NCBI GenBank assembly: GCA_013265495.1
Contig: MU058769.1
Span: forward strand, 332,477-396,476
DNA length: 64,000 bases
Direction: 5' to 3'
From: Vicugna vicugna
Taxonomy: Eukaryota
The notes beneath the pieces are model-generated. The model made no database searches, was not told the DNA's origin, and was given only the letters and a program-made list of their open reading frames with translations. Positions 1-64,000 of the stretch are shown piece after piece. Both the position numbers and the translations under genes were made by a program. The number at the start of each line of letters is the position of its first letter. The stretch's first letter is position 1.

Positions 1-962
1 GGGACTCTGAATTTCTAGGTATCTCTGCTGTTCTCTCTCCAGTTTTATCCTGCTCCAGCCCCAGCCTTACACCCTCACCCGTAATTATCAGGGGTAATTT
101 TAGGGCCAGAAAGGGAGCCACCAGTTCTCTCTGCCTCACCCCCATACCCTGCCCTGGCGGCGCTGGGGCTGGGGATAGTCTGCAAGTGTTTCTGTAGTGG
201 GGTGGCTCAGCCTGGAGCATCTTCTTGTCTGATGCCACCTTTATGCCCCAGATTTCTGACCCTGATGCTTGGCGTTAAGAGTAAAGGAAGCCATGCAGAG
301 GGGCTGGATCTATCTCTTTTTATCCATCCTTCATTTAGTTTGATGCAACCCACCTTATACACATCCCACACTCCCCCCACTCATGCACACTCCCAGACCC
401 ATCACACTCACACTCAGCCCCTCCCAGGCACTGACTCACCCATCCCCCCGACATACATAGACAGGCAGATTTCAACACTGACACGCTCTCACAGCAACGC
501 AGAATCAACATCCTCAAATGGGGATGCAGAAACACAACCTGCACTCAGACAGATGCCCCGAGACACACACTAACCCAGACTCACTCCCAGAAGGGCATGG
601 AAATGCACCAGCACACGTGGAGACTCACACATTCACCCTCACTCCACACCTCCCCACCTGTGCGTGCAGACTCCCCTCCAGGCACAGGCGGAAGGGTGCA
701 CTCGCACACAGACACTCCCTCACTCATACCCTGTCCAGGCTTGGGAGCCAATGGGCTATGGTCTCTCCAAGCCCAGAGGCTCAGCCAGCATCCTAGCCCA
801 CTTGGCCTCCTTAGAATTTCCTGAGGAGCTCTACCCTGCCCTCCCCCCAGCCCATCTTCTTGGGCAACAAAGGAAGTACCAGAGATATCATCGGGGGGCC
901 ACACCTTTGACCCTTTCCAAATCCTTCCATCAAGCAGACAACTCTGGGACTGGGGTCTAGAA

Positions 963-1274
963 CAGTGCTGCCCAATAGAAATATAATGCAAGCCACGTAT
1001 ACAATTTTGAAATTTTCTAGTAGTCACATTAAAAAAGGTAAAAATAATGCGGTGAAATTTATTTTAATTTTATTTTACCCAATGTATCCAAAATATTATC
1101 ATTTCAGGATGTTATTCATTTAAAAGTATTAATGAGATCATTTGAGCTCTTTTTTGTGGGTGTGGTATGAAGTCTTCAAAAGCCAATGTGCACTTTATAC
1201 TTACAGTTGGAACTAGTCACATGTCAAGTGTCTGACAGCCGCATGCAGCTGGTGCTGCACATTGGACAGTGCAG
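963..1274 (+). mobile_element. MER33 (hAT-Charlie) non-autonomous DNA transposon
   Basis: Ends CAGTGCTGCCCAATAGAAATATAATGC..ATTGGACAGTGCAG match recalled MER33; flanks gtctagaa/ttctagac fit the Charlie NTCTAGAN target. Confidence 0.85.
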
Positions 1275-1557
1275 TTCTAGACGGCTTGGTCTGGCTCTCA
1301 GCCCCCGGCCCCGTGACCCAGGGAGCTATGGGAAGGAGGGGTCCTTTGTCCCCTGAGTGTAGAACGTGGAGACGTGGGGGCCCACAGGCGTGTGGCATTT
1401 GGGGAGTGGACTCTTTGCTGAAGGCCTAGTTCTCCCTGCCAGCTGCTGGCTCCCACCCAGGTGTGTGGCTGCTGTCGGGAGTGATGCAGAGGAGCTCCAG
1501 CTGGAAGAGTCCAACCACCCGCAGTGCCCCCGAGATCTAAAAAGTGCAGGTGTCTAG

Positions 1558-1833
<276 letters not shown>

Positions 1834-3639
1834 TGAGTTCTCAGCTGGGCACCTGATGAGTTTGGAGGACCGCCATCTGAGGTCTGTCCTTGCACCTTCA
1901 AGGGGGATGCGGCCTTGCCCTGCTCCCCTGCACAGAACTGCCACCAGATAGCAGCCCAAACAGTGGATTGGAGCGTGGTCCGCGGCCCATGGGCCTCAGG
2001 GCGGGCCCTGGCCTGGGCCCGCCTCTGCTGTGTGTGCTTGGACCAGTCATTACCTCTCTCTAGACCCCCATTTCCCACCTGTGAAATGAGAGCTTTGTAC
2101 TAGATCAGTGTTTTTATACTTTTTATTTTTGTAAATAGCGGGGGTCTTGAAGCTGGGGCTGGGAGGGCCTGGAGCTTTGTCCCCCTGCCTCCCCTGCCAG
2201 GGCTCCCGAAGCCACCCCCCAGGACGTGCAGGTCTTTGAGGCTTTCTGAAGCTGCTTGATGGGAAAGCCACTCAGGCTGAGGAGGGCACACTAGGGTGAT
2301 AGATCAGGCTTCCTTCCCGTCTGTAACTCAGATTCCCAGCTCTGCAGTTCTTCCTCTGCAGGCGCTCATGGCCCAGGAAGAGCCTGGATCACATGTGAGC
2401 AATGGAGGAGGATTTCCCTGGGAGGAGGCGGAACCTCAGGCCTGCGAGGCAGGAAATAGTGACTTCTCCCTTCTGCTGCCCCCAAGGTCTCGGCTTGCAG
2501 CAGGAAGCTGGCTTTGCAAGGCTCTGGGCAAGCCCTAGGGGTAGGGGAGTCTTGGGGAGGGAGAGACAGTGTCCTGTGCCTATAATGCATGTCAGAAAAC
2601 ATCTGCCTGTGGGAGGAGACACATCTGGATCCTGTTCGCTGAGGGCAGGGAGTGTGGAGCAAGGGAGTTATGAAAGATTTTTATCCTTTCCTTCGGTTGA
2701 TCTTGCATGTTTTGGTCGGAAGCTCGTGGGATGCGATGCAGAGTGTGGGCCGAGGGGCTGACTTCACCTACCACGCACACTCCATCTTATCGGATGGTGC
2801 GTGCTCAGGTTTGCTCGCTTTTGAATACCTTGTCAACATCAAGAACAACCAAGAATCTCAAAAACTGAGGGTTCGAATTTCCTTCTCTGACATTACAGAA
2901 GTTGGACCTAGTCGCCCTCCCACCCCATATCCAGGAGAACTCTTTTCTAGATTTTCCAGAACAAACACTATTTCCCCACTTTGTGAGGAAGGCTGGACAG
3001 GCAGCACACTTGGGCTCTCGGGCGGAGGCCGGCAGGAGAAGGAATGACCGGGCCTGGCCCCCCACCCCAGCTCCTCCTGGCAGGCTTAGTCCTCTGAACG
3101 TCTTAGCATCTCAGGCAGTGCTTTCCTAGGTGGGGGGGGGGGTGAGGCTGCTGGACAAAGGGGTCTTTGTGGCCAGGCTGCCTGGCCCCACGCAAGGCCA
3201 TTAATTGGGTCGCTGGTCTGGGGGGGCAGCTGCTCTCCCACCTCTTCCCCCTCCTGCCTCATTCCCTTCTGTCTCCCCTGTGGAAGTGGGTCAGTGGCAG
3301 GAGGAAGAGTAGAGAAGTGTCCCGAGGGAACCAGTTTTGCTGCTCCTCCCATCCTCTACCTGGGCCTTGGGCCTTCTCTCGGAGGCCTCTTGGGCTCAAG
3401 GGATGGGTTGCAGGGGTGCTTCCAGACCAGGGCTGGGGTCCTGCAGGGAAAGACTCGATTCCATGCCCATTCTTCACCCTCAGCCCCGAAGCCAACATTG
3501 TAGTCCCGGGCAGTGCAGGCAAGAGGCATGTGAAGGGGATAAGGCTCACTGTCCCTGCTCCCTGTGGACCGCAGCAAAGAACCAGAAGCCCTCTCCATGG
3601 GAACAGAAGGAGTCCAGAGCAGCCGGAGCAGGGAGATGT

Positions 3640-3722
3640 GGGTTCTAAACCATAACTGGCTATGTGACCTTGGACCTGTCTCATACCCTCCCTTGGTCTC
3701 AATTTCTTCACTTGCAAAATAT
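3640..3722 (+). mobile_element. MIR fragment
   Basis: tatgtgaccttggac..tcaatttcttcacttgcaaaat MIR core. Confidence 0.65.
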
Positions 3723-3870
3723 AGTCGATGCTTCCTGAGCCCCTTCAGCTCCGGCGCTGCAGGCCTGGGAAGTGGTTTCCGAAGGGTTGGCGGGAGTTGG
3801 GGGAAGGTTGCAGTCTGGGTGCTGCTGCCAGGTCTGGGAGCCTGAGTGTGTGTCACCTGACCCCACACAG

Positions 3871-3990
3871 AGCAACGAGGACAGTGTTCTCATCTGGGTT
3901 GCCAGCACCACTGCGTCCCCACCCTCAACGGGCCCACCTGCTACTGTAACAACAGCTTTCAACTGCAGGCAGACGGCAAGACCTGCAAAG
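3871..3990 (+). CDS. LRP1: LRP1 exon 4 (EGF)
   Basis: [40 protein letters not shown]; 120 nt; ag/gt. Confidence 0.97.
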
Positions 3991-4189
3991 GTACGTGTGC
4001 ACACGTGTGCAGGCCGGGGGTGGGGGCGGTGGGCCTGGATGGGGAGGAGCAAGCCAGGAAAAGTGCAAGCAGGGGGCGGGGCTACGTGCGTGATCGCCTC
4101 AGGGCATGCTGTGGGCCCTTCCCCCAGACTCTTTAAAATTCATCTGAAAATATGCGTTATATGTGCGTTTTCTTGTAAAAAAATAAATA

Positions 4190-4570
4190 AGTAAATCCTT
4201 ATCGATAAAACCAAAGTCCCCTTTGACAAACCCTCTTCGGTTCCAGTCCTTTTCCCATCTCTCTGGAGGGCCGATACTTTCGTTACCAGTTTGCTGTCTG
4301 CCCAGGCCTTCAACTGTCCACTTGTACAGTTGAATGCACTGTTTACATGTATGTGCCCTTTTTTACATAAATATCATGCTGTACATATCTTTTTTCAGTT
4401 TTTTCACCCAGTGTGTTCTAGAGATTTTTCCCTATTAATACGTAGAGATCTACCTCATTCTTTCAAAAACCACTGTCATGTGTGGCGGTCGCCACAGTTC
4501 ACTTGGCCGTCTCCCTGTCGATGAGTAAGATGTTCCCAGTTTCTCTCTGTTACAAACAATACAAACTTTT
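4190..4570 (-). mobile_element. Old L1 (L1ME-like) 3' fragment
   Basis: AT-rich; agagatctacctcattcttt..tgttcccagtttctctctgttacaaacaat typical antisense L1M 3' end. Confidence 0.6.
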
Positions 4571-4589
4571 CTGTTTAAAATTTACCTCC

Positions 4590-4900
4590 CTTGGGTCTTT
4601 GCACAAGTGCCACCTTCTCAGTGAGGCCATCCGTACCCCTCTAAAGTCGCACCACCACCGCCTGCATTCGCTGTCCCCTTTCTCTGCTTAATTTTTTTCC
4701 ATAGCACTAGTCACTTTTCATTGCATAGCTTCTAAAATGTAATTTACCTATTGTAATAACAATATTTCATTTATTATCAGAATTTGTTTCTTGAGAGCAG
4801 CAGTTTGAATCTATTTTATTTACTGATGTATTCCCAGAGCCTAAGACAATACCTGGCACATAGTAGGTACTCAAGAAGACTTTTCTGAATGAATGGATGA
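4590..4900 (+). mobile_element. L2 3' fragment
   Basis: cccagagcctaagacaatacctggcacatagtaggtactcaa..gaatgaatgga L2 tail. Confidence 0.8.
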
Positions 4901-5074
4901 TACACACATATGTGGATACTTGGCTTGGGTAGATTCCAAGTCTGGATAAAGTTTGCACATTTCTTGTTGTAATAGGTTCTGCTAAATTGTCCTCCGAAGC
5001 AGCTGTGGGGATGGACACACCCCTGGTGGTGTCTGAGGGCACTCCCTTCCCTGCCCTTGGCACCCTGGAAATGA

Positions 5075-5251
<177 letters not shown>

Positions 5252-5326
5252 TGATGCCAGGCACCTTCAATGTTGTTCCCTGATGGGGAGTGGCCAGAGA
5301 GGTCCCAGGGCCACTTGCTGCATTGA

Positions 5327-5743
<417 letters not shown>

Positions 5744-8479
5744 TGACTGAGGCCCGGGCAGGGGCTGCACGTGATGACACTTGTTTGGGGTCAGGGCAGA
5801 GTCAAGGCTGTGCTTCCTTCCTCCCTTGGAGCTGAGTCTGTGATGGTGCCTGCGTTTGTGGCCCAGGGCTGAGGAAGGCCTCCCGGGAGAAGTGCCCAAA
5901 TGGGCAATGACTGGTCAATCTCCAGAGGCCAGGGACTGTCCCTTTTCAGAGAGAAGAGGGTTGATTCGTTGCAGAGGGGCTTTCCCAAGCAGCGACAGCC
6001 AGGGCAAGGGAAAGAAGGGGCCAGGCGCGGGAGGAGCCTGGCTAAGCTGTGGCTGAGGGCAGAGGAGCTGGGCCGGGCCGGGTCCACCTTCACCTCCATT
6101 GCTTCCCCTGGGGGCATCGCCAGAGTGAACTCCGTGCTGCACCACAGCTGTGGGGGCCCTGAGGCTGTTTCTGGGGGCCTTTGTGGCAGGAATGAGCCCA
6201 GAGGAGGAGCCATGAGCACTGGGGCCGTGTGAGCGGGTCTAAGATGTCTCAGATGTTCCCCTGGGGGCTCTGTCCGGTGGATGTGCTTTGCTGTCTCAGA
6301 GGTGGAAGAGGGGGTGTTGCTGGGGGTGGGGCCAGGGCACAGATCTGTGGCCCAGGGCAGTGCTGCTCATCTCCGATGCTGCTACATAAACAAACAAAAC
6401 ATCTGGCACCATCACATTTCCAGGAAATGCACCACAGGGCTGAGGGGGAAAATCTGGCCTGTGGTTGATCTGACCCCCAGGGCAGCGGGTAACGTGACCT
6501 TTAGTTAACCAGAACTCCCTGTCCCTGCCTTGGTTTCCTGATCTGCACAATGGGTTTAAGCTTGCCTGCTGAGATCACATAAATTTAAGTGAAAGCCAGA
6601 GGTAACTAGAGGATGATGCACACGAGGTTTAAGACGGGGAACTTGGGGCCTGTCTAGAAGATCTTTAAGTTCCTTCACTGGGTTCTCATATGATGATCCC
6701 CACAGAAGACAAAAACCCCAGGAGGACACAAGGCTTAGTCCTTGGGGGAGCAGGGAGGGGTTCCTCTGAGAGCCCTGACCCTCTACAGCCTCGTCATGTG
6801 GTCCACACTTGGGCTGCAGCCCCTCCAGAGCATCCCAGTGGGGCCCTGGGCTGTTGGTGACCAAGGCTCAGCTGTGATAGACGTGTCCTCCTTGGAGTGC
6901 TGGACTGGGGGCTGCCATACCTGTGTGGCTGAGCTCTTGAGGGGGCAGGCAGCTCAGGGAACGCCATGGCAGGTAAGGTGGGACTAGGGTGAGACCCCGT
7001 GAGACAGCTGCCCGCTCCCTGCCGCTTGTTGACGGCCCCACCCAGCAGGCCTGTCTGGGCAAAACAGCTCCAGCCGTTCCCACCCTGGCCCTGCCTCAGG
7101 GCCAGAGGGTGTGCTGATGGGCGTGTGGGTAGGCAGCCGGTGGGGGTGCCTGATGGGGACCTTCTCAGCTTTTGCTCTGGCCTGGCCCCTCTCCTGCCTG
7201 CCTCCCCAGGCGAAGGAGGAAATAACCACAGGCGAGTACCCCTCCCTTGGCAAACAGAACCTTGCCTTCCAGTCTGCAAGATTCGTTGGGCCCCTGTGGG
7301 GCAGAGTCCAGGAGGCCAGAAGAAACCAGACAGAAGGTTCTGGGGATAAATGCTAGAGGGGCGAATGAATGGGTTCCTCTTGCCCCAGCCTCTGTCCCTT
7401 CCTCCTGCCCTACCCCCACCCCACGCCCCATGCCGCCTGAATGTCTGGCTGTCACCCTGAGGATGGTTGTTTTGCTCTCATCCCACAAACTAATTATGGG
7501 CCCTGAGCTGAGGATGTCGGAAGTGTCTCTCCCCACCCTCCCCCATCCCTAGTTCATCCCCCTTCCCAGGAGAGGCTGAATGGCCTGCCCTGGTGTGCAG
7601 GATGGCTGGTCCCGGGCACTCACCTGTGCAGTGGGCTGCTGGCCTGTAATTAGCTCCCCCAGGGGCCTGAAGAAGAAAGGCTGCTGCCTTTTCCTGCTTT
7701 CTCTCTGCCCTCTGGGGGAGCCCTCCCTGCAATCATGCCGTTCTTGGCTGACTGTGACCTTCTTGGGACCCCTGGGCTGAGCCCTGTGCAGGAGGGAGGA
7801 GTCTGACAATGGAGAGGTGCTGGAGCCCAGAGCCCAGAGTCTGAGAGAAGCCCGCCTGCTGGTGTGGGAAGAAGGGGAGGCCTGCCCTGGGGAAAGCTCT
7901 GGAAACAGAAATAGAATAGAAAGGAGGAAGGAGGCCAGGAAGTGAGCCTGGTCCACATGGGCCCTGTGGCACGTGTGAGCCAGGCCTGCTCTAAGTCCGG
8001 AGCCCTTGGACGGTCCCTTCCAGGCCCCGTGCTGGTGGTCAGCGCAGCTTCAGTGAAAGGCTCTGTGGAACAGGCTGAGGGTCGAAGTCCTGCTTCTTCC
8101 TGGCTTAAGCCCAGCTCCTTCTCTCTTCCCACTCAGGAGTGGGGAGAGACCCACTGACCACATCCCCACTCGTTCTGACAGGTGTGCGTGTGTGCGCGCG
8201 CGTTTTCCTCCCTTAACGGGGGCCGGGCTGGCAGCCCTTTCTCCCCTGGCCCGTGTCTTTCATTGGCCTGGGTTAGGGGGTGGGGGTCCAGGGGGCTCGG
8301 TCCTCATCTCTGCCCCTCCCTCCTGGCGTGTAATCCCAGGGCCCAGCCTTCGCCCTGCCGCTGCCCCAGCAGGACGGGGAAGTCTCTGAGGACTCCGATC
8401 CCATGACTGCAGAGTGTGGTAGGGGGAGACGGGTACCCTCAGGGAGGACCGAGGCCCACCCCTGAGGGTTTACTAATGC

Positions 8480-8745
8480 CTTCCCCAAAGTGGGAGACCT
8501 TGATTTTAGGTCGTATATGGACGTGCAGTTTTAAAATTATTATAGTTATGTTTTTATTTAATACCCACTAAGAAACACCTACAACTAACATATCAAATCT
8601 GTAATTTCATAGATTGTTTAGGATGCAGCAAAGTAAGAAAAGTGAGTTGCTTTAAAGAGATAGTAAGTAAATGGTAGAGCAAGCTGTGCATAAACTTGGG
8701 AAGCATTTTGAAAGTGACAGACAAAAGACTGAAGTTCTAGAAACT
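8480..8745. mobile_element. Ancient hAT-Charlie-type DNA transposon fragment (MER112-like)
   Basis: AT-rich island ending gactgaagttctagaaac, resembling the Charlie terminus gactgaagtttgggaaacactg. Confidence 0.45.
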
Positions 8746-9270
8746 TCCAGAGGCATCTACAGACCTAGCTTGCCCACCTGCCCCCTCACCTCTGACCACC
8801 CTCTCAAGGAACCACAGGCCCTGTCCAGCCCCCTGCAGGGCCGCCCCTAGGCAGGGCTGGAGGTCAAGTGTACTGACTCCACCCACCCGACCCCAGCCCC
8901 GCGTTGCCTAGGCTTCGCTCTGCCCTGCCCTCGAGCTTTGCTTTGCGGATGTTTCCACTGTAGAAAGAACGAGAAGGGACTGCAGGAATGGAGCCCTGGG
9001 AAGGTGTGTGTGTGGTGAGGGGAGGTTCTGAGGTTGCAGATAGAGGCCTTGAAGGAAAGAAGTTTTGCTGAAGTCACTTGGTTTGGGGCTGTATGTGAGG
9101 ATGCTCTGGAGCGCCCCTCAGGGGTCCTAGGGTTTCTCGCCTGCACCGAGCTGCGTGGGGAAGAGGAGGTAGGCAAGGAGGCCCAGAAAAGGCCTCCTAG
9201 GCTGCAGGCAGCAAGGTTGCGAAATGGGTCCCCAAGTCCAGCTGGCCAACTTCACTTTTCCCTCCCTCCC

Positions 9271-9272
9271 TC

Positions 9273-9308
<36 letters not shown>

Positions 9309-9310
9309 TG
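9271..9310. repeat. poly-T plus (TG)12 microsatellite
   Basis: seen directly. Confidence 0.95.
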
Positions 9311-10334
9311 TTTAAAATCGCAACAGGAAATAAGGCAGTGATTTGTCTAGAGAAGGGGCAGAAAGAGGATAACTCCTCAGAGTCTAATGGAGTAGCTTGC
9401 CCACTGGAAGGGGAGCTGTCTTCCCCCTGAGCTGGGCACCCCAGGCCCTCTCAGCCCCTACCCCACACTTCAGTGCCACATATGAAAACCAGCCACCCAC
9501 TTCTTCGGCCTTTCTCACCTACTGGGTGTCAGAACGTTGTGGGGCTCTGGCCGGCCTACTCTTTGGCACCCCTACCCCGCCGCATCCTGGTGTTTTGGCT
9601 TCCCATTCCCATTTCCTAATCATTTAACGGCCCTTCTCTCCTGTTCCTGGCTGGGCCAGCCCTGTGTCTCCCGGCACAGCTCCAGCCCTGTCCTCTCCTC
9701 CCCCGCTGTCTCCTTGAAGTTGCCTCTCCACCCAGCCTGCTCCCAACAACCCCCTCCCTGTTTTCAAGCCAAAGGAAGTAACTTAAGCAAGAGAGATGTG
9801 TTTTAGAGCCTAGCACGGATTTCTCAATAGTGGGAAGACCCTAGTTCTGATTCTGAATCAGAGCTGCAGAACCCAAGTGTCTCATCCCCTGGACCCAGGA
9901 CCGATAGCCTGTGTGGACCTGGGCCAGGCAGGGGAGGGGAGTGCGGCTGAAATTACAGGCAGGGCCGGAAGGGGGCCCAGAGGACAGAGCTGACGCCGTG
10001 CGGCAGAGCCCCTGGACTTGCTGGTGGATCAAGAAGAGCTGAAGTCAGGACCCAGCAGGAAATAGGAACACGAGGACATGCCATTGAGCTAAGCTTCTGC
10101 TGGGCCTGGCGATCACCTCCCTACCTGCGAAGGCCCCACACTCCTGATCATCTGCCCCAGCCCTCGGGTGCGACTCCAGTGTGGCTCTGACAAGCAGAAG
10201 GGTGCCTGACAAATGTCTTGTCCCACTACTGTGGGCATCCCAAGGCCAGAGAAGGAGGATCCTGGCAGTAGAAGGGAAGGGAAAAAGTGATGTCCCAGCT
10301 CTAGGACAACAAAGTGAGCACTCAGTGCTCAACA

Positions 10335-10520
10335 AATATTTGTTGAATGAATCAGTACATGTGTCAGCCATTGGGGACAAAATGAAAGACAGTGCCCTGC
10401 CCTCACAGGATTTGTAGTCAGGTAAACAGGCTGTGATAAAAGGAAATACTGGGGCTTACACAGAAATCTTCCATCTGGGGACCTGAACTGAGTCTTGAAG
10501 AATAGTAGGTGTCAGCCCCA
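10335..10520 (-). mobile_element. L2 fragment
   Basis: caaatatttgttgaatgaat..gacagtgccctgccctcacagg..gacctgaactgagtcttgaag. Confidence 0.6.
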
Positions 10521-10639
10521 AACTGCCCACATTCAGGGCCCACCTTTAGTCAGGAGGCCACAGGGCTCTGGAGGCACAGATGGAAAGGTAGGGAAGAATG
10601 GGGTTGAGGTGAGGGAGGAGCAGACGATGGTATGAACAG

Positions 10640-10805
10640 CAGTGCCCATTTGTGGAGTGTTTATTGTGTGCCAAGCTCCGTGCTAAATGCTGTTAATGTA
10701 CCATCCCATTTTACAGATAAGCAAACTGAGACTCAGAGACATCAAGTAACTGCCCATAGTTCCACAGTTGAAAGGCGACAGAATCTGGATTCAAACCTAG
10801 GCTGT
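10640..10805 (-). mobile_element. MIR
   Basis: cccattttacagataagcaaactgagactcagagac..tggattcaaacctagg. Confidence 0.8.
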
Positions 10806-13651
10806 CAGTGTCTGGAGCCTGGCTGGGCCCGGGGCAGAGCAGAGTGATGGAGAGGCAGGGCAGTTCCTGGAATAAGGGCCAGAACACCACGTGTTCGCTG
10901 GGGCTGTGGTTAAGGTGGAAATGAGATTTTCCTTCCTCATCCAGGGACCTTGTACCCTATTCTGCAATCTTTGGGTGTGTGGATGTGTTTGGGGATATTC
11001 CTTCAAGGTGTAGAGGCTCTCTTCCTTCCCCAGATTTATTTTAGGGAGAGTGATTGGAATCCTGCTGCTAAAGCTAGGGTCTTCGGGGAGTGGGGTGGGA
11101 GCTGTTGTCGTTTTTTTTGTTTTTTTTTTTTGTTTTGTTTTGGAAAGCAGCCACTAGGGAAACGCCTCCTGAACAGTGTGAAGGATGAAGTTGAGAAAAG
11201 CTGGAGTTGTGGGGAGCACGGAGAGCTGAGCATCGGGGTGGGGGGTGGAGGGGGCTCAGCAGTTATGAACACACACCCCAGGTCTATTCTGGGGCCTGGA
11301 ACTGAAAGTCTTTTGCGACATCACAGACAGGCTGTGGTCTATCCTCTGTCTCATTGCCCTCCCAGCTTCCTAGCCTCCTTCTCTGCACTGGGATCCTTGA
11401 CCCCTCAGTCCCCAGACCAGCCCCAAACTCCTCCCACCCCACGGCACCCCTCCCCTTGAGTTTACCTGAGATTCTCCCATCTTCAGGATTTGGGGCCTTT
11501 GGCGAGAGCCCCTCTGGAGGGTGCTGTGAGATGGGTCAGTCCTGGGAAGGCTGTGCTGCGAGGGGACAGCTACCCTTTAGGTGTGTGGGGCCAGAATGCT
11601 CGGATCTTCCAGGCCAAAGCCCCAGACTCCACTTGCCCCCCAACCAATGCCTCAGGATAGAGGCAGTGGCCCAGACACTCCCTGTGGGGACCCCAGCAGG
11701 GGAAGTTGCCCTCTTCCAATTTCAGCCCATGTCACTGTGCTTGGAGTGGGAAGAGTAGCCAAGTGCATGTGTGCGTGTGAGTGTGTGTGGTGGGGCGGGC
11801 AGAGGAATCTGGACTTCAGGAGAGAGGAAAATAATGTGGCGGAGGGGGGTTGGATAACAAAGGATTTTAACTTGCAACTAATAGTCTCCAGCTGCAAAAA
11901 TACCAAAGGGGAGGCCAGGCCGGGCTGGGGACTCCAGTTCTTGCCAATTCCTCACCGGCCTGCTGAGTGGGCCCTGCCTGGCCTTTGGGAGGTGGAAGGG
12001 GAGACCAGCCAAGGGTAAATATCCGAGAGCAGGGACGCTCCCTCCGCCTTCCTTCCCGGAATTGGCAGGGAACCCGGGCCAGGAGGGAGGCTGCAAGGTC
12101 CTGAGGCTGTGGGGAAGGATGTGGTGCTGCACCTGGGATGGGAGTATTGGATCTCTCCAGATTTCTTCCTCCTCCCGTGTTGCTGCAGGAAGGGTGGATG
12201 GGGTTGCAGAGTGTTGCCAGTCTTGGAGCTGGGCAGTGACTCAGGGAAGCTTCAGGAAGTTGGAGAGAAGGACACAGCTGCAGCAGCTGGTGCTGAGGAA
12301 ACGGCTTCGAATGATGAAGTTGCTCTGCATGCCAGTAGCCCCCAGACCCCCACTGTGCCCACCAAGTAAAGGGCGCCCAGCCCTGTTTGCCTCTCAGCCA
12401 TCCTGCTGGCTGCCTGGGGCTGCAACAGGCTCCCCCCTACCCCGGCCCCTGGGGACTTTGGCTTCCTCTGGATGCGGCCCAGCAGCATTCATTTTCATCT
12501 GTTTTCTCTGAGGGAACAGTATGGGGTCATTTGCTCCTCTGACCCCTGCGCTGGGCCCTCTTCCCGCCCGGCCTGGGACCCGCGCTCCCAGGCTGCTCTG
12601 CCCCTCTCTCTGACCCTGTCAGGGCAGGACAGCCCCAGGGCCCCGGGGAGAGAGTGGCTGGGCTTGGGAGTGTATCATCTTGGGGTGGGGCTCAACAGGG
12701 GGGACCTGAAGAGGAAACTAGTTTGATGAGAACCTCAAATTGGCTGTTTCCCTTCCTCCCTCAGCCTAAGTCCTGTGACTGTGAGTCAGTGCTGGGGCCT
12801 GGCCGAGTTACCAGGGAGCCACGTTCCTGTTCCCTTTGCCCCCCTCCCTCCACTGACCCACTGTTAGGAAACAGGCCCTGTATCCCTGTGGGGAGGAGGG
12901 AGGAGTAGGGAGGGTTGGACGGAACACCTAGTCATTATACCTGTGGCTGTGTGGGGATAGAATAATCCTTACTGGGCTGAGTGTGGCTGGCGGGGGTTTC
13001 AGTTAAAAAAAAAAGTTCCAGCCAAAGGCAGGTCCTCCAAAGATTCTTTTCCTTGGGGAAATTGGAGGTGGAGTGCAGGGCAGGGGTCTCAGGGAGTCAC
13101 TGTCTTGGAAATTTCCCAGCTTGCAAGAGGTATTACCCCTGATGGCGGTAGTTGGAGGGGCAGTGGGTGGATGTGAGCCAGTGGGTCCTGGATAGAAGTA
13201 GCCCCCTCTCCACCGAGGAGGCCAGCAGGGGTCCCACCCCCAGACTTCCTGCTGCCTTTGCCCCACCTCTACTCTCTGAGGCCCTTTTGGCCTCTTCCTT
13301 CTCTTCCAGAGATGGCGTAGGCTGAGTGTGGGCACCTGGTCTCCATCCCCCTCCCCAGCTCCCACCCTTCTGTAGCTCCCCCTCTTTCTGAGCCACATCT
13401 CAGTTACTGCCAGCATCCTTTGATGGCCCTCCTCCCATGTGCTCTCTCCTCCAGCCCTGAATCTTATTCCCCACTCCTTCCCACCCTCACTAGGACATGA
13501 GGAAATTGAGCAATAGAGACATTGAAGAAATAAGGGAATGGGAGTAAGTACAGAAAGTTTGGCCCATGTCAGTAGTTCCAACCTTTTGCTGCCACGAACC
13601 TTCCTTTTTCCACCTCTGGCGGCCCTGTATTTGGACACTCTCTTCTCTCAG

Positions 13652-13663
13652 ATTGGATTTACT
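13652..13663 (+). CDS. Candidate 12-nt in-frame microexon in intron 6
   Basis: ctctcttctctcag|ATTGGATTTACT|gtgagc; inserts WIYY-containing peptide without a stop; no transcript evidence available. Confidence 0.4.
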
Positions 13664-14239
13664 GTGAGCGCCCTGCTTTTCCGTTTTTAATATCACGCAA
13701 CACGTGCAGCTTCCCGTCAGTGCTCCTGGCTAGCATGAGACCACTTCACTTACTGTACAAAGTTGATGGAAGTCTAGCCAACAGCAGGGACGTGTGATGT
13801 TTTACTAGCCTGAGTGCTGTTGTCTCAAGTGAAAGCAGGTTTAAAAAATACTGGAATGAGCTAGGAGACCTGTCCTCGCTGCCTTCTGGAACCCCAAGAA
13901 GATGGTCCCGCCCAAGGAGGGGCTAGAATTGGGGAGACCTGTCACTCAGCCAGCCAAGGTTTACTCAGTGCCCTGCGTGCCCGCCCTGAGCTCGGCATGG
14001 GCAGCAGGGCCATGGGGGAGGCTACTCAGAGACTTCTCTTTGGAGAGACCAGGTTGGTGAAAGGCGACCAAGAACACAAGGCAAAATGTGCTGCTGCCTG
14101 GAGCTCGCATAGGAGCTCAGGGAGAGGACAGCCGTGGCCTGGGTGGTAAAGGAGGGCGCCCCCGAGGAGGTGGGCTCCGCATGGTGGGCTCTGTACCAGC
14201 AGGGGCTGGGCGTGTCTGTGGGAGGACTCCCCGCCATAG

Positions 14240-14883
<644 letters not shown>

Positions 14884-14924
14884 TGATGGCCACCGTCATT
14901 TTAGGGCACCTTTGACTTCCCTGT

Positions 14925-15075
14925 TCTCGTTTGATCCTTACAACAACCTCCAAGAAATGAGAGGGCAGGAGGCTCAGCTCTCTGTTGGCAGGTGAAAAAA
15001 GGCAAGTTCAAAGAGACGAAGTTTTTGCCTGAGGTCACACTGCTGAGAAATAGCACGCGGACCTAGGCTAGAAGT
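14925..15075 (-). mobile_element. MIR
   Basis: gatccttacaacaacc..ttgcctgaggtcacactgctg. Confidence 0.6.
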
Positions 15076-15114
15076 CCTGACAGCTCAGAGATGGCACCTC
15101 TGTTCTGGGGTAAT

Positions 15115-15227
15115 TAGGGTGACCATCCGTCCCAGTTTCCCCAGGACTGTCCCAGTGTTGGTCCTGAAAGTCCCCCAGACCAGCAAATCTTTTAGTCTTG
15201 GACACACTGGGACAGTTGGACACCTTA
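15115..15227. mobile_element. MER94-like (hAT-Blackjack) MITE
   Basis: Terminal inverted repeats TAGGGTGACCA..TGGACACCTTA with internal gtcccagtttccccaggactgtccc. Confidence 0.75.
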
Positions 15228-15677
15228 GACATGTTATGCAGGTAGCGGGAGCTGTTACAGGCCTCGCTGGGGGCCAGACTGTCCTCTCGGCGTCCCAAAG
15301 CTGGGTGCTGGAGGTGAGCTGAGAATGCTCCCTGTAGACAGAGTGTAGGGCCCAACTCCAGGTCAGTGCAGAGTCATCCTGTCGCCTCCTACGTGCCTGA
15401 TGCTGTGAGGCACGCGGTTCCTGCCCTCAAGGGGTTTGGCAGAGTGGCTACAGCAAGCCCGCCAGTCACCGGCCAGCGCGTAGCAGCCAGAGGGATGGGG
15501 TGTGGAAGGAGCGGCCATCCTCTCTGCATAGAAGATTCCGGGAGCCCTTCAAAGAGATGCTCTGTGAAGGATGGGTGGGGTTTTGACAAGCAGAGACCTC
15601 AAGAACAGGGTAGTCCAGCCAGAGGATTCAGGAGTAAAGCACAGAGTTAGACTGGGGCGAGTTTGGGATGCAGGTAA

Positions 15678-15992
<315 letters not shown>

Positions 15993-16380
15993 TGACTGCT
16001 CCTCCGTCCACCCCAGGCCACCTCCCCTGGCCCGTCCGCTTCCCCTGCCAGCCCCTTCCTGCCCCTCAACCTCCAGATCCCACCCCCTGGGAGCCCCCTG
16101 CCCCTATTCTGCTCAGGACGTAGATCACTGCTCCCAGTCCCTGGCTGCTCTAAGAGTAGAAGCAGCCGGCTGTGGACGACAGTGTGACTCTCCCTCTGAC
16201 CACAGAAGTCCCCACCCGAGAGTCTAAAGGCTGGGTAGTGGCCGGGAGAGCAACCCCAGTCCTGTGGTTTCCAAATTCTCAAAGGGGGCTACAGGCACAG
16301 AGACCACAGCAGGAGGGAGTGTGGTCAGACTTCAGGAAGCCTTCACAAGGCCTGGCACAGGGGCTTTGATGGGGTCCTGA

Positions 16381-16551
<171 letters not shown>

Positions 16552-16760
16552 TGACAGGGAAGGGCTTGTGTGCCTGCTGGGGTGGATCAGGAGGGAGTCC
16601 TTATCTGCCTCCCAAGCTGTTTCTGTCTGAGATGCTGAACGATGGAAACTTACCGAAAGTTTCGCTGCTAGTGACAGATGGGGATGGAACTTGAACTCAT
16701 ATCGAGAGCAGGGTTTTTCCCACTGCCCCGCTCAGGCTCTGCAGAAGACTGTCAGCTGAT

Positions 16761-17400
16761 CCATTCATTCCTTCATTCATTTAACAAGTGTCTAGTGAGC
16801 CTGCACTGTATGTCTGGCACTGACCTGGCAGTGAGGATTCAGCAGTGAATAAGATAGATGTCATCTCTGGCCTCATGGAGCTTATAATCTGGAGGGGAGG
16901 CAGACAAACACATAAAAATAACGTCAGGTGGTGGTAAGTGTTAGGAAGAAAATTAGGTGGAGCATAGGGTTAATGATGACAGTGGGGGCTCTAGTTAAGA
17001 CAGAGGTCAGGGAAGGCCTCTCTGCGGACGTAAAATCAGAGCCGAGCTCTCTCTGAAGTGAGGAATGGAATCATGTGAATCATGAACCTGAAGGATAAGC
17101 ATTTCTGGCACAGGGAACCTACAGTGCCAAGGCTCAGAGGCCAGTGTGAGCTTGGCCTGCTGGACCGAGTAAGTGAGGGGAGATGAGGAAGGAGGTTGGG
17201 TTGTGTTCTAACTGGGATGAGATGCTCTTGGTAACTTTCCAGATTTGACTGTAAAAAGATCATGCTGGTTGCTGGGTGGAGGATGGGCAGCAGGGAAGTG
17301 GCAGGAGGCTATTTCCATGGTGTAGGCAAGAAGTGATGTGGCTAAGACTAGGGTGGCAGCAGAGGAAATGGTCAAAAGTGATCAGACTCCAACATATTTG
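16761..17400 (-). mobile_element. L2 fragment
   Basis: cattcattccttcattcatttaacaagtg..cctcatggagcttataatct..agggaaggcctctctg. Confidence 0.8.
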
Positions 17401-17557
17401 GGCCACTAATTTCACTGCTCAACAGTAGGCACTTACTGAAAGTGTACTATTTGCTAATTTTGCCCCATGTCCCACCCTTGGAGTGCAGAGGAAAAGCCCC
17501 CAGGGCGCTGTTCTCTGGGCCTTACATGTTAATTCATCTGTCCGTCTGTCCGTGTGA

Positions 17558-18145
<588 letters not shown>

Positions 18146-19149
18146 TAGACAGATTGACCCCTGGGTGACCTCCTTCTTGGCTGAGCCTAAAAGAGGCAGG
18201 AGGATGGATGGGTTAGGCAGCGTGGGCCGTCCTTGCCAGCCCTTGGGAAAACTCAGGGTCTCTCTGCCATTGGCTCTGAGCCCTGGAGCTGCACGCAGCA
18301 CAGCCAGAGAGAGGCTGGAGGCTCTGAACGGTACCCGTGTGTGCACACAGGGTCTGTGCTGCCAGACCTCACCGCCGCCGAGAGCTGCACGCTCACATGT
18401 CCCGAGAAAATTGTGCTTTGTGAATTGAATCCAGTTTTTCCCTGCCCGAGCAGGTCAACAGCGCACTGTCTTCTGAATCTCCATCGTTGTGGAAGCTGTG
18501 CACCCCTGAGTGCTGCAACGTCCCTGCTGGGTGTTAGGAACTCCCAAACCTGCCCTCCGTCCCCTAGGACAGGGCCTCCTAACCAGTCAAGCTGGGGCTG
18601 GTTACCGCCCTTGCCCTGCTCCCATCCCCCACGGCAGCTCAGAGGAGCTCAGCAGTCAGTAATCATAAGACTTTGGGGAAATCAAAAGTAACTCCTCGTC
18701 AGGAAAAGATTGGGGTTCCCTATACTAGGGAACTGCTATTAAAACTCGAGATGAAACCTTTGGCTAAGTGAAAAATCACTTCCTAATTTATTCATTTTGT
18801 TAGCTCAGGATTTTTAGGCCCGGGATGTGGCGTCACACTTGTGCCCTGAGCCACGTGCCTGTTGCTTCAGCTGTCCACCCCAGCTCAGGCTCCGACGTGC
18901 CCTCCCATGAGAGCCCAAGCGCACCACGTGGGTTTACTTGCTTCCATGTGCAGTTTTAAGAGATTCTGTGTCTCAGTGCAGATGTGGCAGCACAAACAAC
19001 CTCCCTGGCTCCTTTCTCCAACCTCCCGTCCCATCTCACCCCACCCATCACCGAGGGCACAGGAGGTCCCCTGCGCTCGCCGCTGGCTGAGTGTTCCACC
19101 GCGCAGGTGTCCTAAGAGTCAGGGGCAGGCAGTTCTGAATGTCCTTTGA

Positions 19150-19365
<216 letters not shown>

Positions 19366-19619
19366 TGAGCCCCGTGTGGGCCCCAGAACTGGGGCACGAG
19401 ACACACAGAGTGGAGAGGGGAGAGCAGACTAAGTGGGATGCTTAGGCAAGAATCAGACTGAAAAGGAAAAAGGTGTCCCCGTCTTAAGGGCAGTGGAAGT
19501 GATGGCCACAGATACATAGAAGTTTGGAGCTCCCCTGGCTCTCCTTGCCCTTATCAGGCCTGGGGTCCTATGGGGTCTGCCTGCAGCTTGCTTGACCTCA
19601 TCTGCACCTCACTTCCTGC

Positions 19620-20040
19620 ACCTGGAAGCTCTGTGCCTACAGCCTGCTGTCTGTGTCTCAAGCCAACACCCCAGCTTTTCCTGCCTCCGAGCTTTTGCTC
19701 TTGGAGTTCCTCGGCCTGGGACTCCCTAGTATTTGCACATCCAGCTCCTTCTCAGCATTCACATCACAGCTCAGATACCACATCCTCAGAGAGGCCTTCC
19801 TCGCCGCTGCCTGCTCACTCTCCACGCCATCCCCCTGCTTCATGTCCTTCCTGGCTTTTATCGCCCTCTGACGTGTGTGACCTTCTTGGCTGCCTTGTCT
19901 GTCTCCCTGTGTGGACCATGCACCCCATGAGAGCAGGGGCCTTGGCTGCCTTGGTCTCCACTGAGTCCTCCAGTGCCAGAACTGTGCCCAGCTCAGCAGG
20001 CACTCAACAGATATCTGTCGAATGGAGGAATGAATGAATG
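19620..20040 (+). mobile_element. L2 fragment
   Basis: atcctcagagaggccttcc..ccatgagagcagggg..caggcactcaacagatatctgtcgaatggaggaatgaatgaat. Confidence 0.75.
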
Positions 20041-20154
20041 TGGGCCAGGGGTGAGCAGGGCAGGAAGACCCCCGTGAGGGGCTCTGGGATGGCCCGCCTG
20101 GATTGGGATCACAGGGGAGGATGTTAATGGCAGGGGTGGCCCCTGGGGTGCTGA

Positions 20155-20547
<393 letters not shown>

Positions 20548-20794
20548 TGAGGGTTGCTTCTCTCAGAGCTTCTCCGTGACTGTGCACGTTGTCTGCTGGC
20601 CTGACCACCCATGTGCCCACCTGAGCACACACGTTGTGGGCACCTCTGCCTGCTTCTGTGTGCCTGCACTGTGTGCCTCTGTACAAGTGTGAGGTGCCTA
20701 GAGATGGCCACACGTGCACGCTTGTTCATTCAGGTGTCTGCGTGCTTCATTTGTGAGCCACAGGCGTGTCTAGGTGTGCAGACCGAGCTCTTTC

Positions 20795-20929
20795 TTTTTT
20801 TCAAATTTTATTTTTGTGGGGGAGGTAATTAGTTTTATTTGTTTATTTTTAATGGAGGTACTGGGGAACCCAGGACCTCGTGCATGCTGAGCAGGCACTT
20901 TGCTACTGAGCTGTATAACCTTCCCCCAG
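20795..20929 (-). mobile_element. Camelid tRNA-derived SINE (Vic-1-like) with 14-bp TSD
   Basis: Reverse complement GGGGAAGGTTATACAGCTCAGTAGCAAAGTGCCTGCTCAGCATGCACGAGGTCCTGGGTT..AATTACCTCCCCC + A-tail; direct repeats GACCGAGCTCTTTC at 20781-20794 and 20930-20943. Confidence 0.85.
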
Positions 20930-21629
20930 GACCGAGCTCTTTCATGATATAAGACCTTTTGTGATGTGACTCCTGACCATCTCTGTGGTCTTCTTTCTTT
21001 CCTTGTCCTCTACATCTCAGCCGTTGGGGCAGCAGCACTAGACAGCTTGTAATTCCAGCACACGGCACGGGTGCCGCCCTCTGGGCTATTGCTCACGCAC
21101 CAAGCTCCTCCTTTCCTGGCATATTACACAGGGGCCACTTGCTCTGAGATGTTGTCTCCAGGCCTCTCTGCTACCCTGGATGACTGTGTGTGTCCTTCCT
21201 GAGACAGGGGGCAGCTCCAACGCAGGGACCATGTCTTGTCCATTTCTTTGTGCCTACCTTAATGATCCTGGCAAATGTTTGTTGCATGAAGAAATGAATG
21301 GAGGGGTTCTGGCTGTCTGCTCAGTAGTGTGTGTGTGTATGCGTTTGCAGTCACACATGCATGTATGTTGGAGGGATATGAATGAATACGAACCAGCCCA
21401 GGAGAGGAGTGAGGGCACGCTCCTCGTCAGCATTCTGCTGGGTTCAGGGTCTGGCACCTCACTGCGTGCAAAGCTGTCATCCTTGGGGGCTCCCAGGCTG
21501 ATGGGGATTACAAGCCCCCATCATAGTCATAGGCCATGGGCATATGAGTACAAAACACTGACCCCCTGGGCCTCCCTGAGGCACCCCTCTTGTCTCCCAG
21601 CTCCTTTGTAACCTCTCTTCCATTTCTAG

Positions 21630-21831
21630 ATTGTGTACGAGGGTCNNNNNNNNNNNNNNNNNNNNNNNNNNNNNNNNNNNNNNNNNNNNNNNNNNNNNNN
21701 NNNNNNNNNNNNNNNNNNNNNNNNNNNNNNNNNNNNNNNNNNNNNNNNNNNNNNNNNNNNNNNNNNNNNNNNNNNNNNNNNNNNNNNNNNNNNNNNNNNN
21801 NNNNNNNNNNNNNNNNNNNNNNNNNNNNNNN
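21630..21831 (+). CDS. LRP1: LRP1 exon 14 (mostly masked by N-gap 21646-21849)
   Basis: tag|ATTGTGTACGAGGGTC = IVYEG then Ns; end inferred from recalled human exon length (202 nt), not seen. Confidence 0.75.
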
Positions 21832-22157
21832 NNNNNNNNNNNNNNNNNNCAGGGGCAGGACCTAGGTGGGGCGGGGCTGAGGCTCCTGCAGGGTGTGAAG
21901 GCACTTCCCAGGATTCCTAGGCTCTGACTTGTGAGGCTTTCAAGAAGAGAGGCCCTCACCCCAGTGTGACTTTCTGTGTTCTCCATCTCCCCCGCTGCCC
22001 TGTGCCTGCATCTCCTCTTCTCCCACCTCTCCATATTTCCTCGTTCTGTCTTCTCCCCTGTCTTCTCATCTCCCCTGTCTGGCCTTTCCTGACCCTGCTA
22101 CAATCCATCCCCCACTCTCCTCCTCCCTTCTCCACGACCGTGGGCCCTTCTTTGCAG

Positions 22158-22283
22158 TGGGTACCAACAAATGCCGGGTGAACAACGGCGGCTGCAGCAG
22201 CCTGTGCCTGGCCACCCCTGGGAGCCGCCAGTGTGCCTGCGCTGAGGACCAGGTGTTGGACACAGATGGTGTCACTTGCTTGG
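22158..22283 (+). CDS. LRP1: LRP1 exon 15 (EGF)
   Basis: [42 protein letters not shown]; 126 nt. Confidence 0.97.
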
Positions 22284-22529
22284 GTATGAGGGGCCCAGCT
22301 GGGGTGGGAGGCAGGGGAGCAGACCCCAGCAGGAGGCCACAGGGTCCCCATTGGACATGAAGGGGGCAAAGGGGGCCCTGTGGGGTCAACAGGAGGTGAG
22401 GGATGGAGTGAGAGAAGGCTCTGGGTGCTGGAGGGTGCTTAGGGATGAGTAGGGGGGTGGGCGGCTTGGGAGGGCATGAAGATTAGGGGACACCGAGAAG
22501 GACAGCAATGGAACGAGAAAAACTGCCTC

Positions 22530-23040
22530 AACTTCTTTTACATTCATTTCCCCCTTATTAAAGTAATACAACAATAGTTCAAAATATCGAACCCAGTCTC
22601 ACCAAGAACACTGCGATCTTGTTAGCACTGTGGTAAGGCAACACCATCCTTTTCCTTTAGGTGGGCTTTTACATGGCTGGAATCAGGATATATAAGTGTC
22701 TTCTGCCCCTTTTGGCTCATACATGCCACAAATTTTCTCTGTTATTATTGCATTATTTTTAACACCCTCATTTTTTAATAAAAATGGGTCATGCTCATTG
22801 TAAAAATAAACAAGCGATATAGAAAAATACAAAGGAGAAAGAACTAATCACCACAAATCCCACCACCCATAGAGACCACGGTTACCATTTCGGGGAACAC
22901 CCTCCCAGGTCAGTGTGTCAGGGACACATAAGCAGAATTTCTAATGGCCAAATATACTTCATTTAGTGAACAGCCCAGAACTTACTCAACCATTTCTCTG
23001 TTGTCGGATGTTTAGGTCATTTCCAGTTTTTTGTTATAAT
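22530..23040 (-). mobile_element. Old L1 fragments
   Basis: AT-rich; atcccaccacccatagagaccacggttaccatt..ttgtcggatgtttaggtcatttccagttttttgttataat. Confidence 0.55.
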
Positions 23041-23044
23041 CACA

Positions 23045-23220
23045 GGCATTGTTTGCTGAGCACAGACTATGTACTAGGCACGGCTATAAGCACTCCCCAT
23101 GCAGTAACTCATTTACTCCTCAAAATATTAAGAGGGAGGGTATTTTATTATCACCAGTTTACAGATGAAGAAATGGAGGCCCCAGGTTAGAGCAGGGATT
23201 TGAACTCGGGAAGTCTGACC
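23045..23220 (-). mobile_element. MIR
   Basis: ttattatcaccagtttacagatgaagaaatggaggcccc..gggatttgaactc. Confidence 0.75.
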
Positions 23221-24338
23221 TTCCCTTAATTACCTGCTCTGCTGTTTCTCATACCTTCATGCCTTCCCGTGTGCTGGATGGTTTCCTTAGAACAGAATTG
23301 CAGAAGTGAAGATGGGACAGTGGGCTGCATTGTGCAGCTGAGAGGGAGAGACTGAGGCCAGGTGCAGGGCAAGAGCCTCATTGGGACAGGGGTTAAGGAG
23401 CTGAGGGGCCAGGGCATCGGAAGGTGCGTCTACATGGACGCTGAAATCACAAGGAATTAGAAAGGGAGTGATTTTGGAGAAAGTGACACTGAACCAAGAG
23501 CTAAAAAATCCTCAAGGATGATGGGGGGCCTGGGGGCCTGTAGTGGGGTTCGTATAGTCTAATAACATGACTGTCAACACTGACTTTTCAGAGAGGAGAG
23601 AGGGAGAAAGGTCGGGAAACAGAGGTGAGGAGCAGAGTGGACTCATACCAGCCTCCAGGTCCAGTGGTCCATGAGCTGTGAGAAGGAAAATCAGCACCCT
23701 TGGGACCCAGAGGATTAAAGAGGGATGAGAGATGGGTCAGAAGGGCCATGCCCGGAGTTGTAGGGTCCAGGGACGGGGACTGGCACGCGCATCCCGGGCT
23801 TCTTGATCTCACCCTGTGCAAACACAAAGGACACGGTGATTTTACTGCCCACAGCTGAAGGCAGGTAGCAGTCAGCACTCAGGTGTGAGTGCTGGGGAAC
23901 AGGAGCGTGGAGCCTGCAGAGTCCTGGGGCCTGTTTTCGCTCCTGCCGGCAGAGTTGATGCATTTGTTCAGGGACCAGGGCAAGGCCTGGGAGTCCCAGA
24001 GATGGCTTCCCAGGGGCCGTTCCTGGACGTGGCCGGGAGGGACCAGGAGTGGTCTTCTCTGTGGGGACAAAAGCCTGGGGGGCTCTAAGGTCTCTTGGAA
24101 GTTGCTTTATCTCAGACCACATTGAATTACTGGAAGCAGCAGAGCAAACATCACCCTGTGGCTTGAGAAAGAGTTGCTGTTTCCATCAGATACTTCGTTC
24201 ACAAAGGACGATGCGTTAGGGAAAATAACTGCATATCTTATTTTAAAATAATAAAACAAGCAAACAGAGGGCAGAGGGCCCAGCACCGGCCCTGTGACCT
24301 GGGTCTGACTTCCCCTCACGCCCATGTGGTGCCCACAG

Positions 24339-24479
24339 CGAACCCGTCCTACGTGCCCCCACCCCAGTGCCAGCCGGGTGAGTTTGCCTGCTCCAACAGC
24401 CGCTGCATCCAGGAGCGCTGGAAATGCGATGGGGACAATGACTGCCTGGACAACAGCGACGAGGCGCCCGCCCTCTGCC
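24339..24479 (+). CDS. LRP1: LRP1 exon 16 (CR3, start of cluster II)
   Basis: [47 protein letters not shown]; 141 nt. Confidence 0.97.
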
Positions 24480-24565
24480 GTGAGTCACCGCCCCGCGCTG
24501 TTGGACAGCAGGCCCGCGGGGCAGCAGCTGGAGAGCTGGGGCCCCTCCCTCGGGCTGACCCCTGA

Positions 24566-24862
<297 letters not shown>

Positions 24863-25142
24863 TGAGGACGGGAGGCCCCCACTTGCAGGGGGCAGAGCAC
24901 AGCTCCAGCCTGGGGATGACAAACGAGGTGAGCGGGCCTTCTCCTTGGAGGACACCAGCGTCCCCTCAAGAGATGGGGTGAGGCATCCGATACGAGACCA
25001 CACGGGTGGTTTTGAACATCTCTAAGGGAAATGGCTTTGAGACCCTTGGGAAGACTTCCGGAGAGGCAGAGAACAATAGGAAAGAAAATGGAGTTAAAGA
25101 GGGGACTCAACTACAAGCACTTATGCCCATCCCTGCCCCCAG

Positions 25143-25259
25143 CTCGCACCTGCCCACCCAACCAGTTCTCCTGCGCCAGTGGCCGCTGCATCCCCATCTC
25201 CTGGACGTGCGACCTGGACGATGACTGTGGGGACCGCTCCGACGAGTCAGCCTCGTGTG
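25143..25259 (+). CDS. LRP1: LRP1 exon 18 (CR5)
   Basis: [39 protein letters not shown]; 117 nt. Confidence 0.97.
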
Positions 25260-25525
25260 GTGAGCGGGGCAGCAGGAAGGCCCGGCTGGCACGGGAAGGG
25301 AGGGCCCACGAGAACGTACCCTGGGGCTTAAAAAGGATGCTCGGAGGGATGAGAGTTGAACAGGCAGGGTTTCAGGCCAAGGCACCGCCGCTTAGCCTCC
25401 CCTCCCCTCACTGGCTGGGCTGGGCTGGGCTGCCAGTTACGGAAGGGGCCCTGCGCCCACCCTCTCAGTGCTACGTTGCTGTGTAGTCTTGAGGGCCCTA
25501 CTCAGCTACTCTTTCTCCCTGACAG

Positions 25526-25606
25526 CCTACCCCACCTGCTTCCCCCTGACTCAGTTTACCTGCAACAACGGCAGATGCATCAACATCAACTGGAGGTGTG
25601 ACAATG
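25526..25606 (+). CDS. LRP1: LRP1 exon 19 (N-half of CR6)
   Basis: [27 protein letters not shown]; 81 nt. Confidence 0.97.
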
Positions 25607-26232
25607 GTAAGAGCTTGTTCCCCTTCACCTGCCCGGATGCCTAGGAAGCTGGAAACCACAGCCAGGCCCTGGGTGGGAGGGGAAGGGGTTTTAGAATCAG
25701 TTCACTGAATCCCTGCTGGGTTGGCTGGGGGCAGTGAGGACGAGTCAGAAACACTGGGGGAACCAAGATGGACCAAGAGGAGACCCCACCCATCACCCAT
25801 CAGCTCCATGCCTCCCCGAGCAGGGCCTGAGATGCCCATCCTCTGGCAGAGGCTCTGGGGCCAGGGAGAAATGAGCAAATAGGGCCAGAGGGGCAGAGCA
25901 AAGACAGCCCAGTGCCCAACTCCCTTCCTGCGAGCTCTGTCTCCTGGGGTCCTTGGTGCAACCTCCGGGCTCCGACTCCAGGCTCGGGAGCCCACCTTGC
26001 GGTCAGCCCTGGACCAGGTGACGTCATCCCAGAGCCACGGGGGCCGGTGGACCGTTGTGTGTGCACTGTCTCGGGGCTCTGGTTGTGTCTGGTGTGGTGT
26101 TGTGACGTGTCGCAGCAGTGGCTCGAGCCCTGGCTCTTGTGTGTGAGGATGTGTTGGGTCAGCGCCACGTTGCCCCTCATCTTTGCCGTGTCTTGTGTGC
26201 CAATGGCTGCCCTGGCGGTTTCTGTGTTTCAG

Positions 26233-26283
26233 AGAAGGATTGTGGGGACGGCTCTGACGAAAAGACCTGTCCTGAGCCTGCCG
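26233..26283 (+). CDS. LRP1: Putative alternative cassette exon ('19a') encoding [17 protein letters not shown]
   Basis: tgtgtttcag|AGAAGGATTGTGGGGACGGCTCTGACGAAAAGACCTGTCCTGAGCCTGCCG|gtcagt; 51 nt, phase 1/1 like intron 19; encodes the LDLa DCxDGSDE..C signature. Confidence 0.8.
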
Positions 26284-27194
26284 GTCAGTGCATAGAAGCA
26301 CATGCACCATCACCCCTAGATCCCCAGCTGGCCTCGGGCCGCCTCCCAGGACCCCCAGGAGCTCCCCTCCCCAAACTCCTAGGATGTGAAGGAAAAGCAA
26401 AGAGAAAAGTGAGAGCAGAGAGCACAGAGGGAGAAAGAAAACAGCGGAAGGGAAACAGCGGAGATGGGGAGGAGATGACAGAGAAGTGGGGACAAGAACC
26501 ACAAGACCTGATGCGGGAGAGCGTTAGAGACGCAGATCCAGCTGGAAAAGAGGCAGGAACACAACTCAAGGGGGACAGCCAAACCCGTCTTCTCAAGCGG
26601 CCTGGAACTGTGGAGGGAGGTCTGGTAGCCGCACCCACGAGGCCTAGAAAGCAGGACGTGCACTCGGTCACCTTCAGATGCCCTCCAGAAGCACCCCGGC
26701 TTTCCCAGCTGCAGGCAGTGCCCCTCGTGAGCCGGGCACGCAGAGCACGGGCCGGTGATGCCCACGCTCAGGGCGGGGCCTAATGAAGCCCTTCCCTCCC
26801 CAGCAGAGAGGCATCACCTACACTCCACCCACCACTGTGTCTCCAAAACCAGAGAAATCCCTGCCTTTCCCCCAGAGCGAGCAGACCCCTGCTCCCACAC
26901 CCTGCCAGACTGGGAAAGGAATGAGTCCTGTGCCCACCCCCAGCCTTCCGGGACTCAGGGACGGGCCCTCGGGGAGCCCACCCCGCCTCTCCCCGCCCCT
27001 ACCACGCGGGCCATGGTGCATGCTGCAGTCTATGCAGTTTCTGTGTCTTTTCTGTTTGTTATTTTCTCAGCGGGAGGGTTGGGTGGGTGGAGGGTGGGAA
27101 TGGGGAGGCGGGAGTGGGGGCCCCACGCTGGGGTCACAGAGAAGGCTGCTGCTTGCTGACCCCCCATCTCCTTTTCCCTTCTTCCTGCCCCCAG

Positions 27195-27362
27195 ACAATG
27201 ACTGTGGGGACAACAGTGACGAGGCCGGCTGCAGCCACTCCTGCTCTAGCACCCAGTTCAAGTGCAACAGTGGGCGCTGCATCCCTGAGCACTGGACCTG
27301 CGACGGGGACAACGACTGCGGGGACTACAGCGATGAGACACACGCCAACTGCACCAACCAGG
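27195..27362 (+). CDS. LRP1: LRP1 exon 20 (C-half CR6 + CR7)
   Basis: [56 protein letters not shown]; 168 nt. Confidence 0.97.
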
Positions 27363-27554
27363 GTGGGCGCCTGGGGCCCAGACCAGCCACCATCTGCCCG
27401 GCCTCCCCACTGCGTGTCGCCACCACCTGGGAGCCAAGATAACTTAGACGCGGCTCCTGTCCTTCAGGAGTTTTCAGTCCTGTGGGAGAGGGAGGCTGTC
27501 GACATGTCATTGTCACACGCTGTTAAGATCTCAGGCTTTGCAGCGGGGCGGCCT

Positions 27555-27720
27555 TGGGTTTGAGCTCTGGCTCCGCAGCTTACTATCTGGGTGGCCTTGA
27601 GCATGTTCCTTAATCTCTGTGGGCCCCTGTGAGTTTCATCTGCAAAGCGGGGGTAACCATAGCCCCAGCATCACCGCACGGATGTGGGGGTTCGGTGAGA
27701 TCACGCAGGGAAAGCACGCA
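27555..27720 (+). mobile_element. MIR
   Basis: ctgggtttgagctctggctccgcagcttactatctgggtggccttgagcatgttccttaatctctgtg. Confidence 0.7.
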
Positions 27721-27807
27721 GCCCGTGTTTGGAAGCCGGTAGCTAGGAAAAGGCATGCTCAGGGTGGGAGGGGTGAGTGAGCACGGCGGGGCCAGAGGAG
27801 AGAGGGG

Positions 27808-27973
27808 CTGTTATTTAAGGACACAGTCATACTGGACTAGGGCCCACCCTAATGACCTCGTTTTAAGTTAATCATCTGCAAAGAAAGACCTATTTCTAAA
27901 TAAGGTCATAGTCACAGGTGCTATGAGCTAGGACTTCAGCATCTTCTCAGAGAAGGCAAATCAACCCGTAACA
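27808..27973 (-). mobile_element. MLT1 (ERVL-MaLR) LTR fragment
   Basis: aaggacacagtcatactggactagggcccaccctaatgacctcgttttaa..tcaacccgtaaca. Confidence 0.8.
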
Positions 27974-28389
27974 ACTGGCAACCGATTTGAAGAGGTTTTA
28001 AAACACGGCAGAGCAAAATCTTTCCGCAGGCTTCACCTGGCCCCTGGCCCGCCAGCTTACGACCTCGGCCTTGTAGGCCTCAGGTGCACATAGTGGGAGC
28101 AGTACTGATCACACTGAGTCCCCACCGTGGGCCCAGCACTGACAGGGAGGATGGGGAGGGTCGCTGAAGGCCCAGGAAACAGTAACCAAGTCTCAAGGGC
28201 CGTCCCTGAGAAGGGCCGAGTGAGTGGGACAGGTGGTAGAGCCTTGGGACACTGGAAAGGGCCTGCGATGCGGCGAGGTGTGATGAGCGCTCTGGGCGCT
28301 GGGCGACCTTGGACAAGCTGCTTCCTCTGAGCCTTAGCTTCGTCCTCTGTGGAGTGAGAGGGGGCGTGTGGGGGCCTGGCACGTGGGAG

Positions 28390-28880
28390 CAGGGATGTCA
28401 TGGTTGGTAGCAACTGTTAACTACGGCTGTGAGCCAGAACAGCCTGGCACCATTCAAGAGGAGGTAGGATTTGAACTGGGCCCTGATGAGGGATTGGGCT
28501 GTGGGTAAAAGGACAAGGAGAGTCTTCAGACAGGGTGGGGGTGGAGCCTGGAGAACCCAGCAGTAAGACTTAAAGGGTAAAACTGAGCACCCCTGCAGGG
28601 CCCAGTGGGGCTGGGAAGGGCCCCTTAGGCTGGAGGGGCCTGCAGGGAATGAGGCTGGGCCCAGAGGGGGCAGGTTACAGCAGCAGTGGGAGCAGGCCCA
28701 GCCCTGGGGACCATGGAAGGATCTCAAAGCTGGACGGTGACAAGATGTAGGAAATCCTTTTGGAAGTCAATCCTGGAAGCGGATTAGATTGGAACGAGGT
28801 TCAGCCGCCCTGAGGAAGGAAAATCAGCTGAGAGGCCACTGCTGAAATCCAGGCACAAATGAGAGCATGGACTGTGTTCA
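28390..28880 (-). mobile_element. L2 fragment
   Basis: ggatttgaactgggccctgatg..gtaagacttaaagggtaaaactgag..gaaatccaggcacaaatg. Confidence 0.5.
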
Positions 28881-29099
28881 CGGCGGGACGGTGACGAAGC
28901 GAGGCCTGTGCACAGTCACCTGTGCCTGCCAGATACTCCTCTGCTCCTTCCCCAGCCTCCTGAGTCAGATCTCAACACAGCAGCCAGAGCCATCCTGTCA
29001 GATCGCTCCCCAGCCCCGCCCTCAGTGCTCCCTGCGTGCTGAGTCAATGCCAAGTCCCACTCCACGCCTGCAGATCTCCCCCTGCCTCTCTGACCTGCA

Positions 29100-29540
29100 T
29101 TCCTGCCACTCATCTCCTTCTTCACTCTGCTCCAGCTGTGCAGCTTTAAATATGCCCTGGGCATTTTTCAAATATGCCCTGCCTAGTCCTATCTCAGAGA
29201 CTTTGCACTAGCTGGTCCCTCTTCCCGGAATGCACCTCCAGGTTAATCTCACAGCCCACGTCATTCAGGCGTCTGCTCAAACTTCTCTTGCTTAAGGGTC
29301 TTCCCTGACTGTCTTACCGAAAGTAGCATCTCATCCTCTGTGGCCTTGACCCGGCTTTATTTGTGGCTTTGATAACTACCTGCAGTTCACTCTGGGTTCG
29401 TGTGTCATGTCTTTGCTACTTCTCTTCCCCTCTAGAACTGCAGCTCCATGTGGGTAAGGAATTGGTCTTGTTCATGCTGGCGCTTGGAACAGTGCCTAGC
29501 ATGCCAGAGGTGCTCAAGAAGTGTTTGTGGAGTGAATGAG
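29100..29540 (+). mobile_element. L2 fragment
   Basis: ttgcactagctggtcccttcttcccggaatgc..aacagtgcctagcatgccagaggtgctcaagaagtgtttgtggagtgaatga. Confidence 0.8.
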
Positions 29541-29818
29541 GTGTGGGGCGTTTGAGCCTTGGCCTAGCAAATTGTTTATCCAACCCAGCTCTCATGTGTG
29601 AAATAGAGAGATTAGACAAAGTTCATTTCTGGAGTCCTACAGGGTGTAATACCCTGAGTTAGTGCTTTTGAGGAGTGTCAGCAGGACTCAGAGAAGTCTC
29701 TCTCCTTGCCTCAGCTCGTAGCACCTGGCAGGTATCGCAGCAGAGGGTTGGGAAGGTAGAGGTGTGGATGGCTGACACGGAGCCCCTAACGCCCTGCCCT
29801 CCACCTGCCCCCCTGCAG

Positions 29819-30001
29819 CCACAAGGCCTCCTGGCGGCTGCCACAGTGACGAGTTCCAGTGCCGGCTGGATGGTCTGTGCATCCCCCTGCGGTGGCGCTG
29901 TGACGGGGACACTGACTGCATGGACTCCAGCGATGAGAAGAGCTGTGAGGGAGTGACCCACGTCTGTGACCCCAATGTCAAGTTTGGCTGCAAGGACTCT
30001 G
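29819..30001 (+). CDS. LRP1: LRP1 exon 21 (CR8, start CR9)
   Basis: [61 protein letters not shown]; 183 nt. Confidence 0.97.
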
Positions 30002-30295
30002 GTAAAAAGGACGATTGAAAGGAGACAACATGGACAGGAGGAGACCATATTGAGGGCAGAGCAGTGGCCAGGGAGACGGCACAGTGCTGTGGGGCATGGG
30101 GTGGGGACGTTGCGAGGCAAAAGGCTCGCAGAAGCTTGGGCCTGATGCACGGGGGCAGGTATGTAGGGGCCAGGCCTGCACTAAGGGCCCTGGGAACCAA
30201 AACCCTCACCGGAGTTGAATCTCAGCACCTCCGGCAGATTCCTGCCTTCTTTATTGCCTGTGCGAATTTGACAGAAAAAGCCTCAAGGTTCCTAG

Positions 30296-30709
<414 letters not shown>

Positions 30710-30824
30710 TGAGACTGGGAAAGGGCAGCTCTGGCTGCTGGGCAAGTAGTACCCAGAGCAACTGCCATCAACCCACATCGATTTAGGACTCATCTTGGCA
30801 AGAGACTCAGCTCAGCGTGTCTGA

Positions 30825-30940
30825 GCGTTGAACCCATACGCAGCCCTGTGAGGCAGATACTAGTGTCCCCTCCATCCTAAACATGAGAAAACTGAGGCAC
30901 AGAGAGGTTAAATAACTGGCCCAAGGTCACACAGCTGGTG
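30825..30940 (-). mobile_element. MIR
   Basis: catgagaaaactgaggcacagagaggttaaataactggcccaaggtcacacagct. Confidence 0.8.
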
Positions 30941-31580
30941 GAGGACTGTGGAGACAGTGCAGTGCGGCCCCTCCCTGCAGGCACAGCCCCCTCACCCACA
31001 GTCGTACCCCAGAGCAGTGCGGAGCCGGTGTTCGAGATGAAAGCGCAGGGCTGAGGGCTGATGTGGTCAGGGCAGGCTCCCCAGCCTGCAGCGTGAGTGA
31101 GGAGGTGGGGGGAGGAGGCTCTGCACTCAGGATCAAAAGAATGGGGTTAGGGAGGGCCACATGGTGTGAGTCGGGGCTAGGGAGCAGAGCAGAGCAGCCT
31201 TATCTCTCCCGAGCTAGGCAGAGCGCTGGGCTCCTTGGAGGAGAGGAGTGGGAGACAAGGACCAGCCCCGAGAACTGCTGACGTGTCCTCAGTCTGGGCT
31301 GGCAGGCCCCAGGGTGTGTCAGACGACCCTGGGCAGGACATTCCGTACCACATCCCACCCCATATCACCCGCACGTCAGGAGAAACTGAGATTCAGCCCT
31401 CCCAGAGAAAGGCAAAAGGCTGGGGTCCCCACAGTGGGCTCAAAAAGGGACAGGGCTGTAAGGCCAGAGACAGGCGCAGCCAGTGATGCAGCAGTGCTCC
31501 TCGGGGAAAGAGAGGATTGGTCCCAGGTGGTGGGTGCCAGGGCCCCAGCCCTCGTCCCGAGGGAGCCTGGGGAGGAGTGA

Positions 31581-32379
<799 letters not shown>

Positions 32380-33537
32380 NNNNNNNNNNNNNNNCCGCCC
32401 GCAGGGACTGACGCGGGGTGGAGTGCACCACCTGCCAGACCGCACGTGGGTGCTCAGAACCACGGGGCCAGATGCAGGCTGCCCGGAGCAGTGGCCCTTA
32501 GCTCCCCTGTCCCCCATACTCTTGTAAATTGGGTTAGATTTTGCTGTTGGTCTCAGCGCCTGACGCCCCGTAATTATTGTCGGCAGAGCTGCCAGCCTGA
32601 TAATTAACAAAATGATCAGCCTTTCTTTGGAGCGGCCAGAATTGCAGGCTTGCAAGAAAAAAGCTATTTAGCGGGTGGGGTACCTGAACTCTGCCTTCTG
32701 TCCCAAGGTAGCCTGACCCATCACAGACTTACTTTAGTGATAACGTTCATTCCTGAGTGCCTGCCCCACACACTGGCCCCTGTGGAGACAGCAAGGAGCA
32801 AACCAGACCCAAATGCCTCCCCTCATGGAGCTTCCGAGCCAGTGGGAACATCAGATATAAACACAGCAAATGAGTACACGGACTGAGAGCGGGTAGTGGT
32901 GTGGATAAAGAGGAAGGGGGCGTGGTGGGGAGGGAGAGCAGGGGAGACATTTAAATGGTCTGGATGGTCCAGGAAGGCCCCCTGAGAAGCTGACATCTGA
33001 GCAAAGACTTGAAAGAAGCACATCTTACTAGAGGAGCTGGTATTGCCTGTAACAGAGAAAACCTGGAACCATCTCAATTGTCCATCAACAAGGGGATGGC
33101 TAAGTGATGATGTTCACACAATGTAACAGTTTCTAAAATAATGAGGTCCATACATATTTATGACCATAGGAAAATCTCCACGACCGTTTGTGGAGTGACT
33201 TCTAAAAAGTTCTGTCTGCCCCATGTTGCATCTAGGTCTGTGCCCCAAAGTCTCCACCCTCAGCCCTGACCTCCTCCCAGGGATTAGCCCTTCAGAGAGC
33301 TGCAAGCAGAAAATAGTTGCCACTTCCCCTTCTCCAGAGTTCTGGAAGCCAGGCTTCTACTTGACCTCTTGGTGCAGGGGGCCTATGTGAGGAAAGTGGG
33401 GGTTCTAGGAACGCCAGTTGAATCTGGGGCACCAGAGATATTGGCAGAGGTGTCAAGGTTGAGGGTGGGTCATCCAGGGATATCGTGAGTTCACCCACTC
33501 CAGGTGATTCTAACCTCCCATGACCTCTCTTCTGCAG

Positions 33538-33742
33538 CCCTGACCAGTTTCGAGGTGGNNNNNNNNNNNNNNNNNNNNNNNNNNNNNNNNNNNNNNNNNN
33601 NNNNNNNNNNNNNNNNNNNNNNNNNNNNNNNNNNNNNNNNNNNNNNNNNNNNNNNNNNNNNNNNNNNNNNNNNNNNNNNNNNNNNNNNNNNNNNNNNNNN
33701 NNNNNNNNNNNNNNNNNNNNNNNNNNNNNNTCCCCGAGATGG
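33538..33742 (+). CDS. LRP1: LRP1 exon 25 (middle masked by N-gap 33559-33730)
   Basis: ALTSFEV..Ns..PRDG|gtgag; both ends visible, 205 nt. Confidence 0.9.
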
Positions 33743-33778
33743 GTGAGCACCCTGCCCAGCCCTGTTTTGGCCCCATAG

Positions 33779-34435
<657 letters not shown>

Positions 34436-34485
34436 TAACCTTCACCACAGCCGTGTGTGCTAACAGCTGCCCTGAGGAGAAGTGA

Positions 34486-35901
<1,416 letters not shown>

Positions 35902-36001
35902 TGATCCCTGTTCCCCCGGAAACCAGGTCGACCCCCTCCCCTCGAGCCTCCTGGCCTATGTCCTGCAAACACTCAAGCACGACTCCCCTCTCTGCCCCCA
36001 G

Positions 36002-36176
36002 ACTTGCCAAATGCCCACGGGCTGGCTGTCGACTGGGTGTCCCGAAACCTGTTCTGGACAAGCTATGACACCAACAAGAAGCAGATCAACGTGGCCCGGC
36101 TGGACGGCTCCTTCAAGAATGCGGTGGTGCAGGGCTTGGAGCAGCCACACGGCCTGGTTGTCCACCCCCTGCGCGG
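36002..36176 (+). CDS. LRP1: LRP1 exon 30
   Basis: [29 protein letters not shown]; 175 nt. Confidence 0.96.
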
Positions 36177-36260
36177 GTCGGTCCAGGGCCCAGGGTTGGG
36201 GGGTGTGGGGTATGGGGTGGGGAGGAAGAGGACTCTGACGTCCCCCCCCGGCACCCCCAG

Positions 36261-36355
36261 GAAGCTCTACTGGACGGACGGGGACAACATCAGCATGGCT
36301 AACATGGACGGCAGCAACCGCACCCTGCTCTTCAGTGGCCAGAGGGGCCCTGTGG
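36261..36355 (+). CDS. LRP1: LRP1 exon 31
   Basis: [31 protein letters not shown]; 95 nt. Confidence 0.97.
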
Positions 36356-36610
36356 GTACGAGCTCGCCCTGCTGCCTTGCTGCCCTCCCCTAGTTCCTCG
36401 GCCAGGAGGTGGTCTCAGGGTTCCCCCAGTTGCCCCTCCGTCTCCCCGAGCTCCCAGCTTAGTGCTTGTTCTCACCGCCCTCCCCCGATACCGCACACCC
36501 TTCACACATACTCTGTACCCGTCCCCGGAGGTGAAAGGCCCATCTGGGTCAGGCTTCTGGGCCCCAGCCCTGGTGCCAGGCTCTCTGGCAGTAACACTCC
36601 CCTCTTCCAG

Positions 36611-36760
36611 GCCTGGCTATCGACTTCCCTGAAAGTAAACTCTACTGGATCAGCTCCAGGAACCACACCATCAACCGCTGCAACCTGGATGGGAGCGGGC
36701 TGGAGGTCATTGACACCATGCGGAGCCAGCTGGGCAAGGCCACTGCCCTGGCCATCATGG
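36611..36760 (+). CDS. LRP1: LRP1 exon 32
   Basis: [33 protein letters not shown]; 150 nt. Confidence 0.97.
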
Positions 36761-36868
36761 GTGAGAGCAGGGGCAGGAGCAGAGCAGGTGGGGCCGGGCT
36801 GGCGGGGAGACAGGGCTGGCGTGAGGGTGGGGCCTTCCCCAGGGTCTCATCCCCTCCTGCCACCCCAG

Positions 36869-37009
36869 GGGACAAGCTGTGGTGGGCAGATCAGGTGTCG
36901 GAGAAGATGGGCACGTGCAACAAGGCTGATGGCTCGGGGTCTGTGGTCCTGCGGAACAGCACCACCCTAGTGATGCACATGAAGGTCTATGATGAGAGCA
37001 TTCAGCTGG
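36869..37009 (+). CDS. LRP1: LRP1 exon 33
   Basis: [29 protein letters not shown]; 141 nt. Confidence 0.97.
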
Positions 37010-37285
37010 GTAAGGCGGGGCGAGGGACGGGGGCAGCGGGATGGGGGTCAGAAAGGACAGGACGGTGGCCAGGAGGGGCTGCAGGAACCCCCGGGCACAC
37101 GAGCAAATGGGGATGAAAACGGGTTGGCTCTGTCACCACCCAAGGGGCTCCTCTTTCACAAGGGCCAGGGGCCCTGCAGGACAGAAGACCTAAGAGCTGT
37201 GTTGGGTGATGACCCCCGCAAGGTCCTGGGTAAAGGAGTGACCATCCTGTCCCTGAGCAGCACAAATCTGACACTGAGGTCCTGA

Positions 37286-37576
<291 letters not shown>

Positions 37577-37599
37577 TAAGTGCCTTTCAGGTTAGATGC

Positions 37600-38150
37600 T
37601 GGGTGCCACTGGGGAAGCCAGGGGGCGGAAGTCCCTGTCCCTGTGCTCTGCAGCCTCTACCAGAAGGGGAGGCCAACATGAAGTAGCTCTGGTTTTCAGT
37701 AAGATTTTACAGAAACAGATGTCAGAGGGGGCGCCAGGGCCAGCTTCATGCAGGGGGTATGCTGTGAGCTGGGTTTCATAGGGCACATAGGATTTGAGTG
37801 TATGGTATGAAGGAAAAGGGACGATATGCCAGGCAAGAGGTCAAGCAATAGGAGGGTGTGTGCAGGGCCCTGAGGTGCCAACCCGAGTGGCGGGCAGGGT
37901 GCTGGGAAGTCATGGGGGAGGCTGTGGGGGAGGGCGGGGTTCCCACGGGTGCTCAACCAGGAGCGCCAGAAGGTGGTGTTTGGGGCAGATTAACCTGGCG
38001 GCAGAGAGCCGGCTGAGTGGAGGAGGGAGAAACCAAGGCAGTTAGACCAGTCAGGAGGCTCTTAGCGTAGCTAATCCCAGTACTGGGAGATGCGGCCTAG
38101 GCTGGGGTTTAGCAGCTGGGCTGAAGAGAAGGGATGAAACTCAGAGACAT
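37600..38150 (-). mobile_element. L2 fragment
   Basis: cattcatcgtgtattaagtgcc..agaccagtcaggaggctcttagcgtag..gaaactcagagacattt. Confidence 0.6.
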
Positions 38151-38189
38151 TTCACAAGAACTTGATGACTGATTTACGAGCTTGCCCCA

Positions 38190-38400
38190 GGACAGCATTT
38201 CCCAAAGTGCACTCCTGGGAACCTCCCTCTTTGATGTGGTAGATGTTACAGAAAGAAACACTGGGTTGAACAAAGTTTAAGTGGTTTTTTGCTGCGGAAA
38301 TTCTCAGAGCCTTGAATATGTTCATCTGCACTGAGAATTTTTCAAGGGAAGATTCTAGTGTTTGGGGTCTCCCCAAACTCACTCAACTCAGGGAGCCTGA
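38190..38400. mobile_element. Ancient hAT-type DNA transposon fragment
   Basis: cagcatttcccaaagtg..ttctcagagccttgaatatgttcatctgcactgagaat..ccccaaactc. Confidence 0.45.
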
Positions 38401-38654
38401 GCAACCAGGGCCCATTTGGGGATTCGTCTGGGGACTCGCTGTCTGAAGGGATAAAGGCAAGGGAGGGTTCTGGGGTGCACGGATAGTGGGCCCTCATAAG
38501 AAATGGGAAAGTGGGAAGGGGACTGGCTCAGGAGTGAGGTGTTGGAGACAAGGGTGTGGCACAGACCAGAAGGGTGAGGACAAAGAGGTAGCTAAGGTGG
38601 AAATCTAGACTTGGGCGTCATTCAGTGCTTTTGTCTTGTCTGAGCCTCCCCAGA

Positions 38655-38714
38655 TTCTTTCCAAGGCCTTTGGGGATGCCGGGTTTCTTTCCAAGGCCTT
38701 TGGGGATGCCGGGT
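38655..38714. repeat. Perfect 30-bp tandem duplication
   Basis: TTCTTTCCAAGGCCTTTGGGGATGCCGGGT x2. Confidence 0.97.
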
Positions 38715-38977
38715 TGGGTGGAGTGAGGCTGGACTGGAGGGTAGAGCGTGGAGAGAAAGCTGGGTCTCTGCTGCCCTCTCGTGGTGGCTGGGGGTCTCGC
38801 AGGTGGAGAGCTGTGCGCTCCTGTTCCCACCTGCCGCCAGGTGACCTCCCTGCCCAGGCCCCAGGCTGGGGTGTGTGTGTGGGTTGCGGGGGAGGTATGA
38901 CGGCTGGGAGGAGACATCAGGAGGGTTTGAAGGTGACAGAAGCCAAGCTTAAGAGGTGTCCACAAGGCTCGTGCTGA

Positions 38978-39894
<917 letters not shown>

Positions 39895-39897
39895 TGA

Positions 39898-40077
<180 letters not shown>

Positions 40078-40158
40078 TGATGGGGTGGACCCTGTGCTGT
40101 GGACAGACGCTCCCTTACCCTGTTCCCCATTGAATCTCTCTATCATGAGGCTCTGTAG

Positions 40159-40923
<765 letters not shown>

Positions 40924-40980
40924 TGAACTGAGGGCACCAAGGCAGAGCTGGGCACCAACCAGAGCTTCCACCTCAGCTGA

Positions 40981-41601
<621 letters not shown>

Positions 41602-42768
41602 TGAAAGTTTCCCCTCCGCTGGAGTCAGAGCTGGCCCCCTGTAGCGCTCGTTCTGCCCCCGGGCCGCACAGAATAAGCGAAGCTTCCTCTGTATCTGGTG
41701 CTCCCGGCGCAGTCTGCACAGACAGGGCGGGCTCAACCCCAGACACAGGATTTCAGCCACTTGGGCAAGTTTTCTGTGCTCTCCAAGCCTCAGATTTCTC
41801 GTCTGTGTAAAGGGACAGGATCACCTGCCACAGTGGGTGGGAAGGTTGGCTCAGCCCAGGATGCATCTTGTGCTCCGTGGAAGGTGGTGGCTGTGAGAGC
41901 TGTCATCCTGGGACAGCCTTTCAGCTCTTTGAAAACTGCTATTTTGTGCCACCAGTTTTCTCTTCTCTGGTCTGGATGCCCCTGGGTCCTTTGCCTCGTT
42001 CGTTTGTTCATGTATTCATTGCTTCTGTCCATTAAGAACTGCCAGGCATGGAACTAGGTGCTGGGTACACAGTGGTGATAAAAACAGACCTGTCCTTCAA
42101 CCTCCTTGGCCATTTTCTGCTCCACAGAGTCCAGTCCACATGTCTGTCTAAAAATCTAGGGTCCAAAGCTAAACTTGATACTCTGTAATCGTGGTTTCAT
42201 CAGGAGAGACCAGCAGAAGTGTCCTTCAGGCTATTGTTCAGGCTACAATACTTCTATTAATGCTGGCTTCTGGCAGCCACATCGCCAGACAGCTTGAAGC
42301 CACCGAAACCTCTGAGTCTTTAAACTACTGCTCGGCTGCATCTCTCTCATCGTGTACTTAGTTCTTTAACCAGAGTTTAAAATGTCTACAGAACAACCCA
42401 ATTCAGGGTCTTTTTAGGTAGGAAACTCCCCAGTACAGCCCACGTGGGATCTGATTTACTGAAATCCAGTTTGCACCCAACTTGGCAGAACTCTAGCTCC
42501 AGGGAAGTGTGACCACAGCATAAGGCCAAGTCTACGCAGCGGTGGGGAGACACAGGAAGAAGGATTAGGGGATTGACCATGGATCATTTGGGTGGGATAT
42601 AGGGGGTACAGGAAGGGTTGGGGGCACGGAGAGCTGCACCCCCACATGCTTCCCAGATCCCACACTTCCCGTCCAGCCCCACGTATGCCAGGGGGGTGGG
42701 TGCCCCAGGCCATGCCCTTATTTCCTGCCCAGGTTGCCCCTTTGCTCTGCTCTCTGGCCCCATCCTGA

Positions 42769-42984
<216 letters not shown>

Positions 42985-43094
42985 TGAGCTGTAGGCCCAG
43001 GGCATGGGGAGGGGTGGGCCACAGGCCGGCAGAAACTGCCGCTGGGCAGAGCCAGGCAGGGGATGCAGGAACAAAAAAGGCTGACTCTAACCTG

Positions 43095-43200
43095 TTCAGC
43101 CTAAGAGTTCAGCCACTTCCTTGCTGTGTGACCTTGGAGCAGTTGCATGACCTCTCTGAGCTTCAGTTTCCTCATCTGTAATAGGAGGACAATAACATTT
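43095..43200 (+). mobile_element. MIR
   Basis: ttgctgtgtgaccttggagcagttgcatgacctctctgagcttcagtttcctcatctgtaat. Confidence 0.85.
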
Positions 43201-45749
43201 CAGGTGCCTTATCAAGGGGAGGATGAGGGGGCTGTGGAGGATACACTGGCTTGGTAATTAATTGATTTATTCATCAGAGAACTGTGTTCAAGGCACATAA
43301 TAAGTTCTCTACGTCTGGTATTCCAAGATTTAGGCAGATTGTTCACTAAATATCTGTTGTGTGGAGCCTTGAACTGGGTGCATTTAAGCCACCTAGCTGG
43401 GAAGAGAAATCACTGGTGGGAAACACTGATGTTGGCAAGACTGGATGTGATGACCAAGAGGCATCATGGGGGTGGTAGACTGGCACAGGGCCTGGAAGGA
43501 AAGGCCAGGGAAGGGCAGCCCAGATAGGGCAGAGCTTCGAGCAAGAGCCAGAGGAGGGAGGGCTCCAGGCAGGGAAGGATGTGAGGGGCCTGCCCCACAC
43601 CCAGCCCAGTCACAGGGATCCCGTGGGTGGGGCAGGCCTGAGGACGCCCAGGAGACTGGGCTCAGGGTTGCAAAGGGAGAATTTGGGAGGAAACCACCCT
43701 GGGGTGGTGCACACCCCCGGCCTCCAGCCGCTCTGCTCTCCTGCCCGGGCAGCCCCCTGACTCAACTAGTGGGCCTCTTGCAAACCCCCCACCCTCACCT
43801 TAGCGCCCCTGGCCCACACGCCAGCAAAATGTTTTCTCTTGGATTCAGCAGCGCTTGGAATGTTTTCCCAAAGCTTTACTAGGAAACTAAGGGAGAAACA
43901 AAACCCCAAAGCAGCTGCTTAGAAACCGTGAGCGCTCTGAACCCGGAGGCCTTACCCTGAGGTGACGGAGGTGCGGCCCCAGCCTGGCCTGCCCGACCAG
44001 CTTGAGGGCCCGCCGCTCCCCTCCTGCCTCAGCGCCGCCTCAGTCCCGCCACACACATACACAGCTTACGACAAGACCCTGTCTTCCCGCCGTGACCCTC
44101 AGTGACTTCAGCTGCCTAGGGCTGGCCTCAGGGCCTGACCCTCGTGGGCCTGGAGCCGCCATGGAGGGGCCATACTCGGGGCCCCTTTGCCGGCCTCCCA
44201 GCAAGTTCAAGTTCCCTGCCTCGATTCAGAGGCTACAGAGCATGGCAGCTTCAGAAGCCCCTCCCAGCTGCCCTCCAGGTTCCTTTGCTCTGAGCCCAGG
44301 AGATTCAGTCCTTCGCTTAGCAAATGGCTTTCGAGAAGCAGTGATGTGCTGGGGATCCAGTGGGGAGCAAGACATATTGGATTCCAGCCCTGATGAGACT
44401 GCAGGGAGCTTCATGAGTGTGTGACGAGGACCTGACCCAGGCTGGAGGTCAGGTGCCCTGAGCCAGATCTGGAGGAGACAGAGTGAAGTGAAGCCAGGCA
44501 TGGTACCAGAAAAAGAGCTCAACTGTCTGGGAGAGGCTCTCCCTTGGCCAGAAGGAGCAAGCGCTTTGGAGGATGGGGAAGGAGCCAGTGTGGACCCAGG
44601 TGGAAGAGTCAGGGGCCTCCAGGTGGCCGGGTTAGAAAGCCACGGTAGTCCTGGGTGCTGACTGCCTACCTCTCAGGAAAGGCTCTCCTCCCGACCCTTC
44701 CCCACGGCTCAACTTGGAATCCACAGTGACAGCATGGATCGTTCTGCCTACTGCAGCAGTTTGTCACAATAAGAGGAAAGCTACTTCCCACCACGGAGTG
44801 AGCGGGCTATAGCTGGGTGTGGGCGTCCCTGGTCGGGCACCGACAGGCACGGAAGACAACGCCAGCAGCTGCCCTGGGACCCCCATTTTGTCCTGTGGAG
44901 GCCGGAGGGAGACGCCTCCATCCACTCTCATCCTGATTCCCAGCACCATCCAGAACGCCGCCTCATCCCAACAGGCTTGGGAGCAGCCAGCCCCTCCTGG
45001 ATGGGAGGGGAGCATCCTTCTCCTACCTGAGTATAGTGGCAGGATGGAGAGACTGGGGGAGGGGAGATGTTAAAAAAAATGAGACCTGGAAAGGTTTGAG
45101 GAGACAAGTCCAGCAGCGGTGGCGAGGACAGCTCTGGCCAGAACAGCAGAGGGGGCAGGGCAAGGAGGCCCGGGGCTGGGAGGCAGAGGGCACGTCCTGT
45201 GAGGGAACGGAAAAGCGGATCTGGCTCTGGTGTGGCACGGTGCTTCTCAAACTCCAGGATGCGGAGCAGTGGAAAGTCTGGTTCCCTGGCCCCACCCCAC
45301 CCTAACTGTGTGTAAATCTCCGGGACTGGGGACCCAGGAGTCACCATCCAATGCGGGTGGTCTGAAGACCATGCTCACACCAGTATAGTGCTTGACTAGC
45401 CCTGAGGCCTTCCACGCCTGTCTCTGGGGCCCCTCTGCCCTCCGAGAGGAGCGCAGCGTGGCTGGCCGTTCCCACTCCTTTACTGAGAGGGAGCTGAGAC
45501 TCAGAGGGGCCAAGAGGCTGGTTCAAGGTCAGAGTTAGTAGGGGGCGGATCTGGGGCTCAGATCCCAAATATGCAAGGGCCTTAAATTACGGTGAAGGCA
45601 ATTCTCGGGAACTTGATGGTAGGATCCATGTACCCCCAGGACCTAGGACACACTGGACATTAAGCAAGGGTTTCCTAGGTGCCAGGAGAAGAGAGCAGTT
45701 AAGAATAAAATCATAGAAAATCCTCATGTCACAGGTACAGCTGTCATTT

Positions 45750-45880
45750 CATTCTCAGACCGCTCTAGGGGGCAGGTGGTATGGTTTTACCCCCGTTTCA
45801 TAGAGCGGAAAACTGAGCCACAGAGGGGTTACGTGACTTGCTAAGGTTCCTAGCCAGTCAGTGGTGGATGCAGGGCCAGA
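45750..45880 (-). mobile_element. MIR
   Basis: ttttacccccgtttcatagagcggaaaactgagccacagaggggttacgtgacttgctaagg. Confidence 0.75.
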
Positions 45881-45944
45881 GGCCCGGTGCCTGACTGTCT
45901 TTGCTACACTCTCAGTGAACGCAGATGGCTGCTTCAGACACTGA

Positions 45945-46526
<582 letters not shown>

Positions 46527-46694
46527 TGACGTTGCCGCTTGGCTGTCCTCAGCCTTCCAGGCTTGGTTTCCTCATCAGTTAAGTGAGGGTGGCGGTAGGA
46601 GGCCTCTGCGATCCTGCCCCCTCTGTGACTGTCGTGGAGGGGTGGAGGCGGGGCAGGAGAGATCCCCTTGACGGTGCTGATGCTGTCACCACAG

Positions 46695-46887
46695 GTGATC
46701 CTGAAGTCGGAGCCTGTCCACCCCTTCGGGTTGGCGGTGTACGGGGAGCACATCTTCTGGACTGACTGGGTGCGGCGGGCTGTGCAGCGGGCCAACAAGC
46801 ACATTGGCAGCGACATGAAGCTGCTGCGTGTGGACATCCCCCAACAGCCCATGGGCATCATCGCCGTGGCCAATGACACCAACAGCT
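46695..46887 (+). CDS. LRP1: LRP1 exon 44
   Basis: [31 protein letters not shown]; 193 nt. Confidence 0.97.
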
Positions 46888-47426
46888 GTGAGTGGGGTCG
46901 CTGCCACCCGCCTTGCTCTCCTGCCCACCGTGCCAGCATGTACACACATACTGCACCCTGGGCCTGCTCCCCCAGTGCCTCCTTGTGCTCACACGCACGC
47001 TCATACACACCTTCACCCCCAAGAAACTCCAAAACACTTAACACTCCTCTGTTCCAGCTCCCCCAAGACATCTGTGCGTGCACACACACATATACACATT
47101 CATACGTGGTCTCGTCCACATCTCTGGACCCCCCAGCACGTGCTTTAGCCGTTCCTCCCACCCAGAACCACACACACCCTCCAGAAGCTGATCTCACACC
47201 CATCCCAGGCTCTGCCTGCTCCCCCCTCTGCGGGCACGTGCACAGACACAAGCCCACACTCGCCTGGCTGACCAAGGGCCCTCCCCCCACAGATCTGCAG
47301 CTTTCCTGGCCCCTCGCACACTCCTTACACGTGCCCTAGGGCCCCTGCCACAACACACATGACCTCAAGGCTCCTTAGACTTGAATCTCCCCAGAGCAGG
47401 CCTCAGAGCCCCAATCACCCACATAA

Positions 47427-49491
<2,065 letters not shown>

Positions 49492-49795
49492 TGACCACAG
49501 CACCCATGCACCTGAGCTGGGCATCCAAAGGACTTGTGAGGGGCGGGGGCTTCACCAGAGCCACTAAGACCTTGCCCAGGCCCCACCTCTTGGTTCCCTC
49601 CCAGGAAATGCCCTCCTGGGAAGCAGGCACCCTGGGCATCACCCCTGCCTCTACCCAGACCCTCTGGCTCAGAGAGGGGGCCATCTCCCTAGCTCCTGCT
49701 GAGCCGCCGACAAATGGTGCCATGGGAAGCTCTCCCAGTCGTCCTGTGGCATCTGCCTGCCCAGCTGAGTGCCCTGCCGTCCCTCCCCCATCTAA

Positions 49796-49957
<162 letters not shown>

Positions 49958-50052
49958 TAGGGAGGTGGCCATGGGAGGGACAGGCCTCCACACCCTGCCT
50001 GGGGGCAACAAAACAGTGGGGACGTCACCCCAGCTGCTCCACCCACTCCTGA

Positions 50053-50821
<769 letters not shown>

Positions 50822-50919
50822 GTGGGCCTCGTGCATGGCTCCCTTCCCCATCTCGGCCCCCAGCCCCATCCCCGAGGCCACCCGGGACCCCGCTGACCCG
50901 CCACCTCTGCTCTCCCCAG

Positions 50920-51110
50920 AGCACAAGTGCAACGCCTCCTCGCAGTTCCTGTGCAGCAGCGGGCGCTGCGTGGCCGAGGCGCTGCTTTGCAACGGCCAGG
51001 ACGACTGCGGCGACGGCTCAGACGAGCGCGGCTGCCACATCAACGAGTGTCTCAGCCGCAAGCTCAGTGGCTGCAGCCAGGACTGTGAGGACCTCAAGAT
51101 CGGCTTCAAG
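50920..51110 (+). CDS. LRP1: LRP1 exon 55 (CR20 + EGF start)
   Basis: [50 protein letters not shown]; 191 nt. Confidence 0.97.
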
Positions 51111-51880
51111 GTGCGTTGCGCCCTGGGCAGGAGCCTCCACACCCCGGAGCCTGGCAGGGACGCCCTTCTCCAGCCCCCATTCATTTGTTCACTCAACAAG
51201 GGCTAATTTGGCTCCTCCTCTGCCAGGCGGGGTCCTCGGCGCTGGGGACACAGCACTGAGCACAACAGAAAGCTCTGCTTGGTTGGGTCTGCATCTGTTT
51301 GGAAGGCAGAGCCAGCAGGCTTTGCTGGCAGACGAGGTCAGGGGCATGAGAGAGGGAGGGGCGTGCAGATGCCAAGTCGGCCCCAGATGTTCAGGTTTGT
51401 GGTTCGAGGAGGAGGCAAGACAGGAGAGAGAGTCTGGGAGCTGTCACCATAGAGACGGCATTTAAGTCATGAGTCTGGATGAGATCCCCAAGGGGGCCAG
51501 TGTAGATGGAAAAGAGGAAGGTCTAAGGCCTGAGCCCTGTGCTCAGCCACGTGGAGGGCAGGGCGGTGAGGGGCAAGCAGCAGAGGGGCTGAGCAGGGGC
51601 AGCCACTGGGGCGGGAGCACAGCCAAGCGAAGGCAGTGTTGGAGGAGGTGATCAGCTCTGTCAGACGATACTCACAGGCCGCGTAAGATGAGGCCTGAGC
51701 ATCAAGCTCCAGACGTGGTGACATGGCGGTCGCTGGGGCCTCACTCCAGTTGTTTTGGTCGGGGTGAGAGCCAGGCTGCTCAGTACCTGTCCACTGCCTG
51801 CCCCCCTAGCCAGGCTGGGCTTCCCTGTCAGAGCCAGCTACCCAGGATGGAGGGAGCCGGAGGCCCAGGACAGCTTCTGA

Positions 51881-52757
<877 letters not shown>

Positions 52758-53092
52758 TGAATTACGGCTTCTCTTCCCTCCCCACTGAGCCACTTGCACG
52801 ACTCTGCTTGTCCTCACTCCTCTCTCCAAGCCCAGTGGGCAAGGTCTGGGAGAGTCCTCTTGCTCTTTCCCTGATCAGCAGTAAGTCCCCCCTTGTGTCT
52901 GACCTCCCTTAAACCTGTGCTCTTGAGCACTGTGGGCTTTGGGGTGTGGTCTCTCACACCTAGAGACCTCTTTCCCTGAGCCTCAACTGACACCAGGGCC
53001 AAGGAGGGCCTTTTCCATCTGCTGTCCTCCCAGAGAGGCTGAGAGTCCTGCCCAGGTCACTCAGGGCCCTTCCTTCCTGCCCCTGCCCACAG

Positions 53093-53280
53093 GTGCTGCA
53101 CCGGACGGGCCTCAGCAACCCTGACGGGCTGGCCGTGGACTGGGTTGGCGGCAACCTGTACTGGTGTGACAAAGGCCGAGACACCATCGAAGTGTCCAAG
53201 CTCAATGGGGCCTATCGCGCGGTGCTGGTCAGCTCCGGCCTCCGTGAGCCCCGGGCTCTGGTGGTGGATGTGCAGAATGG
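53093..53280 (+). CDS. LRP1: LRP1 exon 59
   Basis: [32 protein letters not shown]; 188 nt. Confidence 0.97.
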
Positions 53281-53412
53281 GTATGTGGGTGAAGAGGGCT
53301 GGGGAGCCCTGATAGCAACTGGTGCGCTCAGGCGTCCAGACCCAGCCTCCCCTCAGGCTCCAGGTGGGACCAGTCCCTGGTTTTCAGGGCTCACTGCCCA
53401 CCCACCTGCCAG

Positions 53413-53618
53413 GTACCTGTACTGGACAGACTGGGGGGACCACTCACTGATCGGCCGGATCGGCATGGATGGGTCTGACCGCAGTGTCATCGTGGACACC
53501 AAGATCACATGGCCCAATGGCCTCACACTGGACTACGTCACCGAACGCATCTACTGGGCTGACGCCCGTGAGGACTACATTGAGTTTGCCAGCCTGGATG
53601 GCTCCAATCGCCGTGTTG
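53413..53618 (+). CDS. LRP1: LRP1 exon 60
   Basis: [27 protein letters not shown]; 206 nt. Confidence 0.97.
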
Positions 53619-54006
53619 GTCAGTGTGCCAGTGAGGCTGCCTGGACACAGCAGACTTGGTGGGGATGGGAGGGTCTGAAGCTACACGGGATCAGGATTTG
53701 GGGGCAAGAGTGGGCTTAAAGGCCAGAGGGCATGGTCTGAGGACGCCACCCACCAGAGGTCTGGGGGTTCACAGCACCCCAGGTCATGCCCTCCTGGACC
53801 CTCCCAGGCATGAAGCCACCGCCAGCACCCTCGGGAAGGAGAGAGAGAGATGGTTCCCGGTGATGGGCAGGTGGGAGTGGGAGGGCTGGGGCTGGGGTTC
53901 TCAGCGTGCCCCCACTTCCTGGCAGGGGCTTTTCGAGTATTGTGGAGCAGGGACCTGCTGGCAGACAGGCCTGGAGGAGCTGGGTTCCAACTCTGCCACT
54001 TACTAG

Positions 54007-54423
<417 letters not shown>

Positions 54424-54846
54424 TGAGCAGTGCTTGCAGACACCAGGAGACTTGGGAGGCTGTACAGACAGGCTGCGATCTGGCTCTCAGGAGCTGCAGC
54501 AAGGTCCTGTGGCCCATCCAGCAGGCCGGACCCCAAGGCAGGCAGGGCAGAGCTGAGGAAGGGCATGAAGGAGGCTGCGGCAGGGTTCAGGCCAGGCCTG
54601 GTCCTGGGAGCTCGAGAGAGTCCTCTCCTGTCTCTGGCTTCAGCTTCCCCTGAGAGAGCAGGCTTTGGCTCTGTCCCACCTCTGCCCGGGGTAGATGGGC
54701 TACCTATCAGGCTAGGCAGCCTTTCAAAGATCAGAAAACGCATCACCAGCCAGTGCTGCCGTCCCTCCACCGGAGCCAGGGGCGTGGGGAGCAGTGGTCC
54801 GTAACCTGGGCCAGTCAGCTGCCCTTAAGCTGCCTGTCCTCCGCAG

Positions 54847-54995
54847 TGCCCAATCACCCCTGCAAGGTCAACAACGGCGGCTGCAGCAACCTGTGCCTGC
54901 TGTCCCCAGGGGGCGGACACAAGTGTGCCTGTCCCACCAACTTCTACCTGGGCGGCGACGGGCGCAACTGTGTGTCCAACTGCACTGCCAGCCAG
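54847..54995 (+). CDS. LRP1: LRP1 exon 62 (EGF + start CR21)
   Basis: [31 protein letters not shown]; 149 nt. Confidence 0.97.
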
Positions 54996-55416
54996 GTGAG
55001 GCTCTGCCCTAGACCCCGCTCACTGATGCCTCGTCCCCCCACCAGTACCCCCAGCTCCTCCTTGGACCCCAACACCCGCTCTAGTGTCCTCACACATCTG
55101 GTTTTCCCACGCTAACACCCCCACATTTCTTGCCTACCTCTTGTCTCCCCACAGCAATACTTTTACACCCGTCACCTCACACAAACACCCCCAGACCCTA
55201 ACCCTGACCCCCACCCATCCTCCGAACCCCCACTTCCACACAGACACCCCTCGCCCGGCCTTCCCGCACTCCCCACATCCCAACCTTCCATCCAGCTCAA
55301 CCTCCCCCCGAGGTGCCTAACCCATTGCTTCTCTGAAACATCCCAGCCCCTCAAAAGAAAACCTCCTGAGTTCCCCAGACCCCCACCAACCCCTCTCGCC
55401 CCCGCCTGCCCTCCAG

Positions 55417-55510
55417 TTTGTGTGCAAGAACGACAAGTGCATCCCCTTCTGGTGGAAGTGTGACACGGAGGATGACTGCGGGGACCACTCGGACGAGCCC
55501 CCAGACTGTC
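55417..55510 (+). CDS. LRP1: LRP1 exon 63 (CR21, cluster IV)
   Basis: [31 protein letters not shown]; 94 nt. Confidence 0.97.
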
Positions 55511-55608
55511 GTGAGTGCCTGGGCCGGGTGGCGACGGTCCTGCGTCAGGGCGGCCTGACTCCCGAGGCCCGGGCCGGCCGCACCCACCACCGGCCCTTCT
55601 GACGCTGA

Positions 55609-55887
<279 letters not shown>

Positions 55888-55896
55888 TGAGCCTGA

Positions 55897-56202
<306 letters not shown>

Positions 56203-56453
56203 TAATGTTATTAGATAAGCAACATAAATTATATGAGGCGTGACTTGGTTTGCTCATAAAATCGTCATGCTTGGTATACAGATGTGCAAATCCAGAAAAC
56301 AAAAAACACCAGAATTGGAGATAAACTGTCCCTTCCTCCTGAAAACTTGCTGTCAGGACCAGGGCCAGGGCCAGGCCTTAGAAGAAGACAGTGATCTTGA
56401 ACTGTGGAGGGAGGTGGAATGGGCAGGTCCTCATTCTCCCCCCAACCCCACAG

Positions 56454-56576
56454 CCGAGGTGACCTGTGCCCCCAACCAGTTCCAGTGCTCCATCACCAAG
56501 CGCTGCATCCCCCGAGTCTGGGTCTGTGACCGGGACAATGACTGTGTGGATGGCAGCGATGAGCCCGCCAACTGCA
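56454..56576 (+). CDS. LRP1: LRP1 exon 66 (CR24)
   Basis: [41 protein letters not shown]; 123 nt. Confidence 0.97.
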
Positions 56577-56719
56577 GTGAGTGTCCTGGAGTCCACCCTC
56601 CCTCTACAACGTCTGCTCCTCCCACCACCCCCACATGCGACCCTCTTGGTGGCCACTCCCCCCAGGCCCCACCTTTGCAGCACATTTCTCCCCTTCACCA
56701 CCGGGCCATCCCCTTGCAG

Positions 56720-56845
56720 CCCAGATGACCTGCGGAGTGGATGAGTTCCGCTGCAAGGACTCGGGCCGCTGTATCCCAGCACGCTGGAAGTGTGATGGAG
56801 AGGATGACTGTGGGGACGGCTCGGATGAGCCCAAAGAAGAGTGTG
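56720..56845 (+). CDS. LRP1: LRP1 exon 67 (CR25)
   Basis: [42 protein letters not shown]; 126 nt. Confidence 0.97.
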
Positions 56846-57192
56846 GTGAGCTTCAGGGAAGGCACTCTGCCTGAGCAGTGGGCACAGTGTCCGCTGGCTG
56901 GGGAGGGCCGGGGCTGCCTGCTAACTGGGTCCCTGCACGGCCTGTGCCCACCGCCTCTTGTCTAGTTCCCATCCCCACCCCCACCGGCACTTCATCGGCA
57001 CAGACCTGTGCAGACTTTTCTCTGCCCACCTTATGGCATCTCTTGATCCCCTCCCCAAAGCAGGTCCCCTGAATCGTGTCCCTTCTGCCCTATCAGCTGC
57101 CGTAGACTCCACATCTCAGAACACAGCCTGGGCTCCCACCGCTGACATTTGTCAGGCTGGAGTGCCCACTCTCCTGCTCCTGGGCATCCTGA

Positions 57193-57570
<378 letters not shown>

Positions 57571-57934
57571 TGAGTTTGTGCCATTTCACCTCATCTCATG
57601 TTTCTCTCCATTTTCACACTGTCCTCTCGGGGTTGCAGAGGTAGGTGTCTCTGATGTGCCCGTGATCCTACCACATCCCCTGCCGCTGTCCCAGAGCCCA
57701 CCTGTCCCTGTGCTGTGCCAGCCCATCATCCTTTACTGGCCTCTCCTTAAACCCCGGTGCTTGTCTTAGTGGTCTTGTCCCTCCCCTTCCCTCCCCATAC
57801 ACAGTCTGTTGTGAGGGCAGGGCCAGGGGCCGTACCCTCTCTCATGTGTCTGCCCCAGAGGGGTAAGTGTGAGCACCCTCTGGGCCCAGCTGGTCCCCTG
57901 AGGGCAGCCAGTTAACTTGCCCAGGATTGGCTGA

Positions 57935-58581
<647 letters not shown>

Positions 58582-59099
58582 TGAGAAGCAAAGTCACTGC
58601 TCACTTCCCTTCCTGGGGCAATGAGGCAGCACCTGCCCCAAGCTGACCAGGCTGGGCTCAACAGCCCAGAGAGGGCAGTGGGAAGCCCAGGTGAGAGAAG
58701 GCTGGGGCTTGGTGCAAAGACCCCAGCAGCGAGGGCAGAAATCCTGGCTCTGTGCTGATGGGCCAAGGACAGGGACTGGAACCTAGGTCTCCTGACTCTC
58801 TGCCCAGTGCTCTTCCTCTGTCCGGGGCATTGAACTACAGTCGGCCCAGGACCTGCCACAACCACCAGAGAAAGCGGGCCCGCTGGACCCCTCTGGACAC
58901 TCTTCCCCTCAAAGGCCTCTTGCCCCTAAACACCAGAGGAGGCAGTTCTGCCTAGCTACCCAGCTGGTAGAAAGTTAGGAAACCCCGGCTCTTCCCTCTA
59001 GGCCTCCACCTCTGGAGGGAGAGGTCGAGGTAAGACCAGGCCCCCAGCAGCCTGGGGCTCAGGGCTCATTTTTTACTCTTTGCTCCCCCTGGTGCCCAG

Positions 59100-59219
59100 T
59101 GCGGACGTGCCCCCTGGACGAGTTCCAGTGCAATAACACCCTGTGCAAGCCACTGGCATGGAAGTGTGATGGCGAGGACGACTGTGGGGACAACTCAGAC
59201 GAGAACCCAGAGGAGTGCG
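59100..59219 (+). CDS. LRP1: LRP1 exon 71 (CR29)
   Basis: [40 protein letters not shown]; 120 nt. Confidence 0.97.
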
Positions 59220-59342
59220 GTGAGGCTCCTGGGCACTGGCGGGGCTCTGGACAGGGCGGGGCTGTCACGCTCCCAGGCGGCCCGAGGCCCGCCCCAAGGA
59301 TGATTCTGACTCTTGTCTCCTCCGGCCGCCTGGCCGCTGCAG

Positions 59343-59465
59343 TCCAGTTCGTGTGCCCTCCCAACCGGCCTTTCCGTTGCAAGAACGACCGCGTCTGCCT
59401 GTGGATCGGGCGCCAGTGCGACGGCACCGACAACTGCGGAGATGGAACTGATGAGGAGGACTGTG
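59343..59465 (+). CDS. LRP1: LRP1 exon 72 (CR30)
   Basis: [41 protein letters not shown]; 123 nt. Confidence 0.96.
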
Positions 59466-59594
59466 GTGAGCAGGGGGCCAGTGAGAAGGAGCCTGGGGTG
59501 CCTAGAGTGGGTGTCTACCTGTGACTGGGGGGCCCCAGTGGGAAGAGGGGCAGGGTGGTAAATCCCCAGGACCTGAAGCCCCGCCCTCCCCCAG

Positions 59595-59735
59595 AGCCGC
59601 CCACCGCGCAGACCGCCCACTGCAAAGACAAGAAGGAGTTTCTGTGCCGGAACCAGCGCTGCCTCTCCTCCTCGCTGCGCTGCAATATGTTCGATGACTG
59701 CGGGGACGGCTCTGACGAGGAGGGCTGCAGCATCG
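59595..59735 (+). CDS. LRP1: LRP1 exon 73 (CR31)
   Basis: [47 protein letters not shown]; 141 nt. Confidence 0.97.
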
Positions 59736-59837
59736 GTGAGACAGGCGTGCTGGGGCATGGGGTTGGCCAGGAGGGGCGGAGAGCCGAAGCACAGGCCTAT
59801 GGGGGTTCGGAAGAGGATCCACTTTCTGTCCCCACAG

Positions 59838-59972
59838 ACCCTAAGCTGACCAGCTGCGCCGCCAACGCCAGCATCTGCGGGGATGAGGCACGTTGTGTGC
59901 GCACCGAGAAAGCCGCGTACTGTGCCTGCCGCACTGGCTTCCACACAGTGCCAGGCCAGCCCGGATGCCAGG
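59838..59972 (+). CDS. LRP1: LRP1 exon 74 (EGF)
   Basis: [45 protein letters not shown]; 135 nt. Confidence 0.97.
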
Positions 59973-60056
59973 GTAGGAAAGCGGCGGGGCCTAGCAGGCG
60001 GGCAGGCGGAAGCCCCAGCCGCAAGACTCTCCATGACGCTCCCATGTCACCCCCAG

Positions 60057-60176
60057 ACATCAATGAATGCCTGCGCTTCGGCACCTGCTCACAGCTCTGC
60101 AACAACACCAAGGGCGGCCACCTGTGCAGCTGTGCGCGCAACTTCATGAAGACGCACAACACCTGCAAGGCCGAAG
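60057..60176 (+). CDS. LRP1: LRP1 exon 75 (EGF)
   Basis: [40 protein letters not shown]; 120 nt. Confidence 0.97.
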
Positions 60177-60424
60177 GTAGGCGCTGCGGGAGGACCGAGA
60201 GAGGGGCGCGGCTTGCAACACGGGTATGAAACTGGGACCAGGAATACGCTATTTTTCGTCCATATCCCCTTGCCTGAGGTGGAACCCTAAGCCCACAGGT
60301 GCAGCTTCCTGCACGTAGAGCTGGCAGCCGTGCAGAGGCCGCCGGGCTGAGGAGTTCTGGGCTGAGGAGAGAGCGCACAGACACGCATCACCATGTGTAT
60401 CCCACCTGCGTATTCCCATTACAC

Positions 60425-60590
60425 TTTTTTCCAGCTGCACTAAGGTGTACGATTAACAGAATTGTCAGATATTTAACGTGTGCAAGGTGATGATCTGATT
60501 AATGTGCACCTGGTGAAACGATTCCCCTCACTGGATTTACACATCCATCACTCACTTTGCATATTCACCTTTTCTTCTTTTTTTTGTAAG
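60425..60590 (-). mobile_element. L1 (L1MA-like) 3' end fragment
   Basis: taaggtgtacgattaacagaattgtcagatatttaacgtgtgcaag..acatccatcactcac. Confidence 0.6.
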
Positions 60591-60950
60591 AATGTGTAAG
60601 CTCTATTCCTATACATTCTTTGACACATACCTGTATCTTCCTTGTGCCTGAATACAGACACCCCCCACATCCACGTACACACACCCGTGCACACATAGGG
60701 GCGTATAGATACACAGAACCCCACCACACATGCCCAACTGCACTCAGATGCCCATGCACACCTATACCCCTCCATGGCCATGCTCATACATCCCCACATG
60801 CGTGTGCACCCACGAGCAGATATTAGACAGTTTGGAGCAGAGAACGTGGTGATGCCAGCCAGAGGCCATGAATAGGCAGAAGTCCCTAAGGCTGGAAGAG
60901 GAGAGACAGCTTTCTGGAGTATCAGGTCACACTAGATCAGCTCAAGAGAA

Positions 60951-60978
60951 GAGAGGAGAGGAGAGGAGAGGAGAGGAG
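60951..60978. repeat. (GAGAG)n pentanucleotide repeat
   Basis: seen directly. Confidence 0.9.
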
Positions 60979-60991
60979 AAGGAAGTTCTAA

Positions 60992-61585
<594 letters not shown>

Positions 61586-61910
61586 TGAGACCGGAGGGCA
61601 GGCCAGCCTTCGGTTTACGTGGTGAGGCTCAGACAGCAAGTGGACAGAGCAGCGCTATCATCAGTAGCTGGCTCTGCCACATCGCGGTCAAGGCTGCAGG
61701 GCCAGTGGGCCCCTGGCCTTCAGCATCAGAGCTGCATTCATTCCTGACTGTCACTGCCAGCCCACTGTGTCTGTCTTGCCATCCTGTTTAGCCTCTTCGG
61801 GCCTTACTTTGTTCCTCACTAAAACAGGGTGATGGTATTTAGCAGGGACAGGCTAGCAAGGGGTGGGAGGATGGATAATGAGCAGGAAGACGAAAGGCAG
61901 TAGCTCCTGA

Positions 61911-62327
<417 letters not shown>

Positions 62328-62588
62328 TGACTGGCTGTCAGGGGCGGCCAGGTTCTAGGCTTCTCTGCTTCAGGGGGCAGCTCTGCCTACTTAGATGACC
62401 CCGGGTTAGCACATTGTGGTTTTAGAGTAAAAGATCCTTAACCTGATCAGGAAGCTGACTCCCCCTGGTTCTCTCTGGAGGAGATGGACAGAACACCCTC
62501 CTCTCAATACCCAGCAGTCCCTGTGCCCACCTTGACTGGCCTCCTCCGGCAGCCTCAGGTCCTACCCACACTCCTTCTCCCTCCCCAG

Positions 62589-62695
62589 AACCATGTACTG
62601 GTCAGACTGGGGGAACCACCCCAAGATTGAAACGGCAGCAATGGATGGGACCCTTCGGGAGACACTGGTACAGGACAACATCCAATGGCCCACAG
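62589..62695 (+). CDS. LRP1: LRP1 exon 78
   Basis: [35 protein letters not shown]; 107 nt. Confidence 0.97.
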
Positions 62696-62758
62696 GTCCG
62701 TGTGGCTGGGGGCAGGGGGTGTGGGAGGGCTAGGCTTGTTGAGCCTGGGGCCACATAA

Positions 62759-63292
<534 letters not shown>

Positions 63293-63517
63293 TGAGCTGC
63301 GTGGAGGCCCCATGGGTACTAGTAGGAAATTAGCAAATGTGGGGAGAGGGAACAGAAGTCCATCCTGTCCCCCGAATTCTAGAGCTGATGGAATCTTTTG
63401 TCAGTAGTGGCCACAGGAGGAGGAATAGTCTGGGGGGAGTTGACTTTGGGACATGTTGAGTGTGAGGTGCCGGGAGCTGTGGGGGCCAGTGTCCTGGAGA
63501 GCGTGACCAGGGCCTGA

Positions 63518-63998
<481 letters not shown>

Positions 63999-64000
63999 GT

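What the first reader, a model, noticed from the sequence alone, without database searches (positions are those of the whole stretch)
26233..26283. Hidden 51-nt cassette exon that swaps the calcium/ligand half of CR6 in cluster II
Seen: intron 19 holds an AG/GT-bounded 51-nt segment in the intron's phase (1/1), encoding [17 protein letters not shown], which carries the LDLa DCxDGSDExxC signature. CR6 is split by this intron at WRCDN|[10 protein letters not shown]. Inclusion gives [35 protein letters not shown]: CR6 gets a new C-half (DxDxD necklace becomes DxEKD) and the old half becomes an orphan two-cysteine acidic spacer before CR7. Flanks look regulated: about 170 nt of UG/UGG-rich sequence upstream, YCAY/GCAC motifs just downstream. 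Established: CR5-CR6 contribute to RAP and alpha2-macroglobulin binding through Trp/acidic residues that capture ligand lysines. Inference: a tissue-specific splice switch could retune LRP1 ligand specificity. It is absent from the canonical 89-exon model as I recall it, but may appear in predicted 'X' isoforms; I know of no functional study.
Basis: partly seen in the sequence, partly recalled or inferred. Interest (0 to 1): 0.8.

Follow-up and report, generated by a model that had tools for sequence, protein, structure and literature searches.

The report
Ancient alternative exon in LRP1
The 51-base segment is a real alternative exon of the LRP1 receptor gene, conserved from fish to mammals; it adds a second copy of the calcium-binding half of one ligand-binding repeat, was shown in human RNA in 2007 and is in predicted database isoforms, but its function has never been tested.

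Summary
Observation confirmed. Window 26233-26283 is bounded by AG and GT, is 51 nt in phase 1-1, and reads [17 protein letters not shown] between WRCDN (exon ends 25606) and [10 protein letters not shown] (exon starts 27195).

The splice bounds alone mean nothing: intron 19 holds 325 such frame-preserving segments. The signal is the LDLa signature plus conservation.
- It is the only C.D.SDE match of 26 in the window that lies outside a constitutive repeat.
- The exon is 50/51 identical in four sequences from other mammals, whose introns are 52-84% identical.
- Duck and killifish genomes hold a 51-nt exon at the same site. pN/pS is 0.1-0.2, and the flanks are near-invariant.

It is not hidden.
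- Leparc & Mitra 2007 (PMC1904267) predicted it in human LRP1 intron 19, cloned it, and saw a minor variant in 17 of 18 tissues.
- The same 17-aa insert is in NCBI models of dog, ferret, puma, eagle, duck, gecko and several teleosts.

The "C-half swap" is plausible. The chimeric repeat scores 53.3 bits on Pfam Ldl_recept_a against 52.2 for the canonical repeat. It remains untested. NOVA and RBFOX motifs are not supported, and tissue specificity is not shown.

RNA-seq junctions in this organism could not be checked, because read laying was lost to a filter. The scan has not noted this exon before on other DNA.

The parts
25526..25606 (+). Constitutive LRP1 exon encoding the N-terminal half of repeat CR6 (cysteines 1-4, ...[13 protein letters not shown]). 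It is 81 nt in phase 1-1, with donor ATG|gtaaga.
   Evidence: sequence; the region is colinear with dog LRP1 residues about 972-998.
26050..26218 (+). UG/GU-rich tract upstream of the cassette. Its composition, not its sequence, is kept in duck and killifish.
   Evidence: 35.5 TG+GT per 100 nt against 12.9 for the intron; 28-34 per 100 nt in the 200 nt upstream of the cassette in two other mammals, duck and fish.
26219..26232 (+). Acceptor region of the cassette (ggtttctgtgtttcag). The final 11 columns and 3 further ones are conserved across six vertebrate sequences. It is weak relative to this gene's other acceptors.
   Evidence: alignment A2, invariant columns; a PWM built from 36 constitutive acceptors of the window scores it 2.17 against a mean of 9.6, lower than 33 of 36.
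26233..26283 (+). The 51-nt cassette exon, phase 1-1, encoding [17 protein letters not shown]. This is the C-terminal calcium-cage half of an LDLa repeat (cysteines 5 and 6) plus a 4-residue linker.
   Evidence: sequence; 50/51 nt identical in four sequences from other mammals; a 51-nt exon at the same site in killifish and duck; pN/pS 0.10-0.21; the insert is in NCBI protein models; the human orthologue was cloned.
26284..26309 (+). Conserved downstream intronic element gtcagtgcatagaagcacatgcacca. It contains the weak 5' splice site (C at +3) and an inverted repeat GUGCAU/AUGCAC that could pair over positions +5 to +10.
   Evidence: duck and killifish are identical over 26 nt, and mammals differ at 4 positions, one at +3 and three in the putative loop; hairpin -9.8 kcal/mol, z -0.76 (window) and -2.78 (duck); the donor scores lower than 29 of 36 constitutive donors.
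27195..27362 (+). Constitutive exon encoding the canonical C-half of CR6 ([13 protein letters not shown]) followed by the whole of CR7. After cassette inclusion its first 13 residues become an orphan two-cysteine acidic segment.
   Evidence: junction 26283|27195 and donor after 27362. PDB 1J8E (LRP1 CR7) matches the residues after the orphan segment.

Best explanation
Window 26233-26283 is the orthologue of a known alternative cassette exon of LRP1 that appears to be included at a low level. It dates at least to the common ancestor of teleosts and mammals, and it is translated.

Shown:
- It has the length, phase and splice bounds of an exon.
- Its amino-acid sequence is under purifying selection, while synonymous sites are close to saturated between fish and tetrapods.
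- Its splice sites are weak.
- About 14 nt upstream and 26 nt downstream of it are near-invariant across vertebrates.
- Both the inclusion and the skipping form exist in annotated isoform sets, and inclusion was cloned from human RNA.

Inferred:
- In the included isoform the N-half of CR6 (cysteines 1-4) is completed by the adjacent cassette half. The cassette keeps every calcium-cage position (D, D-C, D-G-S-D-E, C).
- This gives a CR6 whose acidic ligand pocket reads D-N-E-K-D instead of D-N-D-N-D.
- The former C-half is pushed into a 20-residue acidic linker with two cysteines before CR7. That changes pocket chemistry and uncouples the CR6-CR7 spacing in ligand-binding cluster II.
- Inclusion is probably held low by the weak sites, and may be tuned by the conserved element that overlaps the 5' splice site and by the UG-rich upstream tract.
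For: - Sequence and frame.
- It is the only LDLa signature outside the constitutive repeats in 64 kb, both strands.
- Mammalian conservation: the exon is 98% identical (one synonymous change), the 50 nt downstream are 96% in three of the four sequences (66% in L002), and the rest of the intron is 52-84%.
- Killifish (L006) and duck (L007) genomes hold a 51-nt AG|...|GT exon at the same site with conserved flanks.
- Substitution pattern: pS 0.40-0.74 against pN 0.07-0.15. In the first 10 codons pN is 0-0.04.
- Variable positions are those that vary in any LDLa repeat (the two residues before cysteine 6, and the linker).
- The insert is present in NCBI models of dog X1, Mustela X1, Puma, Aquila X2, Oxyura, gecko X1, Takifugu X2/X3, Kryptolebias X1/X2, Austrofundulus X1 and Nerophis. 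Sister isoforms lack it.
- Human exon: peptide GDGSDEQTCPEPADN, intron 19, cloned and sequenced, a minor variant in 17 of 18 tissues (PMC1904267).
- The chimeric repeat fits Pfam PF00057 full length at 53.3 bits; the canonical repeat scores 52.2.
- The solved LRP1 CR5-6 chain (2FYJ) aligns contiguously through the cassette half.
- Weak splice sites.
Against:
- Some NCBI XP models may be propagated by protein homology, so they are not all independent proof of expression.
- No spliced protein fragment with the insert was found among proteins of 55-175 aa.
- The two LRP1 cDNA-like metagenome contigs both carry the canonical junction. This fits a minor isoform.
- The orphan half leaves two cysteines without their normal partners, which could mean misfolding rather than a working receptor.
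- AlphaFold gave no usable model (mean pLDDT 42), so which C-half pairs with the N-half is not shown.
- The hairpin has no covariation because its stem is invariant, and its z-score in the mammal is not significant.
- The insert was absent from 15 lamprey isoforms and from the two elasmobranch and the frog models sampled.
Confidence: 0.75

Rival explanations
1. Quantity-control exon. Inclusion yields a receptor that misfolds because the orphan half carries two unpaired cysteines. The receptor is retained and degraded, so the conserved, regulated exon tunes LRP1 output rather than making a working isoform. It would be a frame-preserving analogue of a poison exon.
For: The orphan two-cysteine segment follows from the sequence. 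Inclusion is low in human. The intronic flanks are ultraconserved, as is typical of regulatory exons. The splice sites are weak.
Against: A decoy needs no particular peptide. Yet every LDLa consensus position of the cassette is invariant from fish to mammal while synonymous sites change freely. There is no stop codon or frameshift.
Confidence: 0.15
2. Relic plus splicing noise. The segment is the remnant of an ancestral extra repeat or a partial exon duplication, is spliced in only by error, and has no function. Its conservation reflects an overlapping intronic regulatory element that serves the constitutive exons.
For: Inclusion is minor and needed semi-nested PCR to detect in human. The flanks are even more conserved than the synonymous sites of the exon. 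No cassette-bearing cDNA was found among two metagenome cDNA contigs.
Against: The changes follow a codon-wise pattern, with pN/pS 0.1-0.2 over at least 400 million years. Length, phase, both splice sites and both cysteines are preserved in every lineage examined. Multiple isoform models include it.
Confidence: 0.07
3. The cassette is looped out. The N-half of CR6 still pairs with the canonical downstream half, and the 17 residues form a surface loop with its own small disulfide. This decorates CR6 rather than swapping its calcium half.
For: Nothing here shows which half pairs (one search failed). The canonical half is present in every isoform.
Against: The calcium cage needs the W-x-C-D-x-x-x-D-C spacing to be contiguous; this is established knowledge of LDLa repeats. 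Only the cassette half is contiguous with cysteine 4. The profile HMM and the solved CR5-6 chain both align straight through the cassette.
Confidence: 0.1

Closest known systems
Human LRP1 'novel exon' in intron 19 (Leparc & Mitra 2007, Nucleic Acids Res 35:3192, PMC1904267)
   Same: It is the orthologous exon. It lies in the same intron, and the reported 15-mer GDGSDEQTCPEPADN matches the window's cassette-to-exon-20 junction with one K>Q change. It was predicted from splice sites plus PhastCons conservation, then cloned and sequenced.
   Different: The authors scored it as a casein kinase 1 site, which is an intracellular-signalling reading of an extracellular segment. They did not note that it is half of an LDLa repeat. 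They did no ligand-binding or folding work and made no depth-of-conservation analysis.
NCBI predicted LRP1 isoforms carrying the 17-aa insert (for example dog X1 XP_022279791.1, Mustela nigripes X1 XP_059259472.1, Takifugu rubripes X3 XP_029681819.1, Kryptolebias X1 XP_017271349.1)
   Same: The insertion point (WRCDN|DNDC) and the length are identical. The three carnivore models have the same 17 residues as the window.
   Different: They are computational models without functional annotation. Whether the window's own species has such a model is unknown.
Alternative ligand-binding-repeat exons of ApoER2/LRP8 and VLDLR
   Same: These are LDL-receptor-family genes in which cassette exons change the ligand-binding region. 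ApoER2 splicing is covered in PMC11293713, listed; the rest is from general knowledge.
   Different: Those exons add or remove whole repeats or the O-linked sugar domain. Here only a C-terminal half-repeat is added, which duplicates the half that follows.
smLRP1 (alternative exon 7a; PMC5491174)
   Same: It is another alternative LRP1 transcript.
   Different: It is a truncating terminal exon that gives a 296-aa soluble fragment, and it is unrelated to cluster II. That paper does not mention the intron-19 cassette.
Exons controlled by a stem-loop over the 5' splice site (MAPT exon 10, SMN2 exon 7 TSL2; from general knowledge)
   Same: A conserved inverted repeat overlaps positions +5 to +10 of a weak donor. 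This is what the flank may work like.
   Different: There is no covariation, no probing data and no mutational data here. The predicted stability is modest and not significant in the mammalian sequence.

Membership tests
Conserved alternative cassette exon | AG/GT bounds, length a multiple of 3, no stop codon in the frame set by the flanking exons | tested here: met
   51 nt, phase 1-1, open frame.
Conserved alternative cassette exon | Orthologous exon with the same phase and length in distant species, with conserved flanking intron | tested here: met
   four mammalian sequences, duck and killifish. About 14 nt upstream and 26 nt downstream are near-invariant.
Conserved alternative cassette exon | Both inclusion and skipping transcripts observed | tested here: inconclusive
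   Human RT-PCR and cloning come from the literature, and paired NCBI isoforms exist. In this organism no reads could be laid. Two cDNA-like metagenome contigs carry only the skipping form.
Conserved alternative cassette exon | Splice sites weaker than those of the constitutive exons of the same gene | tested here: met
   the donor scores lower than 29 of 36 constitutive sites, the acceptor lower than 33 of 36.
LDL-receptor class A repeat (Pfam PF00057) | Six cysteines and the C-terminal D-C-x-D-x-S-D-E calcium cage, with a profile score above the curated cut-off | tested here: met
   the N-half of CR6 plus the cassette scores 53.3 bits over profile positions 3-37 of 37 (cut-off 24.1). The canonical CR6 scores 52.2. 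The cassette alone is only a half-repeat with 2 cysteines.
LDL-receptor class A repeat (Pfam PF00057) | Folded three-disulfide module with bound calcium | tested here: inconclusive
   AlphaFold2 on an 8-sequence alignment gave mean pLDDT 42. The tools return no disulfide or coordinate information.
NOVA- or RBFOX-regulated neural exon | Conserved YCAY cluster or (U)GCAUG within about 200-300 nt of the exon | tested here: not met
   no GCAUG within 300 nt in the window, two other mammals or duck (one at -136 in killifish). There are 1-4 YCAY in the first 100 nt downstream, and they are not conserved.
Mutually exclusive exon pair from tandem exon duplication | Two homologous exons of like length and phase, of which only one is used per transcript | tested here: not met
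   The cassette is 51 nt and the next exon is 168 nt. All annotated insert isoforms contain both halves in series.
Poison exon | Inclusion introduces a premature stop codon or a frameshift | tested here: not met
   the frame is open and preserved.

The most novel reading that the evidence does not exclude
LRP1 carries a domain-completion switch more than 400 million years old. One N-terminal half of an LDLa repeat can be completed by either of two C-terminal halves. This gives a minor receptor isoform with a different lysine-binding pocket in CR6 and an uncoupled CR6-CR7 pair, and therefore a different ligand preference in cluster II. An ultraconserved element that folds over the weak 5' splice site would set how much of it is made.
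Probability: 0.3. Interest if true: 0.7.

Novelty: already known. Interest (0 to 1): 0.5.

Why it matters
LRP1 is usually treated as a single-isoform receptor in work on RAP, alpha2-macroglobulin, apoE, tau, amyloid-beta and factor VIII. Cluster II is its main ligand-binding region.

An exon that has kept its peptide, length, phase and flanks from teleosts to mammals is very unlikely to be idle. Yet no functional study was found. If the included isoform folds, it would mean that a fraction of LRP1 has an altered CR6 pocket and an altered CR6-CR7 geometry. Antibodies, minireceptors and knock-ins built on the 89-exon model would miss it.

The half-repeat architecture is also an unusual way to vary a disulfide-rich module.

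The practical value of this report is to join three things that had not been joined: a forgotten 2007 validation, the scattered predicted isoforms, and the new evidence here for selection on the protein and on the flanks.

Tried and rejected
- RNA-seq junction test. No reads could be laid.
- Second run search with the cassette plus 5 nt on each side. It used only 3 sampled words. Many small 2012 'RNA?' runs of a third organism label hold them, but this cannot be interpreted without laying reads.
- Protein search with the genomic ORF across the cassette. It found only unspliced ORFs from other mammals. These were useful for conservation but are not transcript evidence.
- Third and fourth protein searches for mid-length and full-length insert carriers.
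- AlphaFold2 of CR5-CR6'-orphan-CR7 from dog X1 with 8 insert-bearing sequences. Mean pLDDT was 42, which is unusable. I did not run a second job, because any deeper alignment would itself decide which half aligns with paralogous repeats, so the result would not be independent.
- Metagenome scan for the spliced exon19/cassette junction found 0 hits. The control with the canonical junction found 2 contigs, so the negative rests on n=2.
- Rfam. No family covers the cassette or its flanks.
- NOVA/RBFOX reading, mutually exclusive exons and poison exon. All were rejected on tested features.
- Genomic DNA for Takifugu X2/X3 and for gecko. The products were not on record, or the gene range was too long.

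Full report
**What is in the sequence.** The window carries most of an LRP1 gene on the + strand. tblastn with dog LRP1 isoform X1 maps residues about 65 to 4211 colinearly, at 85-100% identity per exon. The species is an unnamed mammal.

The exon at 25526-25606 encodes the first four cysteines of one LDLa repeat and ends ...NWRCDN plus one G. The next constitutive exon, 27195-27362, begins AC AAT GAC TGT, that is [13 protein letters not shown], and then encodes a complete further repeat.

Inside the 1,588-nt intron, 26233-26283 is preceded by ttctgtgtttcag and followed by gtcagt. In the inherited phase it reads [17 protein letters not shown] and hands a G to the next exon.

**Is it more than chance?** The bounds and the open frame are not. 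I counted 325 stop-free, frame-preserving AG..GT segments of 30-300 nt in the same intron. The content is. C.D.SDE occurs 26 times in the six frames of the 64-kb window, always on the + strand. Twenty-five of these map in order onto the constitutive repeats of canonical LRP1, and the cassette is the single extra one.

**It is already on record.** A full-text search found Leparc & Mitra 2007 (PMC1904267). Their PASE program required PhastCons conservation and predicted a cassette exon in human LRP1 intron 19. The listed peptide is GDGSDEQTCPEPADN. It is among 26 predictions 'confirmed by cloning and sequencing'. By exon-specific semi-nested RT-PCR it was a minor variant present in all of 18 tissues except uterus.

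That 15-mer equals the window's cassette residues 5-17 plus DN of the next exon, with one K>Q change. The authors scored it as a casein kinase 1 motif. They did not remark that it is half of an LDLa repeat.

Searching the literature for the peptide strings returns only this paper. Searches for LRP1 splice variants return only smLRP1, an unrelated truncating exon 7a.

**Annotated isoforms.** A representative search gave a carp LRP1 (P0004). A region search with it returned 120 LRP-family proteins, and cluster members of ten LRP1 clusters were then listed. Scanning these for anything between WRCDN and [10 protein letters not shown] found a 17-residue insert in the following models:

| Group | Models | Insert |
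|---|---|---|
| Carnivores | dog X1, Mustela nigripes X1, Puma | [17 protein letters not shown] (identical to the window) |
| Birds | Aquila X2, Oxyura | [17 protein letters not shown] |
| Gecko | Heteronotia X1 | ...KNCPKAT |
| Pufferfish | Takifugu rubripes X2 and X3, T. flavidus X3 | ...LNCPNPT |
| Pipefish | Nerophis | ...LHCPNLA |
| Killifish | Kryptolebias X1 and X2; Austrofundulus X1 | EKDCEDGSDELNCPKPT; ...LNCPKAT |

Sister isoforms of the same genes lack the insert. It was not in 15 lamprey isoforms, two elasmobranch models or the frog models sampled.

One caution applies. Some XP models can be shaped by protein homology, so they are not all independent proof of transcription.

**Conservation, tested on DNA.** Searching with the genomic ORF across the cassette retrieved three unspliced ORFs from other mammals, and their contigs were fetched. 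The figures below come from the alignment.

| Region | Identity to the window |
|---|---|
| Cassette (51 nt) | 50/51 in all four sequences; the one change is synonymous (GAC>GAT) |
| 50 nt downstream | 96% in three of four (66% in L002) |
| 100 nt upstream | 78-92% |
| Rest of the intron | 52-84% |

I then fetched the Kryptolebias and Oxyura genes. Both have a 51-nt exon at this position, with ...ttctgt(g/c)tttcag|A and CCG|gttagt.

Codon-wise counting gives the following.

| Pair | pS | pN |
|---|---|---|
| window vs duck | 0.40 | 0.07 |
| window vs fish | 0.71 | 0.15 |
| duck vs fish | 0.74 | 0.07 |

In the first ten codons pN is 0-0.04. The variable residues are the two before the last cysteine and the three at the end of the linker. 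These are the positions that vary in any LDLa repeat. This is the signature of selection on a translated, folded peptide.

**The flanks.** The six-sequence alignment shows an invariant block from about -14 through the exon to +25.

Downstream, duck and killifish are identical over 26 nt (gttagtgcatagatcaacatgcacca). Mammals differ at +3 and at three central positions.

The element holds the inverted repeat GUGCAU...AUGCAC, which would pair over +5 to +10 of the donor. The differences fall at +3 and in the would-be loop. Folding gives -9.8 kcal/mol in both, but the z-score is only -0.76 in the window and -2.78 in duck. The stem never varies, so there is no covariation. This is a hypothesis, not a finding.

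The donor has C at +3 and scores lower than 29 of 36 constitutive donors of the same gene. The acceptor scores lower than 33 of 36.

Its composition is kept in duck and fish. There is no GCAUG within 300 nt in the window, two other mammals or duck, and no YCAY cluster. A NOVA or RBFOX reading is therefore not supported.

No Rfam family matches the region.

**How it most likely works.** The steps here are inferred. The cassette follows cysteine 4 directly and supplies D-C-G-D-G-S-D-E-x-x-C. It keeps the spacing W-x-C-D-x-x-x-D-C that forms the calcium cage in LDLa repeats; this is established knowledge of the family.

Three results are compatible with the cassette completing CR6:
- The chimeric repeat scores 53.3 bits over the whole Pfam Ldl_recept_a profile, against 52.2 for the canonical repeat.
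- The solved LRP1 CR5-6 chain 2FYJ aligns contiguously through the cassette half.
- The CR7 structure 1J8E aligns after the orphan segment.

So the simplest outcome has three parts:
- CR6 gets a pocket that reads D-N-E-K-D instead of D-N-D-N-D.
- The old half ([13 protein letters not shown]) becomes an acidic, two-cysteine spacer.
- The cysteine-to-cysteine linker between CR6 and CR7 grows from 3 to 20 residues.

Whether the orphan cysteines pair with each other or scramble is unknown. AlphaFold2 on eight insert-bearing sequences gave mean pLDDT 42 and says nothing.

**What could not be done.**
No junction reads were examined in this organism.
- A metagenome scan for the spliced exon19/cassette junction found nothing. 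The control for the canonical junction found only two cDNA-like contigs, so this negative is nearly empty.
- A run search with the cassette alone used three sampled words and cannot be interpreted.

**Verdict.** The feature is real, is far beyond chance, and is under selection both as protein and as a splicing unit. It dates at least to the teleost-tetrapod ancestor. It is not new as an exon, given the 2007 human validation and the predicted isoforms.

What appears not to have been said before, within the papers I could search, is threefold:
- It is a duplicated C-terminal half-repeat.
- Its peptide is under purifying selection.
- Its 5' splice-site flank is near-invariant from fish to mammals.

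Function remains untested.

Noticed in passing
window:26228-26288: A run search with this 61-nt stretch used only 3 sampled words. It listed many very small (14-62 million letters) 2012 'RNA?' runs of a third coded organism label, all holding all three words. Such small runs would rarely cover an intron, so this may be spliced inclusion in another species. It could not be examined.
   Followed up: no
P0338, P0339, P0340, P0342 (Danionella GenBank models): These models join CR5 directly to [13 protein letters not shown], which skips the exon for the N-half of CR6. This is either an annotation artefact or exon skipping that would leave the same orphan half.
   Followed up: no
window:27083-27192: There are weak sub-threshold matches to mirtron-type miRNA models (mir-1236 25.6 bits against a gathering score of 115; also mir-702 and mir-4654) at the 3' end of intron 19, just before exon 20. 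They are probably a composition effect of a G-rich stretch followed by the pyrimidine tract.
   Followed up: no
window:13600-13760: The scan's notes hold another first-reader candidate on this window, a 12-nt microexon in LRP1 intron 6 (s1-236619). It was not examined here.
   Followed up: no
L009 (ERZ786672 contig, 14,594 nt) and L008: Two metagenome contigs carry the spliced canonical exon19/exon20 junction of an LRP1. L009 is about the length of a full LRP1 mRNA, so host cDNA is present in these collections.
   Followed up: no
window:24568-24713: read laying refuses this stretch. It lies in the intron after the CR4 exon. The message says the filter also trips by chance.
   Followed up: no
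window:17580-17640: A (TG)n microsatellite in an LRP1 intron shows as a CVCVCVCV run in the ORF listing.
   Followed up: no
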